Source: Prochlorococcus sp. AG-402-P18 (lineage in GTDB: Bacteria > Cyanobacteriota > Cyanobacteriia > PCC-6307 > Cyanobiaceae). Taken from it: a stretch of DNA of 64,000 nucleotides. Shown one piece after another: positions 1 through 64,000 of this stretch (the stretch's first letter is position 1; each line of letters starts with the position of its first letter). Location: NCBI GenBank assembly GCA_003216275.1, contig QCJC01000001.1, positions 192,787 to 256,786 of the forward strand, in the 5' to 3' direction. The notes beneath the pieces were generated by a model. The model did no database searches, was not told the origin of the DNA, and saw only the letters and a list, made by a program, of their open reading frames with translations. The position numbers and the translations under genes were made by a program.

Positions 1-1
1 T

Positions 2-538
2 TTTACGCAAATGATGAAGGCAAAAAAAGGATCATGGAATAATGATAAAAATAATTGGGAATTTTTTGATGGAGATATTTTGACACTGAGTCCTGATGGA
101 AGTAATACAAGAACTAAATTCTTGAGCTTTTTATATCCTTTAGGTACTGAACTGACAAATATTGCACAATTACCAAAAGATGCTAATGATATGAACATTG
201 GAGAAGCAAATACAGCTTTGAGGTTATATGAAGCTAGTGGAAATATTAAGGAAGCAAGAAGAATGAAGGTAAGGATACAAGAAAAAATTACCTTACCGAT
301 TGCATGCTCAGTTTTTGCCTTGATTGGCTGTAGCTTTGGGTCAATGCAAAGAAAAGGAGGCGGAAGAAGTCAAAGTTTTGGATTAAGTATTATCTTGATT
401 CTTATTTATTACATATTGAGTTTTAGTTTTAGCTCTCTTGGCGTCAAAGGAATAATAAATCCTTTATTTGCTGCTTGGGCTCCAGTTTTTCTATCTATGT
501 TAGGAGGAGGTTTTTTGTTAAAACTGGCAAGTAAATGA
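2..538 (+). CDS. LptF/LptG (YjgP/YjgQ) family LPS export permease, 5'-truncated by window edge
   Basis: Frame is open upstream of ATG 11 to the window edge; C-terminal 3-TM block with TLPIAC...LIG and AAWAPVFL motifs typical of LptF/G. Confidence 0.8.
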   Translation, partial: FTQMMKAKKGSWNNDKNNWEFFDGDILTLSPDGSNTRTKFLSFLYPLGTELTNIAQLPKDANDMNIGEANTALRLYEASGNIKEARRMKVRIQEKITLPIACSVFALIGCSFGSMQRKGGGRSQSFGLSIILILIYYILSFSFSSLGVKGIINPLFAAWAPVFLSMLGGGFLLKLASK

Positions 539-547
539 TTCCCAATC

Positions 548-1525
548 TTGCTGAATAATCGCAATTCCTTTTCATCTATGGTTGATTTCCGCTTAGATAA
601 TTCTTCTTTTGATCCAGTAGTTCTCTTTGGATTTTTTGCATTCTTCTCTCTATTGATTGCTTTACCAATATCGTTTTGGTCAGTTGCTGGGAATAGAAAT
701 TCCTCAAAAGCAAAATTTTTAGTCGTAATTGCGAATCTTTTTCTAACGAGTCAGTTGATACTTAGATGGTGGCAATCGGGACATTTCCCAATTAGTAATC
801 TTTATGAATCACTTTGTTTCTTGACTTGGGGATGTACCTTGACCCAACTTTTTGTTGACAGGGCATGGAGTTCACCCATCGTTTCAGCCGTCGCGACTCC
901 TATTTCATTGCTCTCAATTGGTTTTGCTAGCTTTGTTTTGCCAGATAATTTGCAATCCTCTGCACCATTAGTTCCCGCACTTCGATCTAGCTGGTTGATA
1001 ATGCATGTCACTGTAATCATGTGTAGTTACGCAGCATTATTAATTGGTTCGATATTATCTTTGGGTGTCTTTCTTGTTGATTGGAAAAAACAATTCAAAA
1101 TTCGTAATAGCTCTATTGGTTCAGGTTCTTTTAGAGACAATTCTGATTTGTATTTACATGGCTCAAATGAAAAATTCAATTCAATTCAACCGATTGGGTT
1201 TACAAATGCTGAGCAACTTGATTCTTTGAGCTACAGGTCAATAACAGCTGGATTTTTATTGCTTACAGTAGGTCTTATAAGCGGTGCTGTATGGGCTAAC
1301 GAGGCTTGGGGTAGTTGGTGGAGTTGGGATCCTAAAGAGACTTGGGCTTTGATTTGTTGGTTAGTTTATGCAGCTTATTTGCATACAAGAATCACGAGAG
1401 GATGGCAAGGTAAAAAGCCTGCCTTGCTTGCAATAGCAGGCTTTTTTGTCATCATTGTTTGCTATATAGGTGTTAATCTTTTAGGTGTTGGTCTTCATAG
1501 TTATGGATGGTTCTTTGATGCATAG
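548..1525 (+). CDS. ccsA: Cytochrome c biogenesis protein CcsA/CcsB (system II)
   Basis: [13 protein letters not shown] (WWD) motif, [10 protein letters not shown], terminal GLHSYG; TTG start. Confidence 0.96.
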
Positions 1526-1541
1526 TATTTAATATTGAAAA

Positions 1542-2294
1542 TTATTTTTCAATAATCATCCCATTTTGTGCATCCCTCGCAACTTTTCTTAGTGCATCAC
1601 AACCTTCTTTGAGGGTAGGGTAAGCAAACATACCACTGCCTGCTATAAAGCAGTTTGCTCCTGCAGCACAGCATTGAGATAATGTCCAATCTGCTTTTAT
1701 TCCTCCATCAACTTCTATATCTATGTTGAGGCCTTTCTCTAAAATTAGTGTTCTTAATTGAGTAATTTTATTGAGCATTGTAGGTATATAAGCTTGCCCT
1801 CCGAACCCAGGATTAACTGTCATTACTAGTACATGATCAACCATGTCTAATACATCTTTAACCATGTCCATTGGAGTATGTGGGTTTAGTGCAACAGATG
1901 GTGATCCACCAAGTTGACGAATTTTCCCAAGGATTCGATGAAGGTGAATATTTGCTTCAGCATGCGCTATAACAACACCTGGTTCTCCATTAGAACCTTT
2001 GCTTGCTTTTACATATCCCTCAAGCATAGTTTCGCAATTGTATTGGCTAACCATTAATTGAGTTTCAAATGGAACATTGCAGTACTTTCTGCATGCGGAG
2101 ATCATTTCTGGGCCAAAAGTAAGATTTGGTACAAAATTTCCATCCATTACATCAAATTGAATTCTGTCTACCCCTGCTAGCTCTAGATCTTTTACGCACT
2201 TCCCCATATTAGCCCAGTCTGCGGGTAAAACTGATGGGATAATTTGAACTTCGCGGTGTTCTGAAAAGATTGAGGATGAAATGGATTGGATCAT
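1542..2294 (-). CDS. rpe: Ribulose-phosphate 3-epimerase
   Basis: DVMDGNFVPNLTFG, MTVNPGFGGQ, EVDGGI motifs. Confidence 0.95.
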   Translation of the reverse strand: MIQSISSSIFSEHREVQIIPSVLPADWANMGKCVKDLELAGVDRIQFDVMDGNFVPNLTFGPEMISACRKYCNVPFETQLMVSQYNCETMLEGYVKASKGSNGEPGVVIAHAEANIHLHRILGKIRQLGGSPSVALNPHTPMDMVKDVLDMVDHVLVMTVNPGFGGQAYIPTMLNKITQLRTLILEKGLNIDIEVDGGIKADWTLSQCCAAGANCFIAGSGMFAYPTLKEGCDALRKVARDAQNGMIIEK

Positions 2295-2494
2295 TGTTTT
2301 GTGTCTTATGGCAAAGATTCTATAAATTCATGGACCCAAGTTCTAGTTCGACCTTGCACTGATACAGTGAATGCCGCCTATCAACAGATAATAAGTTTTT
2401 CTGTGAGTACTTTTTTCTAGGCATTTTCATTGCCCTTAATTACTTACAATATTATCTGCCTTATGGCGTAAATTTCTTTACCTAGCTGCAAAAA

Positions 2495-3499
2495 GTGGAT
2501 CGTACTCTCGTCCAAGAAATTCTTGAAGTGGTTGAGCAAGCTGCAATTGCCTCAGCTCAATTGACTGGTTTGGGTCAAAAAGATGAAGCTGATGCAGCAG
2601 CAGTAGAAGCTATGCGAAAAAGAATGGGAACGATTCAGATGCAAGGAAGGATCGTTATTGGAGAAGGTGAAAGAGACGAAGCTCCTATGCTTTATATAGG
2701 AGAGGAGGTTGGTTCAGGGACTGGACCAGGAGTTGATTTTGCTGTTGATCCTTGTGAAGGGACAAATCTTTGTGCTAACAGCCAAAGAGGATCAATGGCT
2801 GTTTTAGCAGCATCAGACAGAGGCGGTTTGTTCAATGCACCTGATTTTTATATGAATAAATTAGCTGCTCCTCCTGCGGCAAAAGGCCAAGTTGATATCA
2901 AGAAAACCCCTACAGAAAATATCAAGATCTTGAGTGACTGCCTTGGCATAGCAATAACTGATTTGACTATTGTTGTTATGGATAGAGCTAGACATAAAAA
3001 TTTAGTTTCTGAAATTAGATCAACTGGTGCACGAATTCAACCTATTTCTGATGGAGACGTTCAAGCTGCAATAGCATGTGGCTTCGAAGGAACTGGGACT
3101 CATTGTTTGATGGGCATAGGAGCTGCTCCTGAGGGAGTTATTTCTGCGGCGGCTATGAGGGCTCTAGGAGGACATTTTCAGGGTCAGCTGGTATATGACC
3201 CTGCTATTGCTCAAACATCTGAATGGGCAGACTATACAAGAGAGGGCAATATTAAAAGATTGAATGAGATGGGCATAACAGACATAGATAAGATCTATGA
3301 AGCTAATGAATTGGCATCTGGTGAAAATGTTGTTTTCGCTGGAAGTGGAATAACTGATGGTTTACTTTTTGACGGAGTTAAATTTGAAAAAGATTGCACT
3401 AGAACAAGCAGTCTTGTAATTAGTACGCTTGATCAAACAGCTAGGTTTACAAATACTGTCCACATCAAAGATGGTGCTCAAAGCATCTCTTTGAAGTGA
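2495..3499 (+). CDS. glpX: Class II fructose-1,6-/sedoheptulose-1,7-bisphosphatase
   Basis: [36 protein letters not shown] motifs. Confidence 0.97.
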
Positions 3500-3528
3500 G
3501 ATTAATTAAATGAAGTAAGGGGCTATTT

Positions 3529-4854
3529 ATGCATATTGCTGTCGTCGGTCTTAGCCATCGCACGGCTCCAGTTGAAGTTCGTGAGAAGCTAAGTATTCCA
3601 GAAGAGTTAGTTGAAAAATCCTTTAATAATTTAAAAAAAATTGATCAAATATTAGAAGTTTCAATATTAAGTACATGTAATCGCCTTGAAATTTATAGTT
3701 TGGTCAAGGATCCACAGTTGGGTATACAGGCCATTAAATCATTCCTGCAAGATTTTTCTGGTCTAGAGGAGAATATTTTATTTCCCCATTTATTTAATTT
3801 TGTTCAGGAAAAAGCTGTATCCCATGTGATGAGAGTTTCTGCAGGCTTGGATAGTTTGGTTCTTGGAGAAGGACAGATCCTTTCACAAGTAAAAAAAATG
3901 GTTCGCCTAGGGCAGGATCATCAAAGCTTAGGGCCTATCTTAAATCGATTATTAACTCAAGCTGTAAGTACAGGAAAGCGTGTAAGAAGTGAGACAAATC
4001 TAGGAACCGGAGCTGTGTCTATAAGCTCTGCTGCTGTTGAATTGGCGCAATTAAAATTAGGACAAGCGCATGGTAGAGATCAATTGATGACTTTAGAGAC
4101 GGAAAAGGTGGCTGTTATAGGTGCTGGAAGAATGAGTCGGTTATTGCTTCAACATCTTCAGTCAAAAGGTTGTTGCTCGCTTACATTGTTAAATAGAACT
4201 AAAAAACGTGCTGAAGACCTTTCTTCAGACTTTCCAGACATTCAAATTGATTGCCAATTAATTGATGAGCTTGATAGATGTCTTTCACTTAGCACCCTTG
4301 TCTTTACAAGTACAGCGGCAAATGAGCCTATTATTGATGCTGAGAAGTTGATTAAAATAGATAGAAAACCATTACTAAGACTTATAGATATTGGCGTTCC
4401 AAGAAACATTTCTTCTGATGCAAAATCTGTTTCTGGAATTGAATCACATGATGTTGATGACCTTCAAGAAGTTGTTTCGAGGAATCAAGAAGCCAGACAA
4501 AAGCTTGCGTTAGAAGCAGAGGGTTTAATTGAGGAAGAGTGTCGTATTTTTTTAGAATGGTGGGATAGTTTAGCTGCAGTTCCTACTATCAATTGCCTTA
4601 GATCTGGCTTGGAGGCAATAAGAAAAGAAGAACTTCAGAAGGCTTTAAGCAGAATGGGTCCTGATTTCTCTGCTAGAGAAAGAAAAGTTGTTGAAGCACT
4701 AAGTAAAGGAATTATTAATAAAATACTTCACACCCCAGTTACAAAATTGAGAGCACCTCAATCCAGAACGCAACGCAGAGACTCTCTTGATGTGATTGAA
4801 AAACTTTTTAATCTCGATGTCTCAAGTTCTTTAAATAAGCAGAAAAATAACTGA
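3529..4854 (+). CDS. hemA: Glutamyl-tRNA reductase
   Basis: GLSHRTAPVEVRE, STCNRLE, LDSLVLGEGQILSQVK, DIGVPRN. Confidence 0.97.
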   Translation: MHIAVVGLSHRTAPVEVREKLSIPEELVEKSFNNLKKIDQILEVSILSTCNRLEIYSLVKDPQLGIQAIKSFLQDFSGLEENILFPHLFNFVQEKAVSHVMRVSAGLDSLVLGEGQILSQVKKMVRLGQDHQSLGPILNRLLTQAVSTGKRVRSETNLGTGAVSISSAAVELAQLKLGQAHGRDQLMTLETEKVAVIGAGRMSRLLLQHLQSKGCCSLTLLNRTKKRAEDLSSDFPDIQIDCQLIDELDRCLSLSTLVFTSTAANEPIIDAEKLIKIDRKPLLRLIDIGVPRNISSDAKSVSGIESHDVDDLQEVVSRNQEARQKLALEAEGLIEEECRIFLEWWDSLAAVPTINCLRSGLEAIRKEELQKALSRMGPDFSARERKVVEALSKGIINKILHTPVTKLRAPQSRTQRRDSLDVIEKLFNLDVSSSLNKQKNN

Positions 4855-4962
4855 CACTTTTTTTGTTGAGTAATGGGATTCTTGCTACATATCACTTTTT
4901 TTCTGGATTAATGAGCACTCTATCCAGTAAGTTTGCTCCGAATAACCGATAAATAGTGCTTC

Positions 4963-6258
4963 ATGAAGAGAGTACTTGCCATCATTCTTGGCGGAGGAAA
5001 AGGATCACGCCTTTATCCATTAACAAAAATGAGAGCAAAACCAGCTGTCCCATTAGCGGGTAAGTATCGATTAATAGATATCCCTATCAGTAATTGCATA
5101 AATTCGGACATAAATAAGATGTATGTTCTTACGCAATTCAATAGCGCATCACTTAATAGACATATTGCACAAACTTATAATCTTAGTGCCCCTTTTGGAC
5201 AAGGTTTTGTTGAGGTTTTAGCCGCTCAGCAAACACCAGAAACTCCATCTTGGTTCGAAGGGACTGCTGATGCCGTACGAAAATATCAATGGCTTTTCCA
5301 GGAGTGGGATGTTGATGAATACTTGATTCTCTCAGGGGATCAATTATATCGAATGGATTACAGCTTGTTTGTTGAACAGCATAGACAGACAGGAGCAGAT
5401 TTAACGGTTGCGGCTCTTCCCGTTGATTCTGCTCAAGCTGAAGGATTTGGTTTGATGCGTACTGATGAAACAGGCAACATTAAAGAATTTCGTGAAAAGC
5501 CCACTGGTGATTCTTTGAAAGAAATGGCGGTCGACACCTCAAGATTTGGATTGGAAAAAGGTGAAGCACTTGAAAAACCTTATTTGGCTTCGATGGGGAT
5601 ATATGTTTTTAGTCGTTCAACTTTATTTGACCTTTTAAATAAATTTCCTTCATATACAGATTTTGGTAAAGAAATCATCCCAGAGGCTTTGGGAAGAGGC
5701 GACAAACTTAAAAGCTATGTATTTAATGATTATTGGGAGGATATTGGAACTATTGGAGCATTTTTCGAGTCAAATTTGGCTTTAACTCAGCAACCAACTC
5801 CACCATTTAGTTTCTATGACGAGAAATTTCCTATCTATACAAGACCAAGATATTTGCCTCCTTCAAAAGTTTTTGATACACAAATAACTGATTCAATAGT
5901 TTCCGAGGGTTCAATACTTAAATCATGCAGCATTCACCATTGTGTATTGGGTGTAAGAAGTCGAATTGAAAGTGATGTAGTGCTAAATGAAACCCTTGTA
6001 ATGGGATCTGATTTTTATGAGTCTTATGAGGAAAGAATAGCCCTAAGGAATGGAGGAGGGATCCCTTTAGGGGTTGGTCAAGGAACTACTGTTAAAAGAG
6101 CCATTCTCGACAAAAACGCCCGAATAGGAAACAACGTTACAATAATCAATAAGGATAATGTGGAAGAAGCTGATAGAGCAGATCAAGGCTTTTATATTCG
6201 AAATGGGATTGTTGTAATTGTCAAAAATGCCACGATTCCTGATGGCACTATTATTTGA
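4963..6258 (+). CDS. glgC: Glucose-1-phosphate adenylyltransferase
   Basis: [43 protein letters not shown]. Confidence 0.97.
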
Positions 6259-6417
6259 TTCTTTTTTAGTATTGAAGAAAAATTTAAAAGTTTATTTTTT
6301 AGGTTTTTATTATCAAGTATGTATTAAAGAATCCTTCATCCCTGACATTTAGCAGTTTAGTGCAGCGAAATGTTTCGACAGTAGTCACACTAGCTCAAGT
6401 AGAAACTTATTAGCTTA

Positions 6418-7836
6418 ATGACCAAGGCACATTTTGGATTAATCGGTCTTGGAGTAATGGGAGAGAACCTTGTCCTAAATGCAGAGCGAAATGGCTTTTC
6501 AAGTGTGGTCTATAACCGTACTTATCAAAAAACTGAAGATTTCCTTTTGGGTAGGGGTTTAAATAAATCAATTCAAGGTGCTAAGGATCTTCAAGAATTT
6601 GTATCAAAGCTTGAAAGACCAAGAAGAGTATTAATGATGGTTAAAGCTGGTGCGGCAACTGATGCTGTAATCAATCAAATCTCACCTTTCCTTGAGGAAG
6701 GGGATTTACTGATCGATGGTGGAAATGCTCAATTTATGGATACAGAAAGAAGAGTTAGAGAACTTGAGAGTAAAAGTTTTGGATATATAGGGATGGGTGT
6801 GTCTGGTGGCGCAAAGGGCGCATTGGAAGGTCCAAGCATGATGCCTGGTGGCACAAAGAATTCATACGATGCGATAGAGAGTTTGTTGAATAAGATGGCA
6901 GCTCAGGTTGAAGATGGACCTTGTGTTACATATATAGGACCAGGCGGATCTGGGCATTTTGTGAAAACTGTTCACAACGGAATTGAATATGGTATCGAGC
7001 AAATTCTGGCTGAGGCTTATGACTTGATGAAAAGAGTTTGTGGGATGAATGGTGATGAAATGGCGGATGTTTTGGGCTATTGGAATAAAACAGAAGAACT
7101 TTCATCTTATCTTGTTGAAATCACTGAGGCATGTTTACGAGTTAAGGATCCTGAGGACAGTTCAGATCTTGTTGAAAAGATCATGGATAAGGCTGGTCAA
7201 AAAGGTACAGGGTTATGGACAGTAGTCAGTGCTCTCGAACTTGGAGCATCTGTTCCAACTATTTATGCGTCTTTAAATGGAAGGGTTATGAGTTCGATGA
7301 AAGATCAAAGAAATTATGCTGAAACAAAATTGAATGGCATAAAACCGTCCGTTGTAGATTTTGGAAAACCTTCAGAAGGTATGCCATTACTTATGGATGC
7401 AGTTGTCTTGGCTACAATTGCTAGCTACGCACAAGGTATGGATATTTTAAGATTGGCGTCGGATGAATACAATTACGACTTTGATATGCCCTCCATTGCC
7501 CAAATATGGAAAGGTGGATGCATCATAAGGTCTACTCTTTTGAGTCGTATACAAAATGCATTTAAAAATGATTCGAAATTAAGTAATCTTTTGCTTGATA
7601 GTTGGTTTACTGAGCAAGTTAATAATCGTCTTTCTGGCTTGACACAGGTTGTCTCTGAGTCTGCTAAATCTGGTATACCTGTCCCATGCTTAAGTAGTAC
7701 ACTTGATTATCTAAATAGTTTTAGAACATCTAGGCTCCCACAAAATTTGGTTCAGGCAATGAGAGACTGCTTTGGCTCTCATACCTATGAGCGTATAGAC
7801 AAGGCTGGATCATTTCATACAGAGTGGATTGACTGA
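6418..7836 (+). CDS. gnd: 6-phosphogluconate dehydrogenase (NADP, decarboxylating)
   Basis: GLGVMG, SGHFVKTVHNGIEY, MDKAGQKGTG, RDCFGSHTY. Confidence 0.97.
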   Translation: MTKAHFGLIGLGVMGENLVLNAERNGFSSVVYNRTYQKTEDFLLGRGLNKSIQGAKDLQEFVSKLERPRRVLMMVKAGAATDAVINQISPFLEEGDLLIDGGNAQFMDTERRVRELESKSFGYIGMGVSGGAKGALEGPSMMPGGTKNSYDAIESLLNKMAAQVEDGPCVTYIGPGGSGHFVKTVHNGIEYGIEQILAEAYDLMKRVCGMNGDEMADVLGYWNKTEELSSYLVEITEACLRVKDPEDSSDLVEKIMDKAGQKGTGLWTVVSALELGASVPTIYASLNGRVMSSMKDQRNYAETKLNGIKPSVVDFGKPSEGMPLLMDAVVLATIASYAQGMDILRLASDEYNYDFDMPSIAQIWKGGCIIRSTLLSRIQNAFKNDSKLSNLLLDSWFTEQVNNRLSGLTQVVSESAKSGIPVPCLSSTLDYLNSFRTSRLPQNLVQAMRDCFGSHTYERIDKAGSFHTEWID

Positions 7837-7841
7837 AACTC

Positions 7842-8558
7842 ATGACTAAATACGATCTTCAGGTATCCGAAGACAAAAACTGTCTCGCTTTAGTCGCATC
7901 AGATTTAATCGCTCAGATTATTGAGTTGACCTTGAGAAAAAAAAGTAGAGCAAAAATTGCGTTATGTGGTGGTTCTACCCCCAAGGCTGCTTACTCTTTA
8001 TTAGGGAAAAAAAATCTTCAATGGAATAACGTCGATTTGTTTCTTGGAGACGAAAGATGGGTTGATAATGAATCGCAAGATAGTAATAGCTTTTTATTAA
8101 ATAATTCATTATTTAAAGAGGGTAATCTTTCTCGATCAGCATCTTTTTTTAGTGTTTCAACCACTGAATTAGCCTCTCCAGAGGAAAGTGCTAAAGATTA
8201 CGAAAGAATTTTAAAACAGAATTTTCCGGAGAATCCACCAAGATTTGATTTGATTTTATTAGGTTTAGGAGATGATGGTCATACAGCTTCTCTCTTTCCC
8301 GGCTCAAATTCTTTATTTGTAAGAGATAGCTTAATCACTGTTGGCGAAGGTAAAGGCCATAAAAGAATTACTTTTACCAGTAAATTGCTTAGTTCAGCAG
8401 ATAAGGTAGTTTTCCTAATCAGCGGATCTGCTAAGCAAACTGCTCTGAAACGTCTACTTGATCAATCAGAATCTTGGGAGAGAACTCCTGCTAAATTAGT
8501 TGTATGCAATTCTGAAATTATTGTCTTAGCCGATAAAGATGCATACCCATCTCCCTAA
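7842..8558 (+). CDS. pgl: 6-phosphogluconolactonase
   Basis: GGSTP, DERWV, LGLGDDGHTASLFP; directly follows gnd. Confidence 0.95.
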   Translation: MTKYDLQVSEDKNCLALVASDLIAQIIELTLRKKSRAKIALCGGSTPKAAYSLLGKKNLQWNNVDLFLGDERWVDNESQDSNSFLLNNSLFKEGNLSRSASFFSVSTTELASPEESAKDYERILKQNFPENPPRFDLILLGLGDDGHTASLFPGSNSLFVRDSLITVGEGKGHKRITFTSKLLSSADKVVFLISGSAKQTALKRLLDQSESWERTPAKLVVCNSEIIVLADKDAYPSP

Positions 8559-8592
8559 GTAGATTATTGTATTAGTAGAGTATTACTTTTAA

Positions 8593-9168
8593 TTGATTCC
8601 TGATTCACCACCTACACAAATTTCAATAACACCTCTTATAAAGGGTTCAGAATTTTCAGATTGGGAATCTCTGAATGACACAATTATGGGCGGATCAAGT
8701 CGTGCAAAATGTCGTTTTTCAGATAAGGGTTTATTACTTGAGGGTGACTTAGTTGAAGAAGGAGGAGGCTTTGTTAGTTGCCGCTCTCCGATTTTTAAAA
8801 AACCTTTTAATCTGTCAAATTATTCTGGATTAATTCTTGATGTTGAAGGAGAGGGGAGGACATTGAAACTTGCGATTGCATGTAAGAAAAAACCTATATC
8901 ACTATCAAATCTATTGAAGGGTGATATTCGTTGGGTTGCATCAATACCTACAAAAAAAGATGGAGTTAGCAGAGTTAAAATACCTTTTAAAAATTTGGAA
9001 CCTGCTCGACGAGCAAAGCCTGTAAGATTACCTATTAACTTTGATCCAACTTGTATCAACAGATTTCAATTGCTGCATTCAAAATTTGGTCAGCCCGGCA
9101 AAATGAACTCTGAATTCCTTGCTGGCCCTATCAAAGTCTTAATTAAGTCGATTAGTGCATACTCCTGA
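8593..9168 (+). CDS. CIA30 family (complex I intermediate-associated) protein
   Basis: LNDTIMGGSS and GGGFVSCRS motifs. Confidence 0.85.
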   Translation: MIPDSPPTQISITPLIKGSEFSDWESLNDTIMGGSSRAKCRFSDKGLLLEGDLVEEGGGFVSCRSPIFKKPFNLSNYSGLILDVEGEGRTLKLAIACKKKPISLSNLLKGDIRWVASIPTKKDGVSRVKIPFKNLEPARRAKPVRLPINFDPTCINRFQLLHSKFGQPGKMNSEFLAGPIKVLIKSISAYS

Positions 9169-9550
9169 TTTTATAGACGGCTTGATAGCCGAAGTAGCTA
9201 AGGCAGCCGATCTTTGTATGAAGCCATATATCCATTCGGTTTTTTTAGAAAATCAATTAGATGATAATAATGATCTTGAAGACTTGATTTTTAAAATTCA
9301 GTGTAGAAATATTGACGGCGAAAGAGAAGAATCTATGGATATTGAACTTGAAGTGTATAAAAGTGGAAACGAAGTAAATATGACTATATCTTGGAAAGCT
9401 TTAATAGAGAGACCAATATTATGGCAAGGGAAGCATGCTGTTTGGATGGATAGTTCTTCTGGCATGCAATGTCAGGCGCCTTCATATGGAAAACTTTTTG
9501 AGTCTTTAGCGAGAAGACTTAGGACGGTCTTTAAAGCTTCATTGGTTTAG
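9155..9550 (+). CDS. Conserved hypothetical protein
   Basis: 131-aa ORF overlapping the CIA30 stop; PILWQGKHAVWMD motif of a picocyanobacterial family (recalled). Confidence 0.6.
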   Translation: MHTPDFIDGLIAEVAKAADLCMKPYIHSVFLENQLDDNNDLEDLIFKIQCRNIDGEREESMDIELEVYKSGNEVNMTISWKALIERPILWQGKHAVWMDSSSGMQCQAPSYGKLFESLARRLRTVFKASLV

Positions 9551-9551
9551 G

Positions 9552-11222
9552 TTATATTTGATCGGTTGTAGCTCCTTGGCTTGATGAACTTACTAACCTG
9601 GAATACTTCCCAAGAATGCCAGTTTTATATCGAGGTTTTGGCCTCTCCCATTTCTCTTTCCGTTTAGCTAATTCTTCCTCCTTAACATTTAATTGAATTA
9701 ACAATTTATTTGCATCAACGGTGATACTGTCACCTTCCTGTACTAATCCAATTGTTCCTCCAACGGCAGCTTCTGGTGCTACGTGGCCAACAACTAATCC
9801 ATATGATCCTCCACTAAATCGACCATCAGTAATTAAGGCAACCTGTTCTCCTAATCCTTGACCCACAATCGCTGACGTTGGAGAGAGCATCTCCCTCATA
9901 CCCGGTCCCCCTACAGGGCCTTCGTATCTAACAACTACTACATCTCCAGCCTTGACTTTATTGTCAAGAATGGCAGTTAAGCATTCTTCCTCACTTTCAA
10001 ATACTCTTGCAGGACCGGTTAAAACCGGCGTCTTAACACCACTGATTTTTGCAACACTTCCTTCACTAGCTAAATTTCCTTTAAGAATAGCTAAATGTCC
10101 TTTTTTATAAATAGGGTTTGAAATTGGTCTAATGACATCTTGATTCTCTTTGGGTTTTGAGGGGATATCTCTAAGAACTTCTTTAAGTGTTTTCCCTTCA
10201 ATAGTTTGGCATTCTCCATGTAGCAATCCAGCATTGAGGAGTATTTTCATTACTTGAGGAATCCCCCCTGCTTGGTGTAAATCGACAGTTACATATTTCC
10301 CGCTTGGTTTGAGATCGCAAATCACTGGAACAGTTTGCCTTATCCGTTCAAAGTCATCGATTGTTAGATCAACTCCGGCAGTCCTAGCAATAGCAAGTAG
10401 GTGAAGAACCGAATTAGTTGAGCCACCAACAGCCATGATGACACTGATTGCATTTTCAAATGCTTTTTTTGTTAGTAAATCTAATGGCCTTATGTTGTTC
10501 TTAACTGCTTTAACCAGTACCTGGGCACTTTTAGCAGCGTTTTCAGCTTTTTCATCGTCAACAGCAGCCATTGTTGAACTAAATGGCAAACTAAAACCCA
10601 TTGTTTCGATTGCTGCAGACATTGTGTTTGCAGTAAACATACCCCCGCAACTACCTGGCCCAGGGATGGCATTTTTCTCTACTGCAATTAGACGTTCTTC
10701 GTCAATTTTTCCGCTTGTTAATTGACCGACAGCCTCGAATGAACTGACTACGGTTAAATCGCAACCGTCTAATTTCCCAGGCTTAATTGTTCCTCCATAA
10801 ACGAAAATAGAAGGTATGTTCATTCTTGCCATTGATAACATTGCCCCAGGCATATTTTTGTCGCATCCACCAATAGCTAATACACCATCCATGCTTTGAG
10901 CATTGCAAGCTGTTTCGATTGAATCTGCAATAACTTCTCGTGAAACTAATGAATATTTCATTCCTTCTGTTCCCATGGATATACCATCACTAACAGTTAT
11001 GGTTCCAAAAGTTTGAGGCATTGCACCAGCCTCTTTTAAAGCCGCTTCTGCTCTATTCGCTAGATCCATTAATCCCATATTGCATGGAGTAATTGTGCTG
11101 TGTCCATTAGCAATACCAATAATTGGTTTATTAAAGTCATTGTCGTCAAAACCAACCGCCCTTAGCATTGCTCTGTTCGGTGAACGTTGAATGCCTTGTG
11201 TTATCGCATTTGATCTAAGCAT
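9552..11222 (-). CDS. ilvD: Dihydroxy-acid dehydratase
   Basis: [36 protein letters not shown]. Confidence 0.97.
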
Positions 11223-11255
11223 TTGATTTCTATTAAATTGTTTAGTGAATCAGAA

Positions 11256-11555
11256 TTAATTTGAGGATCCTAGGTCTTCTAACTGTTTCCGAACGTCTGC
11301 AATTGCAGAATTAAGCTGTTCTACACGTTGTTCAAGTTGCTCATTAGTTTGATTCCCTAGAGAATCAGACGCTAATTCAGTTGCCTCTGAACCATCTTGA
11401 ATCCTTGGTGCATAAAGCATTGCTTTCTGCTTTCTAGTCTCTTGCCTTCTCTCGGCCTCTGAGAGTAACCACCAAGCTAGGCCTGCAGCTCCAAGCACAG
11501 CACCACTAATTAATGATGCCAAACTTCCTGAATTTGAATCTCGGTATTGGCTCAT
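11256..11555 (-). CDS. Hypothetical membrane-anchored coiled-coil protein
   Basis: N-terminal TM (LISGAVLGAAGLAWWLL) and C-terminal heptad repeat. Confidence 0.7.
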   Translation of the reverse strand: MSQYRDSNSGSLASLISGAVLGAAGLAWWLLSEAERRQETRKQKAMLYAPRIQDGSEATELASDSLGNQTNEQLEQRVEQLNSAIADVRKQLEDLGSSN

Positions 11556-11582
11556 AACTTTGAATAACTTTTTAAATGCTAG

Positions 11583-12197
11583 TTAGATCGAGGTGACTCT
11601 GGTTTTGATACGTAACAATGGATCACCAATCCCAGGTGATAGTTCACTTTCTGATATTAATTCAGGATCTATACAAGCACAATAAATATTCAAATCTTGA
11701 ATATTTTCACCGATTTCTTTTAGTCCAGGTTTTGCTGCTAATACTGTAATTACTCTTATTCTCCTTGAATCAATTTCTTTGTTTTTTAAGTATTTTAAAT
11801 CTTTTAAAAGATTCTTACCAGTCGTTACTTGATCTATATAAAAAATAATTCCTGCGTTTTTCTCAATTTCTTTTGGCAAGCCTCCGAGACATAAATTTGA
11901 ATTAGGAATTAAATTTCTTGCACCTCTAAAAAGCTCTAGCCCTGCTGGCAAATAAGGAATTACTAAAATAGGTATATTCGGATCAATAATTGAGCATTCA
12001 GTTGTTCCTGTGGAAGTAGTAATCTGCTCCTTTTTACTTGGGATCCAATCTCTCAGAGCTTCGTAAGTTAGCCAGGTTCCAAGTTGTTCTAGGCCTGTCT
12101 CATAAAGGATTTCTGGAGTGGTAGGGTTCCTTAAAATAGTTAACCAATGTGATATGAGTGGGTGTGGAGGAACTATTACTCTTAAGCTCATTGACAT
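11583..12197 (-). CDS. upp: Uracil phosphoribosyltransferase-like protein (divergent)
   Basis: HPLISHWLTILR, LTYEALRDW, PGIGD; PRPP loop degenerate. Confidence 0.8.
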   Translation of the reverse strand: MSMSLRVIVPPHPLISHWLTILRNPTTPEILYETGLEQLGTWLTYEALRDWIPSKKEQITTSTGTTECSIIDPNIPILVIPYLPAGLELFRGARNLIPNSNLCLGGLPKEIEKNAGIIFYIDQVTTGKNLLKDLKYLKNKEIDSRRIRVITVLAAKPGLKEIGENIQDLNIYCACIDPELISESELSPGIGDPLLRIKTRVTSI

Positions 12198-12268
12198 GAT
12201 TCATTCTTGGCCTTATTTGCCATAACGTGAATAATTAAATTACCTGTTAAAAGTCCTTTTAAGCTCCA

Positions 12269-12781
12269 ATGAACCAAAAAACTTCTTTCATTTCTCAATT
12301 TAAAGCAATTATTTTTGCTGTGATACTTTTAGTCGCTTTGATCTTTCCAGCTCAAAATGTATTCGCCAGGACGCCTGCTGAGATTCGCAATCAAGAAGAA
12401 CTCAATATTTCCCAAGATATGTCTAGCCAGGATTTAAGTGGAAATGATTTCGTGAAATTAGATCTGAAGGGAATAAATTTCAGTGAATCAAATCTTACAG
12501 GAGCTGTTTTTAATAATAGTAAATTGAATGGAGCAGATTTGCATGGTGCTCAACTAAATGACGCCTTGGCATATGCAACCGATTTTGAAGGAGCTGACCT
12601 GAGGGATGTCGACTTTAATGGAGCCTTGTTGATGGAAAGTACTTTCACAGATGCTCTAATTGAAGGAGCTGATTTTACAGATGCTGTGATAAGTCGAATA
12701 CAGCAAAAAGAACTCTGTTCTATGGCTTCTGGAACAAATTCAAAGACCGAAGAGGATACAAGTTATAGTCTTGGTTGTTGA
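12269..12781 (+). CDS. Secreted/lumenal pentapeptide repeat protein
   Basis: Signal-like N-terminus; A(D/N)LxxA repeats; terminal SLGC. Confidence 0.9.
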   Translation: MNQKTSFISQFKAIIFAVILLVALIFPAQNVFARTPAEIRNQEELNISQDMSSQDLSGNDFVKLDLKGINFSESNLTGAVFNNSKLNGADLHGAQLNDALAYATDFEGADLRDVDFNGALLMESTFTDALIEGADFTDAVISRIQQKELCSMASGTNSKTEEDTSYSLGC

Positions 12782-12801
12782 CTTGCTGAGCTAAAATAAA
12801 A

Positions 12802-13854
12802 ATGAGCGATAGTCGTCTACCAGTAACAGTAGTTACAGGATTCTTAGGTTCTGGCAAAACAACACTATTGAGACATCTTTTAAGTGAAGGACATCAACGT
12901 CTAGCTGTAGTTGTTAATGAATTTGGAGAAGTAGGCTTAGATGGAGATCTTCTTAAAAACTGTGGATTTTGCCCTGAGGATGAAGTAGATGAAAGAATAG
13001 TTGAATTGAATAATGGTTGTTTGTGTTGCACTGTTCAAGAGGACTTCCTTCCTGCAATGGAAGCTTTGCTCCTTAGATCAAATCAACTCGATGGAATTAT
13101 TATTGAAACCAGTGGTCTTGCTTTTCCAAAACCTTTACTTCAAGCTCTTAATTGGCCTGCAATAAGAAGTAAGGTTTTCATTAATGGAGTCGTAACTTTA
13201 GTTGATGGAGATGCTCTCTCAAATGGAAGTCCAGTGGGTGACTTGAAAAGTATTAATGAACAAATAAAAAATGATAAGAGTATTGATCATTTAACCTCTA
13301 TATATGAGCTTTTTAGAGATCAATTGATCTCTGCTGATCTTGTTCTCATTAGTAGGTCTGATTTGCTCTCTGCAAAAGATTTTTCATTGGTTAGGGATGA
13401 GGTGAAAGACAAAGGAAACTCCATTACTAATATTTTGCCCATATCTAATGGGAAAATTGAACCTTCATTAATTCTCGGTATTCGTAATGAAGAAAATAAT
13501 TTTTCGCATCTAGATCAAAATGACCATGACCATGACCATGACCATGACCATGACCATGACCATCTCGATGTAATTAGTGAGCATTTAAGATTGGAAACCT
13601 CAATTAACCAAGAAGTTTTAAAAGAGATACTTGTGAGCCTTGTCCCGAAATATCAAATTCTTCGAATAAAAGGCAGATGCTGGATTGAAGGTAAAGATTT
13701 GCCCCTTCAGATCCAAATGGTTGGATCTCGATTTAATTCATGGTTTGAGATTGCGCATGATGCTGCTTGGAAACCATCTAAATCTGGAATTGATTTAGTC
13801 TTTTTGAGCTTGAGCCCCGGAGTTAAAGAAGCTTTTAAGCTTCGTTTTAATTAA
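12802..13854 (+). CDS. cobW: CobW/COG0523 metal chaperone GTPase
   Basis: GFLGSGKTT, NEFG, NGCLCC, ETSGLA, His/Asp-rich insert. Confidence 0.9.
   Translation: MSDSRLPVTVVTGFLGSGKTTLLRHLLSEGHQRLAVVVNEFGEVGLDGDLLKNCGFCPEDEVDERIVELNNGCLCCTVQEDFLPAMEALLLRSNQLDGIIIETSGLAFPKPLLQALNWPAIRSKVFINGVVTLVDGDALSNGSPVGDLKSINEQIKNDKSIDHLTSIYELFRDQLISADLVLISRSDLLSAKDFSLVRDEVKDKGNSITNILPISNGKIEPSLILGIRNEENNFSHLDQNDHDHDHDHDHDHDHLDVISEHLRLETSINQEVLKEILVSLVPKYQILRIKGRCWIEGKDLPLQIQMVGSRFNSWFEIAHDAAWKPSKSGIDLVFLSLSPGVKEAFKLRFN
13522..13563 (+). repeat. (GACCAT)7 perfect tandem repeat encoding (DH)7
   Basis: Directly visible inside cobW. Confidence 0.97.
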
Positions 13855-13990
13855 TTGTTAATCAATTAGCCAATTTCCATATTTATATTAAAAACAGGTT
13901 GTTTTTTTGTTTTTATCCGCGATTCTTTGTGTGTTAGGAGATATCCTCTTACATCCTTCTATTAATAGTTTCTAATCGGACTTTTTTGTC

Positions 13991-14176
13991 GTGAGTCAAA
14001 CAGTTTCTACAACCAAAAAAAATAAAGTTCATACTATTTCCAGTCCTTTTAATCTGAAGACGTGCAATAAATGTGGCGGTAATGGTTATATGAAATCTAG
14101 CCCAAATTGTTATCACACTTGTTTGACATGCCTAGGGAAAGGGCTAGTTAGAGAACAAAGTGAAAATATCAATTAG
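13991..14176 (+). CDS. Small DnaJ-type zinc-finger protein
   Basis: Two CxxCxGxG motifs (CNKCGGNG, CLTCLGKG); GTG start. Confidence 0.7.
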   Translation: MSQTVSTTKKNKVHTISSPFNLKTCNKCGGNGYMKSSPNCYHTCLTCLGKGLVREQSENIN

Positions 14177-14269
14177 AAATTTATCAAATATTATCTAGAA
14201 TAAATTTGTAACCTTATTACTTGGGCTAACCAAGGAAAAGGAAAATAAAAATTCCATTGATTTTTAAAA

Positions 14270-14542
14270 GTGTCTTCATTTAAAGCAAGAGTTTTTGTAC
14301 ATTTAAGACCTTCTGTTTTGGATCCAGCTGGAGAAGCTACTAGGTCAGCGACTAAGAGATTAGGAATAGATGGAGTTACACAGCTAAGAATTGGTAAAGC
14401 TATTGAACTTGAGATCGAAGCGGCAAATAAGGATGATGCTCGATCGAAGATTGAGTTAATGAGTGATCGATTGCTTGCAAACCCTGTAATAGAGGATTGG
14501 ACTTTGGAATTTAAAGATGAACAGAAAGCACTTAAAAATTAA
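14270..14542 (+). CDS. purS: Phosphoribosylformylglycinamidine synthase subunit PurS
   Basis: [18 protein letters not shown]. Confidence 0.95.
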
Positions 14543-14546
14543 AAAA

Positions 14547-15200
14547 ATGAATATCGGAATTATTGTTTTCCCTGGATCAAATTGCGACAGAGATGTCAGG
14601 TGGGCTACTGAAGGATGCCTTGGAGTCCCTACAAGTTTTCTTTGGCATGAAACTACTGATTTAGATGGTTACGACGCGATAGTCATTCCTGGAGGATTTA
14701 GTTATGGAGATTATTTGCGTTGTGGAGCTATAGCAAGGTTTGCACCTGTTCTAAATTCTTTAATATCTTTTGTTGATAAAGGTGGAAAAGTTCTTGGGAT
14801 TTGTAATGGGTTTCAAATACTTACTGAACTAGGTCTCTTGCAAGGAGCTTTGACAAAAAATAAGAATCTACATTTTATTTGTGATACAGCAAATTTATCT
14901 ATTGAAAGTACAAAATCGTCTTGGATGAATAACTATAAAAAACATGATTCTATTTCACTACCTATTGCTCATGGAGAGGGGAGATATCAATGCAGTCCAG
15001 ATACTTTGAAAAAATTGCAGGATGATGATTCTGTTGCTCTTAGATACTCAGATAATCCAAATGGATCAATTTATGATATTGCTGGAATTACAAATAAAAA
15101 TGGAAATGTTTTGGGGATGATGCCACATCCTGAAAGAGCTTGTGATGAGGCTTTAGGAAACATTGATGGTAAATTAATTCTTAGTACTCTTCTTTCTTGA
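14547..15200 (+). CDS. purQ: Phosphoribosylformylglycinamidine synthase subunit PurQ
   Basis: [34 protein letters not shown]; start reassigned to ATG 14547. Confidence 0.95.
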
Positions 15201-15219
15201 ATTTATAAATCAAGGCATT

Positions 15220-15259
15220 AAAAAAGCTGCTATCAAAATGAGAGATAGCAGCTTTTTTT
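15220..15259. terminator. Bidirectional intrinsic terminator between convergent purQ and fba
   Basis: AAAAAAGCTGCTATC / GATAGCAGCTTTTTT inverted repeat. Confidence 0.9.
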
Positions 15260-15270
15260 ACTGATTTATT

Positions 15271-16338
15271 TTAGTACTTGTATCCAGCTACAAATAATTG
15301 TTCATCAGAAGAAGGCTGAGAACCAGCAACATACAATCCTTTTGATGCCTCAGAGTTTGCTTGAGCTCTTGCAATAAGAGCTTTTTGTCCATCAGCAGTG
15401 TTGGAGCCTTTCCATGCTTTTAGACATGAATGCTGTAAAGCACGACCATATGAGAATGAAACATTCCACTTAGCTTTTCTGTCGATCTTATTCATCAGAT
15501 TCAAATAAACTGATGCAGCTTCCTCGCTTAAACCACCTGAAAGGAAAGTAATACCAGGAACACTTGCTGGTACACAGCGCTCCATTGTACGGATTGTCAT
15601 CTCGGCGACTTGCTGAGGATCAGCTTTTGTTGAGCTATCAGCTCCTTGTACGGTCATGGATGGCTTTAGAAGAGTTCCTTCTAGAAGAACTCCATTTACC
15701 TGACAAGCTAGATAAACTTCTTTAATTACTTCCTCTTGAACTGCTGCGGTCTTTTCAATTGAATGTGAACCGTCCATAAGGATTTCTGGCTCAATAATTG
15801 GAACCAATCCTGATTCTTGAACTGATCTTGCATATCTAGCTAAACCCCAAGCATTTTCCCTAATGGAAAGTTTTGAAGGACAACCATCATCTGTTATTTG
15901 AAGAACTGCTCTCCACTTAGCAAATCTTGCACCTTGCTCATAGTAATCAGCAGCTCTCTCAACTAGGCCATCTAAACCTGAACAAAAAGTCTCTACATCA
16001 TGCCCACCAGCTAAAGGTCTTAGACCTTTGTCAACTTTAATGCCTGGAATAATGCCTAGCTTCTCGAGCTTTTTAACCATTGGCTCACCATCAGGATGGT
16101 TCTGGAAAAGAGTTTCTTCAAAAAGAATCGCTCCGCTAATGAAGTTTCCAAGACCTTCTGTGGTGAAAAGCATACCTCTATAAGCTTTTCTGTTGTCCTC
16201 AGTGTTCTCAACACCAATAGAAGCAAGCCTTTTACCTACTGTTTTTGTTGATTCGTCAACAGCAAGAATCCCTTTCCCTGGCTGGGCTATGGCACTTGCT
16301 GTTTTCTTTAGTTCTTCTGCGTAGTACGAGAGTGCCAT
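15271..16338 (-). CDS. Class I fructose-bisphosphate aldolase (eukaryote/plastid-like)
   Basis: GILAVDES, GIKVDKG, RFAKWR, PIIEPE, Schiff-base TLLKPSM, FLSGG, FSYGRALQ. Confidence 0.95.
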   Translation of the reverse strand: MALSYYAEELKKTASAIAQPGKGILAVDESTKTVGKRLASIGVENTEDNRKAYRGMLFTTEGLGNFISGAILFEETLFQNHPDGEPMVKKLEKLGIIPGIKVDKGLRPLAGGHDVETFCSGLDGLVERAADYYEQGARFAKWRAVLQITDDGCPSKLSIRENAWGLARYARSVQESGLVPIIEPEILMDGSHSIEKTAAVQEEVIKEVYLACQVNGVLLEGTLLKPSMTVQGADSSTKADPQQVAEMTIRTMERCVPASVPGITFLSGGLSEEAASVYLNLMNKIDRKAKWNVSFSYGRALQHSCLKAWKGSNTADGQKALIARAQANSEASKGLYVAGSQPSSDEQLFVAGYKY

Positions 16339-16478
16339 TTATGCAACAAAAATTTCCTTAAGATTATTCCATATCAAAGGCCCCTTTTGTGGCTTATTAC
16401 ACCTAAAAAAGTTTTTTTTTATTTTTTGAAGTTTTTAATCTGAAAAGTCTTTATTCAATTACAGGCTATTGAATTTAT

Positions 16479-17615
16479 TCAGTTGATTTCAAGCTTCAGA
16501 CCTGTTGAATTTGATTCTTTTACTTTGTCGCAAACCTTTTGGCTGGCTAATCCTTCCACTAAGCCTGGAATGATAGGAGTACCGTCTTTTATGCTCTTAG
16601 CCCAGAGACTTTGGATTCTTGCTACTGGTGCTATTCGCCCATCCGTCCATATTTTTGAGAAAGACAGATCCGAATCTGGTTGAATATTTTTAAGTACTTC
16701 TCCTTTCTCTGAGAACCACAGCCCGAATCCGTGGACATAATCCTTTTGGTTTTCGCTACTAAGAATAAGTGTTCCATTACTTCCATAGATTTCCAGGCTA
16801 AATCCTTTGCTTTGTTTCGTGACCGCAGAAAGATTTATTTGGACTGGAATTAAATTGTTATTAATGCTTTTTACCTGTAATTGAGAAATACTTACATCTT
16901 CGCTTGTGACTTCTTTATTTGTTTTTAATTTTGGACAAACTCTTTTTTTTATCGATGTTGAATTTATTGAGCTTAATGAATGAGTGGGGCCTATTAGCCA
17001 ATGAATTATGTCAAAAGCGTGAGTCCCCAATGCACCCAGAACACCTCCACCAGAATTTTTATCTGAATACCAATTCCATGGTCTATCTGGATTGGCTCTA
17101 CTACTCATTAGCCAGTCAAGTTTTACAAAATAGGGTTCGTATAGGTTCTTTTCACTAATTATTCGTTTTGCTTGCATGAAAAGAGGAACAGCTCGATATT
17201 CATAATTAACCGCTATTTTTAAATTTCTTTTGAGAGCATTTCTTTGAAGATCGATTACTTCAAAAGAATTTAAGCAAGTTGGTTTTTCTAGTAAAAGATG
17301 TTTTCCTGCTTTGATAGCCTTCAATGCTAGTTCATATCTGGGTGCCGGAGGAGTAGCTATGATTATCCCTTCTATTTTGGGATCATTTATCAAATCCTCC
17401 CAGCTTTTATAGGCACTAATATTGTGCTTTACGCAAGCTTCTTTGAGTCTCTCTGCTCTAGGATGCCACAATCCTATAAGCTCAATATTTTCATTAAATA
17501 CTGATGCAGGGATGTGAACACTTTCCCCGAAACCTAAACCTGCAATGGCAATTCGAATTGGCTCATTTTTATAAGGCATGTTTATTGAAGTTACTAATTT
17601 TGAGCGTTTTTGCAA
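16479..17615 (-). CDS. Gfo/Idh/MocA family oxidoreductase
   Basis: GLGFG, HLLLEKP, GGGVLGALGTHAFD; true start may be the internal M (MPYKNE). Confidence 0.88.
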   Translation of the reverse strand: MQKRSKLVTSINMPYKNEPIRIAIAGLGFGESVHIPASVFNENIELIGLWHPRAERLKEACVKHNISAYKSWEDLINDPKIEGIIIATPPAPRYELALKAIKAGKHLLLEKPTCLNSFEVIDLQRNALKRNLKIAVNYEYRAVPLFMQAKRIISEKNLYEPYFVKLDWLMSSRANPDRPWNWYSDKNSGGGVLGALGTHAFDIIHWLIGPTHSLSSINSTSIKKRVCPKLKTNKEVTSEDVSISQLQVKSINNNLIPVQINLSAVTKQSKGFSLEIYGSNGTLILSSENQKDYVHGFGLWFSEKGEVLKNIQPDSDLSFSKIWTDGRIAPVARIQSLWAKSIKDGTPIIPGLVEGLASQKVCDKVKESNSTGLKLEIN

Positions 17616-18004
17616 CTATCTGAAATAACATCATTTATCAGTTTATCTTCATTTGGGTCTTCCCATTTAGAGATTAAAATTCTTTCCCCATTAACTGAAA
17701 TATCTTTATACTTATTAGTTATGCAATTGATCCTCATTACGTAAATATTTTCCTCGATATCTTTTGAATTACTAGTGTCTATTTTTAAATATTTTGTTGT
17801 GATTTCTATTTTTCCAACATCTTTATTAATTAAACTATCACTATCTAAGTATTGAATCCCAGATGATGTCCTACTAATTTCAATCCAACTATTATTGGAT
17901 CCATATGCAGCATTAATCTTATTATCAAATATTATTAAAACCAATAACATTAAGTTAACAAAAGAAATTGCTATCTTTATATTCTTTGGCTTTATTTTAA
18001 GCAT
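17594..18004 (-). CDS. Hypothetical exported protein
   Basis: Signal peptide-like N-terminus; W-x-E...YLD...INC...C pattern. Confidence 0.55.
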
Positions 18005-18881
18005 TCGCTTGAAGCTTCATTTCTTGTGTCTTATGTAATCGAAGTATCTTTGCCAAAGTTGTTTTAAGTTCCGTTCTTGGTATAATTGTGTCAACAAAAC
18101 CGTGCTCTTGAAGATATTCTGCTGTTTGGAAATTGTCAGGTAGTTTCTCTCTTAATGTTTGTTCTATTACTCTTCTTCCTGCAAAACCAATTAGAGCTTT
18201 TGGTTCTGCAAGTATCAGATCACCAAGCATTGCAAAACTTGCAGTAACTCCTCCAGTTGTGGGATGAGTAAGTAGTGGCATATAAAGCAATTGAGCATCT
18301 CGATGTCTCTCTAGAGCTCCGGATATCTTTGCCATTTGCATGAGACTTAACATCCCTTCTTGCATTCGAGCACCTCCTGATGCACAAACAATTAGCAATG
18401 GTAATTTCTCTTTTGTTGAGTATTCGATTAGTCGTGTAATCTTTTCTCCCACTACTGATCCCATTGAACCACCCATGAATCTAAAATCCATTACGGCAAG
18501 TGCCATTGGAATTGAATCAACTTCACATGTGCCTGTTAATACTCCATCTTTAAGTCCTGTACTTGCTTGGCTTTCTCTCAGTCTGTCTGCATAAGCTCTT
18601 CTGTCTTTAAAACCAAGAGGGTCAACGGGACTTAGATGATTGTTAATTGATTTAAACGTATTTGGATCAGTGATTAGTCTTATTCTCTCTTTACTATCTA
18701 TTCGATTGTGGTGTCCGCAATTACTACAGACACTGCAATTATCTATTAAATCTTTTCTATAAACTACTTGTCCACATTCAGCACATTTTTCCCATAGTCC
18801 ATCACTTTCTTCTGATTCTTGGGTGACTTTGCCAACAAATTGGCCTTTCCTTCTGTCAGCAAACCAGTCGAATAAAGACAC
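17997..18881 (-). CDS. accD: Acetyl-CoA carboxylase carboxyltransferase beta subunit
   Basis: Zn finger CAEC...[36 protein letters not shown]. Confidence 0.97.
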
Positions 18882-18941
18882 AGCTATGTAGTGATTGATA
18901 ATAATTTAATACCTTGTATGCCTTTAAAGTGATTTAAGGGT

Positions 18942-19421
18942 TTAAATCTTATCTAAAATCCACGAACAAAATATTCCAATTGATAGAAATGGTGCAAATG
19001 GATACTGTTGATATGGCCTAAATCTTTTGGTAATTTTTCCATGCAAACTATATATAGCAGATAATAAGAATGAAATACATAATGAGAAAAAACTCAATTC
19101 AATCCCTAACCATATTGTACTTATAGAAGAAAGTTTTATATCACCTATGCCTAGTGAATTTATTCCAAATATTTGATAACCCACATAACTTATTGAATAC
19201 ATTATAAGAAAGATAATAAACATTGAAAATGAGTTTTCTAAAATCAGAGATATACTATTTATTTTCTCACTTGATAAACCTAAATATGATAAGTAGGAAA
19301 AACCAGCCAAAGCAAATATTATTAATTTATTTTCACTTATCAGCATAGTTTTTATATCTTCTACTGATATAGAAAACAAAATAAATAAAAGTATTAAAGT
19401 AAAAGAGATAAAAACCAACAT
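18942..19421 (-). CDS. Prepilin peptidase A24 family (peptidase domain only)
   Basis: Two catalytic Asp (EDIK, GIGDIKL), PFAPFL; multi-TM. Confidence 0.75.
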   Translation of the reverse strand: MLVFISFTLILLFILFSISVEDIKTMLISENKLIIFALAGFSYLSYLGLSSEKINSISLILENSFSMFIIFLIMYSISYVGYQIFGINSLGIGDIKLSSISTIWLGIELSFFSLCISFLLSAIYSLHGKITKRFRPYQQYPFAPFLSIGIFCSWILDKI

Positions 19422-19480
19422 TATTTTCTAGTTTCTTTTTTTATATTGTTAATAAATAGACTAAATATATTTATTAATTA

Positions 19481-20383
19481 TTAGACTGCTGCTTTCTTTT
19501 CTTCTATCATTTTATGAATAATGGGCGTAAGGATTAGTTCCATCGCAAACCCCATTTTGCCTCCATTAACAACAATGCTTGTGGGGCTTGACATGAATGA
19601 ATCGTGAATCATTCCTAATAAATACTGGAAATCAATACCCCATTTTTCCCTTGAACCCTTTCTAAAATGAATAATCACAAAACTTTCATCTGGTGTTGGA
19701 ATATTTCTGCAAATAAATGGGTTTGATGTATCAATAGTGGGTACTCTCTGGAAATTAATATCTGTCCGGCTGAATTGAGGACATATGTGATTAATGTAAT
19801 CAGGCATTCTTCTTAGAATTGTATCTACTATCGTTTCTGCTGAATAGCCTCTTTCTGCGTTATCTCGATGTATTTTTTGTATCCATTCGAGATTAGTTAT
19901 TGGTACTACACCAACTAGTAAATCAGCGAATGTAGCTACATCATAATCCTTACCCACTACTCCACCGTGCAGCCCCTCGTAAAACAGAAGGTCTGTTCCT
20001 TTTGGAATATCTTCCCAGGGAGTAAATTGACCTGGATCTAATTTTGTTCCTAGCCTTGTATTGTGTTCCTCTGCTTCTTCAGGGCTATGCAAATAATATC
20101 TTTTCTGACCTCCACCTGTTTTCCCATATTGACTAAATAAATCTTCTAATTTATCGAATAAATTTGCTTCAGGTCCAAAATGCGAAAAGTTTTCACCTCT
20201 TGAGAGTGCTTCAGACATTGCCTTCTTCATAGGCATTCTCTCAAAGCGGTGATAACTATCACCTTCAACAACCGCAGGAACGATATTCTCACGAGCGAAT
20301 ATATGCTCGAATGCTCTTTTAACTGTGCTTGTTCCTGCTCCGGATGAACCTGTTACAGCTACTACTGGGTGAAGCTTTGACAT
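19481..20383 (-). CDS. prk: Phosphoribulokinase (proteobacterial/alpha-cyanobacterial type)
   Basis: VTGSSGAGTS, EGDSYHR, YEGLHG, NLEWIQKIHRD, DINFQRVP. Confidence 0.95.
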   Translation of the reverse strand: MSKLHPVVAVTGSSGAGTSTVKRAFEHIFARENIVPAVVEGDSYHRFERMPMKKAMSEALSRGENFSHFGPEANLFDKLEDLFSQYGKTGGGQKRYYLHSPEEAEEHNTRLGTKLDPGQFTPWEDIPKGTDLLFYEGLHGGVVGKDYDVATFADLLVGVVPITNLEWIQKIHRDNAERGYSAETIVDTILRRMPDYINHICPQFSRTDINFQRVPTIDTSNPFICRNIPTPDESFVIIHFRKGSREKWGIDFQYLLGMIHDSFMSSPTSIVVNGGKMGFAMELILTPIIHKMIEEKKAAV

Positions 20384-20471
20384 CGACGCTAATGTATTGA
20401 CTATTTATTTTTACAGGTCGACTGACCATCAAAGGGAAACTATTCAAAGAGTTTTTAAATTTGTGAATTAA

Positions 20472-21551
20472 TTATTTTAATTTTCCTAATAAAAGTTCAC
20501 CCATTTGAGAGCAACCAACCTCTTTACCTTCCCCACTGCTCATTAAGTCAGAAGTTCTATAGCCTTCAGTCAAGATTTCGTGAATTACGTTCTCCAAATG
20601 GTTTCCAGCATATGTTTCATTGAAAGCAATTTTTAACATCATTGCAGCAGATAAAAGCATAGCTATTGGGTTAGCTATATCTTTTCCTGCTATGTCAGGA
20701 GCAGAACCATGTACAGGTTCAAAGACACCTGGCCCGTCATTTGTTAATGATGCAGAGGGAAGCATTCCTATTGAGCCTGTAAGCATTGCTGCAATGTCGC
20801 TAAGAATATCTCCAAACAAATTACTTGTAAGAATCACATCAAACTGACTTGGGTTTCTAACAAGTTGCATTGCGGCATTGTCTACATATTGATGAGTTAA
20901 ATCTATTTCTTTAAAATTTTTTGCAACCAATATTGTTTCTTCTCTCCACAATTGACTTACATCTAGAACATTTGCTTTATCCACTGAGCAAACTTTTTGA
21001 TTTCTTTGTTTTGCCAATTTAAAAGCAATCTCTGCTATTCGTTTAACTTCTTCGGAAGTGTATGCCATTGTATTGAATGCTCTCTCGCCACTTTCTGTCT
21101 TTAGCCTTCCTTTTGGCTCTCCAAAGTAAATACCGCTAGTAAGTTCTCTAACTACAACTAAATCAACTTCGTTGACAAATTCTTCTTTCAGACTGCTTGC
21201 TTTAGTTAGTGATGGAATTATTTTTACAGGTCTAATATTTGCAAAAAGATCTAAAGATGACCTTAGGTTAAGTAAACCTGTCTCAGGCCTTTTTTCTCTA
21301 GGTAATTGGTCGTACTTGGGGTCGCCTATGGCGGCTAATAAAACTGCATCAGAGTTTTTGCATTCTTGAAGAGTTTTATCAGGAAATGGTATACCATCTG
21401 ACTCTATAGCTGCTCCTCCAAAAGGCATTTTTTTTAATTTGAGTTGAAAATCAAATTTCTTTGAGAGGAGTTCAAGGACTTCCTGTGTGACGTTTGTTAT
21501 CTCAGGTCCAATTCCATCGCCTGGCAATAATGTTATTTTGTAAGACTTCAT
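20472..21551 (-). CDS. leuB: 3-isopropylmalate dehydrogenase
   Basis: GDGIGPE, VRELTSGIYFG, NLFGDILSD, EPVHGSAPDIAG. Confidence 0.97.
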   Translation of the reverse strand: MKSYKITLLPGDGIGPEITNVTQEVLELLSKKFDFQLKLKKMPFGGAAIESDGIPFPDKTLQECKNSDAVLLAAIGDPKYDQLPREKRPETGLLNLRSSLDLFANIRPVKIIPSLTKASSLKEEFVNEVDLVVVRELTSGIYFGEPKGRLKTESGERAFNTMAYTSEEVKRIAEIAFKLAKQRNQKVCSVDKANVLDVSQLWREETILVAKNFKEIDLTHQYVDNAAMQLVRNPSQFDVILTSNLFGDILSDIAAMLTGSIGMLPSASLTNDGPGVFEPVHGSAPDIAGKDIANPIAMLLSAAMMLKIAFNETYAGNHLENVIHEILTEGYRTSDLMSSGEGKEVGCSQMGELLLGKLK

Positions 21552-21576
21552 TTGTTCTTCTAAATCAAGGGTGAAA

Positions 21577-22629
21577 TTACCTGGAGTTTTTGCGATCTAA
21601 TTCACGAATAGCTTTTGCGATCTCAGGTAGCTTTTTAAAATTAGCAGAGCACCTTAACCAAACTTTATTTGGAATGGCAGGAAAACCGCTGACAACCTTT
21701 CCTGCATCAACATTTGATATTATTCCTGATTTTGAGCTAGCTACAACTCCATCTCCAACTTTTACCTTATTGCTAATGCCTACTTGTCCAGCAAGAATAA
21801 CTGAATTTCCAATATCAACTCCTCCAGCTATGCCTACTTGCGCAGCCATAGCACAGCCTTTACCAGTCGTTACTCCATGTCCAATTTGCACTAGGTTATC
21901 AATCTTTGTATCTTCACCAATTATTGTCTCTCCTACTGAAGGCCTATCAATTGTTGTTCCGCTACCAATCTCAACTTTGTTTTTTAAAACAACTTGTCCC
22001 ACTTGGGGCATTTTTTTCCATCCGTTTGAGGTGGGTACGAATCCAAAACCTTCACCACCAATAACTGCATTTGCATTAATTACGCATTCGTCTCCAAGTC
22101 TTGATCCAGAATGGATAACACTATTTGCATGAATAATATTTCTCGCACCAATATTTACTTTTCTATAGACCACAACTCCAGGATGAATAATAGTCTCAGC
22201 TCCAATTTCGGTATTATCTCCAATATAAACATTTGCTCCAATTGAAACTCCAGGAGCTATTTTTACATTCTCACCGATGACAGCCGTCTTGTGTATACCT
22301 TCTTTCTCTATCTCAGAAGGATAAAGAAGCTCTAGTGTCTCTGCAAATGCAATCTTTGGATCTTTTAGTATTATCCAATTGCATGATAATTTTTGAATTG
22401 CTTCAAGAATATTATTTTCATTCGATGGCAATAATAAAACAGAAGCCTTTGTCGTTTGGATTAGTTTCCTGAGGTTTAGTGGACTATTTTTATCAAGATA
22501 AGTAATTTGATTATTTTGAGCTTTTTCTAAAGAAGCCGCAGACAAAATAATTAAATCATTTTTGATTTTAAAGTCAACCAGACCACTTTGACCTTGTTTA
22601 AGCTTTTCGACAAGTTCACTAATTAGCAT
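21577..22629 (-). CDS. lpxD: UDP-3-O-acylglucosamine N-acyltransferase
   Basis: Hexapeptide repeats, [15 protein letters not shown]. Confidence 0.95.
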
Positions 22630-22674
22630 GATTTAGCTTTGATTGAGAGAGTGCAAATTACTATTCTTTTTAAT

Positions 22675-23757
22675 TTATTCACTGGTCAGAACCAGGACAT
22701 CTCTATGTATAACAAGAGGAGATCCTGTTGATGTGGATTTTGAATTAATTCCTATCTTTATAGCGTCACTGCTCATTGAACAAATACCTTTTGCGATCTC
22801 TTCCCCTTGTGGATTAATAACTTTGACAGGTTGATTTGAAATGAAGTTTCCACTTACTTTTTTTACACCAACCAGTAACAGTGAAGCTCCCTTTTCTTTG
22901 ATGGCTTCAGTGGCACCATTATCTAAGTGAATCGCGCCAACAGGTTTTATTGCATGCGATAACCAACTTTTTCTATTCCCTATAGGTTTTGGATTAGGGT
23001 GGAAAATAGTTCCTAACTTTTTGCCATCAAGTAATTCTCCTAAAGCTTTAGGGTCTCTACCATCAGCTAATTGAACTTTGATTCCGCTTTCTGTTGCGAT
23101 TTTTGCTGCAGTTAGCTTGGTTTTGATTCCACCCGTACCCCAAGTAGATGACTGGTGTTCAAGTTCTAATTTTGTTAATTCATTTGTATTAATTATGTCT
23201 TTAATAGGTTTAGCAGTACTATCTTTTTTGGGGTCTGAGGAGTAAAGATGATCAATATCTGTTAGCAATATCAGTTGATCGGCAGATATAGCAGTTGCAA
23301 CTAATGCAGATAAAGTATCATTATCCCCATACTTTAATTCTTCGTCCGAGACGATATCATTTTCATTTATTATTGGAATAACATCCCATTCAATTAATTT
23401 TCTTAACGTTTGTGAAGCAGATTTATAACTATTTCTTGAACCTAATTCTGACCTAGTCAATAAAATTTGTGCAACTTTAAACCCATATTTAATCATTGCT
23501 TTTTCATATAAGCTCATTAAATGAAGTTGACCTATCGCTGCAGATGCCTGTAGAGAAATAATTTCTTTAGGCCTTACTTTGAAACTCATTTTATGACACC
23601 CTAATCCAACCGCCCCACTTGAAACTAACAAAATCTTGTCCCCTTTCTTCTGTGCTTTTGATATGTATGAACAATAATTATTTATTATCTCAAAGGTTGT
23701 AGATTTACCATCCCCTCTTAAAAGGCTTGTACCTATTTTAATAACCCATGTGGTCAT
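22675..23757 (-). CDS. proB: Glutamate 5-kinase
   Basis: [34 protein letters not shown] domain. Confidence 0.96.
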
Positions 23758-24260
23758 GAAAAGTCTCCAGTTATAATTTTAGCTAGGTATCTTTCTAAGG
23801 ATTGCAATTGATTATTATTTAATCTTTTTCCATAACAATCTACTGAATCTACTAATATTGTGTGCATTCCTAATCTATTGCCAACAAGTATATCTGTAAA
23901 AATTCTATCACCAATTATTGCTATCTCATTAGATGAATGTGGGATTCCATCTATAACCTTCTTTAATTTCCTTATACGTGGTTTACCTGCAGAATGTGAG
24001 TATTCTAAGATTAATTGGTTTGCAATTAATTTGATTCTATTTCTTGATGGGTTGTTGCTGAATAGGTAAATATAGAAATGTTTTTTTGAGTGCATTATCC
24101 AATCTTTTATATCTTTTGAGAGTTCTGGTTCTCTCCCAGATATTATGGTACCGTCTACATCAAGTACTAGCGCTTTTATTCCTTTCGATAATAAGTTCTT
24201 TATCGAAATCTCAGTAATTATATTGTTTACTTTCCATTTTGGTTTAAGTAATTCTTTTAT
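23754..24260 (-). CDS. YqeG family HAD-IIIA phosphatase (extended beyond the ORF-track start)
   Basis: Frame stays open 55 codons upstream of the ORF-track ATG and contains HAD motif I (LVLDVDGT); also GKPR and IGDRIFTD; only ATA/ATT available as start. Confidence 0.8.
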
Positions 24261-24262
24261 AT

Positions 24263-24799
24263 CTATTCTGATAATCCTCTCTCCTCAAGTTCAGCCTCGA
24301 TTCCTGATTGTATTCTATCAAATTCATCACCTTCAACAAGGATGACTTCTCCATTCTCTAGCTTTGCTACTATAAAAAATGGGTCAAGGGGTATGTATAG
24401 GCCATATTCATTATCATCAACTCTAAAATTCACAAGAAGTTCATACGTTTCAGATTCATCATCAATTTCATCTTCTTCTATTTCTTCTGGTTCTGGTTCA
24501 TCTAATTCACCTGACACTGTAAGTGTGATTGCTGAGCGAACAAGTCTGAGATCATGTTCTTGAAGAACAACATCAGCTACTTCTAGGATTGGTTCATTCT
24601 TTTCAATTGTTTCAATTAGTTTTGGGTCTTGATTATCAATTAACTGAAATAAGGATACAGGTGTATCAACAGGGGTTAATAAAGCATATTCATTACCTTC
24701 TAGAGGTACTACCTGCTCAAGAAAACATAATAGATCTGACCCCTTAGAGTCTTTAACTAAAAGTGTAGGGACTTCTTCGTTTTTATTAGTTGATGACAT
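24263..24799 (-). CDS. DUF3727 family protein
   Basis: YALLTPVDTPV, LVRSAITLTVSGEL, YGLYIPLDPFF; usual partner of ruvX/yqeG in cyanobacteria. Confidence 0.8.
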   Translation of the reverse strand: MSSTNKNEEVPTLLVKDSKGSDLLCFLEQVVPLEGNEYALLTPVDTPVSLFQLIDNQDPKLIETIEKNEPILEVADVVLQEHDLRLVRSAITLTVSGELDEPEPEEIEEDEIDDESETYELLVNFRVDDNEYGLYIPLDPFFIVAKLENGEVILVEGDEFDRIQSGIEAELEERGLSE

Positions 24800-24805
24800 A
24801 GGTGA

Positions 24806-24826
24806 TTTTTTTTTTTTTTTTTTTTT
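24806..24826. repeat. T21 homopolymer
   Basis: Directly visible, ending 7 nt upstream of the DUF3727 start codon. Confidence 0.95.
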
Positions 24827-24878
24827 CTTTGCAGTATCTGATTTTATTGTGATTAAGTTTTTACATCATATTCAGAAT

Positions 24879-25313
24879 TCAATTTGAGTCATCTAGATTA
24901 GGCCCTTCAATAAGCCATTGTTGTAAAAGTATAGCGGCGGAAGCACTATCTATTCTTCCACTTTTGTCTTTTTTTAAAGAGAATTTTTCTTGCGCCTCTA
25001 TTGTTGTGCATTGTTCATTGATAAAAACTACAGGCAGTCTTAAATATGTTGCTAATTTAGTACCATATTTCTTACATCGAATTGATTGGGTTGTTTCGTT
25101 CCCTCTCATATCAAGTGGATTCCCAATCACAAGTCCCTTAACTTTTCTTATAGTACAGATTTGACAAAATTGTTTGAGATCTTCTTCAAAACTCGTTCTA
25201 AAGATTGCTGGAAGTTGAGTTATTGATATGCCAAGAGGATCGCAACCTGCTATCCCTATCCGTTTATTTCCAATATCAAGACTTAAAACTGATCGTGGTT
25301 TTGGTTGATTCAT
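24879..25313 (-). CDS. ruvX: YqgF/RuvX family RNase H-like nuclease
   Basis: [34 protein letters not shown]. Confidence 0.92.
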
Positions 25314-26341
25314 TTATTTTCTTCGATTTTATAAGTTGAAGGCAATTCAGGTTGTTGTTGTAAATTTCCTACAAGATTGGTAATGAGTTCATTCTCTAAT
25401 GATTTTAATTTGTATCCATTTTGCCTTTTCCATATACTTCTTCCTAGAAGCACTCTTTCTTCCTTGATTTCCCAACAGCTATTAGTCAAGAGTTGATTTA
25501 ATTTATTATCTTCACTTGTTGTTTCTAAATAGAGTGGATTTTTATTTAGCTTTATAGTATTAATTCTGTGAGGTATTGATATATTTAGTCGTGCATCCCA
25601 TGCTAAACCCCTGACAACCTCAAATGATGAATCATATTGAGGACAAATAGAAGGTATTAAACCAGCAATGACATCTTTTTTATATTTAATTACACCAGTT
25701 ATTATATTTCTTTTTTCAAAAATATCATGCCATTGCCTATCAAAAATTGAACGAAGGTTGATTGATTCCCTAGCTTGTTCAAGCCTCCATATCTCTTGAG
25801 TATTGTTTTTATTTAATTTTTCCCAGTTGTAGTTCTCCTTGTATTCATTACTATTATATTTATGTTCCTCATTCTTTCCCCAGTATTTTATTATCCTAAG
25901 AGGTTGAAAACCTGATTGTCTTATTATAGATAGATTTTGGATATCATTTGTGTTAATTGAGACTAGAAAACTTTGAGTTTTGATAGAACTTTCATAAATA
26001 ACTTTGTGTAACAGTCGCTGTAATAAATTACAGCGACTGTGAGATATGGATTCTTCTATAAAGTAAGGTTCTGATATTGACCAACAAGAACCTCTTCGGT
26101 TGATTGGTGTAGCTAAAATATAAGCAACTAGATTATTTTTCTCTATGGCTACAAAGCATGTTGAATTACGAATAGGTAGTAAATTTGTAAGTAATGTTTC
26201 TAACGACGAGAACCATTTTTTGTATAGTAAAACTTGGAAAATTCCCAGATATTTTTTATTATATGATCTAAGCATTGATAAATGCTTGAGCATGAGAGGC
26301 TCAATTATTAAATCTGGTAGTGAAGTTTTATCATGTATCAT
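25310..26341 (-). CDS. Hypothetical protein, GNAT-like fold
   Basis: Conserved position upstream of ruvX; ...[15 protein letters not shown]-like motif. Confidence 0.55.
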
Positions 26342-26361
26342 TTAATTATTTTATTATTTTT

Positions 26362-27525
26362 TTATACATCTTGTGAGTTTGATCTTATTTTATCTGGTCT
26401 AATGAGCACTATCGGTGTATGTTGGTTCGCATTACCAGCTGGATTAGAAGTTAAAGCTCTTTTAATTATGTCATTGTTTTTAGGTTTATTTGTTGATAAT
26501 ATTTTTACTCTTCCCAGATCATTTACATCTACTACTGCTATATTAAGACCTAGTTCTTTTGATGCTTTTGTACAAAAGTCTTCCGAATCTTTAGGTCCTA
26601 AAACTATATTTTTATCATATGGTGGTGTTGTGCCGGTTATATCATCAATTAACCTTGCTTGTTCTCCTGCTAACCTGTAGAAAACACCATTAATGCCAAA
26701 TAATTTAGTTATTGCGCCCATTAACCAAGATACCATTACTCTTGTTGGACCATAGATATTTATTAGAGTTTGCATCCCACAAGCTGTTGCCAAGCTGCTT
26801 GTGGGATGGAAAAACTTGCATAGTAATTTTGATACTAGACCTACAGGTATGGATCTAAAATCTATATATTTACCTTGCATAATTGCAAGAGGCGATTCTC
26901 CAATTGTAAGTATATCTGTGGGTAAGTAATCTTTAGGAAGGTAATATTTTAATACGGTAATTGGGTCATCTAATGCACCAAGTATATGAGTTTTAATAGG
27001 TTCTATAAAGCTTGAGGTTGATGATTCATAATTCGATTTATTTAAAAGGTGAGGTATTACGAATCCATCAAATCTTGTAGAAAAGCCGAAAGGCCCATAG
27101 TTAACCCATTCAATACCAATCCATAAACATTCGAGATTATCTTTTGCTGAATCCTTGATCTCATATTCAACTTCTATCTGGACGCGCATAGATTTTTGAC
27201 TTTTAACAATATGTGCAGGCCAATAATCCATGGTATCTTCTTTTTCATCAGGATAGAGTGGCTTTATTTTTGTTTTGATTGATATAATTTCATCATTACA
27301 AATACCAATTAATTGTGGAATCACATTAAATGATGGAATCATAACCTCCATCTTTTTGTGTGAATTGAAGATCTCAACCAAGGCGATATATTTCTGATTA
27401 GTATTTGATTTATTTGTTTTAAATCCTTTGGGCTTTAGAAATAGAGGTGAATATATTCTTAGTTTATGATTTATTTCAGCTAGAATGAAAAATAGTAAAA
27501 AGATAATAAAAATAATTAATATCAT
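26362..27525 (-). CDS. F420-0:gamma-glutamyl ligase-like protein with N-terminal membrane anchor
   Basis: ESPLAIMQG, SSLATACG, IDDITGTTPPYD, VVDVNDLG, NPAGN. Confidence 0.75.
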   Translation of the reverse strand: MILIIFIIFLLFFILAEINHKLRIYSPLFLKPKGFKTNKSNTNQKYIALVEIFNSHKKMEVMIPSFNVIPQLIGICNDEIISIKTKIKPLYPDEKEDTMDYWPAHIVKSQKSMRVQIEVEYEIKDSAKDNLECLWIGIEWVNYGPFGFSTRFDGFVIPHLLNKSNYESSTSSFIEPIKTHILGALDDPITVLKYYLPKDYLPTDILTIGESPLAIMQGKYIDFRSIPVGLVSKLLCKFFHPTSSLATACGMQTLINIYGPTRVMVSWLMGAITKLFGINGVFYRLAGEQARLIDDITGTTPPYDKNIVLGPKDSEDFCTKASKELGLNIAVVDVNDLGRVKILSTNKPKNNDIIKRALTSNPAGNANQHTPIVLIRPDKIRSNSQDV

Positions 27526-27580
27526 TTAGAGTAAAGAATTAGTGATTTTATTTATTAGTATGAAATATTTATAGGGACTT

Positions 27581-28138
27581 TTAAGTACCTCTAGGTCTAT
27601 TATAACCATCCTTAGAAGGTTCACTATTATACTCATTAAAACTTTTAATGGTGACATCAAAATCAGGTTTGTCCAAGCCTGTCGCCTTGCTGATTGCATT
27701 ATTAATAGCATCAATTGGAACCTGCCCTTCCTCGTCTAGAAGAACTTCACCTTTCCCATCAATAATGACCACCTGAGGTATTTTCCCATGCCAATAGAAT
27801 CCAGGTTCTTTAAATGTTTTTTCTTTATCATTATCTATTTCATCTATTGAAAGAGGAATTAAATCTACAGAAGAGCTCCACAGTAATTTTATTCCTGAAA
27901 CTACTGGTGCAAATTCTTTACTAGTTGCACTATCATCTAGATAAAAAACTAAAACACTTGTTCTTTCGTTCTTTAACGATTCTGATAATGTGCTGGGTGG
28001 AGGAACAAGTGAGCCGTTGCCTGCATAGATTGGGAATATATTTCCATCATAACTATCAGTATCTCTAGCAGAATATGCTGGATTAACAGAGAAAATAAGA
28101 AGTACTAATAGTGATGAGAATATTCTAAATAGGATCAA
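27581..28138 (-). CDS. Thioredoxin-like thylakoid protein (PSI accumulation factor family)
   Basis: DSYDGNIF, LVPP, FYLDDS, YWHGKIPQVV. Confidence 0.75.
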   Translation of the reverse strand: MILFRIFSSLLVLLIFSVNPAYSARDTDSYDGNIFPIYAGNGSLVPPPSTLSESLKNERTSVLVFYLDDSATSKEFAPVVSGIKLLWSSSVDLIPLSIDEIDNDKEKTFKEPGFYWHGKIPQVVIIDGKGEVLLDEEGQVPIDAINNAISKATGLDKPDFDVTIKSFNEYNSEPSKDGYNRPRGT

Positions 28139-28207
28139 AGTGAAATGATAATTTTTATAATTCTAAAGTCTTAAAGCTAATCTAGCTATATTTTTTAATA
28201 AATAAAA

Positions 28208-29839
28208 CTATCCTTTAGATAAATTTTTACCCATCCCCTGAGCGATGCCTCTACCTATTAATCCTATAGACCTGCCAATTACTTTAGTAAGAATAAGAAC
28301 GATTAAATCGCCTAAATATTGGATAATCGATTGCACTTGTGGAGCTAGGGCATCTCTTAATTCAATAATAAAAGCTATTTGTCTTTGAGTCCAATCTAAT
28401 TTCCTTAATTCTTCATCTCTAGGTTCCATAATAATAATTTTTTCTATTATGTTTTTATTAACTGTATAATATAATCGTTTACTTTCATATAATCTGACTG
28501 GTTTTTTAAAAATATTTTGGAGTTGATTTTTTGTATTAATATGATTCCTTTTACGTTCAAGCTCTCGTGTTGAAATTAATTCCTTATTTAGGAAGTATTT
28601 ACGCAATTCAGGCCATTCAGAACATGAAGATATTATATCTTCACTAACTAATTCAGCTGTCCTGAATATCCAATTTAAAATAAACATTTCAAGTTGAACT
28701 AGAGCTCTAGGGTCTTTTATTGATAAATATTCGCCATTAATGAGAATAGGCCTATTATTTAAAATTGGATCTATTATTAAGGTTATTGAAGGTAGTTCAT
28801 CATCAATTAATTCAAGTTCTGAATTATGAACTAAGAAATCTGATATTGAAACTTCAACGCCATTTTTTTCTAATCGATCATATGAGTCTATACAATTTCG
28901 TAATGTATTAGCTCTTAATTCTGGTGAAATTGATTGTAATGTTTTTTCAAATCCCTTTTCCTGAATATCTTTCGAATTAAGTTTTCCCATAAGAATTGAG
29001 AACTCGTGCAATAGAGTTTTCAATAGATTAATTCTTTTGATATTGTTTAATGAAAAAAGTGCTGCGAGTTCATCTGTCGGATTTATAAGATCATTTTGAA
29101 GTCTTTCATTTACTCGATCATAAATCACATTCCATATCTCTTTGCTTGAGGAGTTTCTTAATGTTATATCAGTACTATATTTTTTAGTCAGATTTAAATT
29201 GTCATTGGTAATATTTTTAACTGGAGAATCTATTAATACTTCGAGAGGCCCCCATAGCCATAGAATCAATCTTTTAGCTGTTATTAATTCTCTTCTTCTA
29301 CCTAGCAAGATGAAAAGATAAAATGGATTTATTGTTTTATTCTCTATTATCTGCTGTATTGTATTTAGATCTTTATTTATTTGTACCAAACCACTAGTTA
29401 ACAACCAATGTCCTAATCCATATGAATTATTAATCGAATCGGTATTGTAGTTTGTTTCATTAGTCAGTTTAAAAACTCTGCCACCAACCAGCAAAATATT
29501 AATTGATTCTTTTAAAAGTTCTATTGTTGGATCTTGGATAACTCCTTCAGTGCAAAAAGACATCAATTCTGATGGAGAGGCTTTAATGCTTTTTGGCACT
29601 ACAATTAAAATTGGTGATTGATCCCACCTTTCTTTTAGCCTAAGAATTTCTAATTTAATTTGGTTTGATACTTCTGCATCTTCAAGGCAAAATAGAATAA
29701 GTTTAGGTAAACTATTTAAATCTTTTTTATCTAGGATTAGTTCTAAATTATCATCTTGAGATGTTAGCTGCAATGCTAAAGACTCACCCAACAGAGAGGG
29801 CGCTATCATTAAAATTTGATTTGGTCTTTCTTCTATCAA
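28208..29839 (-). CDS. Ycf55/DUF3685 family protein with receiver-like N-terminus
   Basis: STRELERKRN, LYESKR, RDALAPQ, VIGRSIGLIGRGIAQGMG. Confidence 0.85.
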   Translation of the reverse strand: MIEERPNQILMIAPSLLGESLALQLTSQDDNLELILDKKDLNSLPKLILFCLEDAEVSNQIKLEILRLKERWDQSPILIVVPKSIKASPSELMSFCTEGVIQDPTIELLKESINILLVGGRVFKLTNETNYNTDSINNSYGLGHWLLTSGLVQINKDLNTIQQIIENKTINPFYLFILLGRRRELITAKRLILWLWGPLEVLIDSPVKNITNDNLNLTKKYSTDITLRNSSSKEIWNVIYDRVNERLQNDLINPTDELAALFSLNNIKRINLLKTLLHEFSILMGKLNSKDIQEKGFEKTLQSISPELRANTLRNCIDSYDRLEKNGVEVSISDFLVHNSELELIDDELPSITLIIDPILNNRPILINGEYLSIKDPRALVQLEMFILNWIFRTAELVSEDIISSCSEWPELRKYFLNKELISTRELERKRNHINTKNQLQNIFKKPVRLYESKRLYYTVNKNIIEKIIIMEPRDEELRKLDWTQRQIAFIIELRDALAPQVQSIIQYLGDLIVLILTKVIGRSIGLIGRGIAQGMGKNLSKG

Positions 29840-29937
29840 GTTGAATTCAAGTGGCTATCTTTTTTAAGATAACTTGATTTAAAAATACTTCCAGCCCTGA
29901 TCAATAAATCCGTAAGATCAATTTTGTCTTTTTTTTG

Positions 29938-30711
29938 TTATGCAACAAAGTTATCTTTATCATTAATTGAGTCTTGAATATTAAGATTTTTTAGTGTTAA
30001 TTGAGCTTCTTTTAAATCTATTGAACCGTCATACAAGGCTCTTCCCACTATGATTGCTTCAATACCATCATTCTTAAAAATAGCTAAGGAAATTAAATCA
30101 GCTATTGAACCTATTCCACCTGAAGCAATTACTGGATTAACACTTACCTCAGCAATATCCCTTAGGGCTTGAACATTTGGGCCTTTTAGGGTGCCATCAG
30201 TTGAAATATCAGTTGATATTATTGCGGCTAAGTCTAGATCGTTAAGTTGTTTCGCTAAATCTAAGGATGTTATTTCGCTTTGTCTTATCCAACCTCTTGT
30301 AGCAACCATTCCTTTTTTTGCATCAATTCCTACTGCAATTCTTTTTGGATATTCATTAGACAAAAATTTAACTAATTTTGGATTTTCTATCGCGATAGTT
30401 CCTAAAATTATTCTGTCAATTCCAATGTCGAATAATTCTTTTGCACGATCAACGTTCCTAATCCCACCACCAAGTTGAATTGGGATCGAAATTGTTTTTT
30501 GTATTTCTTTGATTATTAGATCATTTATAGGTTCACCACTCTTAGCACCATCTAGATCTACAAGATGCAGTCGCTTGGCTCCTTGACTTTCCCAGGTCTG
30601 GGCTTGTTTTACAGGATCACTATTGAACTTTGTAACCTCATTGTAATTGCCTTGATTTAGCCGAACACATTTTCCATTTAATAGATCTATAGCAGGTATG
30701 ATTTCCATCAA
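29938..30711 (-). CDS. hisA: ProFAR isomerase
   Basis: IPAIDL, HLVDLDGA, GGGIR, TDISTDGTLKG, SGGIGS. Confidence 0.96.
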   Translation of the reverse strand: MMEIIPAIDLLNGKCVRLNQGNYNEVTKFNSDPVKQAQTWESQGAKRLHLVDLDGAKSGEPINDLIIKEIQKTISIPIQLGGGIRNVDRAKELFDIGIDRIILGTIAIENPKLVKFLSNEYPKRIAVGIDAKKGMVATRGWIRQSEITSLDLAKQLNDLDLAAIISTDISTDGTLKGPNVQALRDIAEVSVNPVIASGGIGSIADLISLAIFKNDGIEAIIVGRALYDGSIDLKEAQLTLKNLNIQDSINDKDNFVA

Positions 30712-30801
30712 TAAAATAATTATTTCTATTCATCTAACATCATTTATGTAGCGTTGGGAGATTCTCGATAGGCTTTAATATATTTTTTTTAATAAAGGAT
30801 C

Positions 30802-31719
30802 TTGAAAGTTCTTTTTTTTGGTGGAACAAGATTTGTAGGAAAAGCTCTTCTCACAAGATTGCTATCCAAAGGTCATGAAGTCTTTGTCTTTACACGTGGA
30901 AATTTACCTGTCCCAAAAAATGTAATCCACATTAAGGGAGACAGATCAAAAGATGAAGATCTAAAAAAAATATCTGAATATTCATTTGATCTAATCGTTG
31001 ATAGCTCCGGTCGAAAATTGGAAGATACTCAAAGACTTCTTAACTTTTCAGGTTTTCCGAATTTTAGATTTATCTATATAAGTTCTGCAGGTGTATATCA
31101 AAACAAACAGTTCTTCCCCGTTGATGAAGAGAGCCCAATAGATATCGAAAGCCGTCACATAGGTAAAGCAAAAACAGAGTCTTGGTTGAAGGCTGAAGGT
31201 ATTCCTTTTACTAGTTTCCGTCCAACTTATATTTACGGACCAGGAAACTACAATCCTATTGAAAAATGGTTTTTTGATCGCATAACTAATCGCAGATTTA
31301 TTCCAGTTCCTCTTGATGGACAAATCATTACGCAATTAGGTCATGTCTCTGATTTGGCAGAGGCCATTTCAAAATCTCTTCTAACAGATAAAGCGATAAA
31401 TCAAATCTATAATTGTTCAGGAAGTCAAGCAGTAACTTTTAAAGGGTTAATAGATACAGCAATTTTAGCTACTGGAAATATAGTTTCTGATTTTGATATA
31501 CGTTCTTTTGATCCCTCAAAACTTGATCCTAAGGCTAGAAAACTTTTCCCTTTAAGATTAACTAATTTCTTTACGGATATTTCTAAGATAAAAAATGATT
31601 TATCTTGGGAACCGAAATATGATTTATTAAATGGTTTGATTGATAGCTATGAGAATGACTATCTATTAGTTAATCATAAACAATTAGATTTTAGTTCTGA
31701 TGAGGTTCTTTTTGATTGA
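30802..31719 (+). CDS. NAD-dependent epimerase/dehydratase family (CSP41-like RNA-binding protein)
   Basis: GGTRFVG, SSAGVY, RPTYIYGPGNYN, QLGHVSDLA. Confidence 0.85.
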   Translation: MKVLFFGGTRFVGKALLTRLLSKGHEVFVFTRGNLPVPKNVIHIKGDRSKDEDLKKISEYSFDLIVDSSGRKLEDTQRLLNFSGFPNFRFIYISSAGVYQNKQFFPVDEESPIDIESRHIGKAKTESWLKAEGIPFTSFRPTYIYGPGNYNPIEKWFFDRITNRRFIPVPLDGQIITQLGHVSDLAEAISKSLLTDKAINQIYNCSGSQAVTFKGLIDTAILATGNIVSDFDIRSFDPSKLDPKARKLFPLRLTNFFTDISKIKNDLSWEPKYDLLNGLIDSYENDYLLVNHKQLDFSSDEVLFD

Positions 31720-32263
31720 GTATATATTTTATAGCGGAGATAAAAGTAATAAATAAGCAAATCCAGAATGATATATATCCAACCTTATTAATAAAAATGA
31801 TAATATTATTATTAGCCCAATTTGTTGGCCATAGTAATAGAATTATACTTATAAATTGAAGTGAGGTTTTATATTTACCTAGAATGGAGGCAGGAGCTCC
31901 TGAAGCTTTTCCTGATCGCCAACTAGTTATTAGTAATTCTCTAGATATTAATAACCAGATTGCCCATAATGGAACTAAATCCTCATGAGCCAACCAAATC
32001 ATTGGACCAATAAGAAGTATCTTATCTGCTAAGGGATCTAATTTCGCACCGATAATAGATTGTTGATTATATTTGCGAGCATAATAACCGTCCAGAAAAT
32101 CAGTGAGCCCACCGATTAAGATTAGTATAATGAAAATGTCATTCCTACCACTTGTAAGGCTCAAAATGACCGGCAATCCAAGTAATATCCTTGAAATTGT
32201 TAGTCCATTTATAATTCTTCGCCAACTAATTAATTCTCCTGCAATGTCAAGTTTCTTCCTCAC
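31691..32263 (-). CDS. pgsA: CDP-diacylglycerol--glycerol-3-phosphate 3-phosphatidyltransferase
   Basis: TDFLDGYYAR...GAKLDPLADK CDP-alcohol motif. Confidence 0.9.
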   Translation of the reverse strand: MRKKLDIAGELISWRRIINGLTISRILLGLPVILSLTSGRNDIFIILILIGGLTDFLDGYYARKYNQQSIIGAKLDPLADKILLIGPMIWLAHEDLVPLWAIWLLISRELLITSWRSGKASGAPASILGKYKTSLQFISIILLLWPTNWANNNIIIFINKVGYISFWICLFITFISAIKYILNQKEPHQN

Positions 32264-32476
32264 TTTATTTTGGATTTAGTATAGAATATTTGGTAAAAAA
32301 TTCTTAAGCTTATAGAATTTAATAGTAATTATATTATACTTAGATAGAACCTGCAAAAATCATGACAACTTTTCTTATTATTGTTTTTTTTCTATCCTTA
32401 GTAACAATGTCATTTATTGTAAAAAGGTTAGATCAGGAATAATCATAAAAAATCAATTATTAACTTCATAAATATA

Positions 32477-33088
32477 ATGGAACATTATTTCTATAATTTA
32501 TCTTCAGGAGAAGATGTATACAATTCATTAAAAGAATTGCAAATACATCAAAATTCAACATCTTTTTTGATTAGTGCAGTCGGAGATCTTTCAAAGGTTT
32601 CATTTAAATGTCCTTTAAATGATAATCCTGTGGTTCTAGAAAAGAAATTAGAAATAATTACCTTGAGTGGTTATTTAACATCAAGATCCTCTCACCTTCA
32701 TATAAGTGTGTCTGATGATAATTGCAAAGTATTTGGAGGTCATCTTCTTTCTGGAACAACAGTACTCAGATCTTTAGACGTCTTACTAGGTGTGATTCCA
32801 AACCTTAATCAGCAATCTGTTGGCACAACAAATGATATAAAAGAGAGTGTTGATATTTATGTTTTACCAGATTGTCCTTGGTCAAATAGGGCTCTTAAAC
32901 TGCTTGAATCTTTTGATATAAAATATAATTATAATCTTATTAGCAATGATGAAGAGTTTAAGAAGATTAGTGATATAACCTCTATTAATACCTTTCCGCA
33001 GATATTTATAAAGAATAAATTTATTGGTGGATATTCTGAACTTGCTGCTTTATCTTCGAATGGTAATTTATTCAAGCTCATTGAATGA
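32477..33088 (+). CDS. PPC/DUF296 domain fused to glutaredoxin domain
   Basis: N: EIITLSG, HLHISVSD, GGHL; C: DCPWS and TFPQIF...IGGY. Confidence 0.8.
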   Translation: MEHYFYNLSSGEDVYNSLKELQIHQNSTSFLISAVGDLSKVSFKCPLNDNPVVLEKKLEIITLSGYLTSRSSHLHISVSDDNCKVFGGHLLSGTTVLRSLDVLLGVIPNLNQQSVGTTNDIKESVDIYVLPDCPWSNRALKLLESFDIKYNYNLISNDEEFKKISDITSINTFPQIFIKNKFIGGYSELAALSSNGNLFKLIE

Positions 33089-33297
33089 TTTATATATTTT
33101 TACATTGAAATATCATTATTTTATTTTTTATAATTATAATTTTATTCTTAATCCATTATCTATTAATAATATATTAGAGACAATTTCAATTTTCATCGTT
33201 TTAAACTTAATTAATACTTATTTGTTTTTTTATGCTCATATTTATAGATATATCAATCCCTTTTATTAGATTTATTATTAATAAAAAACATATAATT

Positions 33298-34185
33298 ATG
33301 GATAATCTTTTATCTATTAAACCTCTGAATGATGCTGATATAGATTTTGTTACCGAGATATCACGCCAAGAGGGCTTTGCTCCAGGAATCGGTGATTTAG
33401 GAATTTATCAAAATACCGATAAACAAGGGCTTTGGGTCGGGTGGTTTAATGATGATCCTATTGGATGTATCGCCGGTGTTAGATATAACAACAATTACGG
33501 ATTTCTTGGTTTATTTTTAGTCATAGAGAAGTTTCGAGGAAGAGGCTTTGGGTTGCAGCTTTGGAAAAAAGCTTTCAGTCATCTAAGTGATTTACCCTGC
33601 GTTGGATTAGAGGCTGCACCTGAGAGGGTTTCCGATTATTCAAAATGGGGCTTTACCATTTCTTCAAAAACAACTAGATGGCAGTGGTTAGGTGATGGGA
33701 AATTACTAGAAGAAAAACTGAGTAGTGATGATTTAAATAATTTCAGCTTTCTTGAAGGATCATCAATACCATCAAATGCCGTAGAAAAATTTGATGAGAA
33801 AAGAGAGACTACACCAAGGCCTCATTTTCTCTCGAATTGGCTAAATCATCCAGCGGGAAAAGTCATTGCTATCATTGACAATTTAGGTGAATGTCATGGA
33901 TTTGGTCGAATAAGGCCATGTCTTTTACAAAGTGGAGATGGATGGAGAATTGGACCTTTAATGGCAGATAATCCTATGCTTATAAAAATTTTATTGAAGA
34001 AACTAATTTTCAGTCATCCTGGATTGATAATTATCGATGCTCCTGGACTAAATAAATCCGCTTCCGAGTTGTTTAAGGATTTAGGTTTCGAGCCAGAATC
34101 CGAAACTTATAGGATGTATCGGGGATATCAACCCCCTGTATCTATGAAAGATGTATATGGTTTGGCTTGCCTGGAATTAGGTTAG
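33298..34185 (+). CDS. GNAT family N-acetyltransferase (two-domain)
   Basis: GLFLV...RGRGFG, YSKWGF, RIGPLMAD; start reassigned to MDNLL. Confidence 0.85.
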   Translation: MDNLLSIKPLNDADIDFVTEISRQEGFAPGIGDLGIYQNTDKQGLWVGWFNDDPIGCIAGVRYNNNYGFLGLFLVIEKFRGRGFGLQLWKKAFSHLSDLPCVGLEAAPERVSDYSKWGFTISSKTTRWQWLGDGKLLEEKLSSDDLNNFSFLEGSSIPSNAVEKFDEKRETTPRPHFLSNWLNHPAGKVIAIIDNLGECHGFGRIRPCLLQSGDGWRIGPLMADNPMLIKILLKKLIFSHPGLIIIDAPGLNKSASELFKDLGFEPESETYRMYRGYQPPVSMKDVYGLACLELG

Positions 34186-34197
34186 GTTTTTCTTCTT

Positions 34198-34401
34198 TCA
34201 TCTATTTGAATTTAATTTTTCTCTGTGTATTTGCTTCTCGTTGTTTAATTGAGACTCTAATTGATCAATAAGTGCAGTAACTAGCGTTTGAAATTCTGGC
34301 TGGCAACCTCGAAAGGCAGCCTTGTGCCTTATTGACTCGTTTCTTGTCCTTAGATCGGTAAGCATTAACTGCAACGCATCAATTTTAGCGTTGGTATTCA
34401 T
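34198..34401 (-). CDS. Conserved hypothetical protein
   Basis: LMLTDLRTRNESIRHKAAFRGCQPEFQ motif of a small picocyanobacterial family (recalled). Confidence 0.7.
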   Translation of the reverse strand: MNTNAKIDALQLMLTDLRTRNESIRHKAAFRGCQPEFQTLVTALIDQLESQLNNEKQIHREKLNSNR

Positions 34402-34422
34402 AATAAATTTAAGATTTTACAG

Positions 34423-35106
34423 TTAAATATTAAACGTCTTTATTGCCTTACTCATATTTGTTTTGGGATTTTCTTCGTTACTAGTAATCTCGATGATTTT
34501 TTTGATTGAATCTTTTGTTTTTAATGCCTCTATACAGCTTTTTGCAACAAGTCTTCTAGGGATTGAGCCTTCTTCTTGAGTCTTTTCTCCTGAGAACAAA
34601 ATATTTTCATTTTTTAATTTATCTTCATTTTCGTTTAAACCTCCTGGACGCAATACTGTCCAATCCAGCCCACTTTTTTGTAATGCTATTTCGCCCAACC
34701 TTTTCCATAAAAGTATAAGACCGAATAGGTTTAGAGGGTGTATCAATTTGCCTGCACAAAGTGAACTTACAAGTACAACCCTTTTCAAATTTTGTCTTTT
34801 ACAACTTTCAACTTGTTTTTGGATATTTAGATAATCCACTTTCGCTGGACCTGTTAAATCGATAGAAGGTCTCGCACCAGTTGCAATGATCAAACTTTCA
34901 CAACCTTTTAACGCATAGTCAAGACTGACACCATTGCTATTTCCCAAGACGTATGTTTCACACCCTTTGATCGAATCAGGAAGCTTAGATTGAGTTCTAA
35001 TTATCAATCTCACCTGATATCCAGCTGAGATAGCTTCCTCTGCCACTCGGTAACCTGTTTTTCCAGAGGCTCCTGTTATTGCTACTTTCATTAGAGTAAA
35101 AAACAT
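34423..35106 (-). CDS. NAD(P)-binding Rossmann/SDR protein (NmrA/Tic62-like)
   Basis: GASGKTG, VLVSSL, WTVLRPGGL. Confidence 0.85.
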   Translation of the reverse strand: MFFTLMKVAITGASGKTGYRVAEEAISAGYQVRLIIRTQSKLPDSIKGCETYVLGNSNGVSLDYALKGCESLIIATGARPSIDLTGPAKVDYLNIQKQVESCKRQNLKRVVLVSSLCAGKLIHPLNLFGLILLWKRLGEIALQKSGLDWTVLRPGGLNENEDKLKNENILFSGEKTQEEGSIPRRLVAKSCIEALKTKDSIKKIIEITSNEENPKTNMSKAIKTFNI

Positions 35107-35170
35107 TTAGATATATCTTCTAGCAAAAAACAGTACTTTTTGTTGAGATACTAAAAATAATTGATTATTA

Positions 35171-35824
35171 TTAAGCCTTTATACAAATTACTGGTTTATT
35201 CCTTGTTGGATAAAGTTCCTTACATAATTTACATATGGTTCCATCACATCCTCTTGCTGAGCAATAATCTCTTCCATAATAAATAATTTGTAAATGTAAT
35301 TTATTCCATAGATTTTCTGGAAATAATCTTTTTAGATCTCTCTCTGTTTGTATAACACTTTTCCCAGAAGTTAAGCCCCATCTTTGAGATAATCTATGAA
35401 TATGTGTATCAACAGGAAATGCGGGCACACCAAATGCCTGAGACATTACTACACTTGCTGTCTTATGACCCACGCCAGGTAAAGACTCCAATTCTTCAAA
35501 GGATCTTGGTATTAAATTGTTGTATTTTTTAAAGATAATTCTTGACAAATTATATGTATTTTCTGCTTTTCTTTTTGCAAGTCCCAGTTGTCTTATGTGA
35601 TTATATATTTCCTTCTCACCTAATTCATACATTTCCTTTGGAGATTGTGCAAGCTTAAAAAGATCTTTAGTCAATTCATTGACTTTCTTATCAGTAGATT
35701 GGGCACTCAGTAGAACTGCAATTAGTAATGTAAAGTCATTTTGATGATCTAAAGGTATAGATGTCTCAGGATATAATTCTTCAAGTCGCTTAATTATTAT
35801 TTTTGCTCTTTCAACTTTTTTCAT
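35171..35824 (-). CDS. nth: Endonuclease III
   Basis: LLSAQSTD, HhH LPGVGHKTA, VDTHIHR, C-terminal Cys cluster. Confidence 0.95.
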   Translation of the reverse strand: MKKVERAKIIIKRLEELYPETSIPLDHQNDFTLLIAVLLSAQSTDKKVNELTKDLFKLAQSPKEMYELGEKEIYNHIRQLGLAKRKAENTYNLSRIIFKKYNNLIPRSFEELESLPGVGHKTASVVMSQAFGVPAFPVDTHIHRLSQRWGLTSGKSVIQTERDLKRLFPENLWNKLHLQIIYYGRDYCSARGCDGTICKLCKELYPTRNKPVICIKA

Positions 35825-36009
35825 TGAGATACCATTTATTTTTGACTTTTAAATGTACTTAATTGGAAATCTATGGGATACTTTAAAAAAGTAAAGGCAG
35901 CAAATGTAGCATTTTATACTCCAACAAGTAATTTATGTCCATAGGATTTTGTTTTTTTTCATAATTAACTTTAATTGAATTCTAATGAATAGAATAAACA
36001 AAAATAGTT

Positions 36010-37071
36010 TTGGTAAAGACTGAGCTTAAGGTTGAAAAATTATCGCATGCTTTTAAGCCCATTAAAAAAAACAATTGGGTGTTAAAGGACATTAATATTA
36101 CTCTAAATGAAGGTGAATTGATTGGACTACTAGGACCATCTGGATGTGGAAAAACAACCCTTTTAAGATTAATTGCTGGTTTTGATAAGCCAACTAGTGG
36201 CCTAATAAAAAAAAATGGGGAAATAATTTCAGATAATAATTTTCTTCTCCCACCAGAGAAAAGGCAAATTGGTATGGTTTTTCAAGATTATGCTCTTTTC
36301 CCCCATTTAAATGTTTGGGATAATGTTTGCTTTGGTATAAACAAAAAAAAACCTGCTATTGAGAGAGCTAATTGGCTTTTAAGTTTATTAGGCATTTACC
36401 ATTTAAAGAATAGATATCCACATGAACTTTCAGGTGGACAGAGTCAAAGAGTTGCATTTGCAAGAGCTCTCGCTCCAGGAACTTCATTAGTCTTATTGGA
36501 CGAACCTTTTTGTTCTTTAGATGTTGAGGTTAGGGCAAGGCTAAGATCAGAACTCTCTTCGGTTTTGAAATCTTGCTCGGCCTCTGCAATATTAGTGACG
36601 CATGATCCTAATGAAGCATTAGCTATTTGTGATCGAGTTGCTGTTATGAGAGATGGAGAAATTCAGCAATATTCAAAGCCTTCAAATATTGTCTTAAACC
36701 CTTCTAATGTTTTTGTAGGTCAATTTGTTTTGCAAAAGAATATTTTACCCATTCATTTATTAGATCAATCTTATTCTATTTGTATTGGAAAATTGAATAT
36801 TCCACTTGAGATAGTTATCTCAGAGAAATCTGTTTGCATATTTGATAAAAAGTCTATTTGTATTGAACCTTCTTTAAGTGGCCTTTTTACTATTATAGCA
36901 AAAGAATATCGTATAAATTGTTATGTTTTTATTGTTATTCTTGATGATTTAAAAGTTATTGTCGAATCAACATTGGAAACAACATTAGGTATTGGGGACA
37001 AGTGTACAATAAAATTCATAATAGGAGAGGAATATTTAATTCTTCCTGAAAAAATTCGGTCAAAATTTTGA
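36010..37071 (+). CDS. futC: Fe3+ ABC transporter ATP-binding subunit
   Basis: GPSGCGKTT, FQDYALFPHL, LSGGQSQR, LLDEPF; adjacent to ferritin. Confidence 0.8.
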   Translation: MVKTELKVEKLSHAFKPIKKNNWVLKDINITLNEGELIGLLGPSGCGKTTLLRLIAGFDKPTSGLIKKNGEIISDNNFLLPPEKRQIGMVFQDYALFPHLNVWDNVCFGINKKKPAIERANWLLSLLGIYHLKNRYPHELSGGQSQRVAFARALAPGTSLVLLDEPFCSLDVEVRARLRSELSSVLKSCSASAILVTHDPNEALAICDRVAVMRDGEIQQYSKPSNIVLNPSNVFVGQFVLQKNILPIHLLDQSYSICIGKLNIPLEIVISEKSVCIFDKKSICIEPSLSGLFTIIAKEYRINCYVFIVILDDLKVIVESTLETTLGIGDKCTIKFIIGEEYLILPEKIRSKF

Positions 37072-37108
37072 TAATTTAAATTATTTTATAAGATAATTTT
37101 TGAGCAAT

Positions 37109-37123
37109 TGAGATTCATTATCA
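37109..37123. promoter_or_regulatory. Fur-box-like 7-1-7 element upstream of ferritin
   Basis: TGAGATT-C-ATTATCA vs TGATAAT-N-ATTATCA consensus; ~115 bp upstream of the ATG. Confidence 0.55.
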
Positions 37124-37236
37124 AGTAAATAAATCTTAAAATTGAATTTAATAGCAACAAAATGATACAAAAAGAGTTATCATTTATTCGAACAAAAAAT
37201 TAGTTTTTGCGTTCTTTGGCCTAGCTTTTTTTTGTT

Positions 37237-37785
37237 ATGCAATCAGCTACATCTCGCACTATTGGACTAAATATGGGGCCTTCTGGTCGTGCCATCGCTC
37301 AACCGATGGATGTCGATCTACTTGAAGCCCTATATCAACATACGTCACTTGAAAGGGTATCAAGTGCTCAATACCTTGCTATGTCACTTTGGTTCTTAGA
37401 AAGAGAACTTCGAGGTTTTTCTGCCTTTTTTAAAAAAGAGTCTTTATCTGAGCAGGAACATGGTTTTAATTTTGCTAAATATATAATTGCTAGAGGTCAA
37501 AGTGTTTTCCTTGACGAAGTTACTAAGCCTATTCAGGAGTGGAGCAATGTTGAGGAATTAATAACTTTGTCTTTTCAAATGGAGGCAGATGTTACATCTT
37601 CCGTTCAACAATTATATTCAATGGCAGAAAGATTAAATGATACTCGCACTACTGTATTCCTAGACCCAGTAATCGATGAACAAATTAAAGCTGAAGATGA
37701 AATGGCTTACTTACTTGGTAAAATTAAGTTTGCTAATAATGATCCCTCAGCATTATTAATTATAGATAACGAACTAAACATTTAA
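37237..37785 (+). CDS. ftn: Non-heme ferritin
   Basis: Ferroxidase residues: ERVSSAQYL, ESLSEQEH, EADVT, FLDPVIDEQIKAEDE. Confidence 0.92.
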   Translation: MQSATSRTIGLNMGPSGRAIAQPMDVDLLEALYQHTSLERVSSAQYLAMSLWFLERELRGFSAFFKKESLSEQEHGFNFAKYIIARGQSVFLDEVTKPIQEWSNVEELITLSFQMEADVTSSVQQLYSMAERLNDTRTTVFLDPVIDEQIKAEDEMAYLLGKIKFANNDPSALLIIDNELNI

Positions 37786-37802
37786 TTATTGATAAATTAT
37801 AT

Positions 37803-38084
37803 TTAGATCTGTTGAAATGATATAGACCTTCTTGTGATCTCTAAGAAAAATTCAAATGATAAATTATCTTGATTTTTCTGAAATAAGCTTTGTGAAATAT
37901 TAGCTATTTTTAGTTTATACGAATCTAATTTAGTTAATTCTGACTTTAATCTTTTTGATAAAAGTTTATTTTGGCAATATTTGAGGGAATAATTTATCAT
38001 TTTCGATCTGCTTTTTATATACTCAATCTCTTTGCAAAGCGTTAACGTAAGTGATTCAGAGTAAGAATATATCTTCTTTTTCAT
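37803..38084 (-). CDS. Hypothetical protein
   Basis: 93-aa ORF immediately downstream of the Crp-family gene. Confidence 0.55.
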   Translation of the reverse strand: MKKKIYSYSESLTLTLCKEIEYIKSRSKMINYSLKYCQNKLLSKRLKSELTKLDSYKLKIANISQSLFQKNQDNLSFEFFLEITRRSISFQQI

Positions 38085-38089
38085 TTTTA

Positions 38090-38698
38090 TCAGGCTGTTA
38101 AAGGTGCTGTCTCAATAAAATCTGGTGAGAGACTTAATGTTGGCTCACCTGATGGTGCTTTAAGTAAATCTGCTGATCTTAGTCTTGAAATTAATCGAGT
38201 TGAAGTAACTCTTGTAGAACCAATAAGTTCTCCGATTCTTTCATGAGTGAGCCTAAAGGGTAATTGACACCAATCACCACATCTTCTACCCAATCGATTA
38301 ACTAATAAAGCAAATAGAGCTTGTAGCCTTTGCTCCGCATTTCCTAAATGTCTGATCCTAAGCAGCTGAAGTGTCCATTCATTAACTGCGTCATACCCTC
38401 CAGCTTGATCTGTCGTCTCAGCATCACTTCTGAAGCAAAGAGGGGTTAGAGCCTCTACACATACTCCCTCGCTACATAAGCGATCTGTTCTTAATTGATC
38501 CCCTGATTGAAGGAAAGCTAGTGTCATTCCTTCTGTCTCTTCGCAAGGGCAATAGACTCTTGCTATTCCGTCTATAACCTCTAGGCAAGAATCGCCCCTT
38601 CTAGAGGATGGATCGATTAGGACAGATTGACCTGTAGCCATTCTTACGGCTGCCGTGGGTGTATCTGTGAAGCTTCTAAAGCTCATTGAACATATCAA
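38090..38698 (-). CDS. Crp/Fnr family transcriptional regulator (IdiB-like)
   Basis: C-terminal HTH LTHERIGELIGSTRVTSTRLISRL; Cys-rich N-domain. Confidence 0.88.
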   Translation of the reverse strand: MICSMSFRSFTDTPTAAVRMATGQSVLIDPSSRRGDSCLEVIDGIARVYCPCEETEGMTLAFLQSGDQLRTDRLCSEGVCVEALTPLCFRSDAETTDQAGGYDAVNEWTLQLLRIRHLGNAEQRLQALFALLVNRLGRRCGDWCQLPFRLTHERIGELIGSTRVTSTRLISRLRSADLLKAPSGEPTLSLSPDFIETAPLTA

Positions 38699-38741
38699 AA
38701 GCTTGATTTGAATACTAATTTACACAAAAAATGAGTCTTTT

Positions 38742-38756
38742 TGCAACCGATTCTCA
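38742..38756. promoter_or_regulatory. Fur-box-like element upstream of the Crp-family gene
   Basis: TGCAACC-G-ATTCTCA, 44 nt upstream of the start. Confidence 0.45.
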
Positions 38757-38910
38757 ATAGCAACAAGCTTTTGAGAGTAGGTTCAACTTTTTTACGCCAT
38801 CATGTATAAAAAATCACACTTATAAGCTCAGATTGTATATTTTCTATTTTTTTCGTGAGATAACTGTGACATTAGTGTGAATAGATTTTTGCTTGCCACA
38901 AGAAATTCTC

Positions 38911-38940
38911 AAAAAAAAAAGACCGCATAGCGGCCTTTTT
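38911..38940 (-). terminator. Intrinsic terminator downstream of pcb
   Basis: Minus strand GGCCGC-UAU-GCGGUC followed by a long U run. Confidence 0.8.
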
Positions 38941-38979
38941 TATATTCACTAGTTTGTGAATTGGTTTATTAGGTATTAA

Positions 38980-40038
38980 TCAACCGTTGGTGATTTTTGC
39001 GTTTTCCATATTGTCGAACGCTTTACCTACGCGTCTGAAGTCAAATCCCATCGCTCTTAAAGCATGCCAGAGGTGACCCTGAATGAAGAAGAAGCCAAGA
39101 TAGAAATGGACATTAGCCAACCAAGCTCTTGCTGTATGAGCACCAGTTGCAAGCGATGCATCGGTGTCTACAAAATAAGGAGCGAAATCAAACTTAAGTT
39201 GAAGTACATCTCCAAAGAATTCTGGTGAGTAAACAGTTGTGTTTGTTGAACTCCAGAATGCAGCAACAAGCGCACAGTAACCAACACCAGCAAGGGAGTA
39301 AGAAAGAACAGCTTCAGCTGAAAGAAGTCCTTTACCCTTGAATTCGGTGTACTCACCAAATTGCTTGGTAACAATGTGGAATGCACCACCAATTATTTGG
39401 AAAAATGCTAGGAAAGCATGGCCACCCATAACATCTTCCAAGTTAGAAATTTGAAGGAAATCAGCTTGATGATTCCATATCATTCCTAAGTCTAGGTTGT
39501 AGCTAACTGTGCGGGTAGCTCCTAGTGCACTGTCCCAAATTCCATGATATTGAGCCCATTCAACGAATTGAATATTAGCTAAACCTAGGAAAATAAGGTG
39601 GTGTCCAAGGATAAAGGTAAGTTTGTCTGGATCATCCCACTCGAAGTCAAACTTTTTAGGACGACTTCCTTCTGGATAATTTCCAAGATCTCCGTCATAT
39701 CTTGTTGAGTGGAGTATTCCTCCAGCACCTAGCACACCAGAGAAAATCAGGTGAAGTACTGCAATAACAGTGCAGCCATAAGGCTCAGTAATTACACCGT
39801 TTTCAATTCCACCTATTCCAAGTTGAGCAAGGTGAGGCAAGCAGATTAAGTTTTGATTACCCATCGCAACGGATGAGTCGTAACGAGCTAGCTCAAATAA
39901 AGTGAACGCACCTGCCCAGAACATCATCAAACCAGCATGGGCAGCATGCGCAGCGATGAATTTTCCGGAGCGATTGGCCGTCCCTGAATTACCCGCGTAC
40001 CAGTCATAGGTAACGTTGGGGTTCCCGTAGGTCTGCAC
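38980..40038 (-). CDS. pcb: Pcb chlorophyll a/b-binding antenna protein (IsiA/CP43 family)
   Basis: MQTYGNP, AAHAAHAGL, ILGHHL, GHLWHALRA; GTG start. Confidence 0.95.
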   Translation of the reverse strand: MQTYGNPNVTYDWYAGNSGTANRSGKFIAAHAAHAGLMMFWAGAFTLFELARYDSSVAMGNQNLICLPHLAQLGIGGIENGVITEPYGCTVIAVLHLIFSGVLGAGGILHSTRYDGDLGNYPEGSRPKKFDFEWDDPDKLTFILGHHLIFLGLANIQFVEWAQYHGIWDSALGATRTVSYNLDLGMIWNHQADFLQISNLEDVMGGHAFLAFFQIIGGAFHIVTKQFGEYTEFKGKGLLSAEAVLSYSLAGVGYCALVAAFWSSTNTTVYSPEFFGDVLQLKFDFAPYFVDTDASLATGAHTARAWLANVHFYLGFFFIQGHLWHALRAMGFDFRRVGKAFDNMENAKITNG

Positions 40039-40275
40039 GAGAAATAAACAAAGAACAGTAAGAGGATATATTTAGAGCTCTATAAGTTCCATATCCCTTC
40101 ACATTGCTTATTGAAATTGTAGGTTTTGTACATATTTCATGATCATCTGCTACTTAATTAGATCTTCATGATATAGGTGCATTTATATAGTAAAAGCTAA
40201 TACTTGACTGGTTTTTAGGCTTTCAGACCTGAAGCGAAGCCATATTTAAGTGTTCATCTTTGTTATTTTGAAAAC

Positions 40276-41016
40276 ATGTCTTTTAAAATTATGAATTATA
40301 AAAATATCCTTAATGAGTATTTTGATATTGAGAGAACTTTCCATTCAAGAAGGAAGTTGTTAATTGTTTTATTGGGATGTTTTGCTGATTTTGATAGCTT
40401 TGAGTACTGTCAAGAATTATCGTCACAAGTAAAAAAATTATCAAAACATTCAATCGATTTGATAATTATAGGAATAGGGAATGAAAAGTCTAAAGAATTC
40501 TTTTGCAGGTTTAATGAAATTGATATTCAAAAAGTTGTTGCAGTAAGAGACTCTGAGATACATAAAAGATTAAATTTAAACAGCGGACTTGCATTGCCAA
40601 TTCCAGCTATTTTGAATTTATTGATCATGTGTACTGGAATAAATTCCAGAGGAACGATTAAAGAGGTTTTAAGAGGATATTGGGGAGATAGTAAAGCTAA
40701 GAATATATTTCAATCAGATGAGGAAATAAAAATAGGGCGGCTTTTTAAATTAAAAGGAGAAATGTTTGAGACTTTTTCTAAAAAAGATATATTAAGACCT
40801 TTTGAATTGGCTACTAGAAGACTTTTAAATATGATTGAAATTCTTTCTAATTGGAGCATTTATACACCTAATCCATCATTCTTAACCCAAAGAGGGGCAA
40901 CAATATTGATAAATGAAGAAGATGAAGTTATTTATAAATTTAAATCGAATAGTCTTTTAGGTTATTCTAAAAATATGAGTACACCGTTATCCTTTCTAGA
41001 CGATTTTTTATTGTGA
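40276..41016 (+). CDS. AhpC/TSA-like (peroxiredoxin-like 2) family protein
   Basis: ADFDSFEY, RPFELATRRL, LTQRGAT motifs. Confidence 0.7.
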   Translation: MSFKIMNYKNILNEYFDIERTFHSRRKLLIVLLGCFADFDSFEYCQELSSQVKKLSKHSIDLIIIGIGNEKSKEFFCRFNEIDIQKVVAVRDSEIHKRLNLNSGLALPIPAILNLLIMCTGINSRGTIKEVLRGYWGDSKAKNIFQSDEEIKIGRLFKLKGEMFETFSKKDILRPFELATRRLLNMIEILSNWSIYTPNPSFLTQRGATILINEEDEVIYKFKSNSLLGYSKNMSTPLSFLDDFLL

Positions 41017-41026
41017 CGGAATTTTA

Positions 41027-41242
41027 ATGAGTAGAAATCGATGCTTTGTTTGTGGAGGCTTTAATTTCAGAGCTGATCGTGCATTGTCAGGCAGATTAGT
41101 TTGTACCTCTTGTGGTAATCCTTATGGAGTTAGAAGGACAAGTAGAAAAAGAATAAATAATTATAATTTGTTTCTAATTGATTCTAAAAAGTTGTTTTTT
41201 ATATTTCTATCAATAATTGTATTACTTATTGCTATTATTTAA
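41027..41242 (+). CDS. Small zinc-ribbon membrane protein
   Basis: CFVCG...CTSCG plus C-terminal TM. Confidence 0.65.
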   Translation: MSRNRCFVCGGFNFRADRALSGRLVCTSCGNPYGVRRTSRKRINNYNLFLIDSKKLFFIFLSIIVLLIAII

Positions 41243-42051
41243 TTATCTAATGGAATAGATCGCCAATAATTTCCTTGCTTTATAACTTTTATAGATATAT
41301 TGTAGAGATTGCTTAAAATTTCTGAAGTTAAAAGATTCTCTGGAGTTCCATCCCTAATTATTTTACCATTCTTTATTAAAAGAACTCGATTAGTTTGAGG
41401 TAGTATTGATTCTAAACTATGTGTCACATAAATTATATTTACTGATTTATTGTTTAACCTTTCTAGAATTTTATTAAAGATGGAATTTGATTTAATATCT
41501 AAATTACTAAAAGGCTCATCGAGTACCAATATTTCAGGCTCATATACAAGAGCCCTAGCCAATAGAGACCTTCTTTTTTGACCTTCAGATAATAAATGAA
41601 AGTCTTCATTCCTAATATCCTCAAGATTTAATTCAACTAACAACCTTTCAATTCTATTAATATTTTCTTCTGATAAAAATCTAGAATTACTTGAATTAAA
41701 TGTACCAGTAAAGCCAGATCCTATTAAATCATATAATGAGACCTTACTATTTACTCTTTCTTCCATTTCCCTGAATAAGAAACCTACTCTTCTTCTTAAA
41801 TCCCATATATTAATATTTTCCTTGTTAAATAGCTTAATTGAGCTTTTTCCTGATTCGACTGGGTATATTGATCTATTTATTAATCTAAGAAAAGTAGTCT
41901 TACCAGAACCATTTGGCCCTAAAATTACAATATTCTCACCAAACTTTATATGGATACTTATGTTGCTTAGTATTTGTCTCTTCCCTACCCAAACATTTAA
42001 GTTTTTAAAACTAGCCCATGTAATAGAATCTTCTTTTTTCTTATTCTCCAT
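41239..42051 (-). CDS. ABC transporter ATP-binding protein (ModF-like)
   Basis: GPNGSGKTT, LSEGQKRR, LDEPF, VTH. Confidence 0.88.
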   Translation of the reverse strand: MENKKKEDSITWASFKNLNVWVGKRQILSNISIHIKFGENIVILGPNGSGKTTFLRLINRSIYPVESGKSSIKLFNKENINIWDLRRRVGFLFREMEERVNSKVSLYDLIGSGFTGTFNSSNSRFLSEENINRIERLLVELNLEDIRNEDFHLLSEGQKRRSLLARALVYEPEILVLDEPFSNLDIKSNSIFNKILERLNNKSVNIIYVTHSLESILPQTNRVLLIKNGKIIRDGTPENLLTSEILSNLYNISIKVIKQGNYWRSIPLDN

Positions 42052-42082
42052 TTACAGTATTTTTGAGCAAAATCTTAAGGGA

Positions 42083-43420
42083 TTATATTAAAATTAGGAT
42101 CAGACTTATAGGAAATAATAATCTTAATAATAACTTAATTAAGATTATTCTGTTGTTTTTAATAGCCATATTTGGATTCTCTGGTGGGTATAGCATTCCT
42201 CTATCATCATGAACAGAATTAGTTAGTGAATTAGTAGGATGCAAATCCCATGGCTTTTCTTTGTTTAATGCATTTTGTAGCCAGTCCCAGTAATATTGAA
42301 CCATTTTATCTTCTCCCAATAATTTAACATTATCTTTTTGGATATAACCCATTTGTTCATTAAATGTTTGTGTCTTTAAGACTAAATAATCTTCAGAGAA
42401 TATTTTATAGAATGTTTTACGCTGCAAATGGCTAAATAAAACAAGGCTGGTAAATAATTTATTTTTTAGGAATTTTCTATAATGTCTTACTATAACTCTT
42501 GCCTTATTATTTCCTAGTGGGATATGATCCAAAACTTGTATATATCGAGTACTTTCAGGTGAACCTTTATATATAAAGATTCTGCCAGGAGGTACAAACT
42601 TTATTCTGATAAACTCTTCTTGGCCATTTGTTTTATATGAATATATACTCTCTAATTGCCTATTATCCCTTTTTATTTTTTGATTGAAACTTGTTATTGT
42701 ATTTCTATTTACGTTTTTGTCTGGAATTGTATCTCCATGCATCCAAAATACATGTAATATATCAAGGTGATTTTCAATAATTCTTGCCCAGTCTGCTTTA
42801 AAATCAACATATACTTCCTCATACTCATATTCCAAAGAAGGAAATCCGTATGAGTCTGGAAGTAAACTATTTAACGAGGATTTAATTTGAAAGTCTTCAA
42901 TATTAGCAAGAGGTGTTCCTGTATAATAAATATAAATATACCCTTCTTTCTCTATACATGGATATTGAAGTAGCTTAATACTTTTTGCGTAATTATCGTA
43001 ATTCGAGTCAATAATATGTTCACAAGTGATCCTATCTAGGTTAGTGCAATTGCCTTGAGATGAAAATCTTGCTCCATGATAAGGACAAACAAGTTGTCCG
43101 TTTATTACTTCACCTCCTAAGAATGACGCTCCTCTATGAGGGCATACATCTTTTACACATCGCACTATATCTTCCCTGTCTCGATATAAAACAAGTGGTT
43201 CATTATAGAGTGTGAAGAAATATGGTTTGCCTTGCTTTATCGAATCGCTTCCAGAGACTGAATACCAACCTAATAATCCATTTGATAGTTGATTTGATGG
43301 CTTTGAAGCAGTATTTTCGAGCTCATTTAAATTTTTATTCTCATTAAAATTAGATCTAATGAGATTAGTAGTCTCATATTCAAATGATTTATTAATTTTT
43401 TCTTCTTTTTCTTCGTTCAT
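42083..43420 (-). CDS. cao: Rieske non-heme oxygenase, Prochlorococcus-type chlorophyllide a oxygenase
   Basis: Rieske CPHRG...CPYHG; mononuclear Fe ENHLDILHVFWMH; position near ferritin matches the known Prochlorococcus cao locus (recalled). Confidence 0.75.
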   Translation of the reverse strand: MNEEKEEKINKSFEYETTNLIRSNFNENKNLNELENTASKPSNQLSNGLLGWYSVSGSDSIKQGKPYFFTLYNEPLVLYRDREDIVRCVKDVCPHRGASFLGGEVINGQLVCPYHGARFSSQGNCTNLDRITCEHIIDSNYDNYAKSIKLLQYPCIEKEGYIYIYYTGTPLANIEDFQIKSSLNSLLPDSYGFPSLEYEYEEVYVDFKADWARIIENHLDILHVFWMHGDTIPDKNVNRNTITSFNQKIKRDNRQLESIYSYKTNGQEEFIRIKFVPPGRIFIYKGSPESTRYIQVLDHIPLGNNKARVIVRHYRKFLKNKLFTSLVLFSHLQRKTFYKIFSEDYLVLKTQTFNEQMGYIQKDNVKLLGEDKMVQYYWDWLQNALNKEKPWDLHPTNSLTNSVHDDRGMLYPPENPNMAIKNNRIILIKLLLRLLFPISLILILI

Positions 43421-43611
43421 AGACCAACAGCACTTTTATTGAGATGAAAATTGTCTCATTAAAAGAGTATTCTCCTGAATTGATAAATACTAAAAAAAAA
43501 TAGCACCTAATGCCTTCTAGAATCGATTAAATTTACATAAAAAAACTTGTATCTTGATTAGTTCATCTAGATACCGCTTCCATGGCTATTATGTCTTCTG
43601 AACCTATTTGC

Positions 43612-43803
43612 CTAAAGGCTTTTGGGAGAAAACTCAATGCTTTCTAGGAATTCAGATGCTTCCGTGATATTATTGCAAAATTTACATGTACCTAGGTAAC
43701 AACCTAGGTATCTCATGAAAGAGGATTTACCTCCAGTCAGGTGGTATTTATGAATTGTTCCTCCTTGAGGAGTAGCTCTTACAAGTTGAGGTAATGCAGC
43801 CAT
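43612..43803 (-). CDS. Small conserved hypothetical protein
   Basis: RATPQGGTIHKY...RYLGCYLGTCKFC motif. Confidence 0.7.
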   Translation of the reverse strand: MAALPQLVRATPQGGTIHKYHLTGGKSSFMRYLGCYLGTCKFCNNITEASEFLESIEFSPKSL

Positions 43804-43924
43804 TAATAAAATCCTTTTCTTTAATTTGCTTTTAATATCAGTTCAAAGCAATAGGTAGATTTACCAAACAAATAGGAGCCATTAGCTTTTATGGCATTTG
43901 ATTATAGATAGGAGAATAAAATAA

Positions 43925-44095
43925 CTAGTCGGTATATCCATCATCATCTTCAGAATTAATTATTCGTGGAGTATTCTTTATATGTTCATCCCATGGATGA
44001 ACGTAAGAATCTTTATCTGAATAAACTTCACTTTTAAGTTCCTCTAGTAAATTCTCGAAATCTTTAATAATCCTTTTTAAATTGTCCTTTTTCAT
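43925..44095 (-). CDS. Small hypothetical protein (56 aa, not in ORF track)
   Basis: Manual translation MKKDNLKRIIKDFENLLEELKSEVYSDKDSYVHPWDEHIKNTPRIINSEDDDGYTD*. Confidence 0.7.
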   Translation of the reverse strand: MKKDNLKRIIKDFENLLEELKSEVYSDKDSYVHPWDEHIKNTPRIINSEDDDGYTD

Positions 44096-44459
44096 TTAGT
44101 TACCTGTTGATTTTATGAAATTATTTTTATTATAATAAACTTTTTTGCATTTCCTTTTTTTTAGATTTAATTCTGAACTTTAGCGGGTTAATCTTCATGA
44201 TTTTAAATGTTGTTTTAATTAAAGCTCTTTTAAAAGAAATAATCTTAAATATAATCATAATAAAAACAATTGATACCGATATAGTATCGTGCAATTATAA
44301 AAGGTTTAAATAATCTCCCTATCCTTTTTGATGACTTTGGCATAAATTATGTAAACTTGCTTTCCGAATTAATGTATAGTGAAGTTTTAAGAAGGTATTT
44401 GAACGTTTATTACGGGAATTTCTTGTGTTGTTTTTACTAAGTAATTAAGCTAGAATAGA

Positions 44460-44541
44460 ATCAGTTAATTTTAAATAAAGTCTACCTCTGATTGATCTTA
44501 AGTGAATATACTTTCCCTTGGATTATTCCAGGGGTTTTTTT
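44460..44541 (+). ncRNA. Candidate small RNA
   Basis: TAGAAT -10 at 44451-56, 5' stem AATCAG/CTGATT, strong terminator; no plus-strand ORF upstream. Confidence 0.45.
44515..44541 (+). terminator. Intrinsic terminator
   Basis: CCCTTGGA-TTAT-TCCAGGGG followed by T7. Confidence 0.85.
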
Positions 44542-44578
44542 CTCTTTCTTATTAATTATTAGTGATGTAAATGTAAAC

Positions 44579-44809
44579 AATTTTATTAATGTTATTTCTT
44601 CTAATAGTGATTTTCTTTCTGCCAATATTGAGTCAAAAGGGATGTTTTTACGAATTTAGGTTGATCTTTCCAATCCCATGATGATTAATTAACTTGATTG
44701 TTAAAAAAACAATTGCTTTATTGCACTAAAAAAGCACAGTGCTTGACTGAGCTTTTTATATGGTGGCGGGGGGGAGATTTGAACTTCGACCTTCGGGTTA
44801 CTAGCCCGA
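44579..44809 (-). repeat. Degenerate direct-repeat copy of tRNA-Met 3' half, terminator and ~175 bp downstream flank (attR-like)
   Basis: Aligns by eye with 48255-48481 (e.g. aattttattaatgtta, tagtgattttcttt, ccaatattgag, ttgcactaaaaaagc, tggtggcggggg). Confidence 0.9.
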
Positions 44810-44970
44810 AAGCGAATAAATGAAATCCTTTGCCTGTCTATATTTTAGGCCTCCTAATCAAATTTATGGGAGTAAAATGGGTTTTCTTGAAAAATTGGAT
44901 CAAGCTATAACTAGGATCTCTCTTCTTCTTCTCTTTGTTTAAGTTACTTCCTTAAATATAAAAAATACAT

Positions 44971-44991
44971 AAAAAAAGCCCCTGAGGGCTT
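44971..44991 (-). terminator. Terminator downstream of tRNA fragment B
   Basis: AAGCCC-CTGA-GGGCTT with an A7 run (U7 on minus strand). Confidence 0.65.
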
Positions 44992-45000
44992 GGTTTTAAT

Positions 45001-45046
45001 TGGTGGCGGGGGGAAGATTTGAACTTCCGACCTTCGGGTTATGAGC
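45001..45046 (-). repeat. Exact copy of the 3' 46 nt of tRNA-Met (att remnant)
   Basis: Identical to 48432-48477. Confidence 0.95.
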
Positions 45047-45196
45047 TCTACTGTTATAGGGCATAAACCCAGTCTATGACTAGGTTGCAAACATGGGCGG
45101 GGCACACTTTTTTGGGCCGCTGGGGCATAAATAATTGAAAAAAATGTATTGTCTTTGCCCATATATTTCCGCAGCATGTCCAACTTGAATTTTTTC

Positions 45197-45208
45197 AGCC
45201 CGACGAGC
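45197..45208 (-). repeat. 12-nt tRNA-Met D-arm/anticodon-stem fragment
   Basis: agcccgacgagc matches tRNA 48475-48486 and continues the 45001-45046 copy. Confidence 0.65.
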
Positions 45209-45255
45209 GAAAAACCATTTTTACTTCAAGCCTTTTCTTTGTGATTATTCCATCT

Positions 45256-45280
45256 CTTCCGACCTTCTGGTTGTAAGCCC
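45256..45280 (-). repeat. Degenerate tRNA-Met anticodon/variable-arm fragment
   Basis: cttccgaccttctggttgtaagccc vs tRNA cttccgaccttcgggttatgagccc (22/25). Confidence 0.75.
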
Positions 45281-45383
45281 TAATGCTGTAGGCGAAAACG
45301 AAATTCCAACACTGGATTAAAAAGAGGACGGTATATTTTTTTTGGGGCCATTGGTATATTGAAAGTTATTATTATCTTTTACT

Positions 45384-46019
45384 ATGTTCCAAAATGACAT
45401 TTCATTTGTATATAAGGATATCGAGAAAAATACTACTGATTTAGAAGCAGTTATAAAAAATTTGTTGATTAAGCATTTGAATGAAGGCGTTGCTGCGCCT
45501 TACTTTTATGAATGGGAACTTGATAAATTGAGTGGGCAATTACCTTCTAGTTGGACCTTAGATATTAATGAAAAGCTAGATGTTCCTGATGAGAAAATAA
45601 GATTAACTATAGTTAATGCTTATTTTGAAGCTGAACGTCATTTTAAAGGTTATTTGGATGAATTTGAAGATTCAGATGTGAGATTAATTGCTGAACCAAT
45701 TGGTGTTATTGATCTTACTGGTGAAGAAAGTGAAAGTATAATTGCCATAACAGATATTGAAGCTCCTTATGATGAAGAAAATGCTAAAGATTTACTAGAG
45801 CTATCAGGTGCTTTTGGAGAATCTCCAATCAAGATATCAGTAACCCCTGGCAGTAAATATTGGGATAGTGCCATTGATGGAGCTCTTACATTTTCAGACC
45901 TCTTTAAGGATGATAATGAGTGGAAGAAATACATTGATAGTGATGACTTTGAATTAGATCAAACATTCTTAAAAGAGATAAAAGATTTTATTAATGAGTT
46001 AGAACTTGACGAGGACTGA
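45384..46019 (+). CDS. Hypothetical, strongly acidic island protein
   Basis: 211 aa; about 52 D/E vs about 19 K/R by manual count; no recognised family. Confidence 0.75.
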   Translation: MFQNDISFVYKDIEKNTTDLEAVIKNLLIKHLNEGVAAPYFYEWELDKLSGQLPSSWTLDINEKLDVPDEKIRLTIVNAYFEAERHFKGYLDEFEDSDVRLIAEPIGVIDLTGEESESIIAITDIEAPYDEENAKDLLELSGAFGESPIKISVTPGSKYWDSAIDGALTFSDLFKDDNEWKKYIDSDDFELDQTFLKEIKDFINELELDED

Positions 46020-46116
46020 TCTAAATAAAAAACTTCTAATTGACCACTGATTCTATTAATATAAATGCACGCATAAAAATTTGCGGTTTAAAATTAAATC
46101 AAATAAATTATAAAAT

Positions 46117-46908
46117 ATGGATTCACGACAAGAGGCCCTAGAAGTTGTACAAAAAGATGGGCTTGCACTTGAGTCTGTCGATGATAAATTTAAATCGGAT
46201 AGAGAAATTGTTTTAGAAGCAGTCAAGTCAAATGGTTGGGCTCTTGAGTATGCGCACGAAACGTTGAAGTCAGATAGTGAAATTGTTTTAGAGGCAGCTA
46301 AAGATGTATATGAATCTTTTGAATATGCTAATGAAAAACTTAGAGCGGATCGTAATATCGTTCTGTTAGCTGTTAAGCAAAATGCTGGTTTCGCACTTCA
46401 GTACGCAAGTGAAACGCTGAAGTCTGATCGAGAAATTGTATTAGAAGCAGTTAGGCAAAATGGGGAATCCCTTCAATTTGCGAATGAAAAGCTTAGAGCT
46501 GATCGTGAAATTGTATTAGAAGCCCTTAAAACTGAAGGCTGTGCACTTGAGCACGCAAGTGAAACATTGAAGTCTGATCGAGAAGTTGTCTTAAAAGCGG
46601 TTAAAAAATATAGTTGTGCACTTGGCCATGCCAACGAGTCATTGAGAGTTGATCGAGAAATAGTGTTAGAAGCGATTAATGCATTTGGGCCGTCACCCCT
46701 TGAATATGCTGATGAATTGCTTCGATCTGATCGAGAAATTGTACTAGCAGCTGTTAAATCAAATGGCGAGGCACTTCAGTATGCCGCTGAAAATTTAAAA
46801 TCAGATAGAGAAATCGTATTAGAAGCAATCAAATCAGACAGGGGAGCGGTTGATTATGCCAATAAACAATTGATAATTGAATTAGAAAAAGAAGGACTTT
46901 TGAATTAA
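46117..46908 (+). CDS. DUF4116-type helical repeat protein
   Basis: About 10 tandem 25-aa repeats DREIVLEAVKxNGxALxYAxExL(K/R)(S/A). Confidence 0.9.
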   Translation: MDSRQEALEVVQKDGLALESVDDKFKSDREIVLEAVKSNGWALEYAHETLKSDSEIVLEAAKDVYESFEYANEKLRADRNIVLLAVKQNAGFALQYASETLKSDREIVLEAVRQNGESLQFANEKLRADREIVLEALKTEGCALEHASETLKSDREVVLKAVKKYSCALGHANESLRVDREIVLEAINAFGPSPLEYADELLRSDREIVLAAVKSNGEALQYAAENLKSDREIVLEAIKSDRGAVDYANKQLIIELEKEGLLN

Positions 46909-46914
46909 TTTATT

Positions 46915-48195
46915 ATGTGTATTATTCCTCTTAATGGAAACTTTAAGGAGTCAATTAAACTTTTTGTTAATAGGCTTTCTAGTTTCTTTATTAATAAGCT
47001 TAAGCCACAAAAAGAAAATAAAAAATCGAATTTATATAACAAAGGTAAAAATAATGAATTAGACAAATATAGCTCAATTAATCTTACACAAGATGAACTT
47101 TTATCAGGGACAACAAGAAGATTAACCTTTAAAAATGAATCTATAGATATAAAAATCCCTGCAGGAATTAAACCAAATCAAAAGCTTAGACTGAAAGGTA
47201 AAGGAAAATTAAGAATTTCTAATGGAGAGAGAGGTGATCTATATCTAGAGGTGAAAATTTCTCAGTCATCTAATAATACAAATAATAATTCTGGTGTCGG
47301 CATTAATGATGATATAAAAGACTCATCTAGCACTAGTGCAGATAGAATAATTAGAATAACGATAATTAATGCGGGCGGAGAATATACTGGCGGAAGTATA
47401 AGTAATAATTCTAGTATTAATAATATAAAACAAAGTATACTTAAAGGAAATATGCAATCAATAATGGATTTTCCTAATGGAGAATCTTTTGATGCCTCTG
47501 ATTATGATGATATTTTCCATTTCTATGGTCCTGAGCTAGATAATTCAGAAGTTTTAATTGAGGAAACATCAGATTTAACAAATAAAAATGATTGGGATAA
47601 AAACTATAAGATTATTTATTCTGGGAAATATCTTGATTCCCAAATTAAACAACATCAAACTTGTAACTCTTTCCCTAGTGATCGACGAATGTTTATTGGT
47701 TTTGCTGCTTTAGAAGTTGGCGAAACTAAATATTTTGATAAAAATGATTTATTGATTTTCAACTATAAACTTGAGAAAAGAATTCATTATTCTGTTAGTT
47801 TAAAATTAGAAAAGGGAGAGAAGTTTAACCCTGGCTGTTTACATGTTGGTTGTTTTTGGGCTGATGAAATTTTTCCAAGTGAATTAGTCCCTGAGTATGT
47901 CCTCTATATACCAGAAAGATATTCTGAAATGTATCGAAAAGAATATCTTAGTAAGAGTGGAGAAGATGAAATAGATACAGGTGAAGATGGATGGGGTACC
48001 TATGAAGGTTTTTGCGAGTTGTTTTTGAGAGGAGAAGACTATCTTCATGATTGTGCTAAGGAGTTGTATAAAAAGATGAAAGATAAACACTCACTTTCTT
48101 TGCTTGATGTTGAGGGTAAGGGTGAATGTGAATATGAATATCTAAGAATTGATGATTCATCAGGAAACAATATATATAAGTCAAAACCTTATTAA
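46915..48195 (+). CDS. DnaJ C-terminal-domain fragment fused to an unknown acidic domain
   Basis: IKIPAGIKPNQKLRLKGKG...GDLYLEV; no HPD motif; N/S-rich linker. Confidence 0.75.
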   Translation: MCIIPLNGNFKESIKLFVNRLSSFFINKLKPQKENKKSNLYNKGKNNELDKYSSINLTQDELLSGTTRRLTFKNESIDIKIPAGIKPNQKLRLKGKGKLRISNGERGDLYLEVKISQSSNNTNNNSGVGINDDIKDSSSTSADRIIRITIINAGGEYTGGSISNNSSINNIKQSILKGNMQSIMDFPNGESFDASDYDDIFHFYGPELDNSEVLIEETSDLTNKNDWDKNYKIIYSGKYLDSQIKQHQTCNSFPSDRRMFIGFAALEVGETKYFDKNDLLIFNYKLEKRIHYSVSLKLEKGEKFNPGCLHVGCFWADEIFPSELVPEYVLYIPERYSEMYRKEYLSKSGEDEIDTGEDGWGTYEGFCELFLRGEDYLHDCAKELYKKMKDKHSLSLLDVEGKGECEYEYLRIDDSSGNNIYKSKPY

Positions 48196-48398
48196 TACAT
48201 AATAGTTTGTTGGCAATAAATTTTTTATGAGGTGTAAGGGCGTTCAATTAAATTAATTTTATTAATGTTAATTCTCCTACTAGTGATTTTCTTTTGCCCA
48301 ATATTGAGCCAAAAAGAACGTTTTTATGCGAATTTAGCAGGCTTTTCCAGTTCCATGATGACTAATGAGCCTATTTTTTTTAATTACTTTATTGCACT

Positions 48399-48427
48399 AA
48401 AAAAGCCCAGTGCTTGACTGGGCTTTT
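48399..48427 (-). terminator. Terminator downstream of tRNA-Met
   Basis: AAAAGCCCAGT-GCTTG-ACTGGGCTTTT perfect 11-bp stem with A/T tails. Confidence 0.9.
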
Positions 48428-48431
48428 AAAT

Positions 48432-48508
<77 letters not shown>

Positions 48509-48559
48509 AAGAATTACAAGCATACATCCTGATGTGAGATAAAGACTAAATTGTTTTCG

Positions 48560-49522
48560 TTATGGAACCTTTAGTTCTCCTTTGACTTCTATATATATAC
48601 CTGGTTTTTGTTGGAGAACTATTTCATCCAATTCTTCGATTGCTGTTGGTGTAATCCATTCTAGTTGTTTAAGCAATTGAATCGCTACAGCGTACTTTGC
48701 TCTTCTTGATCCATCTTCAACCTTTATGGCGAGACCTATACCTTCCCCTAGAAGTCCTATACATTGAATTCCTTCACTGCCTCCTTTGCTAATGATTTGG
48801 TTATGACCTCTCTTTATTAACTCAGAATCAAAATATCCTTTTCCTGCTACGAAATCTGGGTAGGAGGTCATTGCACGAGTAATTTTTTCGAATTCTGGTT
48901 GGTTTGATGTGGATAAATGAGCATACAAAATTGCCATTTGAGACAAACTTAATAGTAATGTTGGAGCACCACAATCGTCTCTCTCTGCGATTAATTCTTC
49001 TACTGGGATTTTTAGTAACTCTGAAACTCTTCTGAATATTTCTTTTTGAAGAGGGTGATGCCCCATTAAATAACTATCTGTATCCCAATTCATTTTTTTG
49101 CAAGTTGCAAGAAAGGCAGAATGCTTTCCTGAACAATTATGTTCTAATCTGCTTTTTTTATTTAGAGGAGTTGGACATTTTAGTTCTTTGATGTCAATAT
49201 CTGCATTCCATAGAAGCTTAAAAGCAGTCCTTGCTTGTTCTGCTGAACCGGAGTGGGAACCACAAGCTAGAGCTAATGTTTTGTTGTCGGCATTATATTT
49301 TTCTGAAGTACCACTAGTTAGAAATGGCAATACTTGAAAAGGCTTAAGAGCTGATCTAATAAAGGTTTCATATTCTGATATACCTGCTTTCATAAGAGTT
49401 CTACCTTTGATATCGCAAATCGAGGCGTGGGCTCTATGAATAGATTCAACACTTGAGCCTCTTTTAACAAGTACTTTCAGACAATTACTACTGTCTGTTA
49501 TTAGTTTGTTTTGTGAATTCAT
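48560..49522 (-). CDS. L-asparaginase II (Rhizobium-type) family
   Basis: RSALKPFQ, ACGSHSG, HNCSGKH, RDDCGAP, ISKGGSEG. Confidence 0.88.
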   Translation of the reverse strand: MNSQNKLITDSSNCLKVLVKRGSSVESIHRAHASICDIKGRTLMKAGISEYETFIRSALKPFQVLPFLTSGTSEKYNADNKTLALACGSHSGSAEQARTAFKLLWNADIDIKELKCPTPLNKKSRLEHNCSGKHSAFLATCKKMNWDTDSYLMGHHPLQKEIFRRVSELLKIPVEELIAERDDCGAPTLLLSLSQMAILYAHLSTSNQPEFEKITRAMTSYPDFVAGKGYFDSELIKRGHNQIISKGGSEGIQCIGLLGEGIGLAIKVEDGSRRAKYAVAIQLLKQLEWITPTAIEELDEIVLQQKPGIYIEVKGELKVP

Positions 49523-50023
49523 TTATAAGTTTATATTTAAAAGGTTAAAGGATAATAAGAAGAACATAAATAAAAAAATTGAAGATAATACTTTTTTTAA
49601 GTGATCTAAAATAGGTTTAACTTGATATTGAGCTATTAATAAATCTTTAGCTCTCCAATCTATAGGCTTTTCCCAAACCTGACCATCATACCATCCAGAT
49701 TCTTCGTACTCAATCTTTTCAGAATTAAGTCGACTATAAATATATGACCAGCTAAGTAACTGTCTTAATAGCAGAAATAGGGGAGAAATGAGCGAAAAGG
49801 TTAAGCTTATAAATATAAAATCAAAAATATTATTTCTCAGATAATCACTTCCATATGATATTAATAAATTAAGTGGTAAAAATATTAACCAACTAATAAC
49901 TAACTTACTATAAAAGGTATTATTATCTTGTAAAGGCCATGATATTATCCATGATTTTGTAATGCTATAAAATTCATTTAGTGGCCTTTGATCTTGTGGA
50001 ACAGGACAAATAATCTTATTCAT
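49523..50023 (-). CDS. CGLD27/Ycf36 (DUF1230) membrane protein
   Basis: CPVPQDQRPLNE, YEESGWYDGQVWEKP. Confidence 0.92.
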   Translation of the reverse strand: MNKIICPVPQDQRPLNEFYSITKSWIISWPLQDNNTFYSKLVISWLIFLPLNLLISYGSDYLRNNIFDFIFISLTFSLISPLFLLLRQLLSWSYIYSRLNSEKIEYEESGWYDGQVWEKPIDWRAKDLLIAQYQVKPILDHLKKVLSSIFLFMFFLLSFNLLNINL

Positions 50024-50390
50024 ATTCTATTGAAGTTACCCTGTTATTATTAAATTGATGAATGATTCCATTACTCCAAAAAGATTCTAAATCGTAGAAT
50101 TTTCTTTCATTAGGTTGCATTACGTTAATTATTAGATCTCCATAATCCAATAACGCCCATTTAGCTTCATTAATACCTTCTTTTCGGAGAGGTAAAAGAT
50201 CTGCTTCCTCTTTAATTGTTTTTTCTACGTTGTTAACAATTGCTCTTACTTGTACATCCGATAAACCTTCTATAATTAATATCCAATCAGCAATACTTGA
50301 TACTTCTTCAATTTTTAAAAGCTTAATATCACTTGCTTTCTTATCATCACAAGCAACTGCTGCTATCTCAACTAATCTACTACTATCCAT
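50016..50390 (-). CDS. rsfS: Ribosome silencing factor (Iojap)
   Basis: DDKKASDI, WALLDYGDLIINVM, FYDLESFW; start reassigned to MDSSR. Confidence 0.92.
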   Translation of the reverse strand: MDSSRLVEIAAVACDDKKASDIKLLKIEEVSSIADWILIIEGLSDVQVRAIVNNVEKTIKEEADLLPLRKEGINEAKWALLDYGDLIINVMQPNERKFYDLESFWSNGIIHQFNNNRVTSIEYE

Positions 50391-51018
50391 AAACATTCTC
50401 ACTAGTAACAGATTTATTGGAGCCTTCTTGCGCAGCCATTTCAGCACGAGCCTTTTCAGCACTTTTTCTTAGGGCTTCTAATCTATCCTCATAAAAAGTT
50501 CTTTTTTTCTTTTTTCTAGATTTTTCAACTAAATCTTTTAATGCACCACCAAGGCTTTTGTATGCATTTGGGACGCTATAGCCGAACCTACAAGCCAAAT
50601 CTATAGCTCTCTCATCAGCCAATATCGCATCTTGTAGACGTTTCTCTGAATTGTTCTTTAAATACAATCTATAACCGGCAAAACCCGACAAGCCAAGTGC
50701 CATTAAAAGTAGTAATCCATCTTGAACCCATAACTCACCTATTGCACCACCTAAGCCTATTGCAAGTGCAGCCATTTCCCAACCATCTCTTGGAATGGTG
50801 TCATTTTGAATTCGTCCCACCTCATGCCAAAAAAGCATATTCCTATGGTCTTGAGCTAAATAGTCCCATTGCTCAAGATCGATTTGTATTTCAACTTCAT
50901 CCCGCCCAATTTCCTCAAGCGTGATAAGTGGAGGGTCTATCGCAGCTGCAGCTTCAATAAATACCCAACTTTGGTTTTCTGGAGGCAGCAGCCCTTTTAG
51001 GCGCTGAAGTTCGCTCAT
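50383..51018 (-). CDS. DUF3318 family protein
   Basis: ELQRLKGLLPPE, LFWHEVGRIQ, ELWVQD, ADERAI. Confidence 0.85.
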   Translation of the reverse strand: MSELQRLKGLLPPENQSWVFIEAAAAIDPPLITLEEIGRDEVEIQIDLEQWDYLAQDHRNMLFWHEVGRIQNDTIPRDGWEMAALAIGLGGAIGELWVQDGLLLLMALGLSGFAGYRLYLKNNSEKRLQDAILADERAIDLACRFGYSVPNAYKSLGGALKDLVEKSRKKKKRTFYEDRLEALRKSAEKARAEMAAQEGSNKSVTSENVYG

Positions 51019-51137
51019 GCTCTTTTTTCTTATGCAGAAAGTTAGCTAGACTTTAATTGTAATTTGCCGATCTGCTCAGTAGATGATAAACAGATACTTA
51101 GAATGCGTGACATAAATGAACTTTACTAGAGATTCAA

Positions 51138-54100
51138 ATGCCTCGGCGTAAAGATATACATAAGATTTTGATACTTGGCTCTGGCCCAATTGTTATTGGT
51201 CAAGCTTGTGAGTTTGATTATTCTGGAACCCAGGCGTGTAAAGCACTTAGAGGAGAGGGTTTTGAGGTCGTTTTGGTAAATTCAAATCCAGCTTCAATAA
51301 TGACTGACCCTGAGACAGCAGATAGAACGTATGTAGAGCCTCTAACTGCTTCGGTAGTTCAAAAAATTATTGAGGTTGAGAAGCCTGATGCCCTTTTGCC
51401 TACAATGGGAGGTCAAACGGCTTTGAATATTTCTGTAGAATTAGCTGAATCTGGACTATTACATAAACACAATATTGAATTAATAGGGGCAGATCTCAAC
51501 GCAATTAAAAAGGCTGAGGATAGAAATTTATTTAAAATAGCAATGAACAATATTGGAGTTAATGTATGTCCATCTGGTATTGCTTCTAATCTTCAAGAAG
51601 CGGAAATAGTTGGGGATAAGATTTCTTCCTTTCCTAAAATCATTCGCCCTGCCTTTACTTTGGGCGGAAGTGGAGGTGGTATTGCATATAACCATGATGA
51701 ATTTTTAGAATTATGTAAAACAGGATTAGATGCTAGTCCTGTTTCTCAAATACTTATTGAAAAATCTCTCTTAGGTTGGAAAGAATTTGAACTAGAAGTT
51801 ATGAGAGATTTGACAGATAATGTTGTAATTGTATGCAGTATTGAGAATATTGATCCAATGGGTGTTCATACTGGAGATTCTATTACGGTAGCTCCAGCAC
51901 AAACCTTAACGGATCGAGAATATCAGCGATTGCGTGATTATTCTATTTCTATAATTAGAGAAATCGGAGTAGCCACAGGGGGGAGCAATATTCAATTTGC
52001 AATTAATCCTATCAATGGAGAAATAATTGTAATTGAGATGAATCCACGTGTTAGTAGATCATCTGCTTTAGCAAGTAAGGCTACGGGATTTCCGATAGCA
52101 AAAATTGCAGCTCTTTTGGCCGTAGGTTATAGATTAGATGAGATAATGAATGATATTACTGGTAAAACTCCTGCGTGTTTTGAACCAACAATTGATTATG
52201 TAGTTACTAAGATACCTCGTTTTGCGTTTGAAAAATTTTTAGGTTCTTCTCCAATACTTACAACATCAATGAAGTCTGTTGGGGAAGCAATGGCAATAGG
52301 TAGATGTTTTGAAGAATCTTTTCAAAAAGCTATTAGATCATTAGAAATTGGATTAAGTGGTTGGGGATGTGATTCTGTCGACAAGCAGTGTTCAAGTATT
52401 GAGTTAGAAAGATTATTAAGAACTCCTTCCCCTGAAAGAATAATGTATATCAGGCTAGCAATGAAAAATGGTCGTTCTGACGATGAGATATATTCCTATT
52501 CTAATATTGACCCTTGGTTTTTATCTAAATTAAGGAATATAGTTAACGCGGAAAATCAATTAATTAATTACGGTGATATTAGTCTACTAAACTTTAATTT
52601 TTTATTCAATTTAAAACAATTAGGATTTTCAGATCGACAGATTGCATTTGCAGTCAATTCTGATGAATTAACTGTTAGAAATAAAAGAATATCTCTTAAT
52701 ATCTTACCTGTTTTTAAAACTGTAGACACATGCGCTTCTGAATTTGCGTCTAATACCCCTTATCATTATTCAACTTATGAAAGACCGGTTTATAAAATTG
52801 ATAATAATGGAAATATTATAAAAAATATAAATTTAAATGAGGTTAAAACTAACACTAAAGATAAATTATTGATATTAGGAGGAGGTCCTAATCGAATTGG
52901 TCAGGGTATTGAATTTGATTATTGTTGTTGCCATGCTTCATATCAAGCCCAAGAGGAAGATTTGATTACGATTATGATAAATAGTAATCCTGAGACTGTT
53001 TCCACTGATTATGATACTAGTGATATTTTATATTTTGAACCTTTAACTTTAGAAGATGTTCTTAATATTATTGAATTTGAAAATCCCTTAGGTATAGTAG
53101 TTCAATTTGGTGGACAGACACCTTTAAAACTTTCTTTACCAATTTTAAATTGGTTGCAACTATCTACAAATTCAAAGATACAAACTAAGATTTTAGGTAC
53201 TTCTCCGAAATCTATTGATCTAGCTGAAGATAGAGAGTTATTTGATAATGTTTTGAGGTCTCTAGATATTCGCCAACCCAAAAATGGACTTGCAAGAACT
53301 ATAGAAGAATCATTAACTGTTGCAACTAGAATAGGTTATCCATTGGTTGTTAGGCCTTCTTATGTTCTTGGTGGAAGAGCAATGGAAATTGTTTATGATC
53401 AAGATGAACTGAAAAGATACGTTAAAGAAGCTGTAAATGTTGAACCTGACCATCCAATACTCATAGATCAGTATTTAGAAAATGCAATTGAGGTAGATGT
53501 AGATGCTTTATGTGATGTAAATAAAAATGTGGTAATTGGTGGATTAATGGAACATATTGAACCGGCTGGGGTTCACTCAGGAGATTCTGCTTGCTGTCTT
53601 CCTTCTATAACGCTTTCCAATAAATCGATAACTACGATTAAGGAATGGACTAAATCTTTGGCTATTGAGTTAGAGGTTGTTGGTTTAATTAATCTTCAAT
53701 TTGCAGTAAAAAGAGATTCAGATGGTCAAGAAATTGTATATATAATTGAAGCAAATCCTAGAGCTTCTAGAACTGTTCCGTTCGTTTCTAAGGCTACTGG
53801 AATCCCTCTTGCAAAAATTGCCACACAATTATTACTTGGAAAAACACTTAATGATATTGGGCTTAACAAGGAGCCAGTTCCACCATTGCAAACTATAAAA
53901 GAAGCTGTAATGCCTTTTCGGCGCTTCCCAGGCTCAGATAGCGTATTGGGCCCAGAAATGCGTTCTACTGGTGAAGTAATGGGTTCAGCAAGTACTTTTG
54001 GCATGGCATATGCGAAATCTGAATTAGCGGCGGGAGAGGGCTTGCCTACTTCAGGATTTGTATTTTTATCAACTCATGATCGAGATAAACCTGCATTAAT

Positions 54101-54446
54101 ACCTGTAGCAGAAAAACTAATCCAACTTGGCTTTTCTCTTTTGGCAACATCCGGAACCTCTAAATATCTTAATAAATTTGATTTAAAGGTTGAGACAGTC
54201 CTAAAGGTTCACGAAGGGCGTCCTAATATTGAAGATATGATTAGATCTGGAAAAGTTCAGCTAGTAATAAATACACCAATAGGTCGACAAGCAATTTATG
54301 ATGATAAGTATCTTAGGAAGGCAGCCCTAGATTACTCAGTACCTACTTTAACAACCTTAAAGGGAGCTAGTGCTGCTGTTGAGGGGATTGAGGCATTGCA
54401 GAATCAAGTTATATCAGTTTCAGCCTTGCAAGATATACACGTTTAG
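51138..54446 (+). CDS. carB: Carbamoyl-phosphate synthase large subunit
   Basis: [44 protein letters not shown] domain. Confidence 0.98.
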
Positions 54447-54693
54447 ACTTTTTATTATTTATATTTTAATTTCTAAAGTATTATTTTTTAGTTATTTTTT
54501 CGGAATCAAATATTATTTAAAATCATAACTCATGCTCTAATAATTGATTATTATTTATCGGCCAGAAATTATTTATAGTCTGTTAAGTATCACTATTCTT
54601 GCAGTTTTTGAAGTAGCTCTATTACTACCTCTTTAAAAATCCACCTTTTTTGCAAATTTAGGCATACAATTATGTTCTTGATCGATAACGGGA

Positions 54694-55797
54694 ATGACTG
54701 CTACAGCTTCTTCACCAAAACTAAGAGTAGATACCCGTGGAACAAATGAGTTGCCGCCACATTTAGATGAAAATCTTTTAACGCCTCGTTTTTACGTAAC
54801 TGAATTTAAGAAAGCTGCCAAGACAGAATTAACTGATGCGCGTGAAGAGTTTGAGGCAATGCTCTCAGAAATGAAGGCTGATTATAATTGTACCCATTTT
54901 GATAGGAAGGCAAGCTTGGATAGATTGCAAGAACTACCTCAAAAATCTAAAGAAGTTTATGAAAGTTATTTAGTAAGATCAGTTATCTCAGAATTCTCTG
55001 GTTTTTTACTATTTAAGGAAATCTCTAATCGACTAAAGAAAGAGGGAAATAGAGATCTTGGCAAACTATTTCAGTTTTTAGCTAGAGACGAAGCCAGGCA
55101 TGCAGGTTTTCTTAGCAGAGCATTAGTTGCGGAGGGGATTGAAGTTGATCTCCCTCATTTAGGCGGAAAGAGAGCAGCGACTTGGTTCCCAATTAGTTGG
55201 GTGATTTATTCAGTTTATCTTTCAGAAAAAATTGGGTATTGGAGATACATCTTGATGGATAGGCACCTTAAGGCTAATCCAGATCAGGCTTTTGCTCCGC
55301 TTTTTGATTTCTTTGAACCATGGTGTCAAGACGAGAACAGACATGGTGATTGTTTTACAGTGATGATGAGATGTTGGCCAGGAATTACCAAAGGGTTTAG
55401 AGGCAAGTTGTTAAGTCGTTTCTTCTTGTGGAGTGTTTTCCTAACTCACACTTTGACAGTTTGTGAAAGGGGTGAGTTTTATGAATTGCTTGGTATTGAT
55501 CCAAAGGAATTTGATGAGGAAGTTATAAAAAGAACGAACCACACATCTAAAAATGCCTTCCCTTGGGTTTTTAATCTTGATGACAATGAATTTTGGAATT
55601 TGAGAAATAAAATTATTGAATCTTTCAGAGCATTTGTAGGTGCTAAAGGTTTAACAAAACCAGTTAAATTTGTGAAGTTTGCTACTTTAATATTTAAGCA
55701 ATTTGCGCTTCCAATGGAGAAGACAAATGCATTGAGATATGATAAAAATGTGAATTTTACCGGTCAAGATATTTTAAATTTTTGGACAGATAAGTAA
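54694..55797 (+). CDS. acsF: O2-dependent Mg-protoporphyrin IX monomethyl ester cyclase, divergent paralog type
   Basis: LTPRFY, di-iron ligands SEFSG, DEARH, SEKIGYWRY, WCQDENRHGD. Confidence 0.9.
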   Translation: MTATASSPKLRVDTRGTNELPPHLDENLLTPRFYVTEFKKAAKTELTDAREEFEAMLSEMKADYNCTHFDRKASLDRLQELPQKSKEVYESYLVRSVISEFSGFLLFKEISNRLKKEGNRDLGKLFQFLARDEARHAGFLSRALVAEGIEVDLPHLGGKRAATWFPISWVIYSVYLSEKIGYWRYILMDRHLKANPDQAFAPLFDFFEPWCQDENRHGDCFTVMMRCWPGITKGFRGKLLSRFFLWSVFLTHTLTVCERGEFYELLGIDPKEFDEEVIKRTNHTSKNAFPWVFNLDDNEFWNLRNKIIESFRAFVGAKGLTKPVKFVKFATLIFKQFALPMEKTNALRYDKNVNFTGQDILNFWTDK

Positions 55798-55812
55798 AAC
55801 TATTTAGATAAA

Positions 55813-56199
55813 TCAAATATCAAATGGATTGCCGGCTTGTGTCTCCAATCCTTTGAAATATTTTCCAAATTGAGCGTTATAGACTTCGTCCTCATCTTGT
55901 GTCACGCATTCTAATGGTCCAATAGCTTTTGAAACGCATAACAAACCGTAACCCTTATCCCTCATCTCTTTTGATAGACCAATACAAGCTTGTTGATCCA
56001 TTTCTCCTGAAATTATTTTAACTGCGCATTCTGAACAACATCCATTTCTGCAAGAGAATGGCAATGTGTCTCCGATAATTTGTCCATGTTCGTCTTTTGA
56101 TTCAAAATTTCTCAATATGTACTCACCTTCAGGTACATCAAAGGTATATGTTTTCCCCTCCTGTTTATGATGAATAGTTATCTGGTGAATTGGTTTCAT
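55813..56199 (-). CDS. 2Fe-2S ferredoxin, FdC2/Fed2 type
   Basis: LPFSCRNGCCSECAV...LLC and C-terminal extension QDEDEVYxxQFG. Confidence 0.88.
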   Translation of the reverse strand: MKPIHQITIHHKQEGKTYTFDVPEGEYILRNFESKDEHGQIIGDTLPFSCRNGCCSECAVKIISGEMDQQACIGLSKEMRDKGYGLLCVSKAIGPLECVTQDEDEVYNAQFGKYFKGLETQAGNPFDI

Positions 56200-56206
56200 T
56201 GAATAT

Positions 56207-56542
56207 CTATTTCGGCGGTGTTATATCTCTTCTTTCTGGAGGTTCAGGGGGATGACTTGCATGTTGCCAAAGCTCTTCAATATCTAATGTTTTGGTTAAT
56301 CTTTCTCCACCAAATCGAAGTTTTAACCAAGCAATCGTTGTTGAATCTTCCGCTATGACAGCTTCATAACCTTCTTCTTCAGTGATTTTGAATTTGTTAA
56401 CTAATGAAGAATTTAAGAACCACATAGGATAGTCCTCACCTTTGCGACTCCTTCTCTCATGAAAGGATTCTCTTAATTGTCCATTACCCTGTAATTGACC
56501 TTCTGGGGCTAGAAGAACATTTAGGGTTTTGGTCTCCGACAT
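56207..56542 (-). CDS. Hypothetical protein, possibly a divergent Ycf54 homolog
   Basis: E-x3-ERR...W-F/L and AVI...IAWLKLRF resemble Ycf54 motifs (recalled). Confidence 0.55.
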   Translation of the reverse strand: MSETKTLNVLLAPEGQLQGNGQLRESFHERRSRKGEDYPMWFLNSSLVNKFKITEEEGYEAVIAEDSTTIAWLKLRFGGERLTKTLDIEELWQHASHPPEPPERRDITPPK

Positions 56543-56740
56543 TATTTAAGAATCAAAAATGGTCTTGATCTTAGGCGTGATATTTCCTAGGACCTTAATT
56601 AGATAACTTTAGTAAAAGGAATTACTTAGACGGAAATAGTTTGATAGATCTTCACAAGATTTTCTTGATTATCTGTAAGTAATATTCCTAATTATTTAAA
56701 AGGTCTATATATAAGGTTTGTTTAATTGATAATTAATTAT

Positions 56741-56959
56741 TTAAGCCTCTTTTTTGGGTGCCTCAGGCTTTGCCTTTAGAGCCTCAGCTTCTGCTGCTTT
56801 CTTAGCTTCTTCAAAATCAATTCTGTTTTGTAGTTGCCCTGAAGCTCTCATCCAATCGTTAACACTAGCTTCCTTGCCAGCGGCTTCACATTCCTCTTGA
56901 TACTTCAAGAATGGATACCAATGATGAGTTGCATTCTTGGAATCTGTAAAATTAGTCAA
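56741..56959 (-). CDS. Small hypothetical protein
   Basis: 72 aa, TTG start, Ala/Glu/Lys-rich tail. Confidence 0.6.
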   Translation of the reverse strand: MTNFTDSKNATHHWYPFLKYQEECEAAGKEASVNDWMRASGQLQNRIDFEEAKKAAEAEALKAKPEAPKKEA

Positions 56960-57074
56960 TTTCTTAAGTATTCAATTAATTAATTATCGCATCATATTTT
57001 CTTATTTTGGCAGCATATTAATTTTTTATAGTAATAGTTCAAACCTTTGTTGTACTTATTACTCTTAGTTCGTT

Positions 57075-57959
57075 TTGAATGAAAATCCGATTTTGATGAA
57101 ACTAGCTTTTATTGGTCTTGGCGCTATTGGGAAGCCCATGTCTGAGCGTCTCATTGATAATGGCTATGAATTGAATTTATATCAGAGAAATAAACAAAGA
57201 ATAGATGACAATAGAAAATATTTTGTTGACCCTATAGAGGCTGCTACTTACTGCGATGGCCTCTTGATTTGCGTTACTGATGATAATGCGGTTGAATCTG
57301 TTTTATTTGGTGATAACGGAGTAGCAGAAACGCTGAAGCCTAATTCTTTTGTGATTGATTTCTCTACAATAAGTCCTAATAAATCTATTTCTATACATAA
57401 AAGATTAGCAAAAAAAAATATCTTTTATGTTGACTGTCCGGTTTCAGGGGGGACGGAGGGAGCGCATAATGGCTCATTGTCTTTGTTTGTTGGTGCAAGC
57501 AAAAAAGAGTGTTTATCTTTTGAACATATTTTCGAAGTCCTTGGTAAATCAATTAATTACTTTAATGGTGTAGGTAAAGGTCAACAAGTCAAAGCTCTTA
57601 ATCAGATATTAGTCGCAGGAACATATGCAGCAGTAGCCGAGGCAATGGAATTAGGAAAATTGCTTGATTTGCCCATGGATGATGTTGTTGCTGCTTTAAA
57701 AGTTGGAGCGGCGAATTCATGGCCATTAGAAAATAGATCAAAAGCAATGTTGATTGATGAACATCCATTGGGATTTAAATTAGAGTTGCATCATAAGGAT
57801 TTATCTATTGCTATTGATCTGGCCAATTCTATCAATCTTGATTTGCCGATTGCTTCTAGAGTAAAAGAAATTGAGCAAAGATTGATGCATGATGGTTTAG
57901 GTGAATTGGATATTTCTGTACTGCATAGATACATCTCAGGAGCAAAAAAAGAAGGCTAG
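57075..57959 (+). CDS. 3-hydroxyisobutyrate/2-hydroxy-3-oxopropionate dehydrogenase family
   Basis: GLGAIG, DFSTISP, DCPVSGG, GQQVKALNQ, HHKDL. Confidence 0.88.
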   Translation: MNENPILMKLAFIGLGAIGKPMSERLIDNGYELNLYQRNKQRIDDNRKYFVDPIEAATYCDGLLICVTDDNAVESVLFGDNGVAETLKPNSFVIDFSTISPNKSISIHKRLAKKNIFYVDCPVSGGTEGAHNGSLSLFVGASKKECLSFEHIFEVLGKSINYFNGVGKGQQVKALNQILVAGTYAAVAEAMELGKLLDLPMDDVVAALKVGAANSWPLENRSKAMLIDEHPLGFKLELHHKDLSIAIDLANSINLDLPIASRVKEIEQRLMHDGLGELDISVLHRYISGAKKEG

Positions 57960-58057
57960 AATTACTGCTAATATTAGATTTATGTAACTTATTTATTTAC
58001 ATATTGATATCTATATGCTAAGTTAAGAATAAGTTAACAAATTACTTAGATTAAGTT

Positions 58058-58186
58058 ATGAAGCTAGAGAAGCAGCATTCAAAATTAATAAAATTACAAA
58101 GCAAAGCTGAGTCTTGTCTTTCTCGTGATGAGGCTCAGAAGATTATTCGTAAGGCTGAGAAAGCTCAATCAAAGATTTCAGGATAG
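58058..58186 (+). CDS. Small basic hypothetical protein (42 aa, not in ORF track)
   Basis: MKLEKQHSKLIKLQSKAESCLSRDEAQKIIRKAEKAQSKISG*. Confidence 0.65.
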   Translation: MKLEKQHSKLIKLQSKAESCLSRDEAQKIIRKAEKAQSKISG

Positions 58187-58190
58187 TTTC

Positions 58191-58583
58191 TTATTTTTTT
58201 AAGTCATTAAACATTATTCCTTTATGTTTTTGGAACTTAACACTCCAAAGATTTGAACATATTGATTTTAATTTTTCTATTAAAGTATCTGTATCTCCAC
58301 TATTAATCCAATTTGATTTAATTACTGGAATATTATTATGCATACTTTCAAAACTAATCTCTGCCAGTAATAATCCAGTTTCATCGTTTGATATTTTAAG
58401 ACTACCTTCAGTAGATCTTTGAAATATCCTTAGCAATAAATCAAGTATTATCTTTTCGACTTCTTTTTGAGACGATTGACTTAAAGTATCAACTTCAGAA
58501 AAAGTCTTTCCTCCAAGAGGCATTAATCTTTTATTATTTTGCTCTGCAAGAGCTATCGCTATTACATATTTTTGTTCTTCCAT
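58191..58583 (-). CDS. Conserved hypothetical protein
   Basis: IAIALAEQNNKRLMPLGGK motif. Confidence 0.65.
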   Translation of the reverse strand: MEEQKYVIAIALAEQNNKRLMPLGGKTFSEVDTLSQSSQKEVEKIILDLLLRIFQRSTEGSLKISNDETGLLLAEISFESMHNNIPVIKSNWINSGDTDTLIEKLKSICSNLWSVKFQKHKGIMFNDLKK

Positions 58584-58680
58584 TTAGTTTTAACAACCTA
58601 TAGATTTTTTCACTGTTTTTATTTTATCTGCTATGTAGGCAAAAATGTTTTATCTTAATGTTGAAGCATTTAAAAATTAA

Positions 58681-59679
58681 TTGCACAATAATCCTAGTGA
58701 CTTGATCGTTGTAGATCAGTTGAGTAAATATTATCGAGTTGCAAACAAACAGCCTGGGTTTAAGGGTACTCTTAAGCATTTTTTTGATCGAAAGACTTAT
58801 CACGTCCCTGCCGTTACTGATATTAGTTTTAAAATCTCACCGGGAGAGGTTGTCGGATTTCTCGGGGCTAATGGAGCTGGTAAGACCACATTATTGAAAA
58901 TGATGTGTGGTCTTATTCATCCCACGACCGGTTTAGTTGATGTTGCTGGTTTCTCTCCTCAAAGAAGACAAACGGATTTTCTTAAGGAGATAACTTTGGT
59001 TATGGGGCAAAAGCAGCAGTTGATTTGGGATCTTCCTCCCATGGACTCTTTGTATGTAAACGCAGCTGTATATGGTTTGTCTGACCACGAAGCAAAAGTA
59101 AGAATTAATGAATTGGCAGAAATGCTTGAACTAGGAGAAGAACTTACAAGACCTGTAAGAAAGTTATCGTTAGGACAAAGAATGAAATCTGAAATTCTTG
59201 CTGCCTTATTGCATAAACCATCTGTCCTTTTTCTAGATGAACCTACTCTTGGTCTAGATGTAAATGCTCAAGCTAGAGTTCGTAGTTTTTTATCTGAATA
59301 CAACAAAAGAACTGGTGCGACAATTTTACTAACTAGTCATTACATGGCTGACATAACAGCATTATGTCCAAGAGTTATTTGTATTCATAAAGGAAAGCTT
59401 TTTTATGATGGTGACCTTGATTCACTGGCTAATTCATTATCACCCTCAAGAGAGGTAAAAGTTGAATTGAAAAATCCATGTGCAAGTGAACAATTTGAAA
59501 AATATGGTGAGATTCAAGATTTAAATGATCGTTTTGTATGTTTATTAGTTTCAAGGGATAAATTGACAGATGTAGTAAGCAATTTATTAACTGATTTCGA
59601 TATTATCGATTTAGAGATTAGTGATCCTCCTATTGATCAATTAATAGGAGAATTATTTATTAAAGGTGAAGTCAATTGA
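58681..59679 (+). CDS. ABC-2 exporter ATP-binding subunit
   Basis: GANGAGKTT, LSLGQRM, LDEPTLGLD, TSH. Confidence 0.92.
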   Translation: MHNNPSDLIVVDQLSKYYRVANKQPGFKGTLKHFFDRKTYHVPAVTDISFKISPGEVVGFLGANGAGKTTLLKMMCGLIHPTTGLVDVAGFSPQRRQTDFLKEITLVMGQKQQLIWDLPPMDSLYVNAAVYGLSDHEAKVRINELAEMLELGEELTRPVRKLSLGQRMKSEILAALLHKPSVLFLDEPTLGLDVNAQARVRSFLSEYNKRTGATILLTSHYMADITALCPRVICIHKGKLFYDGDLDSLANSLSPSREVKVELKNPCASEQFEKYGEIQDLNDRFVCLLVSRDKLTDVVSNLLTDFDIIDLEISDPPIDQLIGELFIKGEVN

Positions 59680-60473
59680 GAATATTTGGATTGTCTTTCA
59701 AGGTTATTAAGACCTTACTTACAACACAATATGCGTACATGTTGGAATATCGCATCGAAATAGCTTTGTGGGCTCTTTCTGGAGTACTACCATTTATTAT
59801 GTTTTCTCTTTGGAGTCAAAATGATGTTGGTAATTCATTTGGTCTAAATGATATAGGGTTGGCAAGATATTTTTTAAGTGCTTTTCTTGTTAGGCAATTT
59901 TCAGTTGTTTGGGTTGTCTTCTCGTTTGAGGAAGATTCTCTTTCTGGTCGATTATCTCCATATTTGCTGCAACCTTTGCATCCTCTATTTAGATATGTAG
60001 CTTCTCACTTAGCAGAGCAGGCAACAAGACTTCCTTTTGCAATAGCCATAGCTATTACTTTTTTTATATTAAATCCATCATCTTTTTGGCTTCCCTCACT
60101 ACCTCAATTGTTTTTGGCGTACTTATCAACACACTTTGCTTTTACTATCGCTTTCCTTCTTCAAAGTTTAGTCGCTGCACTTTGCTTCTGGACTGAAAAA
60201 TCTAGTGCTCTTGAGCGATTAATATTTGTTCCTTATCTTTTTCTTTCTGGTTTATTAGTACCTTTATCAGCCTTTCCTCCTAACGTTCTAAAAGTAGCAA
60301 TGTTAACACCATTCCCTTATCTAATTAATTTTCCAGCAAAGATTTTATCAGGGATGCCAGTTGATATTTTTAATGGCTTTTTAGCTCAGATTTTGTGGAT
60401 TTCAATACTGGTACCTTCTGTAAATATTCTTTGGAAACTTGGTGTAAAAAGATATACAGCAATGGGAGCCTAA
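59676..60473 (+). CDS. ABC-2 family permease (DUF990-like)
   Basis: LEYR, GRLSPYLLQP, six TMs; coupled to the ATPase. Confidence 0.85.
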   Translation: MRIFGLSFKVIKTLLTTQYAYMLEYRIEIALWALSGVLPFIMFSLWSQNDVGNSFGLNDIGLARYFLSAFLVRQFSVVWVVFSFEEDSLSGRLSPYLLQPLHPLFRYVASHLAEQATRLPFAIAIAITFFILNPSSFWLPSLPQLFLAYLSTHFAFTIAFLLQSLVAALCFWTEKSSALERLIFVPYLFLSGLLVPLSAFPPNVLKVAMLTPFPYLINFPAKILSGMPVDIFNGFLAQILWISILVPSVNILWKLGVKRYTAMGA

Positions 60474-60474
60474 T

Positions 60475-61263
60475 ATGCGGCGTTACTTTAAAACTATTAG
60501 ATTATTTTGGTCTACAGCATTTGCTTCTCAGCTTGAATATCAATTAAATTTTTTGATTGAGTTGCTAGCTATGTTGGGAACTCTTTTGGGAAGTGTATTT
60601 ATATTATCCCTTTTTTTTACTGGAGGAAGGCAATTAGGTGATTGGACTTGGGAATCAGCCTTAGTTATTCAGGGTGTTTATACATTTCTTGATGGTTTAA
60701 CGAATGCTCTTTTACGACCAAATTTAACCGAAATCGTTAATTATGTTAGAGAGGGTACTCTCGATTATGTTTTATTAAAACCAATTGATAGTCAATTTTG
60801 GCTATCAGTTAATAAGTTTTCTTTTGCAGGTTTACCTGAAATTATTTTAGGACTTTCAATTGTTTTTTGGGCGGCTATCCAATCAGGTTCAAGTTTTTCA
60901 ATTTACTCATTATTTGTATTCATTATTTCCTTATTGATTGGTTTTATTATTCTTTATTCTGTTTGGTTTCTAATTGCTGCATCAAGTATTTGGTTTGTTA
61001 AGACATGGAATGCTACAGAAGTTCTTAGAGCTTTGTTAGCTGCAGGAAGATACCCTATTTCAGCTTATCCTATTATCTTGAGATTCATATTTACTTTGGT
61101 TTTACCTGTAGCTTTCTTAACAACTTTTCCTGCTGAAGCCATTCTTGGAGAACTTAAATTTAATATTTTATTTTTTGGCCTAATATTAAGTAGTTTATTT
61201 TTTATTTTTAGCAGACTCTTCTGGAAATTTGCTCTTAAACATTATACTTCTGCCTCAAGTTAA
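60475..61263 (+). CDS. ABC-2 family permease (DUF990-like)
   Basis: GTLDYVLLKPIDSQF, GRYPISAY, YTSASS terminus. Confidence 0.85.
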   Translation: MRRYFKTIRLFWSTAFASQLEYQLNFLIELLAMLGTLLGSVFILSLFFTGGRQLGDWTWESALVIQGVYTFLDGLTNALLRPNLTEIVNYVREGTLDYVLLKPIDSQFWLSVNKFSFAGLPEIILGLSIVFWAAIQSGSSFSIYSLFVFIISLLIGFIILYSVWFLIAASSIWFVKTWNATEVLRALLAAGRYPISAYPIILRFIFTLVLPVAFLTTFPAEAILGELKFNILFFGLILSSLFFIFSRLFWKFALKHYTSASS

Positions 61264-61320
61264 TTATTTAATTAATTTCATTAACTTTTTTTATTTTAAC
61301 GATATTTATAAATTATGAGC

Positions 61321-62634
61321 TTATTGTCCAATACCAAAGAATGAATTGAATATGAATAATAAACTAAAGACTGAGAGGAATGAAATCCCAAACCAGCAAA
61401 TTGTTTTTAGAACAATTCCATAACGAAATTGACTTTTTACTAATGAGCTATTCATAGTATCCATAGCCATCCATGCAAACAAAGGAGCTGTCAGGAAACT
61501 ACCGGTCATCGCCCCGAAGACATAGTCTTTAACGCCAATTCCTCCAGATTTGGCAATAAGAAGTGCACAAAGTGATGCAAAAACATGAAATATGATCCAT
61601 TTTTTGAGACGTTTCTTTTCAGTCAAAGTAGAGATATTTCCCTTGTCTGTGCGAGCTATCAAGCCATGAGCTGATGAGATGCTCCTGGGATATGCATCTA
61701 GACATGTAAGCGTGGTACTAAACATTGCTGCAAAAGCTGCAGGTACAATGATCCACTTTGCCCATCCACCAATAGATTCTGTATACAAGCGGATTAAATT
61801 CTGAGCAAAACTAACTCCTGATCCTGAAAGCATTTCATCGCCAGTACCATACATTGTGTATGCACCAAGAATTAGAAAGAAAATAGCAGTTAAAACAGTG
61901 ATGGAATATCCAAGATTGAAATCAAATTCTGCTTCTTTCAGCGTTGCGGTGTGATTTGTCTCTTTAGCTTTTGAGAACATCCACAATGAAGGCCATATAC
62001 AAAGCTCTACTGGACCAGGCATCCAACCCATAAGAGGAATTAGAAAACCAAGGTTTGATAGAGTCCACGGGGAAGGACTACTGTTCAAGATTGAAATATT
62101 GATATCTCCAGCAGGGCCTTTAATAAGTAAAGATATAACAGCAAAAAATGTTAATACAGTAAGCAAAAACACAAGAAATTTAGATATCCTATCAAGAGCT
62201 TTATATTGGCCTATAAATAATATTAATGAACAGATTATTAGTATCCCTATGGCTAAATCTAAAGCAGGAAAGGTTGAAAAAATTACTATATTTTTTAAAA
62301 GGAGACCTGTAACAAAGCTAACGGCAGAGATAGTAAAGGTTCCTGTAATTAAACCAACTATTAAATATATAGGTAAATAAAATTTATTACGTTTTTGAAA
62401 TCCCTCTAAAAGTGATAATCCAGTAACAGCAGTAAATCTTGTTCCGACAAGTAAAAATGGATACTTAACTAGATTTGTTAATAAAATAAGGCCAATAAGC
62501 GAAAATCCAAATTTGGCGCCCGCTGTAGTCGATGACATTAGGTGTGACCCGCCTATGCATGCTGCAGCTAAGAGGATTCCAGGACCAAGGCTTTTTCGAT
62601 AACCCATGGATTTATTTGAAACTACTTTTTCCAT
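61321..62634 (-). CDS. NRAMP-related cation transporter
   Basis: GPGILLAAACIGGSHL, GWMP, AMFSTTLTCLDAYPR; about 11 TMs. Confidence 0.8.
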   Translation of the reverse strand: MEKVVSNKSMGYRKSLGPGILLAAACIGGSHLMSSTTAGAKFGFSLIGLILLTNLVKYPFLLVGTRFTAVTGLSLLEGFQKRNKFYLPIYLIVGLITGTFTISAVSFVTGLLLKNIVIFSTFPALDLAIGILIICSLILFIGQYKALDRISKFLVFLLTVLTFFAVISLLIKGPAGDINISILNSSPSPWTLSNLGFLIPLMGWMPGPVELCIWPSLWMFSKAKETNHTATLKEAEFDFNLGYSITVLTAIFFLILGAYTMYGTGDEMLSGSGVSFAQNLIRLYTESIGGWAKWIIVPAAFAAMFSTTLTCLDAYPRSISSAHGLIARTDKGNISTLTEKKRLKKWIIFHVFASLCALLIAKSGGIGVKDYVFGAMTGSFLTAPLFAWMAMDTMNSSLVKSQFRYGIVLKTICWFGISFLSVFSLLFIFNSFFGIGQ

Positions 62635-62783
62635 TTATTTGTGAAGTTATTTTTATTTTTACAATAAAAATAATTTTTTCAATTTAACTACATAAAGATT
62701 ATTATTTTATAGTTAGATATCTTTTTATTAAATTGGCTTTTATTAAGTCCTATTTATTGCATAGAGTCTATAGACTTTAACTA

Positions 62784-63290
62784 ATGACTAAATCTGTTAA
62801 TCTATATTTGGCATCAGGACTAAGTGAGGATAAAAGCTTTTGGGTTATTAACTTTACTGAGGATGACTATATTTTTAATTCTTCAAGTGTTGAATTGCTT
62901 GAGTGCTATAGAAAGGAATTATTTGGTCTTGAAGGTGCAATAGAAGTTAAAGAAGCAATTACTGAAACATTGGATATCCTTTCTTTTGATTCAAAATTTG
63001 ATCGATATGAATTAGATCATAATAATACTGGTTATTCTTCAGAAATTCCCATTAATATCATTGAAGATATCTTCGACCTATGGGCTTATAATTATAATAA
63101 TGAGATTTTATGGAAGAAATATATAGGTTTATTGAACTTTAGGAAAAAAATCAAAATAAATAATGATTATATAAATATAGGTCTAAAAGGTAATACTTAT
63201 GAATTTGCTATAAAATTAAATAAATTATTAAGCTATAGACAAATTAATTCATCATTTAAGTTAAATAGATCTAATGAATTAATGTGGTGA
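62784..63290 (+). CDS. Conserved hypothetical protein
   Basis: 168-aa ORF; LLECYRKELF and IEDIFDLW motifs. Confidence 0.6.
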   Translation: MTKSVNLYLASGLSEDKSFWVINFTEDDYIFNSSSVELLECYRKELFGLEGAIEVKEAITETLDILSFDSKFDRYELDHNNTGYSSEIPINIIEDIFDLWAYNYNNEILWKKYIGLLNFRKKIKINNDYINIGLKGNTYEFAIKLNKLLSYRQINSSFKLNRSNELMW

Positions 63291-63298
63291 ATCTTTAT

Positions 63299-63685
63299 TT
63301 ATCTTCTAGATTTTAAATATAAATCTTGATCTATTTTAACGGCATTTATATTCTCCCATGGGAAAACAATCCATTCTTTTTCTTTGATATATGAATAGGC
63401 ATTCCACCATGAGGGCTTTATTTTGCTAATCCATACATGAGTTTCTGAACCCTTTAGATGTCTTATCTTTTCAAGCGTAAATCCAGTATCATAAATGTCA
63501 TCAACGATAAGTGTATTGTTTTTTGGTTCGTCGAGTAATGGTAACCCAAGCGAATGACTTAATGCTACAGCAAGACATAATCCACCTCTTGGGAATCCAT
63601 AAACTCCCTCAAAACTTTTGTTTTTACATTGATTGGATATTGAAAATACACATTTTTCAAATTCGATCCAGCTTAATTTATTCAT
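63299..63685 (-). CDS. Short type I phosphoribosyltransferase (Gpt/Hpt-like)
   Basis: GFPRGG, LIVDDIYDTGFT, WIVFPWE. Confidence 0.88.
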   Translation of the reverse strand: MNKLSWIEFEKCVFSISNQCKNKSFEGVYGFPRGGLCLAVALSHSLGLPLLDEPKNNTLIVDDIYDTGFTLEKIRHLKGSETHVWISKIKPSWWNAYSYIKEKEWIVFPWENINAVKIDQDLYLKSRR

Positions 63686-63728
63686 TTATAGGCTATTAAT
63701 TATATTCAATTCTCTTAAGTTTTCTCTG

Positions 63729-63848
63729 CTAAAACTTCCTAGACAGACTGTAGTAGCCCATAAAGCCGCCTATCGTTAATATGCCAGCTATTGGTGCTGA
63801 TAGATTTAACGGTGTTGCCCATTCGTGAACCATCAAAGAAGCTAACAT
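63729..63848 (-). CDS. Possible 39-aa single-TM protein (alternative frame to ORF-track 63739-63921)
   Basis: MLASLMVHEWATPLNLSAPIAGILTIGGFMGYYSLSRKF*. Confidence 0.4.
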   Translation of the reverse strand: MLASLMVHEWATPLNLSAPIAGILTIGGFMGYYSLSRKF

Positions 63849-64000
63849 AACTAATCCCTATTAGATATTTATAAAATACTACATCAAACATTGTTTTTTT
63901 TTTATGTTTGAAATAATTCACAACTATATTAAGTTAACTGGTTACCCAGGATATTACCTGTTTTGAATTATCTTTTGATTTAATGTATAGATAAGTCTCT

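What the first reader, a model, noticed from the sequence alone, without database searches (positions are those of the whole stretch)
45384..48195. Three-gene uncharacterised cargo cassette in the tRNA-Met island (acidic protein, DUF4116 solenoid, DnaJ_C fusion)
Seen: three co-oriented ORFs (gaps 97 and 6 nt) confined between tRNA-derived repeats, with no core-gene similarity. They contain no TM helices and no recognisable enzyme motif. Known: tRNA-anchored islands in Prochlorococcus carry niche and anti-phage cargo. Inference: a repeat scaffold, a chaperone-derived client-binding domain and a polyanionic protein suggest a protein-recognition system such as phage-protein sensing, a nucleic-acid mimic/inhibitor or orphan immunity. 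This function is speculative.
Basis: partly seen in the sequence, partly recalled or inferred. Interest (0 to 1): 0.68.

Follow-up and report, generated by a model that had tools for sequence, protein, structure and literature searches.

The report
Shuffled-domain protein trio in tRNA-Met island
Three genes of unknown function in a variable tRNA-Met island of a low-light Prochlorococcus belong to a rare family whose parts recur next to or fused with each other in other marine DNA, so they probably act together as a protein-binding complex, though what it does is untested.

Summary
Three co-oriented ORFs lie at 45384-46019 (g1), 46117-46908 (g2) and 46915-48195 (g3), with gaps of 97 and 6 nt. 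They sit between tRNA-Met 3' remnants and the intact tRNA-Met(CAT) at 48432-48508.

- **Site:** it is hypervariable. The flanking core genes lie 1.1-37.5 kb apart in 23 related genomes.
- **g1:** an acidic protein (net charge -33) from a tiny family. Its predicted fold is confident but matches nothing solved.
- **g2:** seven DUF4116 repeats.
- **g3:** one DnaJ client-binding subdomain, with no J domain, joined to a 283-aa domain "Y".

The new result is that these parts recur together elsewhere in different arrangements.
- One metagenome contig encodes DUF4116 + Z + LRV repeats + Y in a single protein, followed 45 nt later by a g1 homologue.
- Other contigs fuse g1 to DUF4116 repeats and further domains.
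- This genome also has a DnaJ_C-X protein, three g1 paralogues and six DUF4116 loci.
- I found DUF4116 in no other of 41 genus genomes, and g1 in none of 300 family genomes.

Functional linkage is therefore supported. The cassette is not fixed, however: a close relative has deleted g2, and many g1 homologues stand alone. The function (defence, DNA mimic or immunity) remains untested. This scan noted DUF4116 arrays with swapped domains in other genomes, but not g1 or Y.

The parts
45384..46019 (+). g1: 211-aa acidic protein (pI 4.1, net charge -33), the founder of a small unnamed family with an alpha/beta fold that has no detectable structural relative
46117..46908 (+). g2: 263-aa protein made of seven DUF4116 repeats, a predicted alpha-solenoid scaffold. 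It is in frame with g3, separated by one stop codon and two codons.
   Evidence: E 1e-113; 75/153-nt periodicity; phrog_31839 3e-58. It is deleted in relative L007.
46915..48195 (+). g3: 426-aa protein built as a basic N-terminal helix, then one DnaJ C-terminal client-binding subdomain, then an Asn/Ser-rich linker, then domain Y
   Evidence: (dN/dS 0.31).
47074..47271 (+). g3 aa 54-119: a single DnaJ_C (CTD-type) beta-sandwich, with no J domain, G/F region, second CTD or dimerisation tail
   Evidence: It matches the solved DnaJ client-binding domains 6jzb, 3lz8 and the 6pqe series.
47344..48192 (+). g3 aa 144-426: domain Y, with no Pfam, NCBIfam or PDB relative. It is homologous to the C-terminus of a DUF4116-Z-LRV-Y protein on contig L069.
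   Evidence: (32% identity over 288 aa, E 7e-43).
48432..48508 (-). Intact tRNA-Met(CAT), the anchor of the island
   Evidence: It is one of the seven island-associated tRNAs of Prochlorococcus (bioRxiv 10.1101/2020.12.28.424599).
48405..48423 (.). G+C-rich hairpin flanked by an A run and a T run, between g3 and the tRNA 3' end. It could terminate both, but this is read by eye and the scan did not call it.
   Evidence: Sequence. A near-copy lies at 44734-44752.
44754..44811 (-). Oldest tRNA-Met 3' remnant. Together with its downstream flank it forms 44545-44787, which is a 76-91% copy of 48221-48458.
44994..45051 (-). Second tRNA-Met 3' remnant (95% identical to the tRNA). tRNA identity resumes at 45197-45208 after a 150-nt insert.
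45256..45280 (-). Third, short tRNA-Met-like remnant, about 100 nt upstream of g1
   Evidence: family D5.
44140..48431 (.). Variable island segment. It has no counterpart at the same site in five related genomes apart from tRNA-derived pieces, and it carries no integrase.

Best explanation
The three genes are cargo left by integrative elements at the tRNA-Met hot spot of a low-light (LLI-type) Prochlorococcus. No integrase remains, so they are now passive island genes. They are probably co-transcribed, given the 97-nt and 6-nt gaps. They encode soluble, non-enzymatic parts of one protein-protein recognition assembly. In this reading, g2 (a DUF4116 alpha-solenoid) is the scaffold. g3 uses a client-binding beta-sandwich borrowed from DnaJ as an adaptor that carries head domain Y. 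g1 is a constant acidic partner subunit. Shown: these parts belong to a lineage-restricted domain-shuffling network. g1, DUF4116, LRV repeats, the DnaJ CTD and the interchangeable heads X, Y, Z and W recur adjacent or fused in varying combinations. Inferred: physical complex formation; docking to unfolded clients or to DnaK through the DnaJ module; and a role in conflict with phages or mobile elements rather than in metabolism.
For: Domain-fusion and neighbourhood evidence:
- L069 encodes DUF4116 x3 + Z + LRV + Y in one ORF, followed 45 nt later by a g1 homologue. The Y match is 32% over 288 aa at E 7e-43, and the g1 match is 46%.
- P0177/L043 is g1 + DUF4116 x3 + X, and P0147 is g1 + DUF4116.
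- P0141/L008, from a Prochlorococcus single-cell genome, is LRV + M + g1 + Z.
- This genome's C21 has a DnaJ_C + X protein. Its X is 47% identical to the X of P0177 (E 6e-26), and its DnaJ_C is 38% identical to that of g3.
- L049 has the end of a DUF4116 ORF directly before g1, and L062 has g1 followed by W.

Chance adjacency is unlikely. DUF4116 passes its cut-off in only 1 of 42 genus genomes, namely this one. g1 was found in 0 of 300 other family genomes.

The genes are under constraint. g3 has dN/dS 0.31, and g1 is conserved with a confident fold.

The island context is supported and by the tycheposon paper.

Conflict-type neighbours of g1 homologues:
- hsdM.
- A conserved C-B-ATP-ligase block, which in L064 is followed by a RecB/Cas4-like nuclease fused to a MkoA-like helicase.
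Against:
- No interaction was tested.
- A near-identical relative (L007) has lost g2 and carries a truncated g3. The trio is therefore dispensable or decaying in some lineages.
- About half of the g1 lineages have no network module in the available flanks. These include homologues in contigs of 42-48% G+C and in a Flavobacteriaceae bin.
- No match to any PADLOC defence model, and no phage homologues of g1 or g3.
- Some 'fusions' may be assembly frameshifts. L067 and L008 differ in this way.
- The g3 structure prediction failed (pLDDT 32).
Confidence: 0.5

Rival explanations
1. The genes are unlinked island cargo in decay. Three unrelated orphan genes were stacked by successive integrations and rearrangements. 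They have no joint function, and some are on the way to loss.
For: There are nested tRNA scars and no integrase. In L007, g2 is deleted and g3 is truncated against a molybdopterin-oxidoreductase fragment. Identity jumps from 99% to 91% across the junction, which indicates mosaic recombination. Many g1 homologues are solitary.
Against: The same modules recur together in divergent loci, in different orders and fusion states. That is not expected for unrelated genes, since DUF4116 and g1 are otherwise absent from the genus. g3 is under purifying selection, and all three frames are intact.
Confidence: 0.25
2. It is a toxin-immunity-like pair. Y (and X, Z) would be swappable toxic heads mounted on repeat scaffolds, and g1 would be the small acidic neutralising or immunity protein. 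The extra g1 paralogues would then be orphan immunity genes.
For: In L069 a long repeat protein ends in Y and is followed 45 nt later by g1. C-terminal heads are interchangeable behind the repeats. This genome has three g1 paralogues, one of them solitary.
Against: g1 is paired or fused with unrelated heads X, Y and Z while staying 46-60% identical, so it is not a cognate partner. It is fused inside the same polypeptide in P0141 and P0177. No secretion or trafficking domain, signal peptide or recognisable toxin fold was found. In the window, g1 lies upstream of the putative toxin gene and is not adjacent to it.
Confidence: 0.1
3. g1 is a polyanionic DNA mimic or anti-restriction protein carried by mobile elements. 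g2 and g3 would be unrelated passengers.
For: g1 has net charge -33 and pI 4.1. It sits in an integration hot spot. A 55% homologue lies 226 nt upstream of a type I hsdM, in the same orientation. Distant homologues lead operons with a ligase and a nuclease-helicase of the kind found in mobile-element replication modules (ligase and helicase are named as tycheposon hallmark genes).
Against: Acidity is not conserved in the family. Net charge ranges from -3 to -39, and several members have pI above 5. The model has no fold or sequence similarity to any solved structure, which would include the solved DNA mimics. There are no phage or viral-contig homologues. The recurrent fusion to DUF4116 and head domains is left unexplained.
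Confidence: 0.1

Closest known systems
DUF4116 (Pfam PF13475) repeat proteins
   Same: g2 is a full member, with seven repeats at E 1e-113. The family is modelled as an alpha-solenoid (PMC8078820). Earlier notes of this scan, which are unchecked leads, describe DUF4116 arrays in variable islands joined to swapped domains.
   Different: Here the array is a stand-alone gene. It is flanked by partners (g1 and DnaJ_C-Y) that elsewhere are fused to DUF4116. The family has no known function, so membership explains nothing mechanistically.
Class II J-domain proteins (DnaJ/CbpA), C-terminal client-binding domain
   Same: g3 residues 54-119 align with the CTD beta-sandwich of solved DnaJ proteins (6jzb, 3lz8, 6pqe series), with the CbpA-type proteins of cyanobacteria and with the genus's own roughly 317-aa DnaJ_C-bearing proteins.
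   Different: There is no J domain, G/F region, second CTD or dimerisation tail. The domain is fused to the unrelated domain Y. It therefore cannot stimulate the Hsp70 ATPase as a J-protein does, and at most it binds clients or docks.
Tycheposon-seeded genomic islands of Prochlorococcus (Hackl et al., bioRxiv 10.1101/2020.12.28.424599)
   Same: The island lies beside one of the seven island tRNAs, a tRNA-Met(CAT). It has stacked partial tRNA copies, unannotatable cargo and large size variation between genomes.
   Different: No integrase or replication module remains, so it is a remnant and not an element. The copy of the tRNA-downstream flank (44545-44787) extends beyond a normal att site.
Polymorphic toxin / immunity loci
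   Same: Repeat scaffold, interchangeable C-terminal domains and a small acidic protein encoded next door. The genes lie in variable islands, and solitary paralogues exist.
   Different: No secretion apparatus or trafficking domain, and no recognisable toxin domain. The small protein is constant while the heads vary, and it is sometimes fused into the same chain.
DNA-mimic anti-restriction proteins (ArdA, Ocr)
   Same: Small, highly acidic, carried on mobile DNA, with one homologue next to a type I R-M gene.
   Different: No sequence or fold similarity, and the acidity is not conserved across the family.

Membership tests
DUF4116 (PF13475) | Tandem ~49-aa repeats matching the Pfam model above its gathering score | tested here: met
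   g2 scores 371 bits against a cut-off of 24.9, with 7 stretches. Its DNA periodicity is 75/153 nt.
J-domain protein (DnaJ/CbpA, Hsp40) | N-terminal J domain (PF00226) with the HPD motif | tested here: not met
   Pfam finds only DnaJ_C in g3. NCBIfam DnaJ models match only residues ~48-134, far below their cut-offs.
J-domain protein (DnaJ/CbpA, Hsp40) | Two tandem C-terminal beta-sandwich domains plus a dimerisation tail | tested here: not met
   Only profile positions 4-76 of 152 are matched. A single sandwich aligns to the solved structures.
Tycheposon / tRNA-anchored island | Location next to one of the seven island tRNAs, with partial tRNA repeats | tested here: met
   tRNA-Met(CAT) with three remnants. 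tRNA-Met(cat) is listed in the paper. The site varies from 1.1 to 37.5 kb among relatives.
Tycheposon / tRNA-anchored island | Tyrosine recombinase and replication module (an active element) | tested here: not met
   Window 43421-48559 holds no ORF other than g1-g3 and short ORFs. None of g1-g3 matches an integrase.
Known anti-phage defence systems (PADLOC-DB 2.0) | Match of at least one component to a defence-protein model | tested here: not met
   g1 and g3 have no hits. g2 has only E 0.012 and 0.083 hits.
DNA-mimic anti-restriction proteins (ArdA/Ocr type) | Sequence or fold similarity to a solved mimic, and conserved polyanionic surface | tested here: not met
Polymorphic toxin-immunity system | Trafficking or secretion domain and a recognisable C-terminal toxin domain | tested here: not met
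   Pfam, NCBIfam and PDB searches of g3, L069, P0141, P0177, Y and Z find only DUF4116, LRV and DnaJ_C.
Polymorphic toxin-immunity system | Immunity gene immediately downstream and specific to its toxin head | tested here: inconclusive
   This holds positionally in L069. However, g1 also accompanies the unrelated heads X and Z and is fused to them. Toxicity was not testable here.

The most novel reading that the evidence does not exclude
g1, the solenoid arrays (DUF4116, LRV), the borrowed DnaJ client-binding module and the interchangeable heads X, Y, Z and W form a previously undescribed, enzyme-free modular conflict system of marine picocyanobacteria. A constant acidic subunit of novel fold would work with swappable recognition heads, possibly recruiting the host DnaK chaperone, to sense or neutralise phage or mobile-element proteins.
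Probability: 0.2. Interest if true: 0.8.

Novelty: new variant of a known kind. Interest (0 to 1): 0.55.

Why it matters
Most flexible genes in Prochlorococcus islands have no annotation, and the organism lacks most known defence systems. This locus gives an entry point to one such set. It defines a new protein family with a confident fold that has no relatives (g1), and several new domains (Y, Z, X, W). The shuffling network says which parts work together. It also shows that one LLI-type genome has expanded this kit, with three g1 copies and six DUF4116 loci, while 41 related species lack it. If the parts form a recognition complex that uses a borrowed chaperone module, it would be a new way of building specificity in streamlined marine genomes. 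If not, the locus still documents how tRNA hot spots assemble and erode cargo.

Tried and rejected
- **g3 structure:** the prediction from a 2-sequence alignment failed (pLDDT 32), so I ran no fold search on it.
- **Domain Y:** the profile found nothing in PDB, NCBIfam, viral contigs or JGI metagenomes.
- **Phages:** tblastn found nothing for g1 or g3, and only two unrelated phages for DUF4116. The g1 profile found nothing in viral contigs. I therefore rejected a phage origin.
- **Known families:** PADLOC, PHROGs and NCBIfam gave no functional hit for the trio.
- **Split gene:** g2 and g3 are in the same frame, so I considered that they are one gene split by a nonsense mutation. I rejected this because the stop is kept as TAA here and as TGA in L007.
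- **tRNA context elsewhere:** I looked for tRNA genes or tRNA-Met remnants near g1 homologues in other loci and found none.
Full report
**1. Observation**

All are on the + strand, with gaps of 97 and 6 nt.
- g2 matches DUF4116 at E 1e-113 in seven stretches.
- g3 matches DnaJ_C only over residues 54-119 (E 3.8e-11).
- g1 matches nothing in Pfam.
- g1 has pI 4.1 and net charge -33.

The only tRNA in the window is tRNA-Met(CAT) at 48432-48508 on the minus strand. Copies of its 3' half lie at 44754-44811, 44994-45051 (95% identical) and 45256-45280. In addition, 44545-44787 is a 76-91% copy of 48221-48458, so the copy includes DNA downstream of the tRNA.

**2. The site**

The flanking core genes are a Rieske/PaO-type oxygenase (42083-43420) and an asparaginase II (48560-49522). 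Both are present across the genus. The distance between them ranges from about 1.1 kb to 37.5 kb in 23 related genomes, and is 5.1 kb here.

I aligned the site with five relatives.
- The left flank is conserved up to about window 44137.
- The right flank is conserved from the tRNA onwards.
- Nothing between 44140 and 48431 is shared except tRNA-derived pieces.
- One relative carries two full tRNA-Met copies.

A tRNA-Met(cat) is one of the seven island-associated tRNAs of Prochlorococcus, where integrative elements (tycheposons) stack and decay and leave partial tRNAs (bioRxiv 10.1101/2020.12.28.424599). No integrase or replication gene lies in the segment. The segment is therefore a remnant and not an active element. 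Genes further left are ordinary cyanobacterial genes: a pcb/PSII-like protein, ferritin, a Crp-family regulator and ABC ATPases.

**3. The three proteins**

*g1*
- It defines a small family. A word-indexed search of 5.8 billion proteins found about 20 clusters.
- An exhaustive profile search of 1.84 billion representatives found 34 hits, 22 of them below E 1e-10.
- The family is well conserved, with an invariant N-terminal M-x-x-N-D-x-x-F pattern.
- AlphaFold gives a confident alpha/beta model (pLDDT 86, pTM 0.85).
- Strong acidity is not universal. Family members range from net charge -3 to -39.

*g2*
- It is a pure DUF4116 array. That family was modelled as an alpha-solenoid (PMC8078820) and has no known function or solved structure.

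*g3*
- Residues 54-119 align to one client-binding beta-sandwich of solved DnaJ proteins (6jzb, 3lz8, 6pqe series).
- There is no J domain, no second sandwich and no dimerisation tail. g3 is therefore not a J-protein.
- After an Asn/Ser-rich linker comes a 283-aa domain that I call Y. It has no Pfam, NCBIfam or PDB relative.
- Structure prediction of g3 failed (pLDDT 32).
- g3 is under purifying selection against its one close relative (dN/dS 0.31 over 79 substitutions).

g2 and g3 share a reading frame and are separated by one stop codon. The stop is kept as TAA here and as TGA in the relative, so they are two genes.

**4. Is the trio conserved?**

It is not conserved as a fixed cassette. Contig L007 is 99% identical over the g1 3' end and 91% identical over g3. 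It lacks window 46083-46891, which is g2, but keeps the last ~16 nt of g2. This is a deletion in L007 and not an insertion here. In L007, g3 is also cut after about residue 349 by a junction with a molybdopterin-oxidoreductase fragment. g3 was found in none of 41 other genus genomes. g1 was found in none of 300 other family genomes. DUF4116 passes its cut-off in only 1 of 42 genus genomes, namely this one.

**5. The parts do recur together**

This is the main result.

(a) L069, a 3.8-kb metagenome contig, encodes one ORF of at least 929 aa. It contains DUF4116 x3, a domain Z, LRV repeats and domain Y. The Y match is 32% identity over 288 aa (E 7e-43) and runs to the last residue. A g1 homologue (46% identical) follows 45 nt later.

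(b) P0177, on contig L043, is g1 + acidic linker + DUF4116 x3 + a domain X. P0147 is g1 + DUF4116 repeats.

(c) P0141, on a Prochlorococcus single-cell contig (L008), is LRV repeats + M + g1 + Z. L067 has g1 and Z as adjacent ORFs.

(d) L049 has the end of a DUF4116 ORF directly before g1. L062 has g1 followed by a ~100-aa module W.

(e) Within this genome:
- C21 encodes a 181-aa DnaJ_C + X protein. Its X is 47% identical to the X of P0177 (E 6e-26), and its DnaJ_C is 38% identical to that of g3.
- Next to it lies an LRV + W protein.
- C3 has a 623-aa DUF4116 protein with a stand-alone Z downstream.
- There are three g1 paralogues (C1, C7, C6).
- DUF4116 loci lie on C1, C3, C5, C6, C10 and C17, and several sit at contig ends.

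These modules are otherwise absent from related genomes, so repeated adjacency or fusion in different orders is hard to put down to chance. The pattern is a constant set (g1, solenoids, DnaJ sandwich) combined with variable heads (X, Y, Z, W).

**6. Limits of the linkage**

About half of the distinct g1 lineages show no network module in the sequence available.
- The Tara lineage (L001-L006) has small secreted proteins upstream. Downstream, 226 nt away and co-oriented, is the start of a type I R-M hsdM.
- A Flavobacteriaceae-binned lineage and several contigs of 42-48% G+C carry g1 alone.
- The C7 paralogue in this genome is solitary.
- Three distant homologues (L036, L040, L064; G+C 0.29-0.48) share a different conserved neighbourhood. 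It consists of two unknown proteins of about 200 and 235 aa plus an ATP-dependent DNA ligase.
- In L064 these genes are all co-oriented behind g1. A RecB/Cas4-like nuclease fused to an Upf1/MkoA-like helicase follows them (PADLOC MkoA E 2.7e-55).
- A similar helicase lies 6 kb from the DUF4116 gene on this genome's C17.

So g1 is an autonomous module that often keeps company with conflict-type or mobile-element genes.

**7. Explanation and rivals**

*Best-supported reading (confidence 0.5).* The trio is passive island cargo whose products act together as a non-enzymatic protein-recognition assembly: solenoid scaffold, borrowed chaperone adaptor carrying head Y, and constant acidic partner. A role in conflict is inferred from the neighbourhoods. 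Linkage is shown by the fusions. Complex formation, DnaK or client docking, and any phenotype are inferred.

*Rivals.*
- Unlinked decaying cargo (0.25). This is supported by L007 but contradicted by the recurrence.
- A toxin-immunity-like pair (0.1). This fits L069, but g1 accompanies unrelated heads and is fused to them, and no toxin or trafficking domain is found.
- A g1 DNA mimic (0.1). This fits the charge and the hsdM neighbour, but acidity is not conserved and the fold is unlike any solved structure.

**8. Comparison and novelty**

g2 is a DUF4116 member. g3 fails the defining features of a J-protein. The island fits the tycheposon-remnant pattern but lacks the element's hallmark genes. 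No PADLOC model matches. No phage relatives exist for g1, g3 or Y.

Earlier notes of this scan (unchecked) describe DUF4116 arrays with swapped or borrowed domains in other phyla. The DnaJ sandwich in g3 and the RNA-polymerase alpha-CTD on a neighbouring C17 helicase fit that theme. g1, Y, Z and X appear to be undescribed domains.

I rate this a new variant of a known kind: repeat-scaffold proteins with swapped heads in variable islands. There is a 0.2 chance that it is a truly new modular conflict system.

**9. Not done**

Noticed in passing
window 43925-44095 (-): A 56-aa ORF matches PHROG family phrog_878 (E 1e-19). It lies in the conserved left flank that relatives also have (aligned to about 44137), so a phage-like small gene appears to be part of the core flank and not of the island.
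   Followed up: partly
window 45047-45196: The second tRNA-Met remnant is interrupted. tRNA identity stops at 45046-45051 and resumes at 45197-45208 after a ~150-nt relatively G+C-rich insert with no ORF. Another first-reader note also flagged this.
   Followed up: no
L064:1939-9098; L040:3488-8500; L036:10001-15861: Distant g1 homologues share a conserved block of two unknown proteins (~200 and ~235 aa) plus an ATP-dependent DNA ligase. In L064 a RecB/Cas4-like nuclease fused to an Upf1/MkoA-like helicase follows. The genes are tightly packed and co-oriented, which suggests a candidate uncharacterised operon (a defence or mobile-element replication module).
   Followed up: partly
own genome contig C17 (locus L073:3-18841): An island-like contig encodes an LRV+RCC1 repeat protein (928 aa), a 1347-aa SNF2/DEAD helicase carrying an RNA-polymerase alpha C-terminal domain, a DUF4116 protein, a BRCT-like protein (read by eye) and a RNase_H_2-superfamily (PF13482) domain fused to a MkoA-like SF1 helicase.
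   Followed up: partly
own genome contigs C1, C3, C5, C6, C10, C17: This genome is the only one of 42 species representatives of its genus with DUF4116 repeats over the Pfam cut-off (29 repeat matches at six loci). Three contigs begin or end inside a DUF4116 gene, so the repeats probably break the assembly and more copies may exist.
   Followed up: partly
L006:1168-1275: The gene starting 226 nt downstream of a 55%-identical g1 homologue is the N-terminus of a type I restriction-modification M subunit, judged by tblastn to annotated plasmid genes.
   Followed up: yes
L047 (relative G006) 11210-11286 and 13040-13116: A related genome carries two complete tRNA-Met(CAT) genes 1.8 kb apart at this same site within a 13-kb island. 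This points to tandem integrations.
   Followed up: no
protein P0039: A 664-aa metagenomic protein combines HSP70, a caspase-like peptidase C14 domain and DnaJ_C. This is another case of a chaperone module fused to a non-chaperone domain.
   Followed up: no
L007:1322-1633 (-): In the close relative, a truncated molybdopterin-oxidoreductase fragment overlaps the truncated 3' end of the g3 homologue. This marks a rearrangement joint in island DNA.
   Followed up: partly

Follow-up and report, generated by a model that had tools for sequence, protein, structure and literature searches.

The window, a 64,000-nucleotide stretch of the genome of Prochlorococcus sp. AG-402-P18, contains three tightly packed genes, with acsF on the plus strand and the genes for a [2Fe-2S] ferredoxin and for the product of a 111-residue open reading frame, which we call X, on the minus strand (Table 1). 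An earlier note on this DNA had drawn the same layout and had listed the motifs RESFHERR, MWFL, AVIAED and IAWLKLRF in the small protein; we confirmed all three genes at their coordinates and found every motif in the X translation. The locus is flanked by carB on one side and by a 72-residue ORF and a HIBADH-type dehydrogenase gene on the other. X and the ferredoxin gene presumably share one transcript. A terminator scan detected no hairpin in the spacer between the acsF and ferredoxin stops (counts equalled those of shuffled controls), so the 3' ends of the converging transcripts probably overlap. A consensus scan of the region upstream of X gave no promoter-like site, with site counts equal to shuffled controls and thus uninformative, and the nearest minus-strand promoter-like site (56950-56921) falls within the next ORF. 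Upstream of X and of acsF, the window lacks the motif that is conserved between ho2 and X in Cyanobium.

Table 1. Genes and intervening segments of the acsF2 locus, in window positions.
Feature	Position	Strand	Length and remarks
acsF2 (chlAII-type Mg-protoporphyrin IX monomethyl ester oxidative cyclase)	54694..55797	+	367 aa
Convergent-stop spacer, acsF2 versus ferredoxin gene	55798..55812		15 nt
[2Fe-2S] plant-type ferredoxin, Fed2/FdC2-like	55813..56199	-	128 aa; C-terminal extension of ~21 residues
Gap between X and ferredoxin gene	56200..56206		7 nt; co-transcription presumed
X, diverged paralog of Ycf54 (proposed as AcsF2-specific auxiliary subunit)	56207..56542	-	111 aa
Region upstream of X	56543..56740	-	198 nt, up to next ORF (56741-56959); presumed promoter of X-ferredoxin operon

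Judged by its pattern of substitution, X is a real gene under purifying selection: dN/dS between ortholog pairs was 0.11-0.29, with synonymous sites near saturation. Its homologs number 195 at E<=0.001 and are confined to Cyanobiaceae. A public record labels the protein 'hypothetical protein', as the earlier note had predicted. X gave no match to Pfam or NCBIfam at E<=0.1; at a relaxed threshold it matched PF10674 with 13.2 bits (E 0.11), short of the Pfam gathering threshold of 25 bits, and such a sub-threshold match appeared in only 7 of 38 diverse members of the X family (best E 0.018). Single-sequence searches (Pfam, NCBIfam, and phmmer against the PDB) returned nothing significant; profiles alone succeeded.

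When profiles of the X family were searched against 177,635 PDB sequences, Ycf54 chains were the only finds, and the best E value over three ever-broader alignments went from 0.16 to 3.2e-4 to 7.9e-6. The broadest profile placed Ycf54 chains at E 7.9e-6, 1.9e-4, 8e-4, 1.7e-3 and 7.1e-3, with the next unrelated match at E 0.85. Aligning the family to 12 true Ycf54 sequences with hhalign gave probabilities of 91.3% (E 9.5e-7) and 86.6% (E 4.4e-6). AF2 models of X (pLDDT 83.8 and 88.5) have strands at residues 4-13, 40-43, 59-64 and 80-87 together with four helices, and Ycf54 structures made up the top 4 and the top 7 Foldseek matches of the two models in the PDB (probability 0.99-1.00), a structural match that is moderate rather than close (TM 0.46-0.60, rmsd 4-5 A). 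In the reverse direction, a six-frame search of 38 cyanobacterial genomes with the X profile (37 from outside the family, plus the marine Synechococcus genome G037 from within it) yielded a sole match that was weak and that, in 5 of 5 tested, was a canonical PF10674 protein. The proposal that the 111-residue protein is a diverged relative of Ycf54 was thus upheld by the profile-PDB, hhalign, Foldseek and reverse genome searches alike, including the suggested check of the predicted fold, and on these sequence profiles and models X is a distant, previously unrecognised Ycf54 relative.

X is also distinct from ycf54 in its position and distribution. Both X and Ycf54 are present in 27 of 151 genomes of the family. 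In Cyanobiaceae, ycf54 has a site of its own, directly downstream of pdxJ in 20 of 20 loci; one genome (G002) retains a C-terminal relic of ycf54 after pdxJ, and in the window genome the gene has been cleanly deleted, the next gene beginning 28 nt past pdxJ. X lies in the AcsF2 neighbourhood, away from the pdxJ site. Because X coexists with Ycf54 in these 27 genomes and ycf54 has its separate conserved site, X is a paralog, as had been supposed, and the possibility that it is a relocated ycf54 ortholog was ruled out. We found no recognisable canonical Ycf54 in the window genome, in keeping with the expectation of a low-light genome of this kind. Our literature searches found no earlier mention of a cyanobacterial Ycf54-like paralog.

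The window AcsF passed the cut-offs of NF010172 (453.8 bits; cut-off 391) and TIGR02029 (340.5 bits; cut-off 192.5) and carries the DEARH and DENRHGD motifs. It agrees with the AcsF consensus at reference positions 199-201 and 203-216, with the P at position 206 that is typical of AcsF2. It falls within the Cyanobiaceae AcsF2 clade (SH-aLRT 100) and is 47-55% identical to the ho2-hemN-linked ChlAII proteins of other cyanobacteria, compared with 36-50% to unlinked copies (38-45% within the AcsF1 clade). By tree and identity, then, the window acsF is of the known low-oxygen AcsF2/ChlAII type, which bears out the low-oxygen part of the earlier suggestion. This type stands in place of chlAI in low-light Prochlorococcus (PMC4500134 Table 1; PMC7980375). 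The idea that it is a second or alternative cyclase of the genome did not survive: it is the single AcsF of a genome that is 96.9% complete, in which we found no BchE. Nor did the idea that it is a different di-iron enzyme of chlorophyll modification, which is excluded by its placement inside the AcsF2 clade and by a second di-iron motif region identical to that of other AcsFs.

X shares some of the key residues of Ycf54. The seven highly conserved residues of Ycf54 are A9, F13, E22, E26, D39, F40 and R82, and R82A abolishes binding to CycI (PMC5317394). In the hhalign register, A9, E22, E26 and R82 correspond to A12, E25, E29 and R76 of X, all of which are invariant or almost so across the X family; W78 corresponds to W72, and the W-x-K-L-R helix is retained. 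By contrast, F13, D39 and F40 are replaced by Q16, P39 and M40 in X. CycI binding needs three residues of Ycf54, and of these X keeps the R82 equivalent alone. An AF3 model has R82 of Ycf54 forming a salt bridge with D216 of AcsF (PMC13297055), and this aspartate, D219 in the window AcsF2, is invariant across 68 aligned AcsFs.

We then compared the gene neighbourhoods of X in its relatives. X, the ferredoxin gene and acsF2 form a trio in 26 of 26 low-light-type (small-genome) loci despite differing flanks, so the three genes are co-conserved, as the earlier note had anticipated. In named Cyanobium/Synechococcus genomes, X adjoins ho2-hemN2 in 72 of 79 loci, usually 0.1-6 kb from acsF2, and 16 further loci have the same arrangement at the same usual distance; in all, X is linked to acsF2 in more than 100 loci and in two distinct gene contexts. 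The low-oxygen cluster itself is known as chlAII-ho2-hemN in Synechocystis (Fujita et al. 2015, PMC4500134) and as acsF2-ho2-hemN2 in AMZ Prochlorococcus and Synechococcus RS9917/WH8101/CB0101 (Ulloa et al. 2021, PMC7980375). Neither ho2 nor hemN2 adjoins acsF2 in the window, so this locus is no such cluster, and no match to ho2 or hemN was found within +/-6 kb of four other low-light-type loci (L058-L061), whereas loci of relatives (L042-L057 and L147-L222) do have ho2/hemN. Among the 151 family genomes, X is present in 44 of 44 that carry AcsF2 only, and Ycf54 is missing from 43 of these 44; Ycf54 is present in 18 of 18 AcsF2-carrying genomes without X. A single AcsF genome, G068, lacks both. 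In phylogenies, the ferredoxin-linked X proteins are monophyletic (support 97), as are their partner AcsF2s (support 99), and the two copies in G002 pair in the same way in the X and AcsF2 trees.

The ferredoxin matches PF00111 (E 1.8e-11), and PetF structures align with it no further than residue 107 of 128. Most of 98 high-quality family genomes have a full-length ortholog, the best matches being 48-100% identical; in a few complete family genomes (G027 and G097) the search gave PetF-level matches alone. Beyond the family, it had a top match of 44-54% identity (E 2e-23 to 4e-36, 84.7-125.7 bits) in 37 of 38 other cyanobacteria, and these matches reached residue ~125-127 in 34 cases and 116 in 3. 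Competing ferredoxins in these genomes scored <=81 bits with mostly shorter coverage, and G306 has such a PetF-like match alone. Synechocystis has a single C-type ferredoxin, which is placed in the FdC2 subtree (PMC8408499). From this, together with length, near-universality and score separation, we infer that the window ferredoxin is Fed2/FdC2-like, the type that the earlier note had assigned it. The gene adjoins X and acsF2 solely in low-light Prochlorococcus-type genomes. X is not beside a Fed2/FdC2-type ferredoxin gene in ~90 Cyanobium/Synechococcus loci, so the linkage is secondary and limited to the low-light Prochlorococcus lineage. Conserved flanking genes that would explain the placement were not found, the flanks varying among low-light clades, and the surroundings of the ferredoxin gene in high-light Prochlorococcus and marine Synechococcus have nothing in common with the window. 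Genomes that lack X also have the ortholog, but unlinked, so genome streamlining and not dedication could account for the adjacency seen here. We found no earlier report of cyclase-ferredoxin gene linkage in a prokaryote in the searchable literature.

Taken together, we think there is a fairly good chance that X is a Ycf54-like subunit specific to AcsF2 and that the ferredoxin is its electron donor, functions that we infer from the computed homology, fold, synteny, co-occurrence and phylogeny. Of the reading in the earlier note, the Ycf54 paralog, the FdC2-like ferredoxin and the co-conserved trio stand, and the second cyclase and the other di-iron enzyme do not. AcsF2, the only cyclase of the genome, would supply the di-iron catalytic subunit, and X would be a small soluble alpha/beta protein that arose from a duplicated Ycf54. 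X may dock on AcsF2 and stabilise or activate it, as Ycf54 does for AcsF1/CycI, through R76 (Ycf54 R82), W72 (W78) and an acidic E25/E29 ridge (E22/E26), with D219 as the partner aspartate on AcsF2. The C-terminally extended ferredoxin, presumably co-transcribed with X, would feed electrons to the di-iron centre. Historically, the AcsF2 and X pair may once have been part of a low-oxygen acsF2-ho2-hemN2 island in ancestral picocyanobacteria; low-light Prochlorococcus would have lost AcsF1, canonical ycf54, ho2 and hemN2, retained AcsF2 and X, and gained the ferredoxin gene beside them by relocation. Low-light Prochlorococcus cells thought to be without Ycf54 would then probably still have such a helper.

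One alternative is that AcsF2 is truly helper-independent, that X serves a different purpose, such as adjusting tetrapyrrole flux or stabilising further enzymes of the chlorophyll pathway, and that its position is a leftover of the low-oxygen island. Helper independence of the low-light Prochlorococcus AcsF2 is reportedly the current published reading. The aspartate at AcsF1 position 219 is replaced in every AcsF2-type sequence: it is T in the window, N or T in low-light relatives, N or S in other Cyanobiaceae AcsF2 and K in the AcsF2 of other cyanobacteria. A D219G substitution in CycI is said (Chen et al. 2021) to free the enzyme partly from Ycf54, so the AcsF2 lineage could function without a helper. 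The loss of the D39 and F40 equivalents from X points the same way, as does the fact that X of the Cyanobium relatives shares a promoter region with ho2-hemN2 and not with acsF2. However, X survived the loss of ho2 and hemN2 and stays tight beside acsF2 in all 26 low-light-type loci, in varied flanks; the complementarity of X and Ycf54 among AcsF2 carriers is perfect (44/44 and 18/18); neither the R76/W72 docking helix nor the AcsF aspartate varies; and X is under purifying selection. Moreover, Synechocystis Ycf54 interacts not only with ChlAI but also with ChlAII (PMC4500134). We therefore regard helper independence as unlikely, if still the most serious competitor to a role for X as the AcsF2 subunit.

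It is less probable still, with perhaps a small chance, that X is chiefly an adaptor that brings ferredoxin, or ferredoxin reductase, to the cyclase and is not a stabiliser of AcsF2. The 7-nt gap and presumed co-transcript of X and the ferredoxin gene, and the fixation of this pairing across low-light clades, would fit such a role, and plant YCF54 is reported, in the part of PMC7319587 that cites Herbst et al. 2018, to interact with ferredoxin-NADP reductase; yet X lives apart from the Fed2/FdC2-type ferredoxin gene in the ~90 Cyanobium/Synechococcus loci, and its conserved residues are those on the AcsF-facing surface of Ycf54. It is highly improbable that X resembles Ycf54 by convergence or spuriously and is an unrelated conserved hypothetical protein that merely happens to be linked to acsF2, for although single-sequence searches were not significant, PF10674 stayed sub-threshold and TM was ~0.5, the HMM-PDB, profile-profile and structure-PDB searches point to Ycf54 alone, the reverse genome searches give it too, and the acsF2 linkage recurs in both gene contexts.

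Few phototrophs on Earth are as abundant as Prochlorococcus. The balance tips, if only somewhat, towards the view that its low-light members are not helper-free: picocyanobacteria would have evolved a second, cryptic Ycf54 lineage for the fast-evolving AcsF2, and in Prochlorococcus the gene of this lineage would make up a minimal three-gene cyclase unit with those of AcsF2 and the FdC2-type ferredoxin. If so, the locus would provide the first prokaryotic gene-order evidence that an FdC2-type ferredoxin is the physiological electron donor of the cyclase, its fixed linkage giving independent bacterial support to the plant genetic result that this ferredoxin feeds the cyclase, as well as a ready-made gene set for cyclase reconstitution. 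As the helper would have diverged along with its enzyme, a comparison of X/AcsF2 with Ycf54/AcsF1 would amount to a natural experiment on the helper-enzyme interface. Should X prove to be the partner with which AcsF2 works, the rule of a Ycf54-type subunit in oxygenic phototrophs would be without a natural exception, and the published Ycf54-independent cyclase of low-light Prochlorococcus would need revision. That low-light Prochlorococcus keep acsF2 had been published before (PMC4500134, PMC7980375).

Compared with known systems, X is closest to Ycf54 (Slr1780/LCAA; PF10674; PDB 5M2P, 3HZE and 3JSR), the auxiliary subunit of the O2-dependent cyclase in oxygenic phototrophs. Both are soluble proteins of ~110 residues with a four-stranded sheet between helices and the same predicted order of secondary structure, and both are tied to an AcsF, in the case of X genomically; X differs in its identity of ~20-25% and in a strand 2-3 segment that is ~9-10 residues shorter. 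With the acsF2-ho2-hemN2 cluster the window shares the AcsF2 lineage, and the Cyanobium/Synechococcus X homologs lie inside that cluster, whereas the window has a ferredoxin gene in place of ho2/hemN2 and is missing the Cyanobium intergenic motif. The papers on this cluster (PMC7980375, PMC4500134) mention no Ycf54-like gene or ferredoxin in it. The ferredoxin resembles barley FdC2, a cyclase electron donor (Stuart et al. 2021, PMC8408499), also called VirK, and Synechocystis Fed2, C-terminally extended ferredoxins that power the aerobic cyclase (PMC8408499; PMC10947542). Here its gene adjoins the cyclase gene, and one full-length copy occurs in nearly every cyanobacterial genome searched.

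In Alphaproteobacteria, BciE is reportedly the auxiliary cyclase subunit (Chen, Canniffe and Hunter 2017), and it illustrates that helpers differ between AcsF classes. BciE is likewise a small, lineage-specific AcsF partner, whereas X is derived from Ycf54. Low-light Prochlorococcus are also said to lack Ycf54 naturally (Chen et al. 2021, PNAS 118:e2024633118, cited in PMC10706213); consistent with this, the canonical protein is missing here and in 43 of the 44 AcsF2-only genomes, and, as in the reportedly Ycf54-independent CycI, the AcsF2 equivalent of D219 is not Asp. In contrast to that picture, every AcsF2-only genome has the cryptic Ycf54 paralog, so 'Ycf54-independent' may mean Ycf54-paralog-dependent.

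The acsF, ferredoxin and 111-aa ORFs (the last referred to as X) lie exactly at the positions at which they had first been read. The stops of the convergent acsF and ferredoxin genes are separated by 15 nt, and the gap from X to the ferredoxin gene is 7 nt. Despite the absence of a family match, X is a real gene: it has 195 homologs, 41 of 111 alignment columns are invariant among sequences just 62–82% identical to X, and its dN/dS is 0.11–0.29 with near-saturated synonymous divergence. As the earlier note had anticipated, one public record, that of a homolog in Prochlorococcus sp. MIT 1223 (WP_320665024.1), reads 'hypothetical protein'. The 72-aa ORF upstream of X is conserved within the same genus, with two copies in one locus (L028), and lies outside the X–ferredoxin–acsF2 trio in other low-light clades.

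Features of the window and of the tandem locus L054 in a basal metagenome-assembled genome (X' and acsF2', copies of the island type)
Feature	Location	Strand	Remark
acsF	window 54694-55797	+	passes both curated NCBIfam models
ferredoxin	window 55813-56199	-	Fer2 domain
X, 111-aa ORF	window 56207-56542	-	no Pfam/NCBIfam match at E<=0.1
72-aa ORF, upstream of X	window 56741-56959	-	Lys/Ala/Glu-rich; no family match
hemN2, ho2	L054	-	island-type module
X'	L054 2484-2783		
acsF2'	L054 4322-5335	-	
X	L054 5510-5830		
ferredoxin	L054 5960-6322		
acsF2	L054 6418-7461	-	

A single-sequence search of the PDB with X returned no significant match. When a profile of 20 close homologs was used, the top three of 177,635 sequences were Ycf54 entries (E = 0.16–0.75); with 38 diverse members drawn from an exhaustive HMMER search, all five matches were Ycf54 (best E = 3.2e-4); and with 66 members, including Cyanobium-type sequences, five Ycf54 sequences (E = 7.9e-6, 1.9e-4, 8e-4, 1.7e-3 and 7.1e-3) preceded the first non-Ycf54 match, which was unrelated (E = 0.85). 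Profile–profile comparison with 12 genuine Ycf54 proteins excised from related genomes aligned 73 colinear columns, with probabilities of 91.3% (E = 9.5e-7) and 86.6% (E = 4.4e-6). Two AlphaFold2 models of X (pLDDT 83.8 and 88.5) contain four strands and four helices, and in Foldseek searches of 350,542 PDB chains the top four and then the top seven matches were all Ycf54 (3HZE, 3JSR, 5M2U and 5M2R; probability 0.99–1.00, TM 0.46–0.60), ranked over matches with a probability of at most 0.82 and a TM of approximately 0.4 or less. In the reverse direction, when the X profile was searched in six frames against 300 genomes of the phylum, strong matches were confined to the window's own family (Cyanobiaceae), and 38 further cyanobacteria (37 from other families and G037, a marine Synechococcus of the same family) gave a single weak match each; all five of the weak matches tested were canonical PF10674 proteins (97–138 bits). 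Although X scored 13.2 bits against the Pfam Ycf54 model PF10674, below the 25-bit threshold, and resembles Ycf54 structures only moderately, these searches point to Ycf54, and X is very probably the remote Ycf54 homolog that had been proposed.

The earlier note had also regarded the locus as a second cyclase, which is wrong for this organism because a single AcsF and no BchE were found in its genome (1.85 Mb, 96.9% complete). The same genome has no PF10674 match and, as expected, no recognisable Ycf54. AcsF scores in 151 family genomes are bimodal (type 1, approximately 490–512 bits; type 2, the low-oxygen AcsF2/ChlAII, approximately 328–360 bits), and the window protein is of type 2. It is 47–55% identical to the ho2-hemN-linked ChlAII of other cyanobacteria, 36–50% to copies without this linkage and 38–45% to AcsF1-clade copies, including those of its own family. 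Maximum-likelihood phylogeny unites all Cyanobiaceae type-2 proteins in a single clade (SH-aLRT 100) whose stem is very long (1.35 substitutions per site); the low-light AcsF2 are a subclade of it (support 99), and high-light Prochlorococcus AcsF groups with AcsF1. That chlAII/acsF2 takes the place of chlAI in low-light strains was already known (PMC4500134 Table 1; PMC7980375). In high-light AcsF (L134–L136; genomes G128, G073 and G018), the model matched in two pieces (5–223 and 220–336) that share one open frame of approximately 395 aa, an arrangement that indicates inserted sequence past the second di-iron motif region.

The trio is co-conserved, as proposed: each of the 26 loci examined from small (low-light Prochlorococcus-type) genomes has it, with variable flanks. 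The X homologs (28–52% identical) of Cyanobium, Synechococcus and Vulcanococcus, whose genomes are larger, lie divergently beside ho2-hemN2 and usually 0.1–6 kb away from a convergent acsF2; the ho2-hemN2-linked arrangement occurs at 16 loci of the genome sample and 72 of 79 named loci. X is thus a member of the low-oxygen acsF2-ho2-hemN2 island, the published account of which does not mention it (PMC7980375).

Between divergent ho2 and X', Cyanobium/Synechococcus loci L147–L222 (for example, L159, L154 and L150) carry a conserved element resembling ACGGTATAACGnTACTGTTGTT, followed by an inverted repeat, GCAAC-N6-GTTGC; the element is absent upstream of the window X and acsF and from the whole 64-kb window. 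One Cyanobium-type island (L046) contains, between X' and acsF2, a Mo-nitrogenase C-terminal domain ORF (6500-6775, +; PF06967, 96 bits) and an aldehyde decarbonylase-like ORF (6772-7236, -; PF11266, 130 bits), and upstream of acsF2 a weak hemerythrin-like ORF (8991-9470). Short ferredoxin-like matches lie approximately 2.5 kb past acsF2 (approximately 11.8–12.2 kb) in L148, L154, L159, L162, L163, L169 and L178, and directly downstream of X' in L150 (6963-7151). Several island-bearing MAG records (L150, L158, L162, L173, L180, L185, L186, L198 and L222) combine a clearly picocyanobacterial island with titles naming unrelated organisms, among them Bordetella parapertussis, Bifidobacterium breve, Klebsiella and Mesorhizobium, and appear to be mislabelled public entries.

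Among the 151 family genomes, Ycf54 is present in 92, X in 71 and both in 27. Every one of the 44 genomes whose AcsF is exclusively type 2 carries X, and Ycf54 is missing from 43 of these; Ycf54 is present in each of the 18 genomes that have type-2 AcsF and no X. Neither protein was found in 15 genomes, of which 13 (53–94% complete) also lack AcsF and the extended ferredoxin, a joint disappearance that one missing contig would predict. G027 (genus g28, 1.8 Mb, 99% complete) yielded no AcsF (best E = 2.4e-4), Ycf54 or X, and its sole ferredoxin match is PetF-like; either the entire module falls within a gap of the assembly, or chlorophyll synthesis in this lineage is different or absent.

Canonical ycf54 lies immediately 3' of pdxJ at 20 of 20 Cyanobiaceae loci. 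At this site, a basal MAG (G002) has only a C-terminal relic (L237:3281-3394; G002:C15) that resembles Ycf54 residues 65–102 (50% identical) with a stop upstream, and in the window's genome pdxJ is followed by the next gene after 28 nt (L238, G000:C3:35406-39140). G002 carries both module types in tandem (L054, G002:C233:1-11833, on the same contig as L146, CATBLW010000233.1), an arrangement that looks transitional between the island of Cyanobium and the low-light trio. The record is titled 'Prochlorococcus marinus str. MIT 9215', which its gene content does not fit. Ferredoxin-linked X is monophyletic in the X tree (support 97), and the two X and two AcsF2 copies of G002 pair identically in the X and AcsF trees, suggesting from phylogeny that X and acsF2 were duplicated as a unit.

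Hollingshead et al. listed seven highly conserved Ycf54 residues, and the D39A, F40A and R82A mutations abolish CycI binding (PMC5317394). An AF3 model reported in a 2026 review (PMC13297055) pairs Ycf54 R82 with AcsF1 D216 through a salt bridge. In the hhalign register, X keeps A9 (A12), E22 (E25), E26 (E29) and R82 (R76), together with W78 beside R82 (W72), all of them invariant or nearly so across the X family; F13, D39 and F40 are replaced by Q16, P39 and M40. D216 is invariant in every AcsF group among 68 aligned sequences (numbered on the 358-aa AcsF1; D219 in the window protein). X keeps the R82 equivalent and the AcsFs keep D216, so the proposed docking pair is preserved. At position 219, AcsF1 has D and the ChlAII of other cyanobacteria K; Cyanobiaceae AcsF2 carries N or S there, and the low-light proteins N or T (T222 in the window protein). 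A D219G suppressor reportedly frees CycI from Ycf54, and this position is naturally non-acidic in AcsF2. This favours the main rival explanation, that AcsF2 is now helper-independent and X has some other job, which we consider unlikely.

The analysis demonstrates the homology, fold, linkage, complementarity and phylogeny of the module; we infer that X binds and activates AcsF2: AcsF2 would be the catalyst and X its lineage-specific Ycf54-type subunit, with the R76/W72 helix docking onto the conserved AcsF2 aspartate past the second di-iron motif. In the papers searched, we found no description of a Ycf54-like partner of AcsF2; Chen et al. 2021, the key work on Ycf54-independent chlorophyll synthesis, may mention this ORF.

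The ferredoxin, probably translated from a message shared with X, would reduce the di-iron centre. It runs approximately 21 residues past the end of PetF-type ferredoxins. Full-length orthologs occur in most of 98 high-quality family genomes (best matches 48–100% identical), whereas a few complete ones (G027, G097) gave nothing better than PetF-level matches. Among 38 other cyanobacteria, which span 24 families, 37 have an ortholog at 44–54% identity, reaching residues 125–127 in 34 and ending at 116 in 3; G306 gave nothing but a PetF-like match. These top matches stand well apart from the remaining ferredoxins, and linkage to acsF or X is absent outside low-light Prochlorococcus. The profile of the window protein, a C-terminal extension and near-universal orthologs, fits the suggested Fed2/FdC2 type, the conserved C-type ferredoxin that powers the barley cyclase according to genetics and biochemistry (PMC8408499).
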